A stretch of DNA of 64,000 nucleotides from an uncultured delta proteobacterium (GCA_963804955.1 CAWDSQ010000024.1:64001-128000), one strand, 5' to 3'; numbered from the stretch's first letter, positions 1 through 64,000 are shown. Program-made: numbers and translations. Notes: generated by a model not told the origin, from the letters alone.

Positions 1-1
1 G

Positions 2-211
2 AGCAGAAAAGACCTGCTTACCCAGCGCGAACAGCAGGTCTGCCAGCTGCTTGCTTATGGGCACACCAACAGCGAAATTGCCGAAAAGCTTTTCATTTCG
101 GAGAGGACTGTTGAGACCCACCGCTCCAATATCTATGCAAAGCTGGGGCTGAACAACCGGGTGGAGCTGGTGCGCTTTGCCATAGATAACGGCCTGATGC
201 TTCGCCCGTGA
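2..211 (+). CDS. LuxR/NarL-family response regulator, C-terminal HTH (5' end outside window)
   Basis: Manual translation gives SRKDLLTQREQQVCQLLAYGHTNSEIAEKLFISERTVETHRSNIYAKLG..., a LuxR HTH signature; TGA at 209-211. Confidence 0.9.
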   Translation, partial: SRKDLLTQREQQVCQLLAYGHTNSEIAEKLFISERTVETHRSNIYAKLGLNNRVELVRFAIDNGLMLRP

Positions 212-319
212 GGCGCTGCCTGATTCTGAAGCTGCACGGTCGGGGAATCTGCAAGCTGATCGGTACTGCCGTGCTGTATTCACGGAACTACTGTACCCGT
301 GCCCGGCGGTGATGGAGGC

Positions 320-2743
320 TCAGGTGGGAATGGTCATGGGCTCACGCAACAGCAGCTCGATTGTAGACCTGGCTTTAGCTGCCAGCACCGGATGCGTGGC
401 TTCAAGCGAGGCGATCTGCCGCAGATTGTCGGCGGTTCGGAACACAAGCATGGCAAGGTCTCCCTCATCGACGGAGGTAAGCTCTATGACCCGCTCCCAG
501 CTTTCTCCAGCCGCCCAGGTATACAGCGCCGCGGCGGGCCAAAACTGCATTTGCGGCACATAAAAGCCATGCGCTTTCTTCAAGGCTAAAATGTCATCAA
601 CAGCACTCTTCATCCGGTAATAGGCGGACAGCAGCGGGCGCTTGTCCCAGTGCATGCCCTGTTTCAGATCGATATCCCTGAATTTATCATTCACAAAAAT
701 AGCAATGATGCCGGCAAGCAGCTCAGGGGCAAGATCACCCAGCATGTTCTTGCGAATGAGCTCCGCAATAATAAGCGGCTGATCAAGGCGAAGCTTTGAC
801 GCCCAGATGCCGTCCCCGGTAAGCTTGCCATCGGAGCCGACATACCCGTTGAGAACTAAAAAATCAAGATGACGCTGAAAGTCGCGCCAGAGAGAACTTC
901 GGGACTCTTCAAGGGCGGCTGCCAGCTCCTGCGCCCGGCGCACCTGCTTGACAAATTGAGAATTGCGGTCCTGATAGCAGAGTGCATAGGCCGGGCATGC
1001 GGCGCAGGGGAGCTCCTGCAGCTGCTGCTCAAGGGCATGAATCCGTTCATTGAACTCCTCAACGGTTTTATTGCCCTCGACATCCGTCTCGGCAAACAGG
1101 CATGCCTTGATATAATTTTTGCGCTTCTTCTTCGTTCGCGACAGCCTTCGTGTCTGCACACGGCGGAGTTCCGTACGATCAAGTATCTGCTCAAAGCTCC
1201 GGCAGCCGGATCCCGCCATCTGCTGCATAACCCTTTCTATGACCCGGGTGGCGCTTGCCTCAAGCCTCTGCAGCGCTGGCAGCCGCTGGTATGCGGCAAA
1301 GGATGCTTTGACCAGCTCCCGAATATCATCAGGGCTCTGGCTCAGGAGCAGGTTCAGGGCCATGGAAAAATTGATGGTAATCTGGCTTTCAATGGGTTCG
1401 GGCTTATTTGAAAACAGCTCGTCGATAAGGTGCGGGTTCAGAAAGGGGCCGTGGGCAATGACGGCAAAGCCGATTTTATCTTTACCGCGGCGGCCTGCGC
1501 GGCCGGTTGCCTGGTGCAGATCGCTGGCCGACAGGCTGACAAACTCGCGGCCGTTAAAACGGTCGCTCTGCACAAGGACCACGGTGCGGGCAGGAAAATT
1601 CACGCCTGCGGCCACCGTGGATGTGGAAAAAATAGCGTCCAGATAGCCCTCATTCATGAGCTTTTCCAGCACGATCTTCCAGTGCGGAAGCTGCCCGCCA
1701 TGATGGGCGCAAAGGCCGTGATGCTCGGCATAGAGCAGCTGCGGGTGCCGCTCAAGAAAAGGATATTCCTTTAAAAACTCTTCAATCCGGACGCGAAGGC
1801 GCGCCGCCTGCTCAGGCTTGATCATGTGCCGCTTGCAGGCAAGCAGGGCATTATTGCACTCCATGCGTGATTTGAGGAAAAAAATAGCCGGCAGTAAATT
1901 ATACGCGGTCAGAGTTTCAAGGATATGCTCATAGGAAATGGCGCTGCCCTGACGGAATTTCGATCTGGGTGCCTGCTGTAAAGCATGAACTATTTTCGGC
2001 GATATGCCGCCGGCATCCGAAAGCGGGACAAGCTCACCATCGGGCAGCAGATACAGCGGATAGATAGGCACTGGGCGCCGTTCGGAATGCACCACGGTGC
2101 AGGGATGCTTGCGGACAACGCTGAGCCATGCGGCAATCTCGGCGTCATTGGGTATTGTGGCAGACAGCATGAGAAGCCGTACGCGGCTGGGCAGATAAAT
2201 CATTACCTCTTCCCATACGACGCCCCGGTCGCGGTCGCCCAGATAATGGGCCTCATCAAGAACGACCAGGTCGGACCTGAAATCCGTGCTTGTAGCCATG
2301 GAGTCATAGAGCTGGTTTCTCAAAATTTCCGTGGTGCCCACGATGATAGGAGCATTGGTATTTTCCTTGCGGTCGCCGGTCAGCACGCCTACATTGTCCT
2401 CACCGAACTCGGCGCAGAACTCGTGGTATTTCGAATTTGAGAGAGCCTTGAGGGGAGAGGCATACCAGGAGCGCCTTCCTTCTGCAAGCACCCGCTTCAT
2501 TGCCTGAACCGCAATCCAGGTTTTTCCGCTGCCCGTGGGCGCGCTCACCAGGACATCGGTCTGCTGAATTTTTTCGAGTGCATCCAGCTGGAAATCATCC
2601 GGGATGAATGCTGACGGAGGAGGAGTGCCGATACCGGCAAATATTTTTTTCAGCTGCCGGTCTGCTTTGGGCTCAAATCGTTCCCGGGCGGGCGGATGAT
2701 GCTCATGCTCGGCTGCTTTTCGTTTCCTGCGGGGATAGTTCAC
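320..2743 (-). CDS. Ski2/HelY-like DEAD/DEAH-box (SF2) helicase
   Basis: 807 aa; APTGSGKT, SPLKALSN, DEAH, LSAT, QATGRAGRRG motifs; DSHCT-like C-terminus (DEGDL). Confidence 0.9.
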   Translation of the reverse strand: MNYPRRKRKAAEHEHHPPARERFEPKADRQLKKIFAGIGTPPPSAFIPDDFQLDALEKIQQTDVLVSAPTGSGKTWIAVQAMKRVLAEGRRSWYASPLKALSNSKYHEFCAEFGEDNVGVLTGDRKENTNAPIIVGTTEILRNQLYDSMATSTDFRSDLVVLDEAHYLGDRDRGVVWEEVMIYLPSRVRLLMLSATIPNDAEIAAWLSVVRKHPCTVVHSERRPVPIYPLYLLPDGELVPLSDAGGISPKIVHALQQAPRSKFRQGSAISYEHILETLTAYNLLPAIFFLKSRMECNNALLACKRHMIKPEQAARLRVRIEEFLKEYPFLERHPQLLYAEHHGLCAHHGGQLPHWKIVLEKLMNEGYLDAIFSTSTVAAGVNFPARTVVLVQSDRFNGREFVSLSASDLHQATGRAGRRGKDKIGFAVIAHGPFLNPHLIDELFSNKPEPIESQITINFSMALNLLLSQSPDDIRELVKASFAAYQRLPALQRLEASATRVIERVMQQMAGSGCRSFEQILDRTELRRVQTRRLSRTKKKRKNYIKACLFAETDVEGNKTVEEFNERIHALEQQLQELPCAACPAYALCYQDRNSQFVKQVRRAQELAAALEESRSSLWRDFQRHLDFLVLNGYVGSDGKLTGDGIWASKLRLDQPLIIAELIRKNMLGDLAPELLAGIIAIFVNDKFRDIDLKQGMHWDKRPLLSAYYRMKSAVDDILALKKAHGFYVPQMQFWPAAALYTWAAGESWERVIELTSVDEGDLAMLVFRTADNLRQIASLEATHPVLAAKARSTIELLLREPMTIPT

Positions 2744-2975
2744 GGCTTATAGGGTTTCTAATAATTCATCTGGCAATTCAGTGCTGTTCCGGCAGTTCGG
2801 ATAGTAAAGGACGCGCCGCAGCTTGTAAAGCATATTAATTGCCCCTGTCGCGCCTGTTTCAGTTAACTATCTAAAAAATCATCAACAAAATGCTTTTATG
2901 AATACCGGATTTATGGTAATAGATACATCTTTTTATGCGTACTTTAATTTATCTATCTATAAAGGAGTTCCGACT

Positions 2976-4241
2976 ATGTTCGAACATGAGTTTGAAGCCA
3001 CAGAAAAGCTTATACACGGCCAGAACAGCTGGCGCAGCCGCGCCATCAATCTGATTGCCAGTGAAAATATCCTGAGCAATCGGGTGCGGGCTCTTGCAGG
3101 GTCAGACTTTGCCCATCGCTATGCCGAAGGCCATCCCGGCGAGCGGTATTACCGTGGCACTAACTTCATTGATGAAATCGAGAGCAAGCTCAAATCAAAT
3201 CTTAAAATTCTCTTTAATTGCGACCACACCGAAGTTCGCCCCATCAGCGGCACTAATGCCAATGAAGCTGTTTTCAGCAAATTCGTTTCATCCAATGATA
3301 TCGTCATGGCAAACTCTACTCCCGGCGGCGGCCATATCAGCCATCACCGCATCGGATCGCTGGGCAAATTCACCAAGAACATCATCGATTTTCCCATCAC
3401 CCCCGACGGCTACCACATGGATGTGGAAAAAACCAAATACCTGATTCAAAAAATAAAGCCCAAGCTTATCGTGCTCGGCAAAAGCCTGTTTCTGTTCCCC
3501 GAGCCGATTAAAGAGCTGGTTGATGTCTGTCAGGCAAACAAAGTCAAAATCGTTTATGATGCCGCTCATGTGCTCGGGCTTGTCGCCATGAAAAAATTCC
3601 AGACCCCCCTTCAGGACGGCGCATATCTGATTACCGGCAGCACGCATAAAACCTATTTCGGCTCGCAGCGCGGCGTCATCCTGAGCAATATGGGGCCTGA
3701 TGACTGGCGCAAGATAGACCGCGGCGCTTTCCCCGGCTCCTCAAGCAATCATCACCTTGACACACTGGCCCAGCTTGCCCTTGCCACCTATGAAATGATG
3801 GAATTCGGCGAGGCCTATGCTGAGCAGGTTATTGTAAATGCCAGGGCGCTTGCAGCCGCACTTGACAAACGCGGATTTACCGTTGAAGGCAAGGAGTTCG
3901 GATATACGGAGAGCCATCAGGTTGCAGTCAATGTAGCAAATGTGGGCGGCGGAGAAAAGGTGTCCAAAGAGCTTGAAATAAATGACATCATCCTCAACAT
4001 GAACATGCTTCCCCATGAGCCGCTCAGCAATCATGACCATCCCGACGGCATCCGCATCGGCGTTCAGGAAATGACCCGTCTTGGCATGAAAGAGCCGGAA
4101 ATGGATCGCATCGCCGAGCTGATGCAGGAATGCATCATGAAAAACATGCCGGTAAAAGACGAGGTGAACAAATTCCGGGATGCGTATCAGGCAGTTCAGT
4201 ACAGCTATGATGAAAAAGCCCATGCAAAAGCCAAAAAATAA
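2976..4241 (+). CDS. glyA: Serine hydroxymethyltransferase (archaeal-style sequence)
   Basis: LIASEN, YAEGHPGERYY, DAAH and GSTHKT (PLP lysine) motifs; AAAGGAG RBS before ATG 2976. Confidence 0.9.
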   Translation: MFEHEFEATEKLIHGQNSWRSRAINLIASENILSNRVRALAGSDFAHRYAEGHPGERYYRGTNFIDEIESKLKSNLKILFNCDHTEVRPISGTNANEAVFSKFVSSNDIVMANSTPGGGHISHHRIGSLGKFTKNIIDFPITPDGYHMDVEKTKYLIQKIKPKLIVLGKSLFLFPEPIKELVDVCQANKVKIVYDAAHVLGLVAMKKFQTPLQDGAYLITGSTHKTYFGSQRGVILSNMGPDDWRKIDRGAFPGSSSNHHLDTLAQLALATYEMMEFGEAYAEQVIVNARALAAALDKRGFTVEGKEFGYTESHQVAVNVANVGGGEKVSKELEINDIILNMNMLPHEPLSNHDHPDGIRIGVQEMTRLGMKEPEMDRIAELMQECIMKNMPVKDEVNKFRDAYQAVQYSYDEKAHAKAKK

Positions 4242-4259
4242 CTGATTCCCGACGATCAC

Positions 4260-4297
4260 AGCAAGCCCACAGCTCTTCTATGAGCTGTGGGCTTGCT
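4260..4297. terminator. 16-bp perfect stem-loop after glyA (terminator or mRNA stabiliser)
   Basis: AGCAAGCCCACAGCTC-ttctat-GAGCTGTGGGCTTGCT; no clear U-tract. Confidence 0.55.
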
Positions 4298-4319
4298 CAT
4301 TCTTATGTGCCGGCCATGC

Positions 4320-5165
4320 ATGATCATTGATGCCCACACACATATATTCCCCGATAAATATGCCGCGACGATTCTGCAGGCTACGGCAAAAATGTTTAAT
4401 GTGCCGACCTTCGGCGCTGCCACTGCGGCTGATCTTCTTGAAAAAATGGACGGCTGCGGCATCTCCCACGCTGTCATTCATATGGTATCGCCCACGCCGT
4501 CGGGTGTTAGTGATACCAATACCTGGCTCATACAGCTCAAGCAGGACCGATTCATAAAATTCGGCACGCTGCACCCCGGTTTTAAAAAAATAGAAGAAGA
4601 GATACAGCGGCTGAAGGACGGGGGGGTGAAAGGTGTCAAGTTTCAGCCAGATGTGCAGCAGTTTACCCCGGATGAGCGGCAGAGCACCTATCATATCTAT
4701 GAAGCCCTCGCCAAACAGGGCATGACCGTCATGTTTCATGTGGGCGGGGAGCCCCTGCCCTCTGCCCGCGATCGTTCTAAGCCTTCTATGATCTTGAATA
4801 TCGCACGTGATTTTCCGGAATTGAAAATCATTGCCGCGCATCTGGGCGGGCTCAATATGTGGGAAGATGTCTATGAAATGCTTGCCGGAAGGGCCAATAT
4901 CTATTTGGAATCATCTCTCAGCTATGAATTTATCGAGCCGGCGCTTGCTGAAAAAATTATTCGCAAGCATGGTCATGACAAAATATTTTTCGGGACTGAT
5001 TATCCGTTTGGCGATGTCAAAACCTCGCTTGCTGCAGCGCGGTCTGTGCCGTTTCTGATCGGAGCAGGAAAAAGAAGACTATTCTGGGCAACAATGCCTG
5101 GAAATTCTTTTTCGGCTAAAAAACCGCCCTACCATTTGCCCAGCAGCTGCAGCACGATGCGCTGA
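4320..5165 (+). CDS. Amidohydrolase family protein (Amidohydro_2); 3' end probably frameshifted
   Basis: IIDAHTH, FHVG, AAHLGG, FGTDYPF motifs; C-terminus runs into the opposite gene. Confidence 0.85.
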   Translation: MIIDAHTHIFPDKYAATILQATAKMFNVPTFGAATAADLLEKMDGCGISHAVIHMVSPTPSGVSDTNTWLIQLKQDRFIKFGTLHPGFKKIEEEIQRLKDGGVKGVKFQPDVQQFTPDERQSTYHIYEALAKQGMTVMFHVGGEPLPSARDRSKPSMILNIARDFPELKIIAAHLGGLNMWEDVYEMLAGRANIYLESSLSYEFIEPALAEKIIRKHGHDKIFFGTDYPFGDVKTSLAAARSVPFLIGAGKRRLFWATMPGNSFSAKKPPYHLPSSCSTMR

Positions 5166-5755
5166 CACACAACCACTATATCCTCTGCTGAAAAACACTG
5201 CTCAATGCTGCTGTTAAAAAGCATATGCGCCGATGCGGGAAATTCATCATCAGCCTTCCATACAACAATCGTGATCGTTACCAGCGGCAGAACCTGTATT
5301 TTGATCGAACAGTCACCGGCCTCAGTTTTCACAGCGCCCAGTATGCCGGCGCGCTCAAGCAAATACTCAGGGCTAGCTCCGAATGCTTTTACCAGCGGCT
5401 TTAAGCAGCGGTTTTCAAACAAATTGAAATAGAGCGCGGCTGATTTAATATCTTTGAAGCCCACCTCGCGGGATATGCCAGTCTGCGGCTGCGCATTGAG
5501 CAGATAATGAAGCAGCAGTATTTTATCCCAGACATGCAGCTCTTTCCCGTCAGCCCCGGTACACGAGCAAGAAGGCAGCACAAGACGTACGGCTGTGTTC
5601 AAATACTTCAGATCAAGGGTTGCCGATTGAGCTGCCGGCTCAATCAGCACAGCGCCGGAGTTTTCGCAACATGCCGTAAGATCAAGGTCAAGCACTTTGC
5701 GCCGGGCCAGCTCAAATGCCTCGTTGTAAGCTTTGTCAAAATTATTCATCTGCAT
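5129..5755 (-). CDS. DUF3786-like protein
   Basis: ILLLHYLL, LPLVTITIVVWKADDEFPASAHMLF..EDIVV pattern typical of DUF3786. Confidence 0.75.
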   Translation of the reverse strand: MQMNNFDKAYNEAFELARRKVLDLDLTACCENSGAVLIEPAAQSATLDLKYLNTAVRLVLPSCSCTGADGKELHVWDKILLLHYLLNAQPQTGISREVGFKDIKSAALYFNLFENRCLKPLVKAFGASPEYLLERAGILGAVKTEAGDCSIKIQVLPLVTITIVVWKADDEFPASAHMLFNSSIEQCFSAEDIVVVCQRIVLQLLGKW

Positions 5756-5936
5756 GGTAGCAATTACACCCAAAAAAAATTGCCTGATTTTGCCCTGGAC
5801 CCTCAGAACAAGCTTAGCTTTTTTTTACTATAACCGGGTAAACATCGTCCATAAAAAAACCGACATCCTAGTGCAGAACTTTGGCAAAAGCTGCAGTGAT
5901 TCAATCTGCATTCTTCAATGCCGTGTTTTTTGCTTC

Positions 5937-5987
5937 CGCCCTTTCAGGGCGAAATCAAGCCACCCGCTATGCGGGTAGTTGTTGACT
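5937..5987. mobile_element. Isolated IS200/IS605-like end (two adjacent hairpins ending TTGACT); no transposase
   Basis: CGCCC-tttca-GGGCG, then AAGCCACCCGC-tat-GCGGGTAGTT-GTTGACT; resembles subterminal hairpins of Y1-transposase elements (recognised from memory). Confidence 0.5.
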
Positions 5988-6007
5988 TACCTGCTGTCAA
6001 TCAGGTA

Positions 6008-6037
6008 AATAATAAAGGGCCGCAGGACGCAGCCCTT
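6008..6037 (-). terminator. Probable intrinsic terminator of MFS copy 1
   Basis: Minus strand AAGGGCTGCG-tcc-TGCGGCCCTTT followed by AT-rich tail. Confidence 0.55.
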
Positions 6038-6058
6038 CGAATATCTATGCCGGTCCGG

Positions 6059-7617
6059 TTAAACGCCATCGGCTTCATCCATCATTTTTTTCAGTTCCTG
6101 ACAAAGCCCAACGGTGACCTTTGTCAGGCCCTGATCCTGGGCATATGACTCAGTTCCCTCGATAGCTCCCTGCCGTACGCCGCCGGGTATTTTCATCATT
6201 ATAGCTTTGGCAGCTTCTTCCCAATCCATAGTAAATGTTGCCTTTATTTCCTGCGTGACCTCATTTCTAATTGCGAAAAGCCACACAAGCAGCACGATGC
6301 TTCCAATGCCCTTGAGGGCAAAAGCAGAACCGGGGCCGATCGAGTCAAACAAAACTCCGCCGAGTGAAAGAAAAAAAGAATGCCAATCGGCTGCATGGTG
6401 CACAGGCCGCCCATGACCGCGCCCATTAATGTTATTGGAGAGGCATCCATGGCAAGGGTATTAGCGCCGACAATAGATCCTGCCATGCCCACACCGGCAA
6501 AAACTGCAGCAAGAAAGCATACTGGGTGGAAGGGCCCCGGAGCAATCGCCAGGAGCAGCATGCTGATGCCTGCGCAGAGAACGCTGAATAAAATTGTCGG
6601 CATCCTTCCTTTTTTTTCAAGCATCACGCCGATAACAGGAAATGCCCCTAAAGATACCACACCCATGATTACCATGGGAATAACGGCCATGAGCGTTGCT
6701 TTGCCGGTATCATAGCCTGAAGCAGGTCCTTCTTTTACGGCCCAGGCAACCAGATAGGTTGCCAGAACCACGATGTCTGCGCGGGTAACCAGACAGCACA
6801 AATAGGCGGCTTTCAAAGCTTTGCTCTGCTTGACCAGAGGAAACACATCCTTGAGGCCCTGCTTCTCAGCGGCCTTCTCCGGCATCCTGTCTTTCATGAA
6901 AACTGCTGTCAGCAGGGCTCCTAATGCCGCAAACATCATGCAGGCATCAAAAGCGGCCAGCACGCCAGCTTTTTTTATAATAGCGCCAAATAAGCCAAAA
7001 ACCACAAGCGAGGCAAAGCCAATAGACATTCCATTAAAGGCCATGCCCTTGCCGCGATCCTTATCCCTGGTATAGTCGCCAACCATAGTAATGAATTGCG
7101 GAAAGCCAAGAATGAGCCCTATGCCGACCAAAAAACGCGCCACATAGGAAACGAGCAGTCCCGGTGCAAAAGGGGTAAATGAAGCGGCTTTATCAGGTGC
7201 GAAGCTCAGCCAGGCGCAGATTGTAGCAGCAATCTCGGGCGAAATACCCAGCCCAACAGCAATTTGATTGGAGATTTTAAACAGGTAGAAGGAAATGAAT
7301 AAAACGATAAAGCCTGCAAGAATCAGAATTTTGCGGCCCGTCTTATCAGACAAAGCCCCGATCAACGCGACAAAAAGCAGGGTTGCGACCTGGCTCATGT
7401 TTTGGTAAAAACTGATGATTGTGCCCGCAAAAACCTGATCGATGTTAATAATATCTTTCATGAAAGCCGGCTGAAGAACCGCCGGAACGCTCAGGAACAT
7501 GCCGATCAGGAAGCTGTTGAAAAACATGAAAAAATAGTTGGTCTTGGACAGACCCGGCAATATGGTGATACCGGCGAATTTAGGAGCTTTGATTATGGTT
7601 GCGTTTGAGTCGGCCAT
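6059..7617 (-). CDS. MFS transporter with C-terminal PCP_red-like domain (copy 1; one frameshift near 6370)
   Basis: GALSDKTGRK MFS motif A; ORFs 6244..7617 and 6059..6403 join at a homopolymer run; paralogue of 26598..28157. Confidence 0.85.
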
Positions 7618-7726
7618 TTTTCCTCCTTTATGATTTTTCTTTATTTATGTATTAAAACCTTATTCCTAGTATTTCGATTTTAAAAATTTTATGTTGATGA
7701 ACCTTTATTGTCAACAATTAAATACC

Positions 7727-7809
7727 TTACAGACCATGCTGAATAAAAAGATCTGATGTTGTAGTCCTGCTTAGATTCGAACCGCGCATTTCCTTTTTTC
7801 CCGGTTAGC
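7727..7809 (-). pseudogene. Decayed 3' tail of an SDR gene (copy of the end of 25680..26490)
   Basis: Reverse complement GCTAACCGGGAAAAAAGGAAATGCGCGGTTCGAATCT...GATCTTTTTATTCAGCATGGTCTGTAA aligns with GCTGACCGAGGAAAAAGCAAATGCGCGGTTTGAATCT...GATCTTTTCACACAGCATGGCCTGTAA at 26409-26490. Confidence 0.8.
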
Positions 7810-8120
7810 ATTGTGATTCTTGCTGCGGACGGCAGTTTTGTGTTTTTACTGGATAGTGTGATAACGCCTTGGGCTTAGCCTGCAGCTTTATTAACTGCAT
7901 GATATGTTTGGTAAGCTGAAATTTTCGGAGGTTTTTATTGATCCAGTTAGATAGCCGTAATGTGGGATTTATTAGTTGAAAAATAAATGCACACAATATA
8001 GGGGAGCGGTTTTGAGAGCGGCCTGCGATTCTGTTCGCAAATATCTTGAGGCGCGTCAGTCGTTTCTGAGTTGCCTACATCCTGACTTGCTGGAATATTG
8101 TGTATTACCCTTTTTGCAAA

Positions 8121-9257
8121 TCAGGTTTTCAGGCTCACAGCACCTGACAGTTCATCTATTAATTCCCTGACCGCAATGATTTTATCCACTCGCGACGCGA
8201 TTGCGCCGACGGTATACAGGGCGCCTTCGCCATCATTATGGCCTGCCGAACTGATCAAACCATTGCAAATACAGAAATACTTCCATCCTGGCATCCTTGC
8301 TGCGCATTTGGTTAAATGACCGTCACTATCCTTCTGCAGTACATAGCCTTTATTGCAAATGGGCAGTCGGGTCTGCTTCAATGTTGCGATATACAAGGGG
8401 GATTTCGCAAGCAGCCGAAAAGGCAGGCCGCAGGGAGAACACGGATACGCCGAGACGAGAATATCGTCGGCAGTAGCTTCGACGACCGCCTGCTTGTAGC
8501 TGTCAGTTGCGGAGCTTTCATGCGTGGCAAGAAAACGAGTTCCCATTTGCACGCCATCGGCGCCCAGGGCAATAAAGCGGAGTATGTCATCATGACTGTA
8601 AATGCCGCCTGCAACTATGACAGGAAAATCACCATGCTTTCTTGCCGTATCTTTAACCGGCGGAAACAAATTTTCCAGAGCGTTCCCGGGTAGCTGCCAT
8701 TGGTCTATCTGAAAACCGATATGCCCTCCTGCAAGGGGGCCTTCAAGCACAACCGCATCAGGTCGGTAGCCTAAGCGCTCCCATTTTTTACAAACAACTT
8801 CCAGTGCCCGGGCCGATGATATAATAGGGATAAGAGCCGTATCACGGGGAGGCTGAATCGACGGCAGCGACAGCGGCAGACCGGCTCCGGAAATTATGGC
8901 ATCCACACCGGCATCAAGGGCCCCCTTCACTGAGGCCTCATAGTCGCGCACGAGTGCAACCATAATGTTTATGCCGATGTAGCCTCCGTTTTGCTTCGCC
9001 TCGGTTATTTCGCAATATGCAGACTCCTGGGCGTCGACTTTTCTGCCCAGCCGCGCAGAAACAATCACATCAAGGGCCGCACTTGATACGACACCCGCCG
9101 CGCCCAAAACCGCCACGGCAGAGGCTAGACGATGCAATGATACGCCAACCCCCATGCCGCCCTGTATAATGGGCAGCCTGATTTTTTTACCTTTAATCTT
9201 CAGCTCCGGCAGAGAAGAACCGGAAAGCTCCGTAGGCTTATTCACCAGATTTTTCAT
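8121..9257 (-). CDS. Nitronate monooxygenase / FabK-FabX-like FMN enzyme
   Basis: PIIQGGMGVGVS, SGAGLP, EGPLAGGH, GADGVQMGTRF; C-terminal Cys cluster (C..C..CICNGL). Confidence 0.85.
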   Translation of the reverse strand: MKNLVNKPTELSGSSLPELKIKGKKIRLPIIQGGMGVGVSLHRLASAVAVLGAAGVVSSAALDVIVSARLGRKVDAQESAYCEITEAKQNGGYIGINIMVALVRDYEASVKGALDAGVDAIISGAGLPLSLPSIQPPRDTALIPIISSARALEVVCKKWERLGYRPDAVVLEGPLAGGHIGFQIDQWQLPGNALENLFPPVKDTARKHGDFPVIVAGGIYSHDDILRFIALGADGVQMGTRFLATHESSATDSYKQAVVEATADDILVSAYPCSPCGLPFRLLAKSPLYIATLKQTRLPICNKGYVLQKDSDGHLTKCAARMPGWKYFCICNGLISSAGHNDGEGALYTVGAIASRVDKIIAVRELIDELSGAVSLKT

Positions 9258-9295
9258 AGCTTAACTCATTTTTCCCTTCATTCAGCGCTGTAAAT

Positions 9296-9441
9296 CTAGA
9301 AGATGCCGACCTGAACGGTCTGAATCTTTTCAAAAACCTCATCGGGTATCTAATGTCTAAACTTCTCCTCAAACACCATTATAAGCTTCCCAGACCGATT
9401 GTATCCGACCCATGATCATCAGCATATGATGCTTCAGGAAT
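9296..9441 (-). pseudogene. acpP: Degenerate acyl carrier protein remnant
   Basis: Minus strand reads IPEASYADDHGSDTIGL / LIMVFEEKF..*IPDEVFEKIQTVQVGI, matching the ACP pattern PEASF.DDLGADSLD.VEL.M..EE.F.I.IPDE..EKI.TV; carries a frameshift, a stop, Ser-to-Thr at the phosphopantetheine site and no recognisable start. Confidence 0.75.
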
Positions 9442-9736
9442 GATGATATGAACTGACTTTGGTTATGAACAAAATATAAAATGAGGGCGATTGTATGTCA
9501 ATGTAAATGTGGGGACAAAATATGGCAGCGTGGTGCGCAGTTAAAATTGACGGGCTTGCAAAACATGATTGCCAAAAGTGACTGGCTGATATGTTTTCAA
9601 TATGTACTGGTGCAGACTATCGACTTAAAATTTGACAGTACGTGATATTGAAATACCAGCAATGCCAGCTTACGCCAGCTCCTTGATCCTGCCCTTTTTG
9701 CCGCGGGTAATTGATTGTAAATGATTTTTCAACAAG

Positions 9737-10180
9737 TCAACACGTCTTGCCAAGGTCGGCTTTAACCAGCCGATGCGGCCGGCCATGCAGGATAAATTCA
9801 TCACCGACCGGGCGCCAGCCGATAGTTTGAAAAAAATTTAAATTCTCACTGAGTATGTTCGCGTAAAAATGCTCTGCTCCCTGAAGCTTTACCAGCGCTA
9901 CGGCAGCCATAACCAGATCGCGTCCAGCCCTGCCCCGGTATTTTTTCAGAACCGCAAGCCTGCCGCCCCACCATGCGCCGGCTGCATCCTGATACACGCG
10001 CACCGTTCCGATTATGCGATTCTGATAAAGTGCAGCCAGGTGAATGGCATGCCCGTCATAGTCATCCCGGTCGGTGAATTCAAAAATATGCTGCTCCTGC
10101 ACGAACACTTTTCTTCGTATATCCAGGCACTGCTCCAGTTCATCCTCACTGGCAATCCTGCGGCAGATACAATCAATCAT
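9737..10180 (-). CDS. GNAT N-acetyltransferase, MSMEG_0567/Sll0786-like
   Basis: IRRKVFVQEQHIF..DRDDYD, IGTVRVY, WWGGRLAV; 4-bp overlap with radical SAM stop. Confidence 0.85.
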   Translation of the reverse strand: MIDCICRRIASEDELEQCLDIRRKVFVQEQHIFEFTDRDDYDGHAIHLAALYQNRIIGTVRVYQDAAGAWWGGRLAVLKKYRGRAGRDLVMAAVALVKLQGAEHFYANILSENLNFFQTIGWRPVGDEFILHGRPHRLVKADLGKTC

Positions 10181-11268
10181 ATAATCGTCTCAACTTCAAA
10201 CAGGGAGAGGCAGGAGCAGGCCCCGCACCGGACGCAGCCCGCTTTGGATTTGCGTGAAGCAAGACCGTTGCGTGCAAGTATGCGGGCGGTGTCGGAGTAG
10301 ATTTTCTCCATGTATGAAGGTTCCGGTGGCCGCCACCGCTCGAGTAGTGTCCCCGGGATAGGGCGCAGCGGCAGCACATAAGGGAAAACGCCCAGGGAGG
10401 CGATTTGTTCCACCATTGTCATAAATGCTTCCCGCGTTTCACCAAGGCCTGCTATCAGAAAACTGCTGACCTGATTGTGCCCGAAAGCAGAAACTGCGTG
10501 TTTCCAGCAGTCATTATAAACCTTGAGCCCCAGTTCCGCTTTTCCGGGTGCTAAATCGGCAAGCAGTCTGATATCGCCAACCTCGACATGAATACCCAGC
10601 GTATCTGCGCCGGCGGACTTAAGCAGATCGAGTGCTTTCGCAGCCCGAGGCGGATGAACCTGAACATGCACCGGCATGCCTGTGCGCTTTTTAATCTCTC
10701 GTATGCAGTCCGCAAGATGCTCGATACCGCGGGACTCATCATTCCATATGCCGGTTGTAAGGGTAGCATGCCGTGCCGCGTCAAGCTCAAATGCGCAGGC
10801 GGCGGCGCTGCCCAGATCGGCGGGCTCTTTGATCAGGATGGTGGAATTATTCTGCAGCGACAGGCCGATGCCGCAAAACCGGCACTGCTGTGGTGTATTC
10901 CAGTAAAGGCAGTCCTGGTGTACGGTCGAAGCAAAGCAGTCTCTTCCGTGCAGCAGACCAAGCTTGCGCAGCGGAAGTCCAGACGAAGTTGTCTGGTTGT
11001 AAAAGCCTGGCTGCTGAGGAAAAGAAACGGAACACACATGACGCTTGTCCCTGTAAAGCAGCCAGCGGCCGCCGCTAAACTCGATGCTGTAGGGAGAGAA
11101 AGAAACGTACCAGCTTTCCGTTGGTACGTTCAGATGGCGCTCTTCTATAATAATAGTCTGGCCTTCTGACGGCCCTGCCCCTCCAGAGCGGCCGGTATGG
11201 TCGGGCGGCAGCTTCACTCCCGAACACTGAAGTTCTACGAAAAGCCGTCTGAGTTGGGAAAAATCCAT
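10177..11268 (-). CDS. Radical SAM protein, MSMEG_0568 family
   Basis: RSGGAGPSEG, LHGRDCFASTV, CX8CX2C (CLYWNTPQQCRFC), C-terminal KAGCVRCGACS. Confidence 0.85.
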   Translation of the reverse strand: MDFSQLRRLFVELQCSGVKLPPDHTGRSGGAGPSEGQTIIIEERHLNVPTESWYVSFSPYSIEFSGGRWLLYRDKRHVCSVSFPQQPGFYNQTTSSGLPLRKLGLLHGRDCFASTVHQDCLYWNTPQQCRFCGIGLSLQNNSTILIKEPADLGSAAACAFELDAARHATLTTGIWNDESRGIEHLADCIREIKKRTGMPVHVQVHPPRAAKALDLLKSAGADTLGIHVEVGDIRLLADLAPGKAELGLKVYNDCWKHAVSAFGHNQVSSFLIAGLGETREAFMTMVEQIASLGVFPYVLPLRPIPGTLLERWRPPEPSYMEKIYSDTARILARNGLASRKSKAGCVRCGACSCLSLFEVETII

Positions 11269-11272
11269 GGTA

Positions 11273-12028
11273 TCAGGCTTTCTGATCGTCAAGAAAGGTA
11301 AGTATCCTGCGACGGTAGGCATTGAAGTCATCCGTAGTAACTTCCCGGGGATAAGGCAAGTCTATGGCCAGTTCAAGACTGCATGTGGCTGGCCTGCGCG
11401 AGAAACCTATAACCTTACGGCTTAAAAATACCGCCTCATCAATGCTGTGCGTAATAAAAAGGATTGTCTTGTGAGACTGCTGCCACACGTCCAGCAGAAA
11501 ACCGCGCATCTGGCTCCGGGTCTGCGAGTCAAGGGCGCCGAAGGGTTCATCCATAAGAATAATATCAGGATCGGTAATCATGGTGCGGGCAAGGGCAACG
11601 CGCTGCTTCATGCCGCCTGAAATTTCACGCGGATACCGGTCATGACTGCCTTCAAGGCCGAAGCGCTTGATGAAATCAAAAGCCCTGTCGCGGCGCTCCG
11701 CAGAGGAAATGCCCTTCATTTCAAGTCCGAAGGCGATATTTTCCCAGACTCTGCGCCATGGAAACAGCGCATATTCCTGAAAGACGAAGCCGACCTGCTG
11801 CCATGGCTCAGAAGGAGATTGGCCATGTATGAGAATTTCGCCTGATGTTGCATTTTCAAGGCCTGCGATAATGCGCAGCAGCGTTGTCTTGCCGCAGCCG
11901 CTCGGGCCTATGATGGAGACAAAACTGCCGGAGTCGACGGCAAGGGTTATGTCTTCAAGAACTGCCGTACTAGCACCGGTTTGTTCATCGGTAAATGTTT
12001 TACTGAGGTTTCTGATTTCAAGGCTCAT
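11273..12028 (-). CDS. NitT/TauT-family ABC transporter ATP-binding protein
   Basis: [26 protein letters not shown]. Confidence 0.9.
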
Positions 12029-12046
12029 TGGTCACCAAATCTGCTG

Positions 12047-12814
12047 CTAGCGCCAGCGGAGCGCGCGCGTTTCGAACCAGCGCAGCACTGCGTCGAGCAA
12101 AAACCCTGTAAGCCCTATGACCGCCATGCCTGCGATGACGAGATCGGGGCGCTGTATGTCGCGGGCCGTCATAATCATGTAGCCCAGTCCATAGCCGCTT
12201 TTAACGCCGGTGAATTCCGCCGCAACCAGCGTCATCCAGCCGATGCCGAGCCCTATGCGCAGGCCGGTAAAAATGGAGGGCGTAGCGCCGGGCAGCAGCA
12301 CCTTGTAAAAAATCTGCCGCCGTGTTGCTCCAAGCGTTTTCGCGGCGCTGACAAGGACAGGGTCAACTGAAAGTACGCCGGACATGGTGCTCAGGAGTAT
12401 CGGAAAAAAACAGCCCAAAAAAATGATGAATGCCGCTGAGCGAAGCCCGATGCCGAACCACAAAATGGCAAGGGGTATCCAGGCCAGGGGCGGTATCGGC
12501 CGCAGGGTTTCAATGACTGGAGTGAGCATGTCGCGCAGCAGGCGGGACGAGCCGCAGATAATGCCCAGAGGTATGGCTGCAACCAGCGCAAGCACGAAAC
12601 CCAGCCCGACGCGCTGGAGGCTGTACAGGCAGTGAAACAGCAGCCTGCTGCCCTGCGGCAGCCCATGGACTGTCAGATCCTGCAGGGCTGCAATAATCTC
12701 CAGCGGCGAGGGCAGTTTTCCGGCGGGCAGGAGTCCTGCTGCAGAAGCAGCCTGCCACATCACAACTGCCAGCAGGGGAAACAGTACTTTTCCTTGTGCG
12801 CGAAATGGCTGCAT
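12047..12814 (-). CDS. NitT/TauT-family ABC transporter permease
   Basis: RPIPPLAWIPLAILWFG, AAKTLGA, WMTLVAAE; start may extend to 12886. Confidence 0.9.
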   Translation of the reverse strand: MQPFRAQGKVLFPLLAVVMWQAASAAGLLPAGKLPSPLEIIAALQDLTVHGLPQGSRLLFHCLYSLQRVGLGFVLALVAAIPLGIICGSSRLLRDMLTPVIETLRPIPPLAWIPLAILWFGIGLRSAAFIIFLGCFFPILLSTMSGVLSVDPVLVSAAKTLGATRRQIFYKVLLPGATPSIFTGLRIGLGIGWMTLVAAEFTGVKSGYGLGYMIMTARDIQRPDLVIAGMAVIGLTGFLLDAVLRWFETRALRWR

Positions 12815-12833
12815 CGAAGTGCTTTCGGCTCGG

Positions 12834-13772
12834 CTAGTCAAAAAAAGCCTTTGAGAAACGCTGGTCAACCCCGGCTGGCTTGACATAGCGCAGTTCTTTC
12901 AAAAACCCCACAAACTCAAGGGCCTTTGCCTTGTCCAGGCGGCTTGTATAGATACAGTGCTTGATCGCCTGCTCAACAACGGCCCGGTCCATGGATGTAT
13001 ATTTTACGCCGATAGACGCTGCATCATCAGGATGCTCAGCTATAAAAGCGCAGGCTTGAGCATGGGCGGCCTGTATCTTCTTAACGGTTTGCGGCTGTGT
13101 ATCGCAAAGGGTACGGCTGGCAATAAGCACGCAGCACGGATGATCTTTCCAGATTGCATCGGAATTCATTACAACCTTCGCCTCAGCTGACTGCACAGCC
13201 TGCGCCGGATAGGGCTGCCAGGCAATAAAAGCATCGATGTTTTTCTGTTCAAGGGCCTGCAGCATCTCAGGCGGTTTTAAAACAATGGGACGAATATCCT
13301 GATAGCTCATCATGCTGTTTTTGACGGCCCGCCGCAGCAGAAAATCCTGCATGGTGGCATGGCCGGGTATAGCCACAAGTCTGCCTGCCAAGCCTTTGAC
13401 GGAATCGATGCCTGAGCCCTTGCGCGCAACAATGGCAGAGCCTTCAAGATTGACCTGCGCGATGAACTGAATATCTGCAGCGCCGTTGAGCAGCGCTGCC
13501 GTAGCCGGCGCCTGCCCGACATACCCGAAGTCGAGATCGCCGGATCCGAAGGCGCTCATTTCCTCGGGGCCTGCCTTGAAAACACCGCCGACCTGCACGT
13601 TCAAACCCTGTTGTGCAAAATAGCCCTTTTCAAGGGCGACAAATGCAGGCAGATGATGCAGGTCGCTCTGCAGGTAGCCAAGCCTGAGTACGCCGTCATC
13701 CTTTTTAGCGCAGGAGCAGAACGAAACAATCAGACAGAGGACAACACAATAGATTTTCATCCTCATGGGCAT
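12834..13772 (-). CDS. NitT/TauT-family ABC substrate-binding (lipo)protein
   Basis: Signal/lipobox-like N-terminus; LRLGYLQSDLHH, GPEEMSAF, WKDHPCC. Confidence 0.85.
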   Translation of the reverse strand: MPMRMKIYCVVLCLIVSFCSCAKKDDGVLRLGYLQSDLHHLPAFVALEKGYFAQQGLNVQVGGVFKAGPEEMSAFGSGDLDFGYVGQAPATAALLNGAADIQFIAQVNLEGSAIVARKGSGIDSVKGLAGRLVAIPGHATMQDFLLRRAVKNSMMSYQDIRPIVLKPPEMLQALEQKNIDAFIAWQPYPAQAVQSAEAKVVMNSDAIWKDHPCCVLIASRTLCDTQPQTVKKIQAAHAQACAFIAEHPDDAASIGVKYTSMDRAVVEQAIKHCIYTSRLDKAKALEFVGFLKELRYVKPAGVDQRFSKAFFD

Positions 13773-14275
13773 TATTTTCCTGAAGGCTTTTTAGTCTGCT
13801 TTTTCTCCTCCGGGTCAGCCATCAGCTTTTCAATATGGCCGCGGGGGTACTTGTTGGCATCGGGCTCATGCAGCTCTTCGGTATTCATATTCCATTTCTC
13901 AACAATGGCGCCATCGTTGTAATTGCCCTCCTGCTTTGATCCGTCAGGGCGCTGCAGCATGCCCTTCCCGGCCATTTTACCATTCTGCCACTGGCCGTCA
14001 TACACATCGCCGTCGGCATAGGTGTATTTGCCATGGCCGCTGAATTTGCCGTCGAGAAAATTGCCGGTATACATGTCGCCATTGGCAAACGTGAAGGTGC
14101 CATGACCCGTTCGTTTTCCCTTGATAAAATCCCCCTCATATTTGTTGCCGCTGTCCCACACCCAGGTGCCGATGCCGTTTCTGCAATCCCCTTCGGTGCA
14201 GGCGGCATCCGCCTGCTGCGGCAGCAGCAGGCAGGCACAAGCAAGAACGGCTGCTAAAGCAAACTGTTTTTTCAT
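13772..14275 (-). CDS. Exported MORN-repeat protein
   Basis: Signal peptide; CTEGDCRNG; repeats YEGDFIKGKRTGHG / YTGNFLDGKFSGHG / YDGQWQNGKMAGKG. Confidence 0.85.
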   Translation of the reverse strand: MKKQFALAAVLACACLLLPQQADAACTEGDCRNGIGTWVWDSGNKYEGDFIKGKRTGHGTFTFANGDMYTGNFLDGKFSGHGKYTYADGDVYDGQWQNGKMAGKGMLQRPDGSKQEGNYNDGAIVEKWNMNTEELHEPDANKYPRGHIEKLMADPEEKKQTKKPSGK

Positions 14276-14292
14276 CTCTCGTCTCCCATATA

Positions 14293-14325
14293 ACAATTCC
14301 CCGTCATGTACTGACGGGGAATTGT
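14293..14325. terminator. 14-bp perfect stem-loop between the CCG gene and the MORN gene
   Basis: ACAATTCCCCGTCA-tgtac-TGACGGGGAATTGT. Confidence 0.55.
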
Positions 14326-14372
14326 AATTCTTAATTCAAAAATCCGCAATCCAAAACACACCGGCCTGAGCA

Positions 14373-15764
14373 TTACTCGCTGTCGGCAGCACCGGCATCA
14401 TTCTTGCCGCCGCCCGCTTCAATCCCGAGGCCCATGCAGACAAGCTCGGTAATATCGCGCATGGTAACCGGCGCATTCATGGCCTGTATGCCGATCTGAA
14501 GGCCCTGGTAGCAGAACGGGCATGCAGACACAAGCTCGGTTGCTCCGGTTTTTATGGCATCAGCAACGCGCTTCTGTGAAATCTTGTTCTGCATGTCGGG
14601 ATAGCCCGACTTGAGGCCGCCGCCGGCGCCGCAGCACCGCGAATTTTCGCGGTTGCGCTCCATCTCGATGAGCTTTACGCCGGGAATAAGGCTCAGAAGT
14701 TCACGCGGGCGCATCAAACACGCCGCTGTGACGGCCCAAATGACAGGGGTCATGATAGGTAACCGTGAGGTTAACCGGCGTTTTCAGTTCGAGTTTTTTC
14801 TGCTTGATCAGATCGACGATATACTCGCAGGTATGCTTAATCTCAAAATTCAGTCTTGCCGATTTTAGCATAATCCTCTTTGATTGTTTTAAAACAGCCT
14901 GCACAGGAGGTGACCAGTGTTTTAATTCCGAGATCATTGAACTGCTCGATATTTTCCTTGCAGAGCTTTAAAAAACTCTGGCGTTCGCCCATGCGCAGCA
15001 AGAACGCTGCCGCAGCATTTTTCCTTGTTGCCGAGTATGCCGAAATCGATACTCCGGCAGCATCAAGAATATTGGTCGTATTGATGCCGACTTCTTCGAC
15101 ATTATTGTCGTAGGAGGCTGTGCAGCCGACAAAGTACAGAACTTCGGACTTGCTCTTTGAAATATCCTTGGGCTCGTCCTTGATGCGCTTTTTCTTCTTG
15201 GCAAGCTTGCCCCAGCGAGCGCGCGAGCTTCTGGGCTGGCCCCAGGGGTTGTCATAGTTCTTTGTCTTGAGAACAAGGTCCTTTTGGGAATCAAGGGGGC
15301 CGCAGTCAAGGTCAACGATGGTCTCGCGGATGCGCTCCCAGAGCTCGACCGTGTCGATGGCCACCGGGCAGACGAAGTGGCACTGCATGCAGGTGCTGCA
15401 GGCATACAGGTCTTTGGCGAAGTGCCTTCAGCTCCTCCTCGGTTACGGGCTTTTTGCCGCAGAGCTTTCCGAGAAAGCTGTCGGCGCTGAAGGCGCCGTG
15501 CTGCCGGGAGATAATGTCCTTGAACAGGCGGGCGCGGCCGCGCGGGGTCAGGGGCTCGCGGCTGTCCTGATCATAGGCAGGGCACCAGTTGGAGCACTCG
15601 CCGCAGCGCGTGCAGGCATCAAGCTCCATGAGCATGCGCGGGCTGAATTTTTCGATATTTATTTTTTTCATGCCCTGCACCTGCGCCGGTGTTTCAGCCT
15701 GAGGCGGAGTTTCCGCCGGAGCCGCAGCAGCTGTTGCTTCCTGAGTTTTAATTTCGTTTTCCAT
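14373..15764 (-). CDS. HdrD/GlpC-like (Fe-S)-binding protein with two CCG domains (several frameshifts)
   Basis: CTRCGECSNWCP, C..CMQCHFVCP, YFVGCTASY, TSCAGC, TYHDPCHLGR, CCGAGGG, SACPFC distributed over overlapping ORFs; GGAGG RBS. Confidence 0.85.
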
Positions 15765-15775
15765 GGTCGCCTCCT

Positions 15776-16560
15776 TTATTTTGCCCGCTCTGAAGCGTCA
15801 AGTAACGATTTCGATGGGACTGACAATAATATGCCAGGCCTTGCTGAAGGGTAAGTAGCCGCAAAAGAAAAACGACACGATGGCGTGCAGCCATACCCAG
15901 CTTGTATACGTTGCCGCAGTCCAGCCCATGCTGCTGAAAATGCCGGCAAGAATATTGCCGACAAAAGAATATGCCGCAACATCTGCATACAGGGGATCGG
16001 TCAGCCGCAGGCCTTCACAGAGAAAACCGGTCAGAGCAATGGTTGAGAGCAGGCAGATAGACACGGTATCTTTTGTTATCGTTTCAAGCTGCTTGTTTTT
16101 GACAACATAGCGGCGCACGATGGCGATGGCGAGCCCGACAACCAGCATCAGGCCGAAGATATCACCCCACACGTCAAGCACGCGAGCCCCGAAGCCGCCC
16201 AGCTTATCGACATGGTTGAACATTGTTCTGGCGAGCGCCGTATCGGGCGGAAGAAAATGGCTGGCAATGGCCATGACTGTTGTCTGCGCAAACAGGCCCA
16301 TAAAGCCGATAAAGATGCAAAAATGCATGAGCCAGCGCACAAAGCTTATTTTAAGTATCTGCAGCTGCAAAACGCAGTCGCAAATAAAAGCTTTGATTAT
16401 GGCCGGGGTGTTGAGCCCGTGGTGCAGGCTGTGGCGCTTTGCCCTTGAACCACAGGGTCACGCTTGCAAATGCGCCTGCAATAAAAAAAAGAACCGTTAT
16501 GTACCGTCAGGCTGTATAGAGTGCTGCGGTTGCGGGGAAATACAGGTAGCTATCGTACAT
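15776..16560 (-). CDS. NarI/DsrM/HdrE-like membrane (cytochrome b-type) subunit (frameshifted)
   Basis: RWLMHFCIFIGF, TGFLCEGLR, WLH...YLPFSKAWH; GGAGG RBS then ATG at 16560 (MYDSYLYFPA...). Confidence 0.8.
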
Positions 16561-17748
16561 GTCGACCTCCTTTGCTGGTGGAGCTTACCACCTCGTTTCA
16601 GGTGGAAATATATGGTTAAAAACGCCGCTGCAGCCTTGCGCAACAGCAGGAAAAGCTGCTCAGCGCAAGCTGTTTCCTGCGCACGGGGCTGCGCGTCACT
16701 TCGCAGCTTTTGTATAGTCTCTGCAACTTCAATTGCCTGCGCGGTCAAGAGCTCTATTGCAGAGCTTTCAATACAGGCAAAACACTCCGGCGCCTCAAGC
16801 AGACGGGCCCGCTTCCAGATTGTTTCTAAAAAAACACGGATCTTTTCCGGGTCATACATCTTCCTGCCGATGAGCCACGAATAGCCTGAACGCTCGAGGG
16901 CAAGGGCCATAATGCGGGCATTGCTCACAGCGCTCAGAAAAGCACGATACTGCTTTTTCTCAGCAGGCTCCCGAACCGTACCGGCTGCCATGCTGCGCTG
17001 GCCGGTCTTGATTCCGGTAAAAATCTCAAACAGCAGTCCGTTGGCCTCATGGAAGTCGGGATGCTCAAAATGGGGCCCGAACAGATAAAATGAACCGCTG
17101 CCATAGTCTTTTTTTATAGCCGCTGCCGTGCCCAGCAGTGCACGGCCGGCTATTTCACGGTCAATCAGAAACTCCGTCGCATCGGTAAATCCGGCATATT
17201 CGGCCAGCACCACAGCATCACCGGATGGCATCAGTGCGGGTCCGCCATACAGGGGCGCTTCGACATACTGCCCGTCGCGCCCCCAGCCGGTAAGCCTGAG
17301 GCTGCACACTTTCGCGCACAGGGTGATACACATACCGGCAGCCGTACTCCGTGCAGAACTTTTCCGGCTTTGCCACTGCCTCCGGCAGATCTTTTGTAAG
17401 ATTGGCAATGCGCGTGGCTACAAAGTTAAACAGATTGAGCGGCGGCAGCGATGAATTCAAGGGCAGATAGGCGCCTGCACAGGCTCCGATATATATACCG
17501 CCAGAGCGCACAAACTTTTCAATTGCGTCAGCACCGCTCTTGCCCAGCCCCTGAGCTATGGCAAATGTATCGCCACCGGAAACAAAGAAAACATCTACCC
17601 CGGAAAGCGCACCTGTAGCAATATCATCATCATCAAGAAAAGAAACATTGGCATATGCTTCACGGTCAAAAATATCGGCAAACCATGTCCAGGAATGCGA
17701 TGCACCCTGTCCGACATAAATGCCCACTTCCGGCTGAATCTTAATCAT
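16497..17748 (-). CDS. BPL_N-like (class I glutamine-amidotransferase fold) protein (frameshifted near 17290)
   Basis: YVGQGA, VSGGD, FVRSGGIYIGACAGAY, YGGP, GPHFE motifs; exact 3' end uncertain. Confidence 0.7.
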
Positions 17749-17871
17749 AAGCAAAAATTAGCACGTTACTTATTTGATCGCTAAGTTGTTTTAGAATTTA
17801 CCAGATTTCACAGTTGCTTTACAAGAATAAAGCTCAACAACGGGTGATAAATAAAATAAATTTCCTACTAT

Positions 17872-18204
17872 TTAACTGCTAAATCTTTTTTTCACCTGCT
17901 TGAGTACGGGGTAGAGAGCCTCCTCAATTCGGGCATATTCCCGTGCAGCATCCTTAGCCTCATTATACCAGTCAAGCACCTCAGCAGGCAGGCTGAAGGA
18001 GCTGTCCTGCAGTAGTGCTTCAATATGGCTTAAGAGCTTCAGCACAAAAAATCGCTTATCCTGCACAAGCCAGTCAGGACCAGGCCCGCAGGATTTTTTT
18101 TTGCAGGCGCAAGCTGCGATATCAAAGCTGATCAGCGAACCTACCCTCTTGGCCTCTGCGAAATCAAGACGATTAAACCCCTTTTGATGAGGCATACCAT
18201 ACAA
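17872..18204 (-). CDS. Hypothetical protein
   Basis: 110-aa ORF directly downstream of the hydrolase on the same strand; AGAAGG RBS-like sequence. Confidence 0.5.
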   Translation of the reverse strand: MYGMPHQKGFNRLDFAEAKRVGSLISFDIAACACKKKSCGPGPDWLVQDKRFFVLKLLSHIEALLQDSSFSLPAEVLDWYNEAKDAAREYARIEEALYPVLKQVKKRFSS

Positions 18205-18215
18205 TCCTTCTGACT

Positions 18216-19094
18216 TTACTTAAGGTATTTAACATACCATTCAAGAGCTTTGCCGGCAGACAATGTAAAGTTGTTCCCCTCATACACATCATAATGGCGC
18301 GCGCCCTCAATGATAAAAAGCTCCTTGGGCTGTCTGGCCTTTTCATACAGAATTTTTGATTCTTCAACAGGGCAGACAATATCTCCTGTGGCGCCTATAA
18401 TCATAACGGGGATATTCAGGCCGGCGATATGGTTCTCGGGTTTGCACTCCATGCTCTCTTTGATGGTCAAAAGCGGCAGCCGGTTTTTGAGCTTGGGATG
18501 GATTTCGACGGTTTTTTGATAAAACTCTTTTGAATCGGGGTCGGTGAGGATCTGATCCATGTTCAACATCAGGGGCTTATTTTTCGTGACCGATCGCTGC
18601 CAGGCTTTTTGCAGCGTGCTCATGAGTTTCTCTTTTGCCTCATCATTCATGCCGCCTGCAACCATGCGCTCGCCGCTGCCGAAGGTGATCTGCACGGAGA
18701 TGCATTTCACCCTCTTGTCGATTGCAGCCGTGTAAATTGCATTGGCGCCCCCAAAGGATGTTCCCCACAGGCCGATGCGCGCAGGATCAACCTGCGTCAG
18801 GGTCTCCATAAAGGTTATAGCATTGCGGATATCTACTACCTGCTCTGCGGGCACCAGCCGGCCCCGCTCGCCTTCGCTGTCGCCGAAGCCCCGATAGTCA
18901 AATACAAGAGCTGCAAATCCGTTCTGCGCAAAAAATTCCGCATACGGCGGCAGCAGTATCTCGCGAATGCCTGAAAAACCGTGGCACAATATGACCGCAG
19001 GCAGTTTTCCGTCCTGCGGCAGATTGTCCGGAATATACAGATCGCCGACGATCCTGCAGTTTTCTGAATAAAAAAGAACTTCCTGTTTCATCAT
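18216..19094 (-). CDS. Alpha/beta hydrolase
   Basis: LCHGFSG, DYRGFGDSEG, nucleophile GTSFGG, Asp (GDIVC) and His (ARHYD); AAGGAG RBS. Confidence 0.9.
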   Translation of the reverse strand: MMKQEVLFYSENCRIVGDLYIPDNLPQDGKLPAVILCHGFSGIREILLPPYAEFFAQNGFAALVFDYRGFGDSEGERGRLVPAEQVVDIRNAITFMETLTQVDPARIGLWGTSFGGANAIYTAAIDKRVKCISVQITFGSGERMVAGGMNDEAKEKLMSTLQKAWQRSVTKNKPLMLNMDQILTDPDSKEFYQKTVEIHPKLKNRLPLLTIKESMECKPENHIAGLNIPVMIIGATGDIVCPVEESKILYEKARQPKELFIIEGARHYDVYEGNNFTLSAGKALEWYVKYLK

Positions 19095-19362
19095 GCACTC
19101 CTTGAAAACATACGATTAAGTGAAGGCAGATACATAACAAAAAAGAAGCACCGGCACAAACAGAAAGAATGCCTGTAATGACATGCCATCCACAGTAATC
19201 TAGCTTCGTGATGCTACAGGCTGATTCAGGCAAAAAATCACCATCCAGCACCGCCATCATGAAATCTTTGTCGCGAAAAAAATATTTTAAATTCTAAAAT
19301 TTTATAATATGCTATAGTAAAAAAATGAAATTAAATTTTTAAACCCGCAAGGAGGAACTGTC

Positions 19363-20001
19363 ATGATACTTATTGTCAAGATGCTGGGTGACACAAACGC
19401 AAAAAGAATGTGGGATGCCATTATCCGTCAGCAGGACGAACTGCAGTCTGTGCTTGGCAGGAAGGGAAAGCTTCTGTATCTGAGCAAGCGCAGGGGCTAT
19501 AATGAAGCCTGTCTTTTTATTCATGTCAAGGATTCCGGCAGTATCATAGAGCTTGTTGTTGACCATTTGAGTAAAATTGACGGTATCTCATCCTTATGCA
19601 TTGCGCATCTCTTCAGGCCTCGTTTTTTTCCTGTGCCAAAAGACACCTATGACATGAAACGCTATGTCATTACGGCAAAGGTGAACCCGAGACATTTTAC
19701 TGATGTCTATAAAAAACTGCTCAATCCGAACCTGCCGGAAGGGCTCAGGCGCGTTTACTACGCCTTCACGTTTCATAGCTATGACGATAACCTGCAGTAT
19801 TCATTTTTGGCAACAAACGAAGAAAGCGCTCAAAAATATGTTAATGACAGCATCAATACGGTAAAAGGAATCATCATAGCAGATTTGCATCAAATCGAGC
19901 GCACAAAGGCTTTTATAACCTACAAAGAATGGGCGAAGTACACGTCTGAGGAAGAAAGTATTACGCCAGGTCAGTACCATATGATAAATGATGTTGAATG
20001 A
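19363..20001 (+). CDS. Hypothetical protein, possibly two tandem ferredoxin-like (Lrp/AsnC ligand-binding-like) domains
   Basis: AAGGAGG RBS; internal repeat (HLSKIDGI / SINTVKGI); fold is inference. Confidence 0.65.
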   Translation: MILIVKMLGDTNAKRMWDAIIRQQDELQSVLGRKGKLLYLSKRRGYNEACLFIHVKDSGSIIELVVDHLSKIDGISSLCIAHLFRPRFFPVPKDTYDMKRYVITAKVNPRHFTDVYKKLLNPNLPEGLRRVYYAFTFHSYDDNLQYSFLATNEESAQKYVNDSINTVKGIIIADLHQIERTKAFITYKEWAKYTSEEESITPGQYHMINDVE

Positions 20002-20208
20002 TTGCCCGGTAAGGGCGGCAATGGGGGTATGAAATAAGACCTCTACAGCATGCCTGATACTCAATCGCCTGCCATGCTGTGTGGCAGGCGATTTTTTATA
20101 ACTGCAGCAAAAAAATCCTGCCCGGCATGATCATGTCGCCGTTGCCATGGCACTACCAGCCAGGCAGGGCGTACCGTCGTTCTGAATATCTGAGTTTGAT
20201 TTTTTTCT

Positions 20209-20814
20209 TTATTGCGGGTCCCGGTACATGCACCAGATTGATGGGCCTTGTTCGGCCACACGCCACTGCCGTGTGAGCCTGAAGCCATGCCGCTCATACA
20301 GATGCAGATTTGCGCTGTTTGTGTTTTCAAGATATGCGGGAATGCGCTCTGCGTCGCAGTGCTGCAAAACCGGCTGCAGCAGCGCAGATCCTATGCCCTG
20401 CCCCCGCTCTTCAGGCAGCACTGCCAGATAAAAAAGATGGAAAGCCGGCTCCTGCGGCGCAAGGTTTTCAAACTGCCGGTAAAACTCTATCATTTCAGAA
20501 AGCCTTCGCCAGCCTGCTACCATACCGAGCATGATCATAATCTGCGAAGTCTGCCATAACGAAAAAACAGGTGCAGCGGGTTTAACCCAGAGCGCGCATC
20601 CTTTGCCGTTTTCCTCGATATATGATTCACCAACAGGCATGAACAGCTCGACCGTTGTTTTCACAAGCCTTGAAATTCGCAGCAAGCGGCGACTATCATT
20701 TAGCGCGATCCAGTTTAGCAGCGGGTCTTCGGCAAAAGCGCGGGTTATCATGTGCGTTACCAGCCCGCAGTCAGCTTTTCCCGAGTTTGTCCTTTGTATG
20801 TGAGGCATATGCAT
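20209..20814 (-). CDS. GNAT N-acetyltransferase
   Basis: AFAEDPL, LAVLPEERGQGIGSALL, AYLENT, LYERHGF. Confidence 0.85.
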   Translation of the reverse strand: MHMPHIQRTNSGKADCGLVTHMITRAFAEDPLLNWIALNDSRRLLRISRLVKTTVELFMPVGESYIEENGKGCALWVKPAAPVFSLWQTSQIMIMLGMVAGWRRLSEMIEFYRQFENLAPQEPAFHLFYLAVLPEERGQGIGSALLQPVLQHCDAERIPAYLENTNSANLHLYERHGFRLTRQWRVAEQGPSIWCMYRDPQ

Positions 20815-20900
20815 AGTATAGTGCTTGTCTTTAAACACTAAATGTATTATCTGAAATTTTATTAATTCTTCAAGGCAAACTATATCCAAAAGGAGGAACC

Positions 20901-21074
20901 ATGGCCGAACACATATGTAAAGGCGAACACAAGGGGCATTTATGCCTGCTGGCAAGTCAGGAGAAGTTTGACGAAATAAAGAAACTGGCCAAAAGCCCCA
21001 AATATATCTGCTTCAACTGCGGACGGGTTGCCGACTCGGATAAAAACGTGTGCAATCCCATGCCGCTGGATTGA
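20901..21074 (+). CDS. Small Cys/His-rich protein (57 aa; not in ORF track)
   Basis: AGGAGG RBS; MAEHICKGEHKGHLCLLASQEKFDEIKKLAKSPKYICFNCGRVADSDKNVCNPMPLD*. Confidence 0.8.
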   Translation: MAEHICKGEHKGHLCLLASQEKFDEIKKLAKSPKYICFNCGRVADSDKNVCNPMPLD

Positions 21075-21096
21075 TAGAAAAAAGGCTTCCTTCACA

Positions 21097-21441
21097 GTGG
21101 GCAGCATTATACGGTCATCTTGCAGCTGCGGATTTACAGCCGAATTTTTCGGCGGGTCGGAAAAGCAAAACTACACAACCGTGTGTTATGCTCCGGCATT
21201 GTGCCTCTCATGCGGCGGGTTTCATGTTCTCAACTATCTTAATGCCGAATGTCTCTGCCCGGCCTGCCAACAGACCGTCTGCTTTTACAATGATGCAAAG
21301 CTTCATGAGGAAAAGGACGGAAAAGGAAAAGAAGTGACGGCTGCAAAACCCGAGGTGTTTATTCTGCCGCGTGGTACATGCCTGTGCCCGGGGTGCAGGC
21401 AGATGACCATGCATTTTGAGGCGGTCAGCTGCTGCGAATAG
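21097..21441 (+). CDS. Cys-rich (zinc-ribbon-like) hypothetical protein
   Basis: GTG start; CSCG, CLSC, CPAC, CPGC pairs. Confidence 0.65.
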   Translation: MGSIIRSSCSCGFTAEFFGGSEKQNYTTVCYAPALCLSCGGFHVLNYLNAECLCPACQQTVCFYNDAKLHEEKDGKGKEVTAAKPEVFILPRGTCLCPGCRQMTMHFEAVSCCE

Positions 21442-22360
21442 CTTCTGCCCCCACCCATGCCGCGCCGAACACTCCTGCCGAATCCCCGAGCAGATTTTTG
21501 AGAATCGGCGTCTTCAGATTCTCGCAGAAAACATATTTTTTCACACGCTCTGCGCCCAGCGAATACAGCTCGTCGATATTCGAAAGCCCGCCGCCCAGCA
21601 CAACAGCATCAGGATCAAGCGTGGAAATAAGCCCGCCCAGACAGCGGCCGAAATCATCAAAAAAGCGGTTGAAGGCTTCGACGCATTCAGGATCGTTGCT
21701 GCGAAAGCCCTGTAGAATGGATTGCATTGATATAATACGTCCGTAGCGGGCATAAAAAGCCGCCTCAACCCCGCCGCCGCTGATTTTTGTTTCCACGCAA
21801 CCCCTGTTGCCGCAGTAGCACGGCGCCCCGTTTGGATCAACTGAGTAATGGCCCCATTCACCCGCTATATGATGCGGTCCGGGCCGTACATGGCCGTTTA
21901 TACACATCCCGCCGCCGCAGCCAGTTCCCATAATAATGCCGAACACAAGACCATAACCCTGTGCCGCCCCTGCCCTGCATTCGGCAAGGGTGAAACAGTT
22001 GGCATCGTTTTCGACAACCACGCTGCAACCAAGTTCTCGCTCAATGTCCGTATGAAGAGATTTGCCGTTCAGGCAGGTTGTATTTGCATTCTGAACGGTA
22101 TTGGTCTCGGCAGCAATTGAGCCGGGTATGCCGATGCCGATGGTGCGGGTGCTGTGTGGAGGGATATGCTTACGCGCTTCATCGGTAAGGTCAGCAATAC
22201 AGTGTAAAACAGGACCGTAGCCATCACGACTGGGTGTCGGCATGCGCTTTCGGAACAGCACCCCGTCATCGGGATCAAGCGCGATGACCTCGGTTTTCGT
22301 TCCGCCAAGATCAATGCCGATTTTAAACGTGATAGAGCCTGGCTCAGTAATAATTTTCAT
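21425..22360 (-). CDS. ROK-family sugar kinase (Mak/fructokinase-like)
   Basis: GIDLGGTK, ENDANC, GTGCGGG, GEWGH, CYCGNRGCVE. Confidence 0.9.
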   Translation of the reverse strand: MKIITEPGSITFKIGIDLGGTKTEVIALDPDDGVLFRKRMPTPSRDGYGPVLHCIADLTDEARKHIPPHSTRTIGIGIPGSIAAETNTVQNANTTCLNGKSLHTDIERELGCSVVVENDANCFTLAECRAGAAQGYGLVFGIIMGTGCGGGMCINGHVRPGPHHIAGEWGHYSVDPNGAPCYCGNRGCVETKISGGGVEAAFYARYGRIISMQSILQGFRSNDPECVEAFNRFFDDFGRCLGGLISTLDPDAVVLGGGLSNIDELYSLGAERVKKYVFCENLKTPILKNLLGDSAGVFGAAWVGAEAIRSS

Positions 22361-22389
22361 AAAAAATAATGTATCAGTTTGTTTACCGC

Positions 22390-22437
22390 TTGACAAAAAA
22401 AATAATACAGCTAGAATAGATACCAGTTAGTCGGTAT
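22390..22437 (+). promoter_or_regulatory. Sigma70-like promoter with adjacent palindromic operator (candidate TetR site)
   Basis: TTGACA (22390)-16 bp-TAGAAT (22412), followed by ATACC-AGTTAGTC-GGTAT at 22420-22437. Confidence 0.6.
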
Positions 22438-22479
22438 GTTGTTTTACTCAACGCAATCCATAATTTCAGGGAGCTTATT

Positions 22480-23294
22480 ATGAAATCAGTCATAATTACC
22501 GGAAGTTCCAAAGGAATCGGGCTTGGCATGTGTCTGGAATTTCTCAAGCGTGGCTGTTCTGTTCTGATCAGTTCAAGAAAAAAGGCCGATGTTGATGCTG
22601 CAGTACAAAAATTTTCAGCTCAATTTGGAACTGAGAAAGTTATCGGGCTTACCTGTGATGTAACGGATATAAGACAGGTTCAGGCACTCTGGGACGCAGC
22701 GGTTTCAAAATTCGGTAAAGTCGATATCTGGATCAATAATGCCGGAGCGGTTAATACGACCCTGCCGGTTTGGGAAGTGGACCCTGATGAAATTAAAACC
22801 GTTATAAATACGAATATTGTCGGACATCTGTTTGGCGTGAAGGTAGCTATGAAGGGCATGCTGAAGCAGGGAGCTCGGCCAGATTTACAATTTTTACGGT
22901 TTTGGCTCAAATGATGACAAAAAACCCGGCGGACTGGGCGTCTACGGCACCACAAAACGGGCTATCCGCTATCTCACCGAACTTCTGGTCGAGGAGGTTA
23001 AGGATATGCCGGTTCAGGTCGGCTCACTCATGCCCGGCACGGTTATAACCGATCTTATGATTAAAACCATCAGCACCATGCCGCTGCAGCAGCGTGAAAT
23101 GCTCAAAAAAAGCTTTAATATCGTTGGCGGATACTGTTGAAACTGTTTCTGAATTTCTGGTCGAAGAGATACTGAAAAACAATAAAAACGGCGCTGGTAT
23201 CAACTGGATGACCGAGGAAAAATTCAAAGCCCGCATGCAGGATCCCTATTACCAGAAACGAGATCTGTTCTCAGACTTGAAACTCGACGCTTAA
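22480..23294 (+). CDS. SDR oxidoreductase, NOL/NYC1-like (paralogue 1; frameshifted)
   Basis: TGSSKGIG, WINNAG, YGTTK (in the shifted frame), LADTVETV. Confidence 0.8.
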
Positions 23295-23313
23295 TGCCGG
23301 TGAGCAGACTGCC

Positions 23314-23910
23314 ATGACGACGAAAAAAGCCCCTGAGCTGCGAAAAGAGGAAATTTTCAACGCCGCACTTTTCTGTTTCAACCAGAAAGGCTATTACGAA
23401 ACCTCCATTGATGATATTGCAGCCCGTGCGGGTATAACAAAGGGAGGCATTTATCATCACTTCAACTCAAAAAAAATTCTTTTTATCGATCTGTTTCACA
23501 CGGTAGCCAATCGCTATTTTGAGTCGCTCAAGCTCAAAATTCACCAGTCGTCAAACGCCTCGAGCCACATGCAGGACCTGGTCAAAAAATCCAATGAAAT
23601 TTTCAACGAAAATATGGATATTCTCAAGTTCTGCTTTGAATTCATGTCGCTTGCTTCGCGCGACAGCGAAATTCGACTGGCGGTCACTGATTTTTACAAA
23701 AACAGGGTCGTCATATTCGCAGAGACCCTGTCTGACGGGGTCAATAAGGGTATGTTCAAGGATATACCTGCAGATGCCGTTGCGCGGTCGCTCTATTTTC
23801 TGTCCATGGGCTTTTTCCTGACCTACTTTACCGTTGATATCGATTTTGACCCCATGACGCAACACACAATAAACATGAAAACGTTCATGGAGGGGATCAA
23901 AAAGCAGTAA
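23314..23910 (+). CDS. TetR/AcrR-family transcriptional regulator
   Basis: KGYYETSIDDIAARAGITKGGIYHHFNSK HTH. Confidence 0.92.
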   Translation: MTTKKAPELRKEEIFNAALFCFNQKGYYETSIDDIAARAGITKGGIYHHFNSKKILFIDLFHTVANRYFESLKLKIHQSSNASSHMQDLVKKSNEIFNENMDILKFCFEFMSLASRDSEIRLAVTDFYKNRVVIFAETLSDGVNKGMFKDIPADAVARSLYFLSMGFFLTYFTVDIDFDPMTQHTINMKTFMEGIKKQ

Positions 23911-24001
23911 AATCAGGTTCATGCCGGCTGCGGCGCCGCTATAAACGAATAAGCAAAGTAAAAAACAAAATACCTTAATTAAAGCATGGAGGAAACCGCA
24001 C

Positions 24002-24796
24002 ATGAAACACATGACACAGACACTTGCAGTACTGACACTGGCCATAGCCACACTATTTTTCTTTTCTGCTGCAACCGCTGCAGAGCCGCAGGCAGCAAAG
24101 GATACAAAGGCCAAAGCCATCGACACCAAGGAACAGAAGACCAGCAATCACCCTGAAATACCAGAAGGTGTTTCCTGCAATGACTGCCATGAAGTCAAAT
24201 ACGATGCCAATACGACCGCAACCCAGGTCTGGCTGACCGGAGAGTCCCCTAACAAAAAAGCCGGCGAAGGCGTTATGCCGAAAGAAAAAATCTGGCAGGA
24301 ATTCACCAAAATAATCGGCAGCAAAACCGGGACCAAAACCTTTATCCTGGCCACCTGCCTGAACAATGAGCCGCTTTCCACAACCGCGGAATTTTCCCTT
24401 GATCCGGCTAAAAAGGTTCTCTACGGCCTGCATGAAATGGGCACTGAAAAACTCAATCATGTACAAAACAACCCGAAGGTGAGCCTCAACTGGCACAAGG
24501 ACTTCGACAGCTTTGCCGATTTCCGGTGCTGCCAGATAAAGGGACATGCTGAAATCATCGAAAACACCAAGCCGGAATTCGAAGCAGCCGTCAAAAATTT
24601 CCTGCCCTATGAAAAAAGCGTGCGCCTGCCGGAAAACGCCACCCGGCAGCAGAAGGAAGATGCCTATAAGGCGCGGCGTGACATGCTCAAGAAGGGCAAT
24701 TTTGTCGTTATGAAAATCTCCATTGACCGGATTACCATGGCAAATTCCGCTTTCGTGAAAGACGGTTTCCGCGTGTATCAGCGCTGGGTACCCTGA
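24002..24796 (+). CDS. Exported protein: CxxCH heme motif + pyridoxamine-5'-phosphate-oxidase-like split barrel
   Basis: Signal peptide; CNDCH; ILATCLNNEP and KLNHVQNNPKVSL split-barrel motifs; GGAGG RBS. Confidence 0.75.
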   Translation: MKHMTQTLAVLTLAIATLFFFSAATAAEPQAAKDTKAKAIDTKEQKTSNHPEIPEGVSCNDCHEVKYDANTTATQVWLTGESPNKKAGEGVMPKEKIWQEFTKIIGSKTGTKTFILATCLNNEPLSTTAEFSLDPAKKVLYGLHEMGTEKLNHVQNNPKVSLNWHKDFDSFADFRCCQIKGHAEIIENTKPEFEAAVKNFLPYEKSVRLPENATRQQKEDAYKARRDMLKKGNFVVMKISIDRITMANSAFVKDGFRVYQRWVP

Positions 24797-24845
24797 CCCG
24801 CTGCAGGCAGGTCAACGAATCAGCAAAACACTTTCAGGAGCATGT

Positions 24846-25649
24846 ATGAAAACAATCGTCATTACAGGAAGCACCCGCGGCATCGGACATGGTATGGCGC
24901 TTGAGTTGCTGAAGCGCGGCAGCAGGGTCATGATCAGCGGCCGCAAAAAAGACCAGGTCGATAGCGAAGTAGACAATTTTGCAGCAGTGTACGGCAAAGA
25001 GAACATCGCCGGACATCCCTGTGAAATAACCAGGTATGAACAGATACAGGCCCTGTGGGATGCCGCCGTAAAAGCTTTCGGCACGGTTGATATCTGGATC
25101 AACAATGCCGGTGTGACGCACCCCACGCGCAATCTCATGGAGCTCGAGCCCGCTGAAATGAAACCAGTAATAGACACCAATATCACCGGGTTAATCTATG
25201 CAAATCAGATTGCCCTGCGAGGCATGACAGCGCAGGGTCATGGCTTCATCTACAATATGGAGGGCCATGGCAGCCATGATGAATACATCGCAGGGCTGTC
25301 GATTTATGGCGCAACAAAACGTGCTGTCACCTATTTCACCAATTCGCTGCTCATGGAAATTGATGGCGAAACGATCAAGGCAGGGCTGCTGTCGCCGGGA
25401 ATCGTTATGACCGATTTTATAATTGATGAAATGCGCAAACTGCCGCCCGATCGTTTTGAGACGGCTAAAATCGTCTACAACTGCCTTGCCGATACCGTTG
25501 AAACCGTGACGCCCTGGCTGGCTGAAAACATCCTGGCCAATGATGAAAGCGGTAAGGAAATTGCCTGGCTTGACACGGAAAAAGCAAATGAGCGATTTAA
25601 CTCTGACGAGTACTGCAGCAGGGATTTGCTGAGTCAATTCGGTTTATAA
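24846..25649 (+). CDS. SDR oxidoreductase, NOL/NYC1-like (paralogue 2)
   Basis: TGSTRGIG, WINNAG, IYNMEGHGS, YGATK, LSPGIVMTD. Confidence 0.9.
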   Translation: MKTIVITGSTRGIGHGMALELLKRGSRVMISGRKKDQVDSEVDNFAAVYGKENIAGHPCEITRYEQIQALWDAAVKAFGTVDIWINNAGVTHPTRNLMELEPAEMKPVIDTNITGLIYANQIALRGMTAQGHGFIYNMEGHGSHDEYIAGLSIYGATKRAVTYFTNSLLMEIDGETIKAGLLSPGIVMTDFIIDEMRKLPPDRFETAKIVYNCLADTVETVTPWLAENILANDESGKEIAWLDTEKANERFNSDEYCSRDLLSQFGL

Positions 25650-25679
25650 TTAATTAAATTTATTCATGCGGGGGTCTTT

Positions 25680-26490
25680 ATGAAATCAGTCGTCATAACA
25701 GGAAGCTCAAAAGGCATCGGCCTGGGTCTGGCTAAAGAATTTTTGAAAAAAGGCTGCTCGGTCATGTTTAGCAAGTTTTGCCAGGGCAGAAATGGAGCAG
25801 GAGTGCGAACAAGCAGCTGCTGAATTCGGCAAAGACAAGGTTGCCTGCTTTCACTGCGATGTCACCAGTCTGGAGCAGGTTCAGGGGCTCTGGGATGGTG
25901 CGGTACAAGCCTTCGGCAAGGTTGATATCTGGATGAATAATGCCGGCATCGCCAATACGACCCGCCTGTTCTGGGAGCTTGAGGCAAAAGAAATACCGCG
26001 GGTCGTCAGCACCAACATGGCCGGCGTCATGTACGGCAGCCATGTGGCCATGAAGGGCATGCTGGCGCAGGGGTACGGCGCAATTTATAATTCCGAGGGC
26101 TTTGGCAGCGACGACATGTTTGTCAACGGCCTTGCCGTGTACGGCGCCACCAAACGCGGCGGCCGCTATTTTACCGAAGCGCTGGCCGAGGAAGTAAGCA
26201 AAAATGAAAAACCCGTCATTGTGGGCACGATAAGCCCCGGCATAGTCCTGACCGATTTTCTGCTCGATGATATGCGAAAAATGTCCCCGGATATCCTTGA
26301 AACAACCAAGGCGGTCTATAACAGCCTGGCCGACACGGTTGAAGTTGTCACGCCGTGGCTTGTTGAAGAGGTGCTCGGCAATACTGAGAACGGAAAACGC
26401 ATCATCTGGCTGACCGAGGAAAAAGCAAATGCGCGGTTTGAATCTGAGGAATACTACACCCGTGATCTTTTCACACAGCATGGCCTGTAA
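25680..26490 (+). CDS. SDR oxidoreductase, NOL/NYC1-like (paralogue 3; frameshift near 25775)
   Basis: ATG 25680 gives MKSVVITGSSKGIG; continues in ORF 25792..26490 with WMNNAG and YGATK. Confidence 0.85.
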
Positions 26491-26597
26491 GGTAATTAAA
26501 TTATTGACAATAAAAGGTCAACAACATAAACTTCGTGGAATTAAAATTTCGGACAAGCTCTTTTAAGAAAAGAAAAACAATTAACAAGGGAGGGAAA

Positions 26598-28157
26598 ATG
26601 GCTGACGCAACCGAAACGACAATCAAAGCTCCTAAATTTGCCGGCATAACCATATTGTCGGGTCTGTCCAAAACCAACTATTTCTTCATGTTTTTCAACA
26701 CCTTCCTTATGGGTATGTTCCTGAGCGTTACGGCGGTTCTGCAGCCGGCTTTCATGAAAGATATTATTAAAATTGATCAGGAATTTGCCGGCACGATCAT
26801 CAGTTTTCTTCAAAACATGAGCCAGATTGCAACCCTGCTTTTTGTCGCATTGATCGGTGCTTTGTCCGATAAAACCGGCCGCAAAATAATGGTTCTTGCA
26901 AGCTTTATCGTACTGTTCATTTCCTACTACCTGTTTAAAATCTCCAATCAAATTGCAATTGGTCTGGGTATTTCACCCGAAATTGCAGCTACAATCTGCG
27001 CCTGGCTGAGCTTTGCTCCCGATAAAGCCGCTGCATTTACCTCTTTTGCCCCCGGCTTGCTCGTATCCTATGTGGCGCGTTTTCTGGTCGGCGTTGGTCT
27101 TATACTCGGCTTTCCGCAATTAATAACAATGGTCGGTGACTATACCCGGGACAAGGACCGCGGCAAAGGCATGGCCATGAACGGCATGGCCTCGGGATTT
27201 GCCGCGCTTGTAGTTTTTGGCTTGTTCGGCGCTATTATGAAAAAAGGCGGCGTGCTGGCCGGTTTTGATGCCTGCATGTTGCTTGCGGTAATAGGCGCCG
27301 TGCTGACCGCAGTTTTCATGAAAGACCGGATGCCGGAGCAGGCTGCTGAGAAGCAGGGACTCAAGGATGTTATTCCCCTTGTCAAGGAGAGCATGGCTTT
27401 AAAAGCAGCGTATTTGACTACCCTGGTTACCCGCGCCGATATCGTTGTTCTTGCGACCTATCTGGTTGCCTGGGGAGTCATGGCAGGACCTGCTGCAGGG
27501 TATGATTCCGGCAAAGCTACGCTCATGGCCACCATTCCCATGATGATCATGGGCGTCATATCTTTAGTCGCATTTCCTGTTGTCGGCGTAATGCTCGAGA
27601 AAAAAGGAAGGATGGCGACAATTATTTTCAGTGTTATCTGCGCCGGCGTCAGCATGCTGCTCGTGGCTGTTTCTCCGAGCCCTTTCCACCCCATATGTTT
27701 TCTTGCTGCAATTTTTGCCGGCATCGGCATGGCAGGATCGATTGTCGGGGCCAATACCCTTGCCATGGATGCCTCCCCAATAACACTTATGGGCGCGGTT
27801 ATGGGCGGCCTCTCCACCATGCAGCCCATTGGCATTTTGTTTTTTCTCGCACTGGGCGGAGTTTTGTATGACGGGATCGGCCCGGGTGCAGCTTTTGCCC
27901 TCAAGGGCATCGCCAGCATCGTTCTGGTTGTATGGCTTTTCACCATCAGGAATGTCGTAACGGAAGAAATAAAGGCGACATTCAATATGGATTGGGAAGA
28001 AGCAGCAAAAGCAATTATGATGAAGATCCCCGGCGGCGTGCGCCAGGGCGCCATCGAGGGCACCGAGTCATATGCTCAGGATCAGGGCCTGACAAAGGTC
28101 ACCGTTGCGCTTTGCCAGGAACTCAAAAAAATGATGGATGAGGCTGACGGCGTGTAA
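26598..28157 (+). CDS. MFS transporter with C-terminal PCP_red-like domain (copy 2, intact)
   Basis: 519 aa from ATG 26598 (GGGAGG RBS); GALSDKTGRK; tail WEEAAKAIMMKIPGGVRQGAIEGTESYAQDQGLTKVT. Confidence 0.9.
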   Translation: MADATETTIKAPKFAGITILSGLSKTNYFFMFFNTFLMGMFLSVTAVLQPAFMKDIIKIDQEFAGTIISFLQNMSQIATLLFVALIGALSDKTGRKIMVLASFIVLFISYYLFKISNQIAIGLGISPEIAATICAWLSFAPDKAAAFTSFAPGLLVSYVARFLVGVGLILGFPQLITMVGDYTRDKDRGKGMAMNGMASGFAALVVFGLFGAIMKKGGVLAGFDACMLLAVIGAVLTAVFMKDRMPEQAAEKQGLKDVIPLVKESMALKAAYLTTLVTRADIVVLATYLVAWGVMAGPAAGYDSGKATLMATIPMMIMGVISLVAFPVVGVMLEKKGRMATIIFSVICAGVSMLLVAVSPSPFHPICFLAAIFAGIGMAGSIVGANTLAMDASPITLMGAVMGGLSTMQPIGILFFLALGGVLYDGIGPGAAFALKGIASIVLVVWLFTIRNVVTEEIKATFNMDWEEAAKAIMMKIPGGVRQGAIEGTESYAQDQGLTKVTVALCQELKKMMDEADGV

Positions 28158-28175
28158 TTTATTTTAGCATGTATT

Positions 28176-28213
28176 AAAGAAAGGCTGCCACCAGTGGCAG
28201 CCTTTCTTTTTTT
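28176..28213 (+). terminator. Intrinsic terminator
   Basis: AAAGAAAGGCTGCCA-ccag-TGGCAGCCTTTCTTT plus T-run. Confidence 0.85.
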
Positions 28214-28264
28214 ATGACTCTCCACAGGCAACTATGCTATGCTGTAATCAAAAAAGGAACTCGC

Positions 28265-28714
28265 ATGACAGTTTCTGCTGAAGAACTAAATCGACAGGAA
28301 AAGCTGCGCGCCATTCTTGCTGCAAGCAAAGCCACGCTTCTTGCAGAGCTTCGCAAGTCAATGGAAGTTCAGAGAACGGAAAACAGCAGCATGTCATTTG
28401 AAATTGCGCAGGATGACGGTGACAAATCCGTTGAAGACCATGAACGGCATGTACAGGTTTCCATTCAGAGCATTAAATCAGAGCAGCTTGATCTCATTGA
28501 GCAGGCACTTGAAAAACTTGCTGCCGGGACCTATGGCATATGTGCGGAGTGCGGATGTGAAATACCACTCCAGCGTCTTGCAATACAGGCATGCACCTCG
28601 TACTGCGTTGCCTGTCAGGAAAAAATAGACCTGATGAACAAACGGGACAAGCTCGGCTCACAGAAAAACGAAACGACCCTCGAAACGACCTATGACTATC
28701 TCCCGGATGAATGA
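28265..28714 (+). CDS. TraR/DksA-family zinc-finger protein
   Basis: DDGD coiled-coil tip; YGICAECGCEIPLQRL..YCVACQ. Confidence 0.85.
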   Translation: MTVSAEELNRQEKLRAILAASKATLLAELRKSMEVQRTENSSMSFEIAQDDGDKSVEDHERHVQVSIQSIKSEQLDLIEQALEKLAAGTYGICAECGCEIPLQRLAIQACTSYCVACQEKIDLMNKRDKLGSQKNETTLETTYDYLPDE

Positions 28715-28811
28715 CTCTGATTGCAGAAGCAGGATAAAGCATTTGACTCACCTGTAGCCTCCTGTTATAGATACGCAGCAGACAACAACCACCACGGACA
28801 CTACGGAATCT

Positions 28812-29798
28812 ATGCCGGAGCTTCTTGAAGTCGACAATCTCCAGACGCGGCTGCATCTGCCTCAGGGCAGCGCCCATGTCGTTGATCATGTCAGTTTCTC
28901 GCTAAGCAGCGGCCAGACACTGGCGCTGGTCGGCGAATCAGGCTGCGGTAAGACAATGACAGCCTACTCAATTCTCCGCCTGCTGCCCTCACCTCCAGCA
29001 GCCATTACCGGCGGGCGTATTTTATTCAACGGCGAAAACCTCCTTGCTCTGCCCGAAAAAAAAATGCGCCGGATACGCGGAGGCAAAATATCCATAATTT
29101 TCCAGGAGCCGCTCACGTCGCTTAATCCGGTTTTCAGAGTTGGCAGCCAGATTGCTGAGGTTCTGCAGGTGCATACAAGCATGTCCGGTAAAGCCGCGCT
29201 TGAAATGACCGTTCAGCTGCTGCGCGATGTGGGGATACCGTCACCGGAGCAGCGAATGCGGGACTACCCGCATCAAATGAGCGGCGGCATGCGACAGCGT
29301 GTCATGATTGCAATGGCCATTGCCTGCAACCCTCAGCTGCTCATTGCAGATGAGCCGACAACCGCACTGGATGTAACCGTGCAGGCCCAGATCATGGAAC
29401 TTCTCAACCGGCTCAAAGAGCGGCACAATATGGCTCTGCTGCTTATCACCCACGATCTGGGTGTTGTCGCTGAAACTGCACGTGATGTTGCCGTTATGTA
29501 TGCAGGCAGAATTGTAGAATATACTGATGTTGCAACACTCTTTGCTCAGCCGGCCAATCCCTATACCCAGGGGCTTCTTAATTCTCTTCCGCGGCCGGGC
29601 GTTGCACGGCTCAAGCCGATACGCGGCATGATACCCTCTATTTTTGAATTGCCGGAAGGATGCAAATTCTGCACGCGCTGCGACAAAGCCTTCGACCTCT
29701 GCATGCGGCAGGAGCCTGATCTCATAAATATCGCGCAGAGGGGCGAAACAGCGCATTTTGTCCGCTGCTGGCTCTATCAAAACGAAGCGACCAGGTGA
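28812..29798 (+). CDS. Oligopeptide/dipeptide ABC ATPase (OppD/DppD-like)
   Basis: GESGCGKT, YPHQMSGGMRQR, DEPTTALD, C-terminal Cys motif. Confidence 0.9.
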   Translation: MPELLEVDNLQTRLHLPQGSAHVVDHVSFSLSSGQTLALVGESGCGKTMTAYSILRLLPSPPAAITGGRILFNGENLLALPEKKMRRIRGGKISIIFQEPLTSLNPVFRVGSQIAEVLQVHTSMSGKAALEMTVQLLRDVGIPSPEQRMRDYPHQMSGGMRQRVMIAMAIACNPQLLIADEPTTALDVTVQAQIMELLNRLKERHNMALLLITHDLGVVAETARDVAVMYAGRIVEYTDVATLFAQPANPYTQGLLNSLPRPGVARLKPIRGMIPSIFELPEGCKFCTRCDKAFDLCMRQEPDLINIAQRGETAHFVRCWLYQNEATR

Positions 29799-29804
29799 GG
29801 GATC

Positions 29805-30776
29805 ATGGATAGCACCCGCTTACTTGACGTCATTGACCTGAAAAAAAGCTTTCCTGTTTCACAAGGTTTTTTTTCACGCACGAACGATTGTATCCAGGCT
29901 GTCAACGGTATCAGCTTCAGCATACTGCAGGGTGAAATTCTTGGGCTTGTCGGCGAATCAGGCTGCGGCAAATCAACCGTGGCACGGCTTGCCCTTAACC
30001 TCGACCGGCCTGACAGCGGCAGGATCCTGTTCAAAGGTAAAAATATTTTCGAACTCAGGCAGGAGGCCCTCAAACAATTCAGGCGCCGCGTTCAGATAAT
30101 CTTTCAGGATCCTTTTTCATCCCTCAATCCGAGAAAAACAGTCGGAAGCATTATAGGTGAACCGCTCCTGATACACAACATCGCTTCACGTCGGGACGCA
30201 CCTGAAAAAGTTATCAGGCTTATGGAGCTTGTCGGACTGCGCCGGGATTACTACGACCGGTATCCCCATGAGTTCAGCAGCGGCCAGCGCCAGCGTATCG
30301 GCATCGCGCGGGCCCTCAGCCTGACTCCCGAACTGGTTGTGGCAGATGAGCCGGTATCAGCCCTGGACGTTTCTATTCAGGCGCAAACCATAAACCTGCT
30401 GCTGGATCTTCAGAAACAGTTCGGCCTTACCTATCTCTTTATTTCACATGATCTGTCTGTTGTGAGGCATGTCAGCACGCGGGTCGCTGTCATGTATCTG
30501 GGAAAAATCGTCGAGCTCGGGCCGAATGCACGGCTGTATGAACATCCTATTCACCCATATACTGAAGCGCTGCTGTCGGCAGTTCCCGTGCCAGATCCCC
30601 GCATAAAAAAACCGCGTGTCATATTGAGCGGAGATCCTCCAATCCCGATTGGTCGCCGCACGGGCTGTGCGTTTGCCGACCGCTGCCCGATTGCAGATGC
30701 ATCCATGTGTTTTGATATCGAGCCGCCCTTTGTTGAAAAGGCGGCAGGTCACTGGGCTTCATGCCATAAACGTTGA
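29805..30776 (+). CDS. Oligopeptide/dipeptide ABC ATPase (OppF/DppF-like)
   Basis: GESGCGKS, YPHEFSSGQRQR, DEPVSALDVS, HPYT. Confidence 0.9.
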   Translation: MDSTRLLDVIDLKKSFPVSQGFFSRTNDCIQAVNGISFSILQGEILGLVGESGCGKSTVARLALNLDRPDSGRILFKGKNIFELRQEALKQFRRRVQIIFQDPFSSLNPRKTVGSIIGEPLLIHNIASRRDAPEKVIRLMELVGLRRDYYDRYPHEFSSGQRQRIGIARALSLTPELVVADEPVSALDVSIQAQTINLLLDLQKQFGLTYLFISHDLSVVRHVSTRVAVMYLGKIVELGPNARLYEHPIHPYTEALLSAVPVPDPRIKKPRVILSGDPPIPIGRRTGCAFADRCPIADASMCFDIEPPFVEKAAGHWASCHKR

Positions 30777-30795
30777 CACGGGAGATGCTTCAGCA

Positions 30796-32714
30796 ATGTC
30801 TGCACTACGCCCTACCCTGCACGAGCAGCGAACAAAGCTGAAGAATGCACACGAACAGCTTGAAGTCACACTGTCTGCGCAAAAGGGGTATGAAGAAATA
30901 TTTCTTACAACGAGCGCAAACAACTCCGACATACTTCAGCTTCTCAGCAAAAATTTCCGAGTGGATTATGTGAGCCCTTCAGCCTGGCCTATCACGGGAT
31001 ATACCCCGGAAGAAATCGTTGGGCGCAGCTGCCTTGACTTTATTCATCCGGATGACCTGTCATGTGCACTGGATGCTTTTTTTGAAATTATCGAGACCGG
31101 CCAGTGCGATCGAAGTATTGAATTTCGCATCAGGCACAAAAGCGGTTTTTATGTTCCTGTTGAAGCGACCGGCAAACATATGGAAAAAATGTATGCATGG
31201 CGGGGGCTTCATCCTTCATTACCGGAATATGACGAAACAGAAAGAGTCTGAACACGAGATATTTGAACAAAAGAAATTTTATGAAACCATACTGAACACG
31301 ATCTATGATGGAGTCTTCGTCACGGATCGCCACGACACAATCACCTTCATCAACAATGCTTTTTCACTCACCACAGGCCTGTCTGTCCGACAGGGTTATC
31401 GGCAAAAATATTCTGATTGATATATTGACGGACGGCCCGCAGCATTTTCAGTGCTATTATGCTCAGGCCCGCAGCCGCCTGACACCGGTAAATTTCGACA
31501 GCATTCCCGCCTCCACCTTTTCCGGAATAACAATATTCCTTTCCGGCTGGTGTATACCGAAGCATGCTGAAGGCGTTTTTGATGGAATGATCTGCACATT
31601 TACCGATATAACCGGACAGCAGCAGATTAAAGAAAAACTTTCTGAAAGCGAAACCCGCTTCCGCTCCATTGCGGAAACCGCCACCGACGGCATCATCACG
31701 GTGAACGGCTCCGGTGAGGTTGTGTTCTGGAATACGGCTGCATCGGTAATCTTAGGCTATACAGAGGCCGAGGTCATGGGTAAAGAAATCTATCAGATCA
31801 TGCCCGATGAGGTAGTGTCTGATCATGGGCGGATATTTACCGAACCCGAAGAATCCATCAGCCATCGTTCAGTCGGGACGACAGTTGAAGGCAGGGCCCG
31901 GCGAAAAGACGGCACAATTTTCCCCATTGAATTATCTATTGCAAGCTGGATGATTGGCGCGGAAGTCTACTTCACTGCAATCATCAGGGATAGTACGCAT
32001 AGAAAGCATATTGAACAGTCTCTTCAGCATTCAGAGCAGGAACTCAAAAACCTTTCATCCCGGCTTTTACACGCACATGAACAGGAGCGCAAACGCATAG
32101 CATATGAATTGCATGACGGACTCGGGCAAATTCTGAGCGCTGCAAAAATTGGTGTCAAAACAATTCTTGATGCCGGTGTTCAAAGGCTTGCCGCCGGCAC
32201 ACACAGTTCCGCGAATAGCCTTCCGGACATCATTCAGTCTGCCATTGATGAGGTTCGGAGAATTTCACGAGATTTGCGTCCATCGATTCTTGATGATCTT
32301 GGTATAATCGCCGCGATCAATTCATTTTGTTTTGATTTTGAAAAGGTCAACGGGACTATCACCGTGGTCAGGGAAATAAGCGCCCGCGACGAGGATATTC
32401 CCGAAAAAATAAAAATTGTGATATACCGTGTGACACAGGAGGCCTGCACCAACATTGTGCGCCACAGTCATGCCGACAAAGTTACGGTGGCTCTTTCATC
32501 TGTATCCGGAAATGTACGGCTCAGCATACACGATAACGGCAACGGCTTTGTTCAGCAAAAGCTGCATGAAGGCAGAGAATCAAACCGCGGCTTGGGATTA
32601 TCAAGCATGAAAGAGAGGGTTGAGCTTTCCGGCGGAGACTTCACCCTGACATCTTCACCTGATCAGGGAACAATTGTGCAGGCACTCTGGCAACCGGTGC
32701 TAACAGAAGCATAG
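30796..32714 (+). CDS. Multi-PAS sensor histidine kinase, HisKA_3 (NarX/UhpB type); frameshifted
   Basis: Three PAS-like segments over ORFs 30649/31019/31305; ERKRIAYELHDGLGQ H-box; DNGNGF and GLGL boxes. Confidence 0.85.
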
Positions 32715-32886
32715 TGCCTGTTTAACGTTTTAATGATATTCTCTCAGAATCAACTGCGTGCCGTGGTTACAGTTACATTCAAACTGTGTTAAACTACAGC
32801 ACTAAAAATTCCTGAAAAAGAAATTCCGGGGCTAAAGCCCTGAAGTACATCAAAACCCGTGCAATGCATAATTCCATAACCCTTGC

Positions 32887-34523
32887 ATGCAGAATATGAA
32901 CGCCAGAAGAAACAGCCTGTTGCTTGCAGCACTTATTTTCTACGTCAGCATCTATGCCTGCGCCACTGCGTCCCGGGCAGCTGATACTGCAGCTGCGGAC
33001 AACGCGACTCCATCGCTCCCGGCAATTCCGCCGACTGCTGGGCCTGTCTCGAAAGCCAGCTATATTGTACAGCCGGGAGACTGCCTTGGAAAAATTCTGC
33101 GTGAAGTATTCAAGCTGCCTGAAGCAGTCATTTTCAGCCCGCAGACAAAACTCTCCATTCAAAAGGCTAACCCGCACATACATGACCTCAATGCTTTGCA
33201 GGCCGGCGAAAAACTGTGTGTGCCGCCGGAGATTCAGCACCAACTGCCCCCCCACAGCATTGGCTCTGATGCGGGCAAACAACCAGTGTCCTCTGTCACT
33301 GAACGGTCCGGCGAACCTGCCTCAATGCCCCAAAAAAAACAAAGCCGCAGGCTGCAGACCTGGCGCCGTCTATCCCGTCAGCCCACTGAATGATGAGCAG
33401 TCCGCACAGGCGATTCACGTTGCAACCGATGAAGACCTATCAAAGAAGATTCACTCGCGGGAACAGACTGCGCTCCAGCATGAAAAAAAAGTCCGGCAGA
33501 TGCTGATTGATTTCGTGAAGGCCTTTGACGGCATTGACAACACGAGCTGCATAAAGACTCTGCCGATTGACAACGGCGGAACCATTGTCATGGATTGCAG
33601 CAAATTTCCCATATATGAATTCCCCTGGGGAGCACGGATTGTCATGGATTACGGCGACCATCTGCCTGAGCACGTGCGAAAAATCATCACCGCGCAATGG
33701 GCTCATACGCAGATCATCGCCGCAGGATCACATGAAACTGCTGAAACAATCTTGTCAAGGGTGATCGACGGTTGCGGTCTGCTTAAAAACGAATCAGGCA
33801 ATCGATACACAGTCAGCCGCGACAATATACAAATCAGTGTAAGCGGCAACTGGATTGTTTATAAAGACCATGCGCAGAAAAATATTTTTGTTATAACGAT
33901 TACAAACGACGCAGGCCTCCGGATTCCCGAAAGCCTGCACGCATACCTTACCGGGCTTGGTATCAATCTGCTGCAGTTAAGCCCGTTTGAAAAACCGCCC
34001 TCCTTAAAAACAGAACATTTCAGCCCTGAACCCGAGGTTATATCTGTACAGGCTGATCCTGTGCATTTGACTGACATGATTCTGGAACTTATTGGAATAA
34101 CCCCGCAAAAAAATGTAAAAACCAAAATCACGCCACAAAATGCTCGAGGCATTACATTTGAAGTAACAATCGATCGAAAATTTGAATTGGCCGGTAAAAC
34201 CTGTTTTATTGACTTTAAAAATCTGTCCTCCAACATAGCTTCTATGCTCAACAATAAAGGCAATAAAATTCTTCAAATTGATTTAAAAACAGATAATTAT
34301 TTAAATTTAATCCATGAATTACTCGATTTTCTGCGCAATTCAAAACAGCTCTTCACCTGCACATTTCCAATACGACCAGTCTGAAAAAGCATCGCTGGAG
34401 ATCAGCATTCCGGGGTTTTTACTTCATACTAAATAAGGTGATTTTTTATTAACAAATATTGAAATTGATAAAAATATATTAATATTATTGTCGGAAATAG
34501 ATGTAAAAACTATTAAATTTTAA
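32887..34523 (+). CDS. Exported LysM-domain protein (frameshifted)
   Basis: Signal peptide; YIVQPGDCLGKIL...NPHIHDLNALQAGEKLCVP LysM; continues in ORF 32924..34384; 3' end approximate. Confidence 0.7.
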
Positions 34524-34796
34524 ATTTCAGCTCTAATTAAATAATAATATAAAATATATTTTTTATTAAAATTTATACCTTTATTTTTAAATTTAATCTC
34601 CTGTGTTGTATCAAAAAAGGTGTAAAGTTTGTTTAGGGCATAACCGATACATTCATTGTCAAGTACAAAACCTGTCGAACGTACAGAAACAGATCAGTAA
34701 AGGGTGTACGTCTCTCAATCAGGATTAAACTCTGTCGGCAGCACAAAATATAAAAGTACGCGCAGACGGATAATGAATGTTTCAAGGAGATTCGGG

Positions 34797-34997
34797 ATGC
34801 CCGACGAAATAATGGACATCAGAAGTGCAGCCAAGTACCTTCAAATTAAAGAACGTACACTGTACCGGCTTGTTGGTGAAGGTGAAATTCCCGGAATAAA
34901 AGTCGGTGGCCAATGGCGCTTCAGCAGAAAATGTCTTGAAGGCATGTTTGCAAACGAAACAAAAAAGATTTTTCATGTTGAGCGTGGTACGCAATAA
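34797..34997 (+). CDS. Excisionase-like HTH (HTH_17/BldC-like) DNA-binding protein
   Basis: AAGGAG RBS; IMDIRSAAKYLQIKERTLYRLVGEGEIPGIKVGGQWRF. Confidence 0.85.
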   Translation: MPDEIMDIRSAAKYLQIKERTLYRLVGEGEIPGIKVGGQWRFSRKCLEGMFANETKKIFHVERGTQ

Positions 34998-35148
34998 AAT
35001 CCCTGATTTTTTTAAAACACTAAACCAGTCAAAGCCACCATCCTTTCCAAGTCCTCAGTTTTAAATATAACTACTAGCCCCACCTTTTGAATTTTTTCAG
35101 CCGTAGATCTAGTATTTCATAAACTACTTAGCAGGCTAAAGATTCTCC

Positions 35149-35177
35149 TTGACATTGATTTAAAGTTTGGGTAGTCT
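35149..35177 (+). promoter_or_regulatory. Candidate sigma70 promoter for the FAD-oxidoreductase cluster
   Basis: TTGACA-17 bp-TAGTCT, about 300 bp upstream of ATG 35480. Confidence 0.4.
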
Positions 35178-35479
35178 TTTTATGACAAAGATATACCTAA
35201 TTTATTGTGAACTAATGGATTTAGTATTAAGGTGCCGGCTTTCAAAAACAATACGGTATAGTTGATTAACACTGACAGCCTCCATCATCAAATAAGTATC
35301 CTTAACAACCCCTAATAAAGGATATCTGTAAGCAGCATTTTTCGCCACATGCAAACAAAAAAAACACATCAACCGCAAAAAAGAAGTATTGATTTACCCC
35401 TGTTTACTAGTGTGAAAATAAAGACATATTACGTATCGGCAAAAACCAACAGTTATTTAAATTACACGTGGAGAAGCAT

Positions 35480-36965
35480 ATGAGCACAGCAGCAACATCG
35501 TTAAAGAGCATCATCGATGCCGTGGCAGGCGTTGTTGGGGCGCAGAATGTCAGCACCGACATCGACACCTTGAAGCAGTACTCAAAAGATACGAGCCTTA
35601 TGCCTGCACGCATGCCTGACATGGTCGTCAGAGTTCTGAACCGTGAGCAGCTCATGGGCGTCTTGAAGATCGCCAATGAAAACAGCATCCCCGTTGTGCC
35701 GCGCAGCTCCGGAACCGGCACCTACGGCACCGCTATTCCTCTTGAAGGCGGCATCATTGTTGATCTGTCGAGCATGAAGCGCATCCCGCGCATCGATACC
35801 CGCAATCGCTGGGCACTGATCGAGGCTGGTGTCACGTTCGGTGAACTGCGCGATGAGCTTGCAAAACAGGGCATGCAGCCCCTGAATACGCTGCTGCCGC
35901 GCAAGGACAAGTCTGTCATATCCAGCGTGCTTGAACGTGAGCCGGTGCTGGCTTGCAAGACTGAATGTGATGAGCCCCTGAGAACCATGGAATTCGTATG
36001 GGGTACCGGCGAGCTGATGAGAACCGGCGCAATGTCTGTTGACTCAATGCCGCCGGAGGAAATTCCCAACAAAACCTCCTCCGATCTCTGCTCGATCGGC
36101 GGCCCCGGCATTGACTGGTGGCGGCTCATGACAGGAACGCAGGGAACCTTCGGCGTCATAACGGTCATGAATGTAAAAATCTTTCCACAAGGCGCTCCAG
36201 CAGAAGGTTGTTATTCTAACCTTCAATAACCTTGAAGATCTGGTAAAGCCTCTGTATGCTATTCAGCACCGTGAAATCGGTCACGAGTGTTATGTTCTGA
36301 ACAATTACGACGTGGCGGCAATCCTTGCCGACGATGACAAGGAAATTGCAAATCTTGCCAGAAAAATCCCCCCTTACTGCATCGTGCTGAATCTCTGGGG
36401 CGGTCAGTTTTTTCCCGAGGAAAGAATCGCCTATGAAGAAAAAGCTGTCAATGAAATAGCCGACCAGTTTCAATTTTCAGTTGCCAATGGGCTTTCCGCC
36501 ATACCCGATGCAAACAAGCGCCTTGAAAGCATGCTGGCCAGCCCCTGGGAAGGCGATATATACTGGAAAGACCGCTATGCAGGCGCATGCCTTGAGCTTG
36601 TATTCGAGTCCGGCCTCGACAAGATCCCCGAATACTGGAAAATATTCACCCAGCTTGCCGGCGAATACGGCATCGACACCAAGACCCTTGGCCTCTATAT
36701 TCAGCCCCGCCAGCGCGCACGCGTCTGCCATGTTGAATTCCACATCCCCTGTGATCCAAATGGCGCAGACCTTGCAAATATCAAAGCATTCCAGCGCAAA
36801 GCAGCCGAAGCAGTCATGAATGCAGGCGCATTCTTCTATCGCCCCTACTATGACTGGTCGGATATGATCTTCGCCCGCTCCGGCTATACATTTGAAGCGA
36901 TCAAAAAAATTAAAAAGATTCTTGACCCGAACCATACGCTCAACCCGGGCAAAATGGGTCTGTAA
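35480..36965 (+). CDS. FAD-binding oxidoreductase (GlcD/VAO-like), type A1; frameshifted near 36200
   Basis: PDMVVR, VVPRSSG, IEAGVTF, GTQGTFG, C-terminal LDPNHTLNPGKMGL. Confidence 0.85.
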
Positions 36966-37017
36966 AATAACGCACCGAACAACCAAGGCTTGCAACCATT
37001 TACTATAGGAGACAACA

Positions 37018-38717
37018 ATGGCTTTCAATGAAATAGCTCTCAAAGCATTACAGGACGTGGTTGGCGAAGAAAACGCCTCGACAGACAGGGTACTGTGTCA
37101 GGCATATTCCCGCGTGCAATGGACTGCTGACGGCTGTATTCAGCGCAATGAAATGAAGACGTCAATGCGGCCTGACTGTATCGTGCTGCCTTCCTCCACA
37201 GAGGAAGTGCAGTCTATCTACAAACTTGCCAACCGCTATGACTTCATCGTCATACCCCGCGGCTCCGGCATGATCAATGCGGCTTTTGCAAACCCGACGC
37301 AGCGCATGATCGGAAAACCGATCTGCATTATTGACCCCAAGCGCATGGATAAAATTATTAAGGTCGATGCCAACAATATGTATGCGGTCATCGAGCCCTA
37401 TGTCTGCTTTGCTGCTCTGCAGGCAGAAGCGATGAAGGTCGGCTGCATGGCACCCTCACCCCCGGCAGGCTCGCAGATATCGGCCCTTGCAAATATTCAG
37501 TGGCATGGCGCATACGGCAACTCCTGGCTTTCAGGCCTTGGCGCCAACCAGCTTCTGTCCTTTGAGCTCGTTCTTCCCAATGGCGAGTTGCTCAAGAGCG
37601 GCTCCATCGCCCAGCAGGGCCCTGAAGAAGACTGGATATGGAATGACGGCCCTGGCCCCGACCTTCGCGGCTTTTACCGCGGCGCACAGTTCGGCCACGC
37701 CGGCGGCATGGGCATGGTGACAAAAATTTCCACCCGCCTGTTCCCCTGGCCCGGACCCTACCGTTTTCCCGACAAACGGCAATGCCGTTGAAAAAGAATC
37801 CCATTTCACCAAGGATAAGGTTCGCTGGTACATGATCGATGTGCCCGAAAAAATCAAGGAGTACCCCAAATTCGAGGCAGAACAGCTCCGCTGGTCCTGC
37901 GACCTTCATTACGAAATCGCCCGGGCCGAGCTTGCTATTGTTGTGCAGCATAATGCCAAGCAGTTCATGATGACCTGGGCGGCGCGCAGCAAGGAAGAAT
38001 TCCATAAGGGCGCCAATGAAGAATTCTTTCCCCGCGGCTACAATGTCGTCGCTCTTTCTTCGCTGACCTCTCTTGAGCAGCTCGAATATGAAGAAAAGGT
38101 TCTCAAGTCGATCGTAGCCAAGATGGGCGGTTCCTTCCTGTCAGAAGAGTCCAAGGATCCCATGGATCGCGAGCGCATACAGGTCCTGGATGCGCATTAC
38201 CAATGACTGGATCCGCACCGGCCATTCAATGAGGCTTTCCCGGCCCAGCGACTGCTTCCATCAGGGCACGGCATGCCTCGACTCCATCGACGCTGTGACT
38301 GATGAGATCCTGCGGGCAAACACACAGCAGCGCAAAGAGCTTGCGGAACAGGGCAAAGGCAAAGACCTGCTTCCGATCAGCTTCTACGGCGGCTGGATCA
38401 GCCCGATTGAAAAAGGCTATGGCGCTCTGATGACAACCGACCTCTGGCCCGAGCAGGAGCCAGAGAAAGCCGCTCAGGCAATTCAGCTGCTGTTCGGCTC
38501 GCTGATGGGCATGCTTGCAACCAAAAGCGCAGGCGCTACGGTATGCCTGCTGGGACCGGCATATGACCTTCTTGGACCGCAGTTCTATAATGTTCATCTT
38601 ATGGTCAAGGCGATGAAGCGTGAGTTCGATCCGAACAATATTTCCAATCCGCCGTATGCTACCACGCCTGATGTGGTTAATCCGAAGCAGCTTGCTGAGC
38701 TTACAAAAGTTCTGTAA
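37018..38717 (+). CDS. FAD-binding oxidoreductase (GlcD/VAO-like), type B1; two frameshifts
   Basis: PDCIVLPSSTEEVQ, IEPYV, ELVLPNGE, GPGPDLRG, GGMGMVTK, FDPNNISNP. Confidence 0.85.
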
Positions 38718-38764
38718 GAGCAAAAAAAACTGCAACCAACTTTCTTGCATGAAAGGAGATTACA

Positions 38765-39766
38765 ATGTCTGATGAACTGGGAACAATTGAAAAAATCATG
38801 ATGACCAAACCCTTCAAGGTTTTCGACAGCCACGGGCATCCGGGGCTGGAGAAAATCGGCATTGCCGACCGGCCCGGCTGCATCGATTTCTGGTGCGGCA
38901 ATACGGTCGTGTCACGCTCCATGATGGGCGCCCGCGCATTCCTTGGCGACCCCAATCCCTTCAGCTTTATCACCAAGGCTGAAGAATGCCCCAACATGAC
39001 CCCCGAGGTCTTTATCCAGTACATGGATATGGCCGGTGTCGAGGCCATGTGCCTGCAGTGCATCCACGGCATTACCGATCCGGCCCCGGGCTATCCCAAT
39101 GGCTGGAAGTGGTATGTGCCCAATGAATATGTAAAAAAGACCTTTATCGATGCCTTCCCCGGCCGGTTCACCGCAGTGGGCGGCGTGCATGCCCGCTACG
39201 GCAAAGAGGCAGCAGTTGAAATGGTCATTTCGGCCAAGGAAAACGGCTTCCCGGGCATTAAAATTCATCCGCCCACGATCGGCTACCCGAACAATCCCGA
39301 TCTGTATCCCGCGTACGCAAAATGCGAAGAGCTGGGCCTGCATGTGCAGATTCACACCGGCGTTGAAGAGCTGCCCGGAACGCGCGCCAAGTATCAGCAC
39401 CCGGTGTATGTCGATGATGTTGCCATGGACTTCCCGAAGCTGAAAATACTGCAGCTGCACTGCGGCGTGTTCAACAACCCCATGATGGGCCTGTGGAACG
39501 TGATGAAGCATGACAATCTCTACACCGACATCACGATCCCCCACCCGACGCTCATGCAGTTCAAGTATTACTGGGATATGGATCATATGCGGTTCCTTGA
39601 ATTCTTCATGCCCGACAAGGTGTTCTACGGCACGGACTTCCCGCTCACGCTGCCGGCCTACAGCGCCATGGTCAGCAATATCATGACCATGCCGCTCTCC
39701 ATGGAGTTCAAGCACAAGATCATGGGCGACAACTTCCGTAAGTTCATCAACTGGGAAAGCAAGTAA
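38765..39766 (+). CDS. Amidohydrolase family protein (Amidohydro_2; hydrolase/decarboxylase-like)
   Basis: DSHGH, GIKIHP, IHTG, YGTDFP; AAAGGAG RBS. Confidence 0.88.
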   Translation: MSDELGTIEKIMMTKPFKVFDSHGHPGLEKIGIADRPGCIDFWCGNTVVSRSMMGARAFLGDPNPFSFITKAEECPNMTPEVFIQYMDMAGVEAMCLQCIHGITDPAPGYPNGWKWYVPNEYVKKTFIDAFPGRFTAVGGVHARYGKEAAVEMVISAKENGFPGIKIHPPTIGYPNNPDLYPAYAKCEELGLHVQIHTGVEELPGTRAKYQHPVYVDDVAMDFPKLKILQLHCGVFNNPMMGLWNVMKHDNLYTDITIPHPTLMQFKYYWDMDHMRFLEFFMPDKVFYGTDFPLTLPAYSAMVSNIMTMPLSMEFKHKIMGDNFRKFINWESK

Positions 39767-39860
39767 GCCGGCAGGGAGCTGAATCTGATGCGGAATCTGA
39801 AACGACATTTTCTCACGCTGCACTCGAAGCTGAATACGTCCGATAGAACCGGCTGATTGT

Positions 39861-39900
39861 TAAAGGGTGTTCGCCGTCTCGTACAGCGAACACCTTTTTT
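39861..39900 (+). terminator. Intrinsic terminator inside the redox cluster
   Basis: AAAGGGTGTTCGC...GCGAACACCTTTTTT. Confidence 0.7.
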
Positions 39901-39976
39901 CTGTGACTAGCAACGGAGCATCTGCTCCACAAAAAGAATCAAGAGACTCAACTACACTAAACTAAGGGAGTTAGCT

Positions 39977-40371
39977 ATGGAACTGAATCTCAAAAAATGG
40001 GAAGCCTACATGCAGCAGGATCCGGCGCTTCAGGATCGCCTGCAACGGCTCAATCCCGAAGGCTATCCAGCCACCAGAAAGGGCGATCTGCTGTGCCTGA
40101 AAGCTGGCAAGCGTTCCATCGATCGTGAACTGGAACGGCAAACAGCTCCATGTCGAGACGCGGGAACCAAAGAAAGCGTTTCTGACCTGGAATATCGGCG
40201 AGAAAAAATTCAACGAGGTGTTTCTTTCCGGCAAAACCCCTCCGGTCCTTGTTGCAATGAACAATGACCAGAAAAACATCAAGGCCGAAGCAGACCACCA
40301 CAACGGTTCACTGGTTATAAGCTTCATGGTGATGCTGCAGGAATGCAATGAAGGAGGTGCCCGCATCATGA
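39977..40371 (+). CDS. Small SCP2-like (lipid/sterol-carrier fold) protein or N-terminal domain; frameshifted
   Basis: Repaired reading LKAGKRSIIVNWNGKQLHVETREPKKAFLTWNIGEKKFNEVFLSG..VAMNNDQKNIKAEAD fits the SCP2 pattern; boundary with the next gene uncertain. Confidence 0.45.
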
Positions 40372-41650
40372 AAAGTTTCTTTACTGATTTTGAACCGGTA
40401 AAAACACTGAGGCCCAAAAGCGCTGCTGAGGTGCAGGAAATCATCAAAAAGGCCAATAAGGACAAGACGCCTCTGGTGCCGGTCAGCTCCGCCAGCAACC
40501 TGCAGGACACGCACCTGCCCACGGTTAAAGGCGCTGTTGCCGTTGATTTGTCCGGCCTGAAGGGCATGTATTTTGATGCCGCCAACCGCAATGTCACGGT
40601 AGAGCCCGGCGTCACATTCGCCGATATCGAAAAGCAGTGCGCAAAAGCGGGACTTCGCACCCTGACATGCCATCGATGTTCCCAAAGGATGCATCAATTC
40701 TGACAACCTATCTGGAAATGATGCCCCTGTATCAGTGGCCCAAATATCATCCCTGGGAAATGCTGACCATGGAAGGCTACCGCGGCGATGGCGAGCGCTT
40801 TGCAACCGGCCAGATGGCCATGGTGCAGGACCGTCCTGACAAGTACTCCTGGGGCGTATCATTTGCCATGGTAGCACGGCTGTACTGCATGGCGCAGGGC
40901 ACGCTCGGCATTATCACCAAAGCTGCCGTGACGCTGAAAACCGCCATGAAAGAGGCAGAGGTTCTGTATTATCCCTGCACCACCATCGCAAAGGCGACAC
41001 AGGCACTCAAGGCATTTCTTTTCACCGAAGAGCCGCATGAAATTTTCGCCGTCAACAAAACCTATTTTGCAGAACTGATCGGCGAAAAAGCATCAAAAGA
41101 CATGCCTGCCTGGACCGTGGTTATCGTCAACCGCGGCGCTGACAAGGCTGAGATCGCCTATAAGAAGCAGGATGCCGCTGAAATCGCAAAACGTCTGGGC
41201 GGCTCGCTGATGACCGGCTATAAAGGGCGCAAAGAATGCTTCAAAAACAATTCTTTCTGAAATCGCCGCCCCCACCGGCTCCGCGCTTCATACAAGCGCC
41301 AAATCCTGGGCGCCCATTGTCAGCATTGCAACGGCTGAGCAGATTGCTGCCATAGCAGGCTCTATTCCCAAAGCATCCGGCTCGATTCTCATGCCGCTGC
41401 AGGCAGGCGGCTGTTTCTATTATCAGCCCGATTTGCGCTACACAGAAGGCGACCTCGTCAGCACTCGCAAAGAGTATGTCGTCAATTTGCGAAAAGATGC
41501 TTAAGTCCGGCGTTCTCTTTCCCCAGACCCTCGGCGCTTATCGCCAAACAGGTTGCCAAACAGTACCCTGACAGTTTCAACGTGCTCAAAGCTATAAAAA
41601 AAGCCGTTGATCCCAAGAATATCATGAACCCCGGTAAACTGGGACTTTAA
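40368..41650 (+). CDS. FAD-binding oxidoreductase (GlcD/GlcE-like), type A2; several frameshifts
   Basis: AAGGAGG then ATG 40368; LRPKSAAEVQ, VEPGVTF, AQGTLGIITK, C-terminal VDPKNIMNPGKLGL*. Confidence 0.8.
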
Positions 41651-41663
41651 GGAGGTAACAGCC

Positions 41664-42811
41664 GTGACGAGAGAAGAACTGCTCGACAAAGCATTACACT
41701 GCAACAGATGCGGCACCTGCCGCGGCGTTACCCAGGATGTGATCCCCGATGTGGCATTCGCCCTGCAATGCCCCTGCGGCTCGGAATTTTTTGGCTGCTA
41801 TGAGCCGTCAGGCCTTATGTATATGGCACGGGGATTGCCATGGGTAATTTGAAATGGAATGAAGATCTGGCAAAAGTGCTGTATGCCTGCACCATGTGCG
41901 GCTACTGCGATGATTTCTGCCAGCGCGGATATCGCCATACCCCTGCCATTGCGATTCTTGAAGAACTGCGCAGGGATATTCCGCAGAAACTGAAACCCAA
42001 AGCCCTGCAGAAAGCGACCGAAAGCATCAATATCCCCAAGGCACAGAAGCTTTCTGTTCTTGCAGGCTATGGTATCACGGATATCGCTCCGGGCAAAAAA
42101 GCCGACACAATTTTCTTTCCCGACAATACGCTCATGCTCAATGCCGCAAAGCTCAGGGAAATCGGCTATATTTTCCAGAAAAGCGGCAAGAAAATCAGCT
42201 GCTTCATAAGCGATCCGCTGCCTCCGGTAAATGCCTCTCTGGTGTTCGGCGGCTGCGATGATGCACTGGCTGCCTGCATGGCGGAAATCGATGACCGGCT
42301 GGAAGATGCAGCGGTGAAAAAAGTCATCGTGTACAATCCCGAAAGCCTGTCGGTCCTCAAGCGCAACAGCAAAGCTGATGTTGAATTCATTTCCATCACG
42401 AGTTTTTATGCCGGGCTGCTCAAAAGCAAAAAGGCCAAAAAACTGAAAATGCCCGCTGTCACGTATCAGGACCCCTGCCATCTTGGCCGTTATGCCAAAG
42501 ACTATGCAGCACCCCGGGAAGTCATTGCAGCACTGGGTTTGGAACTGAAGGATATGTGGCGCTCAGGCAATAACTCCCTGTGCTGCGGCGCAGGCGGTGG
42601 CGTTCTGGCAACAAATCCGGCCCTTGCCAAGCGATATGCTGAAAAGCGTATGCATGAAGCAAGCGCAACCGGCGCAAAAGTAATGATTACGGCCTGCCCG
42701 TACTGCCTTGCCAATCTCTCCGGCGCAAAGCCACGGGATTTCAAGATAGTAGATATCACCTCACTGGTGGCGCAGGCTTATGGCTTTTCCGGAAAGGAGG
42801 GCGGTAAGTAA
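41664..42811 (+). CDS. (Fe-S)-binding CCG-domain protein (GlcF/HdrD-like); frameshift near 41835
   Basis: CNRCGTC, CTMCGYCDDFC, TYQDPCHLGR, CCGAGGG, TACPYC; AAGGAGG RBS. Confidence 0.85.
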
Positions 42812-44335
42812 TGAAATCACAAGAGATCATTAAAGGTCTTAAAAAAATAGTGGGTGCTGATTGGGTGCGCTCCGACGAACTCAGCCGCTTCCACAACGGC
42901 GCCGACGTGCTCACGCATTTCGGGCAGGGAGCGCTGTATCCGGAGAATCATCCTGTGGCGGTCGTCCTGCCCGGCTCAACAAAAGACGTGCAGGCCGTAG
43001 TGAGATTCGCCGGTAAAAACAATGTGCCACTCTACTGCGTGGGCGGCGGTACCGTGCTTCTGATCGGTTCCATACCGGGCAAGCCTGATATGGGCATCGT
43101 GTTTGATTTTCACCGAATGCAGAAGGTTACCCTTGATAAAGACCGTCTGGTCGTCCGGGCACAGCCCGGCGCCACGGGTCTGCAGGTCAGTCAGCTCGTG
43201 CGCGGAGAAAATATCGGCTATCGCCCTTATTTCGGCGGCAGCCCGGGAACGTCGCTGTTTGTCCCTTATCAGGTTTTCACCGGCCAGAATAAAATGGCAG
43301 GCTACCTTGACGGCATGGGCATCAACTGCGTTGCCGGCATGGAAATGGTGCTCCCGAGCGGCGAGATTATCAAAGCCGGTTCCATGATGAACAGTGCTGC
43401 ACCCGGCTGGCCGCATGGCCCCGGACCGGCCCTTACCTATCTGCCGTTTTTCTCAAATGCCGGCTATGGCGTCGTGACGGCAATGGAATTCCGCTGCTTT
43501 TCAACGCCTCAGGAAAATGCCTCACTCTGGGTTACCTTCAAGACCCTGCGGGAAGCCTGCGAGGCCATGAACGCGGTTATTAGAAGTGAATATGCCTGCG
43601 GTGCAACCGTTATGGGCCCCGGCTGCTGGACGCACTGCCTCTATTCCTCCCAGCACTGGCAGGAGGGTGCGCATTTCGTGAAAGGAACCCAGGACATCAA
43701 CCTTGTCGGCATGTCCTTCCGCGGCTCGAAGAAAAAAGTTACCTATGAGCGCAATGCCTGCATTAAGATGCTGGAAAAGTATGGCGGCACTGTTATGCCG
43801 GCCTGGATGGTCGCAATTCTTGATGGTCATGAAGCAAATGCAGCCGGCTGGCAGCAGTGCAACAGCCCCAAAATTTGCGGCACATTCAACGGCAAGTCGG
43901 ATTCAGGCGGCATTTTCGTTTCCGGCGGCGTGTTTGATCAGATGAAGCAGCTTGAGGATTATATGCGCCTTGGCATGGCTGAGTATCAGGATGTCTGCCG
44001 CAAAAACCCCGAGTTCCTGAATCATCCGCATCCGATCATCCGCTTGTATGCAAGTTGCGGCCAGACCTATCTGTCGATGGGCGGCCATGCAAATGCAGCC
44101 GGTGAAGTTATCTTCGTGCTTGATTTTGCAAACCGCAAGTTCCTGCCCGATGATTGGCGAGATCAAGGGCAGGTTTGACAAACTCATGAAGGAAATCGGC
44201 ATGGCGCCACTGGGCGTTGGCCGTGACGGAAGAACCTGGACTGAATGCCATGATCACTTTGAAGTGGCAAAAATGATCAAAAAGACGGTGGATCCCAAGG
44301 GCTTCATGGCCCCTGGCGTTGCTTTTCCGATGTAA
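42811..44335 (+). CDS. FAD-binding oxidoreductase (GlcD/VAO-like), type B2; frameshift near 44150
   Basis: PVAVVLPGSTKDVQ, EMVLPSGE, GPGPALT, GYGVVT, VDPKGFMAPG; start overlaps upstream stop (TAATG). Confidence 0.85.
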
Positions 44336-44355
44336 AAAAGCAGTCAACACACATA

Positions 44356-44388
44356 AAAAAGCCGGTGAGATTATCACCGGCTTTTTTT
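44356..44388 (+). terminator. Bidirectional intrinsic terminator ending the redox cluster
   Basis: AAAAAAGCCGGTGA-gatta-TCACCGGCTTTTTT. Confidence 0.88.
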
Positions 44389-44499
44389 ATTGATGACTAA
44401 AAATTATATTTTGAAACACTCTTTTAAATAATTTTTTTGACTTAAATTAATAAATAGATTAAATATTTATTAAAAAAATGCCCCTGGTATTTCATATTC

Positions 44500-47400
44500 A
44501 TGAAGCTGCTAACGCCAATAGAATGGTTTAAAAACTGCGCACCACAATCAGGTATCGCGCAAAGACTTGTTTGGTCCGTACTCATTTTCAGTTTTTTTAT
44601 TTCGATAATCACCGGGGCTATACAAAGCTATTTTGAGTACCAGAAGGAACTGGCGGTACTTGAACAGAATTTGTCCGATATTGAGCATACACACTTTCCA
44701 GCAATTATTGAAAATGTCTGCTCGAAAAATACTGCTGTGCTTATTAAAGAAGCATGCGCCATCAAAAATACGCCCCATATTGTTCATGTGACTATACATA
44801 TCAGCCAAAATGAGTTGGCCAGTGCCGGGGAAATTGCAGGCAGGCAGCTCATCAGCCGCAACTATCCAATAACCTGTTTTTACGACAAGGCTACACGGCA
44901 GACGGGCCTGCTGACAGTAACAGCCAGCGCCGATGGCATTGCCTCCGCTGTCATGAAATCTTTCTTGAGAACACTTCTCCGCGATACACTCAGCAGCCTG
45001 CTGCTGGCTCTGGCTCTTATCCTGTTAGTGCAGCATCTATTCAAGCGGCATATAAACGCAATGATCAGCTACATTCGGAGCCTGACTCCACAGCACATGG
45101 ATGCTCCTTGTGTGCTGTATCGCAGGCATGGCAGAACACCGGATGAGCTTGATACACTGGCTGCTTCAATAAATGACCTGCGCTGCAGGCTGCTTGGATG
45201 CTCTACGCAGCTGCACGAAAAAGAGCTTGAGTTGAGCGGCACTGAATCTGTTCTGATGCATGTACTTAACGCGATACCCCTCTCTATCTTCTGGAAGGAT
45301 ATCAACGGCAGCTATTTAGGCTGCAATCAAAACTTTGCGTCATTGACTGGCCTGGATGCACCGGAAAAAATTGTCGGAAAAACCGATTTCGATCTGCCGT
45401 TCACAGCTGCTGAGACTGCAGCATTTCAATCTATAGATCGCGCAGTTCTTGAAGACAATCGTCCGCATCAGATGGTCGCCCTGCTCCAGGTCTCCGGCGG
45501 AAAAAGCCTGTGGGTAGACATAACAAAAGCACCCCTTATCCAATGCATCCGGCATTGTCTATGGCATTTTGGGCGTTGGAGTTGATATCACCGAACGCAA
45601 ACAGGCTGAAAAATGTCTGCTTGAAAGCGAACAGCGTTTTCGGAGCTATTTCGAACTGCCACTTGTCGGCATTGTCATTACATCCACTGAAAAAAGCTGG
45701 CTTAATGTCAACGACAGAGCCTGTGAAATACTCGGGTATACCAAAGATGACCTTCTGCAGCAAACATGGTCATCGATGACTCATCCGGACGACCTTGGCG
45801 CCGATGTAGAAAAATTCAACCTCATGCTTGCCGGGGCAATCGATCAATATACTATGGAGAAGCGTTTCATACGCAAGGACGGCAGGATTGTATATGTTGA
45901 CTTGTCTGTCGGCTGCGTGCGCACAGCCGACGACTCAGTTGACTATGTTGTTGCCCTTTTTAACGATATCACCGAGCGCGTAAAATCACAGGAGGAGCTC
46001 CGCAGATTGTCCGCCGTTGTTGAACAGGTTAATGAAATTATCGTCATTACAGACATGCAGGGAGTAATCCAGTATGTCAATCCGGCGTTCACGCTTGCTA
46101 CGGGCTATAGCAGCGAAGAGGCCATCGGAAACACACCCGCGCTGGTGCGCAGCGGAAAACATGATGAGATTTTCTACAAAACGCTCTGGTCAACGATTTT
46201 GCAGGGCGAAACATGGCGCGGCAGATTTGTGAATCGAAAAAAAAATGGCGAGCTCTATGATGAGGAAGCCGCCATTTATCCCATACGCAGCGCCGCAGGC
46301 AGCATCACAAACTATGTTGCCGTCAAACGTGATATAACCCATGATCTCAAAATTGAGCAGCAGTTGCGGCAGGTCCAGAAAATGGAGGCAATCGGAACGC
46401 TTGCCGGAGGTATCGCCCATGATTTCAATAATATTCTTGGCGTCATATACGGATATGCCGAAATGTCAATGGACCCTTCTGAAACCATGCCGCAAATCAC
46501 CAGCAATCTCCATCAGCTCATCAGCGCGGCCAACCGCGCAAAAGATCTGATCCGCCAGATTCTCACCATCAGCAGGCAGACTGAAAAGGAAGCTCTGCCG
46601 GTAACAATTTCTCCCATCATCAAGGAAGTCATCAGATTTATACGGGCTTCGCTGCCCTCAACAATCCAGATAAAACAGTCATTGACGGCAAAAAACGACC
46701 TGATCCTTGCCGATCCGATACAGATACACCAGCTGCTTATGAATTTGTGCACAAATGCCGGCCATGCAATGAAGGATGTCGGGCGGCGTGCTTGAAATCA
46801 ACCTCAGAAATATTTACTTCAGCGATACGGATGTGCTGGAATTTCCCTTATTGAAAAGCGGCGATTATATTTGCCTGTCGGTTCACGATACGGGATGCGG
46901 CATATCAAGCACCAATATGGAGCATATTTTCGAGCCCTATTTTACGACAAAAGAACCCAGCGAAGGAACCGGGCTTGGCCTTGCGGTGGTGCATGGCATT
47001 GTTCGCAAATGCGGCGGCGACATCAGGGTCTACGAGCGAGGTCGGCAAAGGGTCACAGTTCAATATCTATCTGCCGGTGCTTGCAAAAGAATCCGAGAGT
47101 AAAACAGAAACAACCTCGGTCATTCCGAGGGGCACAGAGCATATTTTATTTGTCGATGATGAAATTGCGCTGGTAAAAACAAGCAAAATAATTCTTGAGC
47201 GTCTCGGCTACACGGTGACGGGCATGACTAGTTCAGAGCAGGCGCTGGATATTTTTAACAAGACGCCGGATGCATTTGACCTGTTAATAACGGATAAAAC
47301 AATGCCTGAGCTGTCGGGGTTTGAACTCGTGCAGGCGATGAGGTCTCAGCGGCCGGATATGCCGATGATTCTCTGCACGGGCGTGAGTGTCAAGTCGGAT

Positions 47401-47529
47401 ATTGAGAAAGTACAGGAATTCGGCATTAATGCTTTTATTTTGAAGCCCTTCAACAAGCAGGAGCTTGCCTGCACCATCAGGGATGTTTTAGATCACAGGC
47501 ATGTACCGGAATGGGCTCAGAAATCCTGA
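44500..47529 (+). CDS. Membrane hybrid sensor kinase (2 TM, HAMP-like, 3 PAS, HisKA, HATPase, REC); frameshifted
   Basis: DELDTLAASIN; PAS segments; GTLAGGIAHDFNNIL; EPYFTTK..GTGLGL; ILFVDDE, LITDKTMP, KPF. Confidence 0.88.
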
Positions 47530-47551
47530 GAGCAGTCAACTCCACGACCCT

Positions 47552-47710
47552 CTAGCAGGCCATTAAAAAAGTCAATGCATACAGGCTGTTCAAAAATGCC
47601 TGGATGCAAGGCTTGCGAAATGAGGCGTACTTTTCGTACGCCGCAGTGAAGCATGATGAGCGCAATCCCGCTTCAGCGGGACAGATGGGCGTTTTTCAAC
47701 AGCCTGCTAG
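47552..47710. mobile_element. MITE/REP-like palindromic element overlapping the nrpR stop codon
   Basis: CAGGCTGTTCAAAAATGCC (47582) vs GGCGTTTTTCAACAGCCTG (ending 47706), 17/19 inverted match; outer CTAGCAGGC/GCCTGCTAG; internal hairpins GGCGTAC..GTACGCC and TCCCGCT..AGCGGGA. Confidence 0.65.
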
Positions 47711-48717
47711 ACAAGAAACTGCTGCAGCCTGTCCCCCATCTCTTCATAGTGAAACAGCCTTCCGAAATCAATCAGGCCTGAAAGGGCTCGGGAATGCACC
47801 CTGAAGCCGCTCTCCTCAAGAATTGAAACCGGATTTAAGCCGCCGATCACAATGGCGCCAACGCGCCCCTCGCTCACGGGAATATCAATAAGCGGCTGCC
47901 CCGGACGTCCGATGCACATAAAAGCGCCAAGCCCTGCTTTTTCGAGCTTTTCTGCAAGTGACTCCACCATCTCCCTGCTTTCTGCGGGAAACTCCCTGAA
48001 ACCAACGCCGATGCGGCCATTGCCGGTTTTGATGGCGCCGATATAATTGGTCATGCCGCTGCGAATGAATACCTCAAGAGGGTCAATGCTCGTGCCGTCA
48101 TACATAATGATCTCGACAAAGCGAACGGGTTTCTTATCACGCAGTTCCAGCACCCCGCCAAAACGCGAATTTGTCGGAATGCCGTGCTGCAGCAGTACGC
48201 CGTTGAGAGTAATTGAGCAGACCGTGCCGATGCCGATCATGCCCTCAGGAACGGTCAGCTGACCTATGCGCTCACCTGGAGCAAGAAAAGTAATAAGATT
48301 GCCCATGGCATAGCCATCGGCATACACCTTCTGCATCATGGGAAGACACTGGGCAACCTGACGCGGATCCGCAAGCGTCGTGTTCACAACAAGATTTCCG
48401 GTACGGCTGGCAAGGTTGAAATTCATACGATAGGTCATCTGGTCTATCTTTGCAGACAGGAAGCCAACCCGCTCAATGGTCTTGCTTGCCTCGAATTCAC
48501 ACAATCCGCGCTCGGTAATGCGATGGCAGCACTTATCTGTCTTTTCGATCAGTCCCGCATCAAACATTTCCTGCAGATAGAGCCTTACGGTGCGCTCACT
48601 AATTTCATGACCCTGCGACAAAAGCTCCTGGGCAATTTTCGAACTGCGCATAGGTTTTTCAATATCTTTGATAATGCTTAAAATAGCATTTTTTTTCTTT
48701 GCGGCTTTTTCATGCAT
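47707..48717 (-). CDS. nrpR: NrpR-family transcriptional repressor (wHTH + DUF128/NRD)
   Basis: N-terminal HTH ISERTVRLYL; GTVCSITLNG, FGGVLE, YDGTSIDPLEVFI, GGLNP; GGGAGG RBS. Confidence 0.85.
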   Translation of the reverse strand: MHEKAAKKKNAILSIIKDIEKPMRSSKIAQELLSQGHEISERTVRLYLQEMFDAGLIEKTDKCCHRITERGLCEFEASKTIERVGFLSAKIDQMTYRMNFNLASRTGNLVVNTTLADPRQVAQCLPMMQKVYADGYAMGNLITFLAPGERIGQLTVPEGMIGIGTVCSITLNGVLLQHGIPTNSRFGGVLELRDKKPVRFVEIIMYDGTSIDPLEVFIRSGMTNYIGAIKTGNGRIGVGFREFPAESREMVESLAEKLEKAGLGAFMCIGRPGQPLIDIPVSEGRVGAIVIGGLNPVSILEESGFRVHSRALSGLIDFGRLFHYEEMGDRLQQFLV

Positions 48718-48967
48718 TCCGGCAAAACCTCCCAGTCCCAATTGCAGCAAAAATAACTATACTCCTGCCGATTTTCACTATCTCACGATAATGGTTTTAG
48801 AAGGTTAACAAATAAAATAGTGCTAATCAAACATTTTTTAGAAGAAAGTCTTACTCTAAAATCTTAATAAATGGCAAAAATTCCGATTAACACTATAGCA
48901 ATTAGGCAAAAATGCCAAATTGTTACTATAAAATTTAAAACATTACATGCTAAGAGTTCAATAAATA

Positions 48968-49049
48968 TTGACTATTTTCTAGATAGCTGTTAAATAATGA
49001 AAACATTACAGGCAATGAATTGCCGAATCAATGGCACATGCTTGCCTGT
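48968..49049 (+). promoter_or_regulatory. gdhA promoter with two tandem GGCA-N6-TGCC palindromes (candidate NrpR operators)
   Basis: TTGACT (48968)-17 bp-TAAATA; GGCAATGAATTGCC at 49011-49024 and GGCACATGCTTGCC at 49033-49046. Confidence 0.6.
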
Positions 49050-49193
49050 TTTCAACTATGAAGTGCTCGACAGTTTCACAACGGCACAGGTGTACAAGAT
49101 CAGACAAAGGCAGTCAACAATCCGGAAAAGTTCTTATTCAGGACTTTTTACGGAGGCAAACCACTAACTATCCAGAGAACGGGAGGTTGTACC

Positions 49194-50552
49194 ATGTCGG
49201 TAATCAGTGAAGTACTTGAAAAAATCAAAAAGCAGGACCCCAATCAACTTGAGTTCCACCAGGCTGCGCAGGAGGTTCTTGAATCACTTGAGCCTACAGT
49301 AAAAAAGCATCCTGAATTTGTAAAGGCAAAGATATATGAGCGCATAGTTGAGCCTGAACGGGTAATCATCTTTCGCGTTCCCTGGGTCGATGACAAGGGC
49401 GAGGTACAGGTTAACCGCGGATACCGCGTTCAGTTCAATAATGCTATCGGTCCTTTTAAGGGCGGCCTTCGCTTCCATCCATCGGTAAATCTGGGCATTC
49501 TCAAATTCCTCGGCTTTGAGCAGATATTCAAGAACTCGCTTACCACACTTCCCATGGGCGGCGGCAAGGGCGGCTGCGATTTTGACCCCAAAGGCAAATC
49601 AGATATGGAAGTCATGCGTTTCTGCCAGACGTTTATGCGCGAGCTGTACCGCCATATCGGTCCGGATACGGATGTGCCTGCCGGCGATATCGGTGTTGGC
49701 GGTCGCGAAATAGGCTACATGAACGGCTATTATAAAAAGATTCGAAATGAGCATACCTGCGTGCTGACCGGCAAGGGTCTTGAGTACGGCGGAAGCCTTA
49801 TCCGGCCTGAAGCAACCGGCTATGGCTGCGTATACTTCGCGGCAGAAATGCTTGCGACCCGCAGCCTTGATTTTAAGGGTAAAACAGTAGCCGTCAGCGG
49901 CGCAGGCAATGTTGCCCAGTATACGATTGAAAAGGTAAATCAGCTCGGCGGCAAGTGTATTTCAGTGTGCGACTCCAATGCCACCATTATTGATGAGTCA
50001 GGCATAGATGCTGAAAAATTAAATTTTATTATGGACCTGAAAAATGTCCGCCGCGGCAGGATCAGTGAATATGCAGAGAAATATCCCAAGGCCAAATGCT
50101 TTAGCGGGCAAAGCATTTGGGATGTTATCGCATCCCAGGGCATTAAGGTTGACGTTGCTCTTCCTTCGGCTACCCAGAATGAAATCGACGGCAATCATGC
50201 AGCAGCTCTTGTTAAAAACGGCTGCTTCTGCATCGCGGAAGGCGCAAATATGCCTTCTACCCCGGAAGCCGTTAAAATCTATAAAGATGCCAAAGTTCTT
50301 TTTGGACCCGGCAAGGCGGCAAATGCGGGCGGTGTTGCAACCTCCGGTCTTGAAATGTCACAAAACAGCCTGCGCCTCTCCTGGACCCGCGAAGAGGTTG
50401 ACAGCAGACTGCACGGCATCATGAAGAGCATCCACAAATCATGCATCGATGCTTCTGAAGCGTATGCCACAAAGGGTGATTATGTGGCTGGCGCCAATAT
50501 CGCAGGCTTCCTCAAAGTCGCAAAAGCAATGCTTGCTAACGGTATTGTTTAA
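49194..50552 (+). CDS. gdhA: NADP-specific glutamate dehydrogenase
   Basis: KGGLRFHPSVN, GGGKGG, DVPAGDIGVG, RPEATGYG, KAANAGGVATSGLEM; GGGAGG RBS. Confidence 0.95.
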   Translation: MSVISEVLEKIKKQDPNQLEFHQAAQEVLESLEPTVKKHPEFVKAKIYERIVEPERVIIFRVPWVDDKGEVQVNRGYRVQFNNAIGPFKGGLRFHPSVNLGILKFLGFEQIFKNSLTTLPMGGGKGGCDFDPKGKSDMEVMRFCQTFMRELYRHIGPDTDVPAGDIGVGGREIGYMNGYYKKIRNEHTCVLTGKGLEYGGSLIRPEATGYGCVYFAAEMLATRSLDFKGKTVAVSGAGNVAQYTIEKVNQLGGKCISVCDSNATIIDESGIDAEKLNFIMDLKNVRRGRISEYAEKYPKAKCFSGQSIWDVIASQGIKVDVALPSATQNEIDGNHAAALVKNGCFCIAEGANMPSTPEAVKIYKDAKVLFGPGKAANAGGVATSGLEMSQNSLRLSWTREEVDSRLHGIMKSIHKSCIDASEAYATKGDYVAGANIAGFLKVAKAMLANGIV

Positions 50553-50566
50553 TCACAAGAAACACG

Positions 50567-50600
50567 GAAAGCCCCTTTGTTGCGAAGGGGCTTTCTTTTT
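50567..50600 (+). terminator. Intrinsic terminator after gdhA
   Basis: GAAAGCCCCTT-tgttgcg-AAGGGGCTTTCTTTTT. Confidence 0.85.
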
Positions 50601-50700
50601 ATTCTATAAAAACGATACAGCCCCCCTTTTTTAACAATGAACACCTACTGCGAACATACCGGCAAAAAAACTCATCGGGGTCAGAAACCCGTATGTACCG

Positions 50701-51426
50701 ATGCCCGCTAGTTCCGCAATGCAGAGCTGCGGACACTTCTCCCCGGAGGTTGATTTTAATCCCGGTACCGCACAAGGCTCCATCATTCTCACTATCACCT
50801 GTGTTGCCGGCGAAGCTGCAGATGAGGCTTTGCGCATCGTAAAATCGGTGCTGGCATCTCCATATGCATTCAGCAGCAGATATGCCGTCGCCCGGGGCGG
50901 AGCCCGTATCGGTGATTTTGAAGTGCCTGTAAATAAAACAGCGATCTGCACGGTTTGCAGCATGACGCTCAACGCTCTTTTGCATAATCACGGCATTCAT
51001 GCAACACCAAAATTCGGCGGCGTTGTTGAGGTTGAGCATCATCAGCCCAAAAAATTTTCTGCCTTCCTCAGCTCTGGTCTTGCACCGATGGCGCCGCTTG
51101 ACATTTTTATTTCATGCGCCATGACCTCAATTTGTAAAACAATTCAGAGCGGAAGCGGAGACGTTCTGGGAAGCTTTCTGGAAATCCCGGAATCATTTCT
51201 GCCGGATGCAATAAAAATTTATGGCCGTATAAAAAAAACCGGCATGGGTGGTAAAATAATGTTCGGCATGCCCAGCCAGCCTCTCCTGGGTATGCCCGTC
51301 TCTATCGGCTGCGCTGGTATCGTGGTTTTTCGAGCCCTCAATACAGCTGCGGCACTGACTGAAAAAGGAATTACATCCGAAGTCCGCACTGAAAAAATGC
51401 TCTATGACTATGCCGCACTCGTATAG
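50701..51426 (+). CDS. NrpR regulatory-domain (DUF128) protein lacking the HTH
   Basis: Aligns with the C-terminal two thirds of 47707..48717 (CTVCSMTLNA, FGGVVE, PLDIFI, EIPES, QPLLGMPV); start may be 50637 via a homopolymer frameshift. Confidence 0.75.
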   Translation: MPASSAMQSCGHFSPEVDFNPGTAQGSIILTITCVAGEAADEALRIVKSVLASPYAFSSRYAVARGGARIGDFEVPVNKTAICTVCSMTLNALLHNHGIHATPKFGGVVEVEHHQPKKFSAFLSSGLAPMAPLDIFISCAMTSICKTIQSGSGDVLGSFLEIPESFLPDAIKIYGRIKKTGMGGKIMFGMPSQPLLGMPVSIGCAGIVVFRALNTAAALTEKGITSEVRTEKMLYDYAALV

Positions 51427-51563
51427 CTTCGCCCCCTTCCCTTTCCGATTTAAATGTTGTATAAAATTAACTGCCTTAACATTTATTACTAAAACCCATA
51501 CAAGAATTCCCGCCCGGCCGCAAACTTATCATTTATACCTCTATATCTGGTATGCGTTTGTCC

Positions 51564-51593
51564 TTGACACACCATATGTTTTTTAATTATACT
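51564..51593 (+). promoter_or_regulatory. Sigma70 promoter of the DD-carboxypeptidase gene
   Basis: TTGACA-18 bp-TATACT. Confidence 0.55.
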
Positions 51594-51628
51594 TCCATAA
51601 AAAAACTAGCACTATAAGGAACACTCTT

Positions 51629-52846
51629 ATGAAAAATAAAAAAACAGTCCTTTTTATAGCTTTGTTTTCTTTTTTTGTTTTTTACTTATACGGCGCCGAA
51701 CCAGCCTTTGCAGTTAAAAAAAAGGGACAAAAACAGCCGCCTGCTGCTGCAGTAAAAAAACAAAGCACGTCTCAGGAGGAGACTTCTGATGAGCCTGCAG
51801 ATGCTAAAAAAGTATCCAAACAGAGCGTTATTTCAAAAAACCCCTATCTTGGCGCTATCCTTATTGATGCGGCAAGCGGCAAAGTTCTGTTGGAAGATAA
51901 TCCCGATGCAAAAGGATATCCGGCAAGCATCATCAAGCTCATGAATCTGCTCATCGTTCTCGAGCATGTAAAAAATCGATCCATCACTCTTTCGGACAAT
52001 ATCACCATAACGTCTGAGGCCTCAAAAACAGGGGGGTCTCAGGTGTACCTGAAAGAAAATGAGGTGTTCACGGTAGAGGAACTGCTGTATGCGCTCATGG
52101 TGCAGTCGGCTAATGATGCCGCCGTGGCCCTTGCCATACATGTCGGCGGCACGAAAGATGCTTTTGTCGAACTCATGAATGCAAAAGCGCAGCAGCTCGG
52201 CATGACCAGCACAAAATTCCATTCCGTACATGGCCTGCCGCCGGGCAAAGATCAGCTGCCCGATGTCTCAACGCCGAGGGATATTGCGAAGCTGTGTCAG
52301 GAACTGCTGAAATGGGATGATGTCCTGCGCTATACGGCGGTGAAAGAAAGGCCTTTTCGAGCTGATACTGCCCAGCCCTTTATCATGCGCAACCATAATA
52401 AACTGCTCGGCGCTTTTGAAGGCTGCGATGGATTTAAAACCGGTTATTACCGGGTGGCAGGGTTCTCCATTGCGGCAACAGCCGCAAAACGGGGCGCCCG
52501 GGCGATAGCAGTTGTTTTCGGCAGCGAGAACCGCCATGTGCGCGATGCCAAAACAAAAGAGCTGCTTGCCCGCGGCCTTGCTGAACTTGTAAAAAACGCC
52601 CCGCCCGCTCCCGCAGTTGCAGCAGCAGCAGCTGCCGGAGCACAGCCTGTTGCTGCTCAACAGCCTGCTGTTGCTGAAAAACCAGCGGCTCCAGTAGCTG
52701 CTGCAGCCGCTGACAAAGACGTTGTGCAGATATCAATGCGCACGCTTAAAATTATCGGCATTTCGGCTGCGGCTTTTATTGTTATTCTTGCGTTCTTTTT
52801 TATGTTTAAGGGCAAAAAAACCAAAAAAGACTTTTTGAACGACTAA
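51629..52846 (+). CDS. D-alanyl-D-alanine carboxypeptidase (peptidase S11) with C-terminal TM anchor
   Basis: SxxK (ASIIK), SxN (SAN), KTG triad; Ala/Pro linker then hydrophobic helix. Confidence 0.9.
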   Translation: MKNKKTVLFIALFSFFVFYLYGAEPAFAVKKKGQKQPPAAAVKKQSTSQEETSDEPADAKKVSKQSVISKNPYLGAILIDAASGKVLLEDNPDAKGYPASIIKLMNLLIVLEHVKNRSITLSDNITITSEASKTGGSQVYLKENEVFTVEELLYALMVQSANDAAVALAIHVGGTKDAFVELMNAKAQQLGMTSTKFHSVHGLPPGKDQLPDVSTPRDIAKLCQELLKWDDVLRYTAVKERPFRADTAQPFIMRNHNKLLGAFEGCDGFKTGYYRVAGFSIAATAAKRGARAIAVVFGSENRHVRDAKTKELLARGLAELVKNAPPAPAVAAAAAAGAQPVAAQQPAVAEKPAAPVAAAAADKDVVQISMRTLKIIGISAAAFIVILAFFFMFKGKKTKKDFLND

Positions 52847-52887
52847 AAACAACTCCATGGCGATATGATTACATGCGCGATAGAAGG

Positions 52888-52919
52888 AAAGCCCGTCATG
52901 ACAACATGGCGGGCTTTTT
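52888..52919 (+). terminator. Intrinsic terminator
   Basis: AAAGCCCGTCATG-acaa-CATGGCGGGCTTTTT. Confidence 0.75.
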
Positions 52920-53002
52920 ATCAACTATACTTCCGGCTCGTGCCGAAGCATGAGAATAGTTGGATATAAATCCAGTAATTATCTTTTTGAAAGGATCACC
53001 CT

Positions 53003-53329
53003 ATGCCCTACCACGGCAGGCATAAAACACGCTGGCCAAAAGTTACAGCCGAACCAAAAAGCGTGGAAGAACTTCTTAAGGAAATGAAAAAAAACCCCAC
53101 GGCCGACGCGAACTACCGGGAGCGGTCTCTGAAGATACATGGCCTTATTTGCGCCAAGTGCGGCAGGGAATTTGAACTTGCCGATAAGCACCTTCTGACC
53201 GTACACCACAAAGACGGCAATCATAAAAACAACCCTCCCGACGGGTCCAACTGGGAAAATCTCTGCATCTACTGCCATGACGATGAGCACAGCCGGGGTA
53301 TCCTGGGCGATTATCTGACTAAAGGGTAA
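53003..53329 (+). CDS. YajD-family HNH nuclease
   Basis: YRERSLKIHGLICAKCGREF..LTVHHKDGNHKNNPPDGSNWENLCIYCHDDEHSR. Confidence 0.88.
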   Translation: MPYHGRHKTRWPKVTAEPKSVEELLKEMKKNPTADANYRERSLKIHGLICAKCGREFELADKHLLTVHHKDGNHKNNPPDGSNWENLCIYCHDDEHSRGILGDYLTKG

Positions 53330-53490
53330 GCTGTAAAACGCTGCACGTAGTCCTGCACTCGCAGAATTTATGCTTATCTTATTTTGACAGAAAAAAATTA
53401 CGTGCTTGTTCAGAGCCTCCATTAAGAGAGCCGTGTTGTACTTTTTTAAGCGATCACGTACTGTCACAGGATGTTAATGCCAATACGCAC

Positions 53491-53625
53491 TAAAAGCCTG
53501 TACGAAAAGCCAAAGAACCTTCGTTTTGTCATTCTGGCGCAGCGAAGAATCTCGTAGTTTTAATGAATTCAGGGATCCTTCACTTCGTTCAGGATGGCAT
53601 TATATGACTTTTCATACACGCTCTA
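53491..53625. repeat. Nested palindromic MITE/REP-like element
   Basis: Outer AGCCTGTACGAAAAG / CTTTTCATACACGCT; inner GTCATTCTGGCGCAGCGAAGAATCTC (53528) / GGGATCCTTCACTTCGTTCAGGATGGC (53572). Confidence 0.65.
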
Positions 53626-53962
53626 AGAGTTAAAATAGCACCTCACCTCCGGCCCCGGCTGTCTGTCTGCTTTTCACGTCCGCTCTTTGGTTTTTTTGTA
53701 AAAATTTCCTCGCAGTAAAAAAAATCGTGATAATTTTTTTTCGTATGCTATATGAAACAGTATTAAATGCCATTTTCAATGATAAGGGGTAATACTGATT
53801 CGTAATTTTAACCTGTACCATCTTGATTCTCCTCTTTTCCAGTTCCCCTGAAAAGGGATTAGCATCCTTACCAGCAGCATCTCCTGGAGTGGAGTGTGCT
53901 GTTTGTCCGTGAGAAAATACTTGCAGGTCAGCATTTCATTAATTTCTCGAAAGGGGGAACCC

Positions 53963-54493
53963 ATGTACATGAAAAACAAAATATTCATCCGAACGGTATG
54001 CCCGACCATTGCACTGCTGTTTTTCTTTGCTGCGCTCAATCCTGCCGTGGTCCAGGCGCAGGCAGATGAAAAGAGTGAAATTGCAAACTCCCTGTATATG
54101 CTCAAATTGGCAATTGCTGTTAAAAATGCACATCTGACTGTGTCGGAGGAAGAGCGCCTTGCGGTTAAAGAAGAAGTTTTGATTCTTATGGAAAATGTAT
54201 TCAAGAAAATTGAACTTTCCACCATACCTGAAGAAACTATGAAAAAATACGACTCTATTCTGCCGCAGCATTTTAAGGGAAAACTTCTGTTGGTGTCAGA
54301 TATTGCAAAAGCGGATATACCCACAGAGGAAAAAGTTAATGCCCTTGCAGTCGCTTTTGATATCGGTTGCGATAGTCTTACCTATGGGGCGGCACTTATT
54401 TTTATGTTGAGCATTTTGCTGGGTATCAACTTCGGATATTTTGGTTCTCTCATGTATTTGGCTGCTGTTTTGTGCTATTTAGGGGTGTTTTGA
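53963..54493 (+). CDS. Hypothetical exported/membrane protein
   Basis: Signal peptide (AQA cleavage) and C-terminal hydrophobic hairpin bracketed by two Cys; AAGGGGG RBS. Confidence 0.65.
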   Translation: MYMKNKIFIRTVCPTIALLFFFAALNPAVVQAQADEKSEIANSLYMLKLAIAVKNAHLTVSEEERLAVKEEVLILMENVFKKIELSTIPEETMKKYDSILPQHFKGKLLLVSDIAKADIPTEEKVNALAVAFDIGCDSLTYGAALIFMLSILLGINFGYFGSLMYLAAVLCYLGVF

Positions 54494-54897
54494 TTCGCCC
54501 ACACAATATTTACGGGATAAAAAGTCCAGCAGAGGCTCAGGATCGCAACAAGGCGGGTCCCTGAAGTACAACGCCCCCTCTTCTATTATAATTCTTAGAA
54601 TCCCAGCTGCAAGGGGACTAAAAAGAACAATGCTGATTTTTAACGCCAGCAGTGCCTGCAAAATCAACCGGGCAGACGGTGCAGACATCATTTTAGAAAT
54701 AATTTTATGTGGCTAGTCGAATTGTTTTGAGATTAACGCGAAGTCCGTTAATGAAAAAAAAATGGAGCTGTTGTAAAAATATGAGTAAACCATGGATATA
54801 TTTATTCCATAATACTCCTTGTAATCATAAATTTTAGGAGTTAGTATTTATCCAACATGAGAGCCGTAATGTAAATCTTTATGCAAAGGGAGGCTGC

Positions 54898-55470
54898 ATG
54901 AAAAAAAATTATTGGATTTTATGGTTTTTTTTTCTGACTTTGTCCGGGGCACCTTCACTTTCTGAAGCGCAAAGCATTACGGCCCCCGTAACCCAAGGTT
55001 ATAATGCTCCAATATCTGAAGATCAAAATTTTTCGAATCCTGCGTCTATAAAAATAGAACAAGAGTATCAAAATTCATTTATAAATTATACTTGTCCAGC
55101 GGAATATCCCGTGGATTGCTTCGATGGCAATTGCTGTCCAGAGAATACTGTGTGCGTTGGAAACAACCTGTGCTGTCAGTCAAGCACGCCGTACTATTGC
55201 GGGAACAACACATGCGCCACGTCGGCTTCAGCTTGTCCTTCGACGGGTTGCCCCGCTGGAAAGATTTTAGGGCAGGATAATCCGAAGCTTGAAAATCTAC
55301 GTAACTTCCGTGACAGCAGGCTTGCACAATGCGCCATTGGCCGCAAGGTCATACAAATCTATTACAACAATGCTGATAGCATCAATGAAGCCCTTGATAG
55401 TAGCCCGGCGCTGAAAGCTTTTACCAGCAGGGTGCTTGAAGTAATTGCGCCAATGGTGGGGAAAAAATAA
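54898..55470 (+). CDS. Exported Cys-rich protein with CFI-box-CTERM-like C-terminus
   Basis: Signal peptide; CPAEYPVDC..CCPENTVC..CC..YYC..C; LRNFRDSRL..IGRKVIQIYY tail; GGGAGG RBS. Confidence 0.7.
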   Translation: MKKNYWILWFFFLTLSGAPSLSEAQSITAPVTQGYNAPISEDQNFSNPASIKIEQEYQNSFINYTCPAEYPVDCFDGNCCPENTVCVGNNLCCQSSTPYYCGNNTCATSASACPSTGCPAGKILGQDNPKLENLRNFRDSRLAQCAIGRKVIQIYYNNADSINEALDSSPALKAFTSRVLEVIAPMVGKK

Positions 55471-55488
55471 AACTACGACTTAATCATC

Positions 55489-55529
55489 AAAAAGGCCTAA
55501 CTACTTACATATAGTGGCTGGGCCTTTTT
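55489..55529 (+). terminator. Probable intrinsic terminator
   Basis: AAAAAGGCCTAACTAC..GTGGCTGGGCCTTTTT. Confidence 0.6.
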
Positions 55530-55544
55530 CATTAAAAGTCCACA

Positions 55545-55728
55545 CTGGAGCATTTAACAAAATAGTATAGCCGAAAAAACAGTGGGGAGCTTTTGGTGAG
55601 AGCAGCCCGTGCGGTTCGAGCGATTGACCTGCCACCATTGCAGGGCTCTGTTGCGAGAATTCAGCACGGGCAAACGAATCAAAAGTTCACCGCTGCGCAT
55701 GGTTACGGCAAAAAGTTAAATGCTCTAG
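55545..55728. mobile_element. MITE-like element folding into one long hairpin
   Basis: CTGGAGCATTTAAC / GTTAAATGCTCTAG (13/14 inverted match); inner pairs GAGCTTTTGGT/ATCAAAAGTTC and GCCCGTGC/GCACGGGC. Confidence 0.65.
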
Positions 55729-55930
55729 CGTGTTAAAATGCAGGATACGAAGTCTGTACAATTTTATTGCATATTTGCTTTGGTACTATTGTTATTGCCC
55801 GATAAAAAACAAAAAAATCTCATAAAACCTGTTAGTCAAAATCCAGGTTTTTACAGATAAACACTGTTATTGCACAGCGTACTCTGCTCACCAGCCGCTC
55901 CAGAATATTCAACGTATCACCTTGTGGGGT

Positions 55931-56707
55931 TTATTCATCAACCAGATCAGCCGGTTTTTCCAGCATCGATTCCAAATCCTGCTTCAGCAGTAAACGCCCG
56001 GTAAAAGAGGATGGGTCAAGAGCTGCCACAAGGGCAGCGTAGCGGCCCCAGGCTGCAGGCAGGTCCCAGCCGGAGCGGTCGATGTCGGGGTTGAGATATG
56101 CCCAGCCATCGCTGTCCGTATTATCGGGCATGAGGGCATTCACGGCTATGCCGAAGTGCTTCAGCTCTTCAGCGAGACCCAGAGTAAGGCGGTTCATGGC
56201 TGCTTTGCTGACATCATATGCAATGCCAGTAAAAGGCTCGTGGTGCAATTCCCGTGTCACCACGGACGAAATATTGATGATATGCCCAGTGCCCTGCCGC
56301 ATCATGGCGGGCAGCACCGCCTTTGTGCACAGCACCGTGCCGCGCAGATTGACCTCCAGGATTTTATCCCAGTTTTTTTGCTCCATCTCATGAAACAGGG
56401 CCGGAAAATTTGTTGCGGCATTGTTGACAAGTATATCGATGCGGCCCCATTCCTTTAAAGTTGTTTCAACCATTTGAGCGACGGACTGTTCATTGGAAAC
56501 GTCGGTTTTGACGGCAAGGGCCCTGCCCCCCTGACTGTTTATTTCATCGGCCGTGGCTGCAATGGTGCCTGCTATGGTGGGCAGGTTCAGGCGCGTTCGT
56601 GCGGCAACTACCACCCTGGCTCCTTCGCAGGCAAGGGCAATGGCGATTGCTTTTCCAATACCCCGGCTTGCGCCGGTCACTATTGCAACGCGGTCTTGTA
56701 AGGTCAT
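55931..56707 (-). CDS. SDR family NAD(P)-dependent oxidoreductase
   Basis: TGASRGIG, LVNNAA, NISS, YDVSK; AAAGGA RBS. Confidence 0.9.
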   Translation of the reverse strand: MTLQDRVAIVTGASRGIGKAIAIALACEGARVVVAARTRLNLPTIAGTIAATADEINSQGGRALAVKTDVSNEQSVAQMVETTLKEWGRIDILVNNAATNFPALFHEMEQKNWDKILEVNLRGTVLCTKAVLPAMMRQGTGHIINISSVVTRELHHEPFTGIAYDVSKAAMNRLTLGLAEELKHFGIAVNALMPDNTDSDGWAYLNPDIDRSGWDLPAAWGRYAALVAALDPSSFTGRLLLKQDLESMLEKPADLVDE

Positions 56708-56767
56708 GATGAATATATCCTTTCAGCTTGACTGTTAGTGCAGGCCACGATTAAGTCAACGGCCATA

Positions 56768-56809
56768 AACAGCAAAGCCCGTCATTCTGCCATGACGGGC
56801 TTTGCTGTT
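56768..56809 (-). terminator. 18-bp perfect stem-loop after ino1
   Basis: AACAGCAAAGCCCGTCAT-tctgcc-ATGACGGGCTTTGCTGTT. Confidence 0.7.
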
Positions 56810-56821
56810 CTATTCGTATGT

Positions 56822-58147
56822 TCAGTCAAAATAATTATAATACTCTATGCCCAGATGCGTAATCAGCTCCTCGCCGATTATGTAGCGAAGGGTGTTTTTC
56901 AGCTTGGTAAGCTGAATAAAAAGATCATGCTCGGGGTAGACCGATTCAGCGGTCATGGGCGACTTGAAATAAAACGACAGCCATTCCTGAATGCCCGGCA
57001 TGCCGGCCCGGGCGGCAAGGTCTGCAAACAGCACAAGGTCGAGCACCACGGGGGCCGCGAGGATTGAATCGCGGCAGAGGAAATTGATTTTTATCTGCAT
57101 TTTGCGGCCCATCCAGCCGAAAATGTCGATATTGTCCCAGCCTTCCTTGTCATCGCCGCGGGGCGGATAGTAGTTGATGCGGACCATATGATGGATCTTG
57201 GCGTAGAGATCCGGATACAGGTCCGGCTGCAGTATCGTATCCAGCACGGAGAGCTTTGACACCTCTTTGCTTTTAAAAGAACCCGGGTCGGCAAGAACTT
57301 CACCATCGCGATTGCCGAGAAGATTGGTTGAGAACCAGCCGTCGATGCCCAGCATGCGGGCTTTGAGGCCGGGGGCTATCATGGTCTTCATGAGCGTCTG
57401 GCCTGTTTTGTAATCTTTTCCGGCTATGGGCGCGCCCGTCTTCCGGGCAAGCTCGGTGAGGGCCGGCATATCGGCGCACAGATGCGGCGAGCCGTTGATA
57501 TACGGGATGCCCCTTTTTATGGCCGTATAGGCATAGACCATGCTGGGTGCTATATGCTCATCATTGTCCTTGAGGCCCTTTTCAAATGCTTCAATGGACT
57601 GATGCACTGCCGAAGGCTCCATATACACTTCTGTTGAGCCGCACCAGATCATGACCATGCGGTCAACGCCATTGTCGGCGGCGAACTTTTGTATGTCTTC
57701 ATCAAGCTGGAGGTGCTTGTCCCACCAGGTTGTGCCGGACTTGACATGCGGTCCGTCGAGCTTTCTCACATAGCGGCGATCAAAAACCGCCTTCATGGGT
57801 TGTATGCCTGCGAGAAAATCCTTGACCGGGTCAAGCTGCTCCGGGGTAAGAACACCGGCATGCTTTGCAGCCTCATAACAGTTTTCGGGAAATATGTCCC
57901 AGCCTGCGCAGACAATATCCGGCAAGGCTGCAAGCGGTACAACATCTTTAATGAGGGGCTGACGGTTTTCATCGCGCCGGCCAAGCCGGATATGCCCCAT
58001 CTGCGTCAGCGACCCATAGGCCGGATACAGCCCCCGGCGAATTGATTCAAGGCCGGCAAGAAATGTCGTGGTTACCGCGCCCATTCCCGGTATGAGAACG
58101 CCGAGCTTTCCCTTTGGTTCCGCAATCACAATCTTCTTTCTGTCCAT
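56822..58147 (-). CDS. ino1: Myo-inositol-1-phosphate synthase
   Basis: GMGAV, GSLTQMG, WCGSTE, GKDYKTGQT, LLGNRDG, GDDKEGWD, CRDSILAAP, SFYFKSP. Confidence 0.92.
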   Translation of the reverse strand: MDRKKIVIAEPKGKLGVLIPGMGAVTTTFLAGLESIRRGLYPAYGSLTQMGHIRLGRRDENRQPLIKDVVPLAALPDIVCAGWDIFPENCYEAAKHAGVLTPEQLDPVKDFLAGIQPMKAVFDRRYVRKLDGPHVKSGTTWWDKHLQLDEDIQKFAADNGVDRMVMIWCGSTEVYMEPSAVHQSIEAFEKGLKDNDEHIAPSMVYAYTAIKRGIPYINGSPHLCADMPALTELARKTGAPIAGKDYKTGQTLMKTMIAPGLKARMLGIDGWFSTNLLGNRDGEVLADPGSFKSKEVSKLSVLDTILQPDLYPDLYAKIHHMVRINYYPPRGDDKEGWDNIDIFGWMGRKMQIKINFLCRDSILAAPVVLDLVLFADLAARAGMPGIQEWLSFYFKSPMTAESVYPEHDLFIQLTKLKNTLRYIIGEELITHLGIEYYNYFD

Positions 58148-58196
58148 CATCATCTCCTGAAAAATCAAGTGTTCGCACGTATGCTCGCAGAAAAAG

Positions 58197-59195
58197 CTAC
58201 AAGCGATCTATATAATCCTCGCCGATCCTGACAAAGTCAACCCAGTGCCGCATGGGATAAGCCTGATACAGCGTCTGATTTTTTATGCTCTTCCACAGGC
58301 ATGCCGCAAGCCAGCGCCTGCAGTCTGTCGGGCTGCCCAGCAGAGCGGCTAGCCGGTCTGCGAGGTCCTGATCGTCATAATCGACGGGGGTTCCCCGCCA
58401 GTACTGTTCCAGAGCGGCGAGATATGATGCGGTTATTCTGCGCCGGCCGCTCACAGCTCCATCCTTCGGGGGCAGATTCCCGCGCCACTTCATGCAGCCG
58501 ATACTGCTGACCAGTATATCAATGCGGCGAACAAATTTAAAATGGCAGGCAGGCTCTGCCGATCCGCCCACATCGCAGAGAAAATCACGTGCCGCCCTTC
58601 CCATCTGCCGCTGAATTTCATTTTCCAGATATGCCATGCGTTCATGCCATACAGGAGGAAGCTGCTGGGGCGTATACGGGGCAAGGCAGGTCTGCGGCTC
58701 CTTTTCATTGCTGCCCCAGAAGGAGCAATTGAGAGAGCGGCTCGAAAGCCCATAATAGGTCCTCTCGGCAAGCAGGGCTTTGAGCGGGGTTTTTTCACCG
58801 AGAAATCCGTAGACTTTATCGATGGTGTGTTTGCCGCCCTGGCCGTAGCCGGGAACATCCTGAGGCGCTGCATCATGAACCCAGCCCTTGAGCGCCTCGG
58901 CATAGTCTATCAGCTCCTGCCTGCGGCCGGGGCTTATCTGATAGTGCAGGCGCAAAGCAGTATGGGAACTGCCGCCGATGATGGAGCATATCTCATGAAC
59001 GCGCCCGGGATAGTCGTAGCGCCATATGCAGCAAAAATCAGCTGCAATGCGGCGCTCTTCGTCCTCGTGGCTGAGCTTGCCCAGGGATGCTTCAAGCTCA
59101 TGAATTGAGGCTAAATCCGGATCTGAACCATAGCCCTGCCGGAGATTGACATCATGGAATTGACCGCTTTTTACAAGATGGCTGATAAGGCTCAA
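58197..59195 (-). CDS. Hypothetical protein upstream of ino1
   Basis: 332-aa ORF, same strand as ino1, no motif recognised; start uncertain (TTG). Confidence 0.6.
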   Translation of the reverse strand: MSLISHLVKSGQFHDVNLRQGYGSDPDLASIHELEASLGKLSHEDEERRIAADFCCIWRYDYPGRVHEICSIIGGSSHTALRLHYQISPGRRQELIDYAEALKGWVHDAAPQDVPGYGQGGKHTIDKVYGFLGEKTPLKALLAERTYYGLSSRSLNCSFWGSNEKEPQTCLAPYTPQQLPPVWHERMAYLENEIQRQMGRAARDFLCDVGGSAEPACHFKFVRRIDILVSSIGCMKWRGNLPPKDGAVSGRRRITASYLAALEQYWRGTPVDYDDQDLADRLAALLGSPTDCRRWLAACLWKSIKNQTLYQAYPMRHWVDFVRIGEDYIDRL

Positions 59196-59353
59196 GGGAA
59201 TGCCCTGTCTGCCCAGCGTTCATCCCATGCGGTGAAAGAAGCATCTCTTCCATAAGCAACCCTACGTTCCCGTAAAATCTTTTATTAAAAAAAATAATAT
59301 GTTATATTTTTGCAGGCTTTGGAGTCTCTTTATAAAAACAGGTTTATTCCAAA

Positions 59354-62300
59354 ATGACAAGAAAATTTTTCTCAACAGGCCTTTCTATTCTGTGCTTTGT
59401 GTTGATCCTCTGTGCTCTTGCTGCCACGCTGGGGATGCAGCTGCTGGGAGATTTGAAGACCTATGTTCAAATTTCCCTGAAGAATGCAGAGCAGACTACC
59501 GGATACCGCATAACCTTGGATGATATCGGGTGGGATATTTTTGAAGGAACGGGTATAAGGATAGATAATCTCGTACTCTATGACGCTGCGGGCACTACCC
59601 CCCTGCTCGAATGCCGCAAAGTCCATGTTAAATTCGATCTGCTGCCTCTTTTCAATGCCAAACTAATCGTCTCGCGTGTCATGCTTGATGACCCGCATTT
59701 CACCTTTTATCGCAGCAGCAGCGGAAACTGGAAGCTCCCACCTCTTGCGGTTCCTGTAGATACCGGCAGCATCAGCAGCCTTGACGCATTCTCCGACTTC
59801 TCAATCGCCCTCAAGCGATTTACTCTCAACGGTGGCAGCCTTCACTTTAGCGACAGGCTCCGCAATGTAAAATTTGATCTCCACAACTTGAGGCTGCACT
59901 TGCTGCATGATAAAAAATCCGGCACATTCGGACTTACGGTACATGCAGAGCAGCCGCCTGAAGAAGGAGGTCTGCTGGCATTCAAGGGCGTATTTAAGGG
60001 GATAGACTCCCGGGGCAGGCCGGAGCGGCTCAGCGGCACAGGAGAGCTCCAGCTCAAGTCGGCGCAACTCATGCGCCTTGCGCCCTATATCTTTGACAAT
60101 GCGACCGCGCAAGCAGCGCACACACGGGTCAATGCCGACCTAACGGTACAGCTTGAGCCGGAGTGGCAATTTTCACTGAGCGGCACAATCGATTCCGACA
60201 ATATGTCTGCGCCATTGCCCGGCGGCAAACTGCTGTCTCTGGGTAAAAGCAGTTTAGCCTTTTCTGCCCAGGCAGGCACGACAATGCTGCTGCTGAACAG
60301 CTACAGGCTTACCTGTGCCGACAATGCCACTCTTGCGGGGAAATGCTCCCTTACGGGAATGAATGAATCCTCAATGCGCCTTGAGCTGATAGGCTCTTCA
60401 AACAGGATCAATCTTAAAGATATAGCAAAGCTTGCCGGTTCATTTGAAGCAGTGCCCCTGAAAGTAAAGGACCTTCTTGCAAGCACCCGCCGGGGAAGCA
60501 TCCAGCTGACTGACGCTCATGTGCTTGCCGATTTTGGCAACGGCGCTGAGCAGACGCTGGCAAAGCTTACCGGCACGGTACAGCTCTATGATGTTCTGAC
60601 GCAGTTCTCACCACGGCTGCCTCCGCTGCGCATCTCCCATGCGATGTTTCATCTGCAGGAAAATAAATCCCTTGATGCTGCAATTTTTGCGCGCTGGCCA
60701 GGCACTGACAATCACACGCTGAACGGGACTATTGAATCGATTTTCCATGAGCCGAAAATCACCCTGCATGCCGAGTCCGAACTGAATGCCGAAGGGATGG
60801 AAGCCATCCTGAAAGCAGCCGCACCTGCCCTGGCTGAAAAAATCAGCATACCGGCGGGCAGAATATCTGCAAAAACGCAGCTTGACTACTCGCAGCAATG
60901 GCATATTTCAACGGCCCTTGATTTTAAGCAGGCAGTGGTAAGCGCAGCCGGCTGGCTATCAAAACCCGCGGGCATTCCGCTGAGCCTTGATGTCAAAACA
61001 GTTCTGGGCAAAGACATGCCCGCGCCCCTGCCCCTGTCCTTCACTGTCTTCAATGGTGAGGCTGTACAAGCAGACGGAACGGTTACAAGCTGGGAACCGT
61101 TCTCCTGCAGCGGCGCCTATCATGCTGAAAATCTTGACCTGTCCGCTTTCGAAATGCCGTACAGCAAAGGTCTGATTACTGTTTCAGGCACTGTGAGCGG
61201 CGCTGGTACGTGGCAGATACCTCCGGGCAAAGGAAATACTTTTCCCGTTACGGGGACCTGTATGCTCCAGGATTTTTCAATGGTTGCTACAGGCAGCGGC
61301 AAGCTTCTCGTAGGCGGCAATCTGAATGGAACCTTTGAAAGCAGCCATTTTAAAATTTTCTCATGCCGGGCAGCCATGGGCGATACCTATGGCGAGCTTT
61401 CAGGCAGCCTTACTTCTCTGCTGCCGCCTCGCGGCAGGCTCGATATCATGGCTGAACTCTTTGACATAGATGACTTTGTTATCGTGATGGACCATTTTAT
61501 TGCTGTTAAAGATCAGATGAAGCTCGAAACAACCGTTGCTGAGCCGCCGATTCAAAATAACAGCATACTCATGGGTACAGATCTTCACATGCCGCTGAAG
61601 CTCAAGCGGCTCAACCTCTGGAACTGGGACCTGGACAACGGAACCTCCCTGTGGACCTTTAAAAACGGTGTCATGGACTGGGACAACATTACCCTCATCG
61701 GCGGAGGCGGTCCCATCTGCGGCACGGTGCAGTTGGATTTTTCAAAGATGCCGGTGCGGACACTGACGCTGTCGCCGTCACGGTCACAGTCGGATTTCCT
61801 GTTTGTCGTGCCTGCCCTTCGTAAAAACCGCACCATTTCCGGAACCATGGATATGTCCGGCTGGTTCTCCTCGACATTTTCGCGCAAGGAGGACCTCGGC
61901 AGGAATATGACCGGAAAATTTCATATCGATGTAGTCGATGGAAAAATACAGAAGCTCACGATTCTCTCGAAAATACTTGAACTTATGAACCTGGGCCATT
62001 GGTTCAGCTTCATCTCACATGATATTCTTTCAACAGGCATGCCCTATGACACTATCAAGGCTGATTTTACTGTCGACCACGCTGTTATGAAAACTGAAAA
62101 CCTTCAGCTCACAGGACCAGCCATGAACCTGTCTGCTGTCGGAACCATCGATATGCGCAGCGAAGAAATGAATTTGATAATCGGAGCCCAGATTCTTGAA
62201 ACATTCGGGAAAATTGTCGGGGCTATTCCCCTTGCTGGCAGTATTGTTACGGGCAAGGACAAAACAATTACCCTGGCATATTTTAAAGCTTCAGGGACCT

Positions 62301-62449
62301 ATCAGGATGCCTCTGTTATGCCCATGCCTGTTAAGTCGTTAAGCGCTCCTGTTATTAAACTGATTGATTCATTGCTGTATTTTCCCAAAAAGCTCCTTCA
62401 TCAATCTTCAGAGTCCGGCATTATAAAAACTGACAATACGACCCAATAA
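59354..62449 (+). CDS. AsmA-like / YhdP-type large periplasmic beta-groove protein
   Basis: 1031 aa, N-terminal TM anchor, beta-rich; C-terminal AsmA_2-like segment GMPYDTIKADF..GPAMNLSAVGTID..KIVGAIPLAG. Confidence 0.8.
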   Translation: MTRKFFSTGLSILCFVLILCALAATLGMQLLGDLKTYVQISLKNAEQTTGYRITLDDIGWDIFEGTGIRIDNLVLYDAAGTTPLLECRKVHVKFDLLPLFNAKLIVSRVMLDDPHFTFYRSSSGNWKLPPLAVPVDTGSISSLDAFSDFSIALKRFTLNGGSLHFSDRLRNVKFDLHNLRLHLLHDKKSGTFGLTVHAEQPPEEGGLLAFKGVFKGIDSRGRPERLSGTGELQLKSAQLMRLAPYIFDNATAQAAHTRVNADLTVQLEPEWQFSLSGTIDSDNMSAPLPGGKLLSLGKSSLAFSAQAGTTMLLLNSYRLTCADNATLAGKCSLTGMNESSMRLELIGSSNRINLKDIAKLAGSFEAVPLKVKDLLASTRRGSIQLTDAHVLADFGNGAEQTLAKLTGTVQLYDVLTQFSPRLPPLRISHAMFHLQENKSLDAAIFARWPGTDNHTLNGTIESIFHEPKITLHAESELNAEGMEAILKAAAPALAEKISIPAGRISAKTQLDYSQQWHISTALDFKQAVVSAAGWLSKPAGIPLSLDVKTVLGKDMPAPLPLSFTVFNGEAVQADGTVTSWEPFSCSGAYHAENLDLSAFEMPYSKGLITVSGTVSGAGTWQIPPGKGNTFPVTGTCMLQDFSMVATGSGKLLVGGNLNGTFESSHFKIFSCRAAMGDTYGELSGSLTSLLPPRGRLDIMAELFDIDDFVIVMDHFIAVKDQMKLETTVAEPPIQNNSILMGTDLHMPLKLKRLNLWNWDLDNGTSLWTFKNGVMDWDNITLIGGGGPICGTVQLDFSKMPVRTLTLSPSRSQSDFLFVVPALRKNRTISGTMDMSGWFSSTFSRKEDLGRNMTGKFHIDVVDGKIQKLTILSKILELMNLGHWFSFISHDILSTGMPYDTIKADFTVDHAVMKTENLQLTGPAMNLSAVGTIDMRSEEMNLIIGAQILETFGKIVGAIPLAGSIVTGKDKTITLAYFKASGTYQDASVMPMPVKSLSAPVIKLIDSLLYFPKKLLHQSSESGIIKTDNTTQ

Positions 62450-62586
62450 TACCTTTCATCTACCTCAGCAGGCATAGAATACTGGCTGTATGGATCATTT
62501 TCCCGATTATATGGCTGCATGAACTGCACTGCCCGCACATAATTAGTACGTTAATAAAACTTGCTTTTTTGGTTTTATCATGTTAA

Positions 62587-62679
62587 TTAGCATGCTAACT
62601 AAAAAAGAATGCCTGCTGTGTTACCGCAGTCTATTTGACAAAGTGTTCATGATTAATGACAGACATTGACATTATGTCA
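62587..62679. promoter_or_regulatory. Two perfect palindromes upstream of etfB (candidate operators)
   Basis: TTAGCATGCTAA at 62587-62598; TGACAT-T-ATGTCA at 62667-62679; TTGACA at 62635. Confidence 0.45.
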
Positions 62680-62866
62680 GTTGCCAGTAAAAAAACCTTC
62701 TCTGGAATACTTGCAGGCAAACAATTTCTAAATAAAAACTATATCTAATGTATTTTTCCATATAAAGGCATCTCACCCGCGAATCCGAACAGTTTTGGCC
62801 TTAATCTTGCCTTTATTTCTTTGGGAATAAACGTCTCTACTATAAATTTTTTGGGAGGAGAGTTTT

Positions 62867-63679
62867 ATGCATATTGTCGTCTGTGTAAAGATGGTGCCTG
62901 ACACGACTCAGGTAAAAATCGATCCTGTAACCAACACGCTGGTGCGTGAGGGTGTGCCTTTCATCACCAATCCCTACGACACCAATGCAGTGGAAGAGGC
63001 AATTCGCTTCAAGGACAGGTATGGCGCGCATATAACAGCGGTCTCAATGGGCCCGCCGGCTGCAGAAAGTGTGCTCCGCAAGGCAATCTCGCAAGGTGTC
63101 GATGAGGGCATACTGCTCAGCGACCGGGTGTTCGGCGGAGCCGACACACTGGCAACTTCAACGGTGCTTGGCCTTGCGATTAAAAAAATCGCTGAAAAAC
63201 GGCCCGTTGATATCGTCCTGTGCGGCAAACAGACGATCGACGGCGATACGGCCCAGGTCGGCCCGGGCATCGCCCGCCGCATGGACATACCGCAGCTCAC
63301 GCTCGTTGATGAAGTCGTTTCGGTGAATCAGGAAAAGAAGACCATGAAGGTCCGCCGAAAGCTTGAAGCCTATCATGAAATTATCGAAACAAAAATGCCC
63401 TGCCTGCTCACCGTCGAACGGGAAATCAACACGCCCCGCTATCCTACCGTGCCCGGCCGGCTTGATGCCGAAGAGGCCCCCATCCAGGTGTGGAGCAATG
63501 CCATGCTGAAACTCGACCCGAAGACCATCGGCCTTTCCGGCTCCCCGACACAGGTGCGCAGAATATTCGCACCCGAGCGGACAAAGGGCGAAGTCATCAT
63601 GGGCGAGGGAGATCAGAAGGACACTGCCGTGGGCGCCATGTTCACGAAGCTGAAAGAGTGGGATTTTATCACAGCGTAA
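62867..63679 (+). CDS. etfB: Electron transfer flavoprotein beta subunit
   Basis: VCVKMVPDT, NPYD, SMGPP, GADTLATS, CGKQTIDGDTAQVGP. Confidence 0.93.
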   Translation: MHIVVCVKMVPDTTQVKIDPVTNTLVREGVPFITNPYDTNAVEEAIRFKDRYGAHITAVSMGPPAAESVLRKAISQGVDEGILLSDRVFGGADTLATSTVLGLAIKKIAEKRPVDIVLCGKQTIDGDTAQVGPGIARRMDIPQLTLVDEVVSVNQEKKTMKVRRKLEAYHEIIETKMPCLLTVEREINTPRYPTVPGRLDAEEAPIQVWSNAMLKLDPKTIGLSGSPTQVRRIFAPERTKGEVIMGEGDQKDTAVGAMFTKLKEWDFITA

Positions 63680-63709
63680 ATAACTAATTCATGAGTTGTG
63701 GGAGGATAC

Positions 63710-64000
63710 ATGGATCAACAGCCAAAAAAAATAAAAAAACCCCGCGGCAAAGCCCGCCTGCTTGAAGGCAAATGCATCGCCTGCGGCGCCCGCTGCCAGG
63801 CATCATGCCCTGCCGATGCCATAGAAATGAATGCAAAGGAAGAGCCGATCATCAGCGCTGAAAAGTGCATCGGCTGCCAGAAATGCGTTAAAATCTGCCC
63901 CGGCAGCGCCATTGAAATGTATTTCACGCCGGAGGAGCTGAAAATTCTCGAAGAGCTTGCAGCCCAGGGCGGTGCAGCAGCCCCTGCCGAGGAAGAAGAG
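63710..64000 (+). CDS. 2x[4Fe-4S] ferredoxin domain, probably the N-terminus of EtfA (3' end outside window; not in ORF track)
   Basis: GGAGG RBS; MDQQPKKIKKPRGKARLLEGKCIACGARCQASCP..CIGCQKCVKICP; open to window end; directly follows etfB. Confidence 0.8.
   Translation, partial: MDQQPKKIKKPRGKARLLEGKCIACGARCQASCPADAIEMNAKEEPIISAEKCIGCQKCVKICPGSAIEMYFTPEELKILEELAAQGGAAAPAEEEE

Follow-up and report, generated by a model that had tools for sequence, protein, structure and literature searches.

An operon of an uncultured sediment bacterium, which belongs to a class of Thermodesulfobacteriota known from uncultured MAGs, combines genes for three NOL/NYC1-like SDRs, a TetR-family regulator, a new exported haem protein and an MFS transporter. 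We tentatively propose, at slightly less than an even chance, that the operon, once induced, lets the cell take up pigments derived from chlorophylls or porphyrins and reduce their carbonyl groups with NAD(P)H in the absence of oxygen. Its core, composed of the TetR gene, the gene for the exported protein and an SDR gene, recurs across the class. The host lineage is apparently anaerobic and non-phototrophic, and neither PF07109 (Mg-protoporphyrin methyltransferase) nor PF00124 (type II reaction centre) was found in the 87% complete genome, in a search for these two families. The operon lies in a 64,000-nt stretch of DNA (the window), where promoter, palindromic operator, SDR1, TetR, the exported CxxCH/split-barrel protein, SDR2, SDR3, MFS-PCP_red and terminator follow each other on the + strand (Table 1). 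This order had been given in the initial annotation, and open reading frames together with a Pfam domain for every gene, adh_short in all three SDRs, agree with it.

Table 1. Features of the operon, with positions counted from the first nucleotide of the window
Feature	Position	Strand	Basis or remark
Sigma-70-type promoter, TTGACA-16-TAGAAT	22390..22417	+	11/12 consensus positions; best match in 22200-28800
Candidate TetR operator ATACCAGTTAGTCGGTAT, arms ATACC/GGTAT	22420..22437	+	Palindrome right after the -10 box; conservation
SDR1, NOL/NYC1-like SDR, broken in assembly	22480..23294	+	Three frames; adh_short
TetR-family regulator, 198 aa	23314..23910	+	Pfam TetR_N 3.4e-16
Exported protein, 264 aa	24002..24796	+	Signal peptide, CNDCH, PNPOx-like split barrel
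SDR2, NOL/NYC1-like SDR, intact, 267 aa	24846..25649	+	Pfam adh_short (PF00106) 1.1e-36
SDR3, NOL/NYC1-like SDR, broken in assembly	25680..26490	+	Two frames; adh_short
Second promoter-like site, TTGACA-17-TAAACT	26504..26532	+	Ahead of the transporter gene; 10/12 positions, consensus match only
MFS transporter with C-terminal PCP_red	26598..28157	+	MFS_1 2.9e-32, 112 bits against a cut-off of 33.4
PCP_red domain (PF08369), transporter tail	27993..28127	+	33.5 bits against a cut-off of 32.5
Intrinsic terminator	28176..28209	+	15-pair stem, 7 G-C pairs, then T run

The promoter, operator and terminator proposed initially are also well founded, the terminator by its long stem and T run, and the other two by consensus match, shuffling and conservation. 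Both promoter hexamers are kept in the orthologous upstream regions, and the motif ATACC-N8-GGTAT occurs once in the window, with none of 100 shuffled versions containing any match. The operator arms are invariant in all six aligned upstream regions, where the flanks have diverged, and the same motif precedes related operons in L039/L093, L041 and L091, the operon in L041 starting with a multihaem cytochrome gene. With an N-terminal HTH and a palindrome at its own promoter, the regulator is predicted to bind there as a TetR-family repressor; among NCBIfam models it comes closest to Bacillus-type FadR, whose cut-off of 200 bits is far above the 66.6 bits obtained.

SDR1 and SDR3, treated initially as whole genes, are split in the present assembly because of single extra bases at 22876 and 23128 (SDR1) and at 25770/71 (SDR3), and the "LADTVE" motif formerly read in SDR1 is a shifted-frame artefact, the intact orthologues having VGDTVE. 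The three bases are the sole coding-sequence indels relative to the orthologous contig L086, and the contigs of relatives, obtained from independent public runs, have one letter fewer at each of the three sites; SDR1 is intact in L086, L088, L089 and L090, and SDR3 in L086 and L090. As close relatives lack all three extra bases, these are most likely assembly errors. Three frame breaks within two of six genes could otherwise point to a decaying operon, with SDR1 and SDR3 as true pseudogenes in the present strain, but we regard this as extremely improbable: besides the nature of the breaks and their absence in relatives, the SDR1 and SDR3 pieces are collinear with the intact L086 orthologues and closely alignable to them over the full length, many other genes of the window and the genome are split likewise, and in L087, a related long-contig MAG, different genes of this operon are in fragments.

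Plant NOL and NYC1 start chlorophyll b breakdown, reducing an aldehyde group, the 7-formyl of chlorophyll(ide) b, with NADPH. The module SDRs and their intact orthologues display the motifs of classical SDRs (PF00106), namely the Rossmann TGxxxGxG, NNAG, the catalytic Ser and Tyr-x3-Lys, and share with the plant enzymes this core (TGxxxGxG, NNAG, YG(A/T)TK) as well as a C-terminal extension, FN-x-[IL]-x-[DE]-x-x-ETV. Among non-fusion proteins, the best long matches of SDR2 are liverwort chlorophyll(ide) b reductases (E 5e-29, 30-32% identity, 90% of SDR2), and when the liverwort reductases are compared with this genome, the module SDRs come out best, with 134, 129 and 101 bits against 79 for the next SDR. 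In a tree of limited scope, with three NYC1-type sequences, no NOL proper, seven outgroup SDRs all taken from this genome, and long branches, NYC1-type reductases, MFS-SDR fusions and module SDRs group together against the seven other SDRs with support 98/96, so that placement in a NOL-like clade, suggested initially, came out favourably. Reciprocal best hits and this tree thus identify the module SDRs as NOL/NYC1-like at the sequence level. They differ from the plant enzymes in that identity is just 30-32%, the NYC1 insert and membrane part are lacking, and they are three paralogues in a repressor-controlled operon of a non-phototroph. More distant members of the subfamily (42-50% identity) occur elsewhere in unrelated contexts, e.g. 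beside Rieske/VanA, GntR-FadR or tRNA synthetases, and NOL-likeness alone therefore cannot name the substrate.

The exported protein carries the haem c motif HP-x4-G-x2-C-x-D-C-H, whose residues H50, P51, G56, C59, D61, C62 and H63 are invariant in 32/32 aligned homologues. An export signal and CxxCH characterize it as a predicted c-type cytochrome with attached haem, and of the "heme-flavin" character first ascribed to it, the haem half is supported by this invariant motif (CNDCH in the present protein), the flavin half being putative. Pfam PNPOx_N (PF01243) is matched with 31.6 bits against a cut-off of 28.1, and the structure model (mean pLDDT 83.5) gave a generic split-barrel fold in Foldseek, where haem-binding and F420-binding barrels match as well as FMN-binding PNPOx. 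HugZ, ChuZ, At3g03890 and the F420-dependent biliverdin reductase Rv2074 share this fold (Foldseek E 1e-6 to 7e-6), but they are neither exported nor endowed with a CxxCH haem c site, while the present protein has both. By sequence it has no similarity to solved structures (best E 0.45), and its family comprises just 184 representative clusters at E <= 0.001 among 1.84 billion proteins. Members also have the motif D-A-x-T-T-A-T, in which D68, T71, A73 and T74 do not vary and T72 hardly does. Targets of ApbE flavinylation are described as extracytosolic proteins with a [S/T]GA[S/T]-like motif (PMC8238504); in the exported protein, Thr stands at the expected Gly. The genome has one ApbE gene, which is not near the operon.

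The transporter is a member of the MFS by its MFS_1 match. Its start is probably ATG at 26598 (519 aa) and not GTG at 26535, where the open frame begins, as in database gene calls of this length; these calls contain both the MFS and the PCP_red domains, and the segment 26535-26590 has indels relative to L086. PCP_red exceeds the Pfam cut-off by just 1 bit, and the tail matches the ChlB C-terminus (PDB 2xdq_B) with a phmmer E of 2.1e-4, while the full BchB model gives 22.5 bits against a cut-off of 490. In BchB, as described in PMC4071322, a helix at the C-terminus lies over the cavity for protochlorophyllide. Four proteins of 704-709 aa are fusions of MFS to this SDR type; the MFS half of one of them (P0121) matches the module transporter best among the MFS genes of the genome, by a narrow margin (116 bits, 107 for the next; 24% identity), and in L120, L121 and L170 MFS genes adjoin such NOL-like SDRs. 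Among named NCBIfam models, the MFS part matches MamH (178 bits against a cut-off of 300) and MamZ (149 against 650) best; a magnetosome identity was rejected on these scores, both under the equivalog cut-offs. The window showed no magnetosome genes, and neither protein has the PCP_red tail found here.

Co-occurrence was examined on 34 loci encoding the exported protein. A NOL-like SDR lies within 7 kb in 27 of them and is adjacent in 17, and TetR is just upstream of the exported protein gene in 22. The expectation that the whole set travels together held for this core but not for MFS-PCP_red, which accompanies it in just 4/34 loci and has been retained by none but the closest relatives. L086, L087 and L090 preserve the complete succession SDR1-TetR-exported protein-SDR2-SDR3-MFS-DksA, and L088 and L089 follow it as far as their contigs extend. 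The compared genomes are kin, and such counts are thus not independent. Paralogous loci number 3-6 per genome. Neighbours of the core in relatives include Fe_bilin_red genes (5/34 loci), HemG-like flavodoxins (4/34), GGR-like (geranylgeranyl-reductase-like) genes (8/34), UbiD genes, and AFOR (aldehyde:ferredoxin oxidoreductase), found within 8 kb in 11/34 loci and often placed between the genes for the exported protein and the SDR. Since AFOR, GGR-like, small PNPOx and FMN-reductase sequences each give 13-34 tblastn pieces across this genome, some adjacency of these is expected by chance.

A link to tetrapyrroles comes from the SDR2 orthogroup, which directly adjoins an HCAR-like gene in five of the 14 class genomes having such a gene and in three metagenome loci; in the tree, SDR2 clusters with these HCAR-adjoining SDRs (support 100/98). 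The HCAR-like product matches Arabidopsis 7-hydroxymethyl chlorophyll a reductase (HCAR) end to end (PDB 5dqr, E 4.9e-73), the next PDB match being an F420 hydrogenase/dehydrogenase beta-subunit domain protein (2.4e-15). This pairing resembles the plant route, in which NOL and then HCAR convert chlorophyll b to chlorophyll a (PMC9306834). HCAR homologues are reported there to include 8-vinyl reductases, so the reaction of the HCAR-like gene is not fixed. The present case differs from the plant route in its anoxic, heterotrophic setting and in that HCAR-like, bilin-reductase-like and HemG-like genes are absent from the operon of the window; in this genome they are on other contigs, the HCAR-like gene, frame-broken, on contig C30. 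Across the class, SDR is present in 27/42 genomes, Fe_bilin_red in 32/42 (6-22 matches per genome) and HCAR-like in 14/42, each being found in 0/8 of family f3. The Staygreen Mg-dechelatase was not found in the 42 class genomes, in a search for which control genomes gave no match either. The initial idea of a tetrapyrrole substrate is supported indirectly by the genes of HCAR-like, bilin-reductase-like and HemG-like type that relatives have in the vicinity, but is weakened by the unrelated contexts of the SDR subfamily, and the steroid/bile-acid option raised beside it found no support.

With the genes, their families, the conserved operator and the conservation of the core as the observed part, we infer which way transport runs, what the substrate is and what each protein does as follows. 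Without ligand, TetR would sit on ATACC-N8-GGTAT below the -10 box and silence its own operon, as the anatomy and conservation of the site suggest. Induction would yield two further components. One is a protein with a single c-type haem and a split barrel, exported by Sec to the periplasm, where it may bind the substrate or reduce it; the other is the MFS transporter, with a cytoplasmic tail similar to the C-terminus that caps the substrate in protochlorophyllide reductase subunit B. The likeliest substrates would be chlorophyll- or porphyrin-derived pigments with formyl or keto groups, e.g. b-type chlorins, and the products could pass to reductases with genes in other parts of the genome, among them the HCAR-like and bilin-reductase-like ones.

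The presence of AFOR and GGR-like neighbours in relatives could also be accounted for by isoprenoid or long-chain alcohol/aldehyde metabolism (phytol/phytenal, carotenoid fragments, fatty aldehydes), with SDRs interconverting alcohol and aldehyde, AFOR forming the acid, GGR-like enzymes saturating double bonds, the MFS protein importing the lipid and TetR sensing a lipid or CoA ester. The genome has about 20 GGR-like matches and 34 AFOR pieces, a gene for a CrtC-like lipocalin is found 7 kb away from its HCAR-like gene, the aldehyde chemistry of NOL would fit, and the best named match of TetR, far under its cut-off, is to a fatty-acid regulator. We nevertheless consider this unlikely, if still a serious contender, as it explains neither the neighbours of HCAR-like, bilin-reductase-like and HemG-like type nor the PCP_red tail, nor why an exported haem protein would be needed, and the operon of the window itself lacks AFOR and GGR-like genes.

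A TetR-controlled unit of efflux and detoxification appears distinctly unlikely. In such a unit, a hydrophobic toxin would leave the cell through the MFS protein, reactive carbonyls or quinones would be rendered harmless by the SDRs, and periplasmic redox defence would fall to the exported haem protein. TetR paired with an MFS pump is a textbook arrangement for efflux, the transporter has weak NCBIfam matches to drug and tetracycline exporters, one database source labels a homologue a DHA1 multidrug-type transporter, and the gene has its own promoter-like site upstream. However, the MFS gene is conserved least of all, whereas TetR, exported protein and SDR stay with catabolic-type reductases; three paralogous SDRs and several paralogous loci per genome suit substrate diversification better than a single pump, and MFS-SDR fusions suggest that transport feeds an enzyme. 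The TetR/TetA and QacR/QacA operons resemble the module in a predicted autoregulated TetR gene, a promoter-overlapping palindromic operator and an MFS gene in the unit, but here three reductases and an exported haem protein are added. Very unlikely, in our view, is the maturation or modification of the cell's own tetrapyrrole cofactor or pigment (e.g. modified haem, periplasmic cytochromes) instead of catabolism of external pigments. HCAR/DVR-like, HemG-like, bilin-reductase-like and PCP_red families are biosynthetic in phototrophs, and the cytochrome-headed L041 operon under the same operator would agree with it, but a ligand-sensing repressor, a transporter and several paralogous loci look catabolic, the numerous Fe_bilin_red matches look like a catabolic toolkit, and neither of the two chlorophyll-synthesis markers searched for was found.

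Bilin reductases outside photosynthesis have a precedent in the pre-PcyA clusters of heterotrophic bacteria, which are described with haem oxygenase, V4R, Fe-S and globin genes (PMC10151467). Like the loci studied here, these are conserved clusters of non-photosynthetic bacteria with Fe_bilin_red genes; as they are described in that work, TetR, SDR, an exported haem protein, AFOR and UbiD are not among their members, and the known pre-PcyA relatives are argued to be all oxygen-dependent upstream (PMC10151467), while the present lineage looks anaerobic.

Returning to pigment uptake and reduction, a wider version, possible but doubtful, is that the lineage runs an oxygen-independent network of chlorophyll or tetrapyrrole salvage or catabolism. 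The NOL-like SDRs and the HCAR-like enzyme would carry out the reduction of chlorophyll b to a in a bacterial, anaerobic form, bilin-reductase-like, GGR-like, AFOR and UbiD enzymes would dismantle the pigment, and the exported protein would be a new periplasmic pigment-binding reductase, possibly with covalent flavin at TTAT. The operon may belong to a hitherto undescribed process by which chlorophyll-type pigments are handled without oxygen.

The module extends over positions 22390-28213 and comprises a promoter, an inverted repeat, six genes and a terminator, with every element on the + strand. The ATACC-N8-GGTAT pattern of the repeat occurs a single time in the 64 kb window and had no match in 100 shuffles. 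When the window and five related loci are aligned over the sequence preceding SDR1, both promoter hexamers and both repeat arms are found to be conserved and divergence starts immediately behind them, with a deviating spacer in L090. The pattern is present in 12 of 119 compared loci, representing nine distinct places: the window, the closest orthologous operons L086 to L090, the G172 locus (L039/L093), L041 and L091. In the G172 locus it lies immediately 5′ of the TetR gene, and in L041 it lies 76 bases 5′ of a multihaem cytochrome gene, the first gene of that operon. The comparative evidence that the repeat would act as a repressor site is good, and we infer that the TetR protein binds it. 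In the related family represented by L041 (5624-6952) and L091 (5998-6015), the multihaem cytochrome c gene preceded by the motif is followed by TetR, HemG-like, exported protein, SDR and HCAR-like genes.

Features of the module and its surroundings (window coordinates)
Feature	Position	Strand	Description
Promoter	22390-22417	+	TTGACA-16-TAGAAT; 11/12 consensus positions, best site in region
Inverted repeat, candidate TetR operator	22420-22437	+	ATACCAGTTAGTCGGTAT; ATACC-N8-GGTAT
SDR1 gene	22480-23294	+	Pfam adh_short
TetR gene	23314-23910	+	Pfam TetR_N
Exported protein gene	24002-24796	+	Pfam PNPOx_N, 31.6 bits (cut-off 28.1); signal peptide, CNDCH
D-A-x-T-T-A-T motif of exported protein	24203-24223		residues 68-74
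SDR2 gene	24846-25649	+	Pfam adh_short
SDR3 gene	25680-26490	+	Pfam adh_short
Second promoter-like site	26504-26532	+	5′ of transporter gene; 10/12 positions
Transporter gene, last of operon	26598-28157	+	Pfam MFS_1 and PCP_red, 33.5 bits (cut-off 32.5)
Terminator	28176-28209	+	15-pair stem
DksA/TraR-type zinc-finger gene	28214-28714		behind terminator; position kept in L086, L087, L090, L093
Second MFS-PCP_red gene	6062-7641	-	frame-shifted

The initial annotation described the module without frame breaks, which proved incorrect, as SDR1 spans three frames and SDR3 two. Nucleotide comparison with the L086 contig (84-87% identity) revealed exactly three indels in coding sequences, all of them single extra bases of the window (22876, 23128 and 25771), the remaining indels being intergenic. 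Contigs of relatives from coded public sequencing runs are one letter shorter at 22876 (run X1), at 23128 (X1 and X2) and at 25770/71 (X1 and X3). Intact SDR1 is found in L086, L088, L089 and L090, and intact SDR3 in L086 and L090, while other genes of the orthologous operon are fragmented in L087, which comes from a related long-contig MAG. Placement of two of the breaks in homopolymers (A7 near 23105-23111, T4 at 25776-25779) was ruled out by the positions that the comparisons give. The best public run contained 0.20 of the sampled words of the stretch, and the breaks were judged from the contigs of relatives and the orthologous loci. Numerous other genes of the window and its genome are split in a similar way, and the three breaks are very probably assembly errors. 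Likewise, adjoining open frames at 14373-15388, 30649-32714, 35468-36965 and 37018-38717 hold portions of a single family (CCG; PAS and histidine kinase; FAD_binding_4, then unassigned pieces) and look like more genes split by single-base indels.

The frame breaks also affect one of the motifs proposed to be shared by the three SDRs. SDR2 and SDR3 do contain YGATKR and LADTVE, and SDR1 contains YGTTKR, but the LADTVE assigned to SDR1 is a product of the shifted frame and reads VGDTVE in intact orthologues. A search among proteins of near length gave 5654 matches, with no informative name among the 120 matches listed. Among proteins longer than 468 aa there were seven matches, namely four MFS-SDR fusions, one unnamed look-alike and two liverwort proteins named chlorophyll(ide) b reductase by UniRef (E 5e-29 and 5e-27, 30-32% identity over 90% of SDR2). 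Searching back with the liverwort reductases in this genome retrieved SDR2 (134 bits), a paralogue on contig C7 (129), SDR3 (101) and SDR1 (88 and 40 bits), with the next other SDR, at 79 bits, behind all SDRs of the module. The alignment with chlorophyll(ide) b reductases extends through the C-terminal extension, which ordinary SDRs lack. In a maximum-likelihood tree of 31 sequences, NYC1-type reductases, fusions and module SDRs are united with support of 98/96. The tree includes three NYC1-type sequences, no NOL proper and a small outgroup of seven other SDRs from this single genome, and it came with a warning of long branches. Within these limits, reciprocal searches and tree agree with the NOL-like character first assigned to the SDRs. 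Within the tree, SDR2 clusters with SDRs adjoining HCAR-like genes (support 100/98), SDR3 groups with an SDR adjoining a bilin-reductase-like gene, and SDR1 forms a separate branch.

In regard to a possible tetrapyrrole substrate, one neighbourhood of interest belongs to the second family of the order, in which TetR, a HemG-like flavodoxin, the exported protein and an SDR are followed by a protein of 409 aa. This protein aligns end to end with the Arabidopsis 7-hydroxymethyl chlorophyll a reductase (PDB 5dqr, E 4.9e-73), its next PDB match being an F420 hydrogenase/dehydrogenase beta-subunit domain protein (E 2.4e-15). The HCAR-like gene is present in 14 of the 42 class genomes and directly adjoins a NOL-like SDR in five of them (G035, G409, G289, G410 and G418), and the same pair occurs in three metagenome loci (L125, L150 and L162). 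In plants, chlorophyll b is converted to chlorophyll a by NYC1/NOL and then HCAR, two reactions with which chlorophyll b breakdown opens (PMC9306834). Furthermore, 32 of the 42 class genomes contain Fe_bilin_red (PF05996), each with 6-22 matches; in the window's genome there are 10, eight of them above the cut-off. This abundance is notable because the known bilin reductase relatives are all argued to act downstream of oxygen-dependent steps (PMC10151467). In family f3 of the class, SDR, Fe_bilin_red and HCAR-like genes each had no match in any of the eight genomes, and the exported protein was not found in the one f3 genome searched, a pattern that is suggestive only, because the compared genomes are kin. 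Neither a Mg-protoporphyrin methyltransferase domain nor a type II reaction centre was found in the window's genome (87% complete).

Several related genes lie on other contigs of this genome. Fe_bilin_red examples, none within the window, are located at C22:17173-17844, C7:129019-129642 and C32:76205-76849. The HCAR-like gene at C30:149023-150228 (L200, 7930-9213), in four pieces, shares 61-68% identity with the L040 protein and adjoins an alpha/beta hydrolase gene, with a gene for a CrtC-like lipocalin (carotenoid hydratase family) 7 kb away. An island at C7:384000-423000 (L201, L052) holds GGR-like, small PNPOx, ETF, FAD-oxidase and AFOR genes, two Fe_bilin_red genes, MMPL/DUF1302/DUF1329 envelope transport genes and a YCF48-like BNR protein, together with a fourth NOL-like SDR that has 51% identity to SDR2, and a frame-broken third copy of the module's MFS type (45-49% identical).

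In a sample of 401 genomes from the phylum, matches to the exported protein came from 13, with 3-6 in each, and all 13 genomes belong to the same class as the window. Its family counts 184 representative clusters at E <= 0.001 among 1.84 billion proteins, 25 of them at E <= 1e-30. HP-x4-G-x2-C-x-D-C-H is invariant in all 32 aligned homologues. A PDB sequence search gave no match below E 0.45, a search of the ESM Atlas returned only the protein's own cluster (128 members), and the Foldseek matches of its barrel did not discriminate between flavin-, haem- and F420-binding types. In the D-A-x-T-T-A-T motif, D68, T71, A73 and T74 are invariant, and A69 and T72 nearly so. ApbE flavinylates an [S/T]GA[S/T] site of extracytosolic proteins (PMC8238504); the motif is similar, but has Thr where the ApbE site has Gly. 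A single ApbE gene is present in the genome (C20:125690-126474).

A scan of the genome collection located 34 loci encoding the exported protein, all in uncultured MAGs, mostly labelled Thermodesulfobacteriota or delta proteobacterium. A NOL-like SDR lies within 7 kb in 27 of them and is adjacent in 17, and a TetR gene lies just upstream in 22. The other neighbours are AFOR (11 loci), FMN reductase (9), GGR-like flavoprotein and small PNPOx protein (8 each), Fe_bilin_red (5), MFS-PCP_red, HemG-like flavodoxin and UbiD (4 each) and HCAR-like (2). By these counts the conserved core consists of TetR, exported protein and SDR; the expected co-occurrence across MAGs therefore applies to this core, but not to MFS-PCP_red, which is limited to the closest relatives.

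The transporter tail matches the C-terminus of ChlB (PDB 2xdq_B) with E 2.1e-4, and the MFS-PCP_red architecture occurs in 63 database proteins, nearly all with at least 48% identity over the region searched. An identity with MamH/MamZ was rejected on score. The product of the second MFS-PCP_red gene is 85-90% identical to the module transporter, and this gene adjoins DUF3786, amidohydrolase_2 and NMO-type genes. A pigment-handling role of the tail is plausible, because in BchB the C-terminal helix lies over the cavity for protochlorophyllide (PMC4071322). Four database proteins (P0121-P0124, 704-709 aa) join an N-terminal MFS to a C-terminal SDR of the module's type. The MFS half of P0121 found the module transporter as its best match in this genome (116 bits, 24% identity), narrowly ahead of the next MFS gene (107). 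Loci L120 and L121 contain three or four SDRs of this type with two or three MFS genes, and in L170 an MFS gene is directly 5′ of an SDR gene. Since SDRs need NAD(P)H, the C-terminus of the fusions should face the cytoplasm, as in standard MFS topology, which would place the PCP_red tail inside the cell. Such arrangements support the idea that a substrate may be passed from transporter to reductase, direction of transport aside.

We tentatively favour the view that the operon, when induced, serves to take up pigments derived from chlorophyll or porphyrin and to reduce their carbonyl groups, and that it is one part of a wider gene set for processing pigments anaerobically. Against a tetrapyrrole link, the accessory genes of the HCAR-like, bilin-reductase-like and HemG-like types lie outside the window operon, on other contigs, and SDRs of the same subfamily in other lineages (42-50% identity) are found in unrelated neighbourhoods, with no common theme in metagenomes. 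The Staygreen Mg-dechelatase (PF12638) had no match in the 42 class genomes, in a search in which the control genomes were also without a match and which therefore carries little weight. The equal likeness of the exported protein's barrel to three kinds of cofactor-binding barrel weighs in the same direction, as do the numbers of tblastn pieces for the neighbouring families in this genome (AFOR 34, GGR-like 20, small PNPOx 18, FMN reductase 13). The AFOR and GGR-like neighbours would suit a reading in which the substrates are isoprenoids or aldehydes, such as phytol derivatives, which we consider less likely.

The module could also be an efflux and detoxification unit, which appears improbable. 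Work on the cell's own cofactor is more doubtful still, and a decaying operon, set beside the intact orthologues, deserves hardly any weight. The steroid or bile-acid option of the initial annotation was dropped, the match of the TetR protein to KstR being weak (18 bits; cut-off 280).

The plant route of chlorophyll breakdown requires an oxygenase, and to our knowledge no known pathway explains the anaerobic breakdown of chlorophyll and other tetrapyrroles. Our literature searches found no description of such bacterial clusters. The pre-PcyA clusters of heterotrophic bacteria contain haem oxygenase, V4R, Fe-S and globin genes (PMC10151467), a make-up unlike that of the module. The parts of the operon are known families; what is new is their combination, the exported haem c/split-barrel family, which is narrowly distributed, and the pairing of NOL-like and HCAR-like genes outside phototrophs. 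The module represents a compact and testable entry, with a defined candidate operator, three small soluble reductases and an HCAR homologue nearby in relatives. If its substrate is a chlorophyll-type pigment, enzymes credited to phototrophs would also serve anaerobic heterotrophs, with a bearing on the preservation of pigments in sediments.
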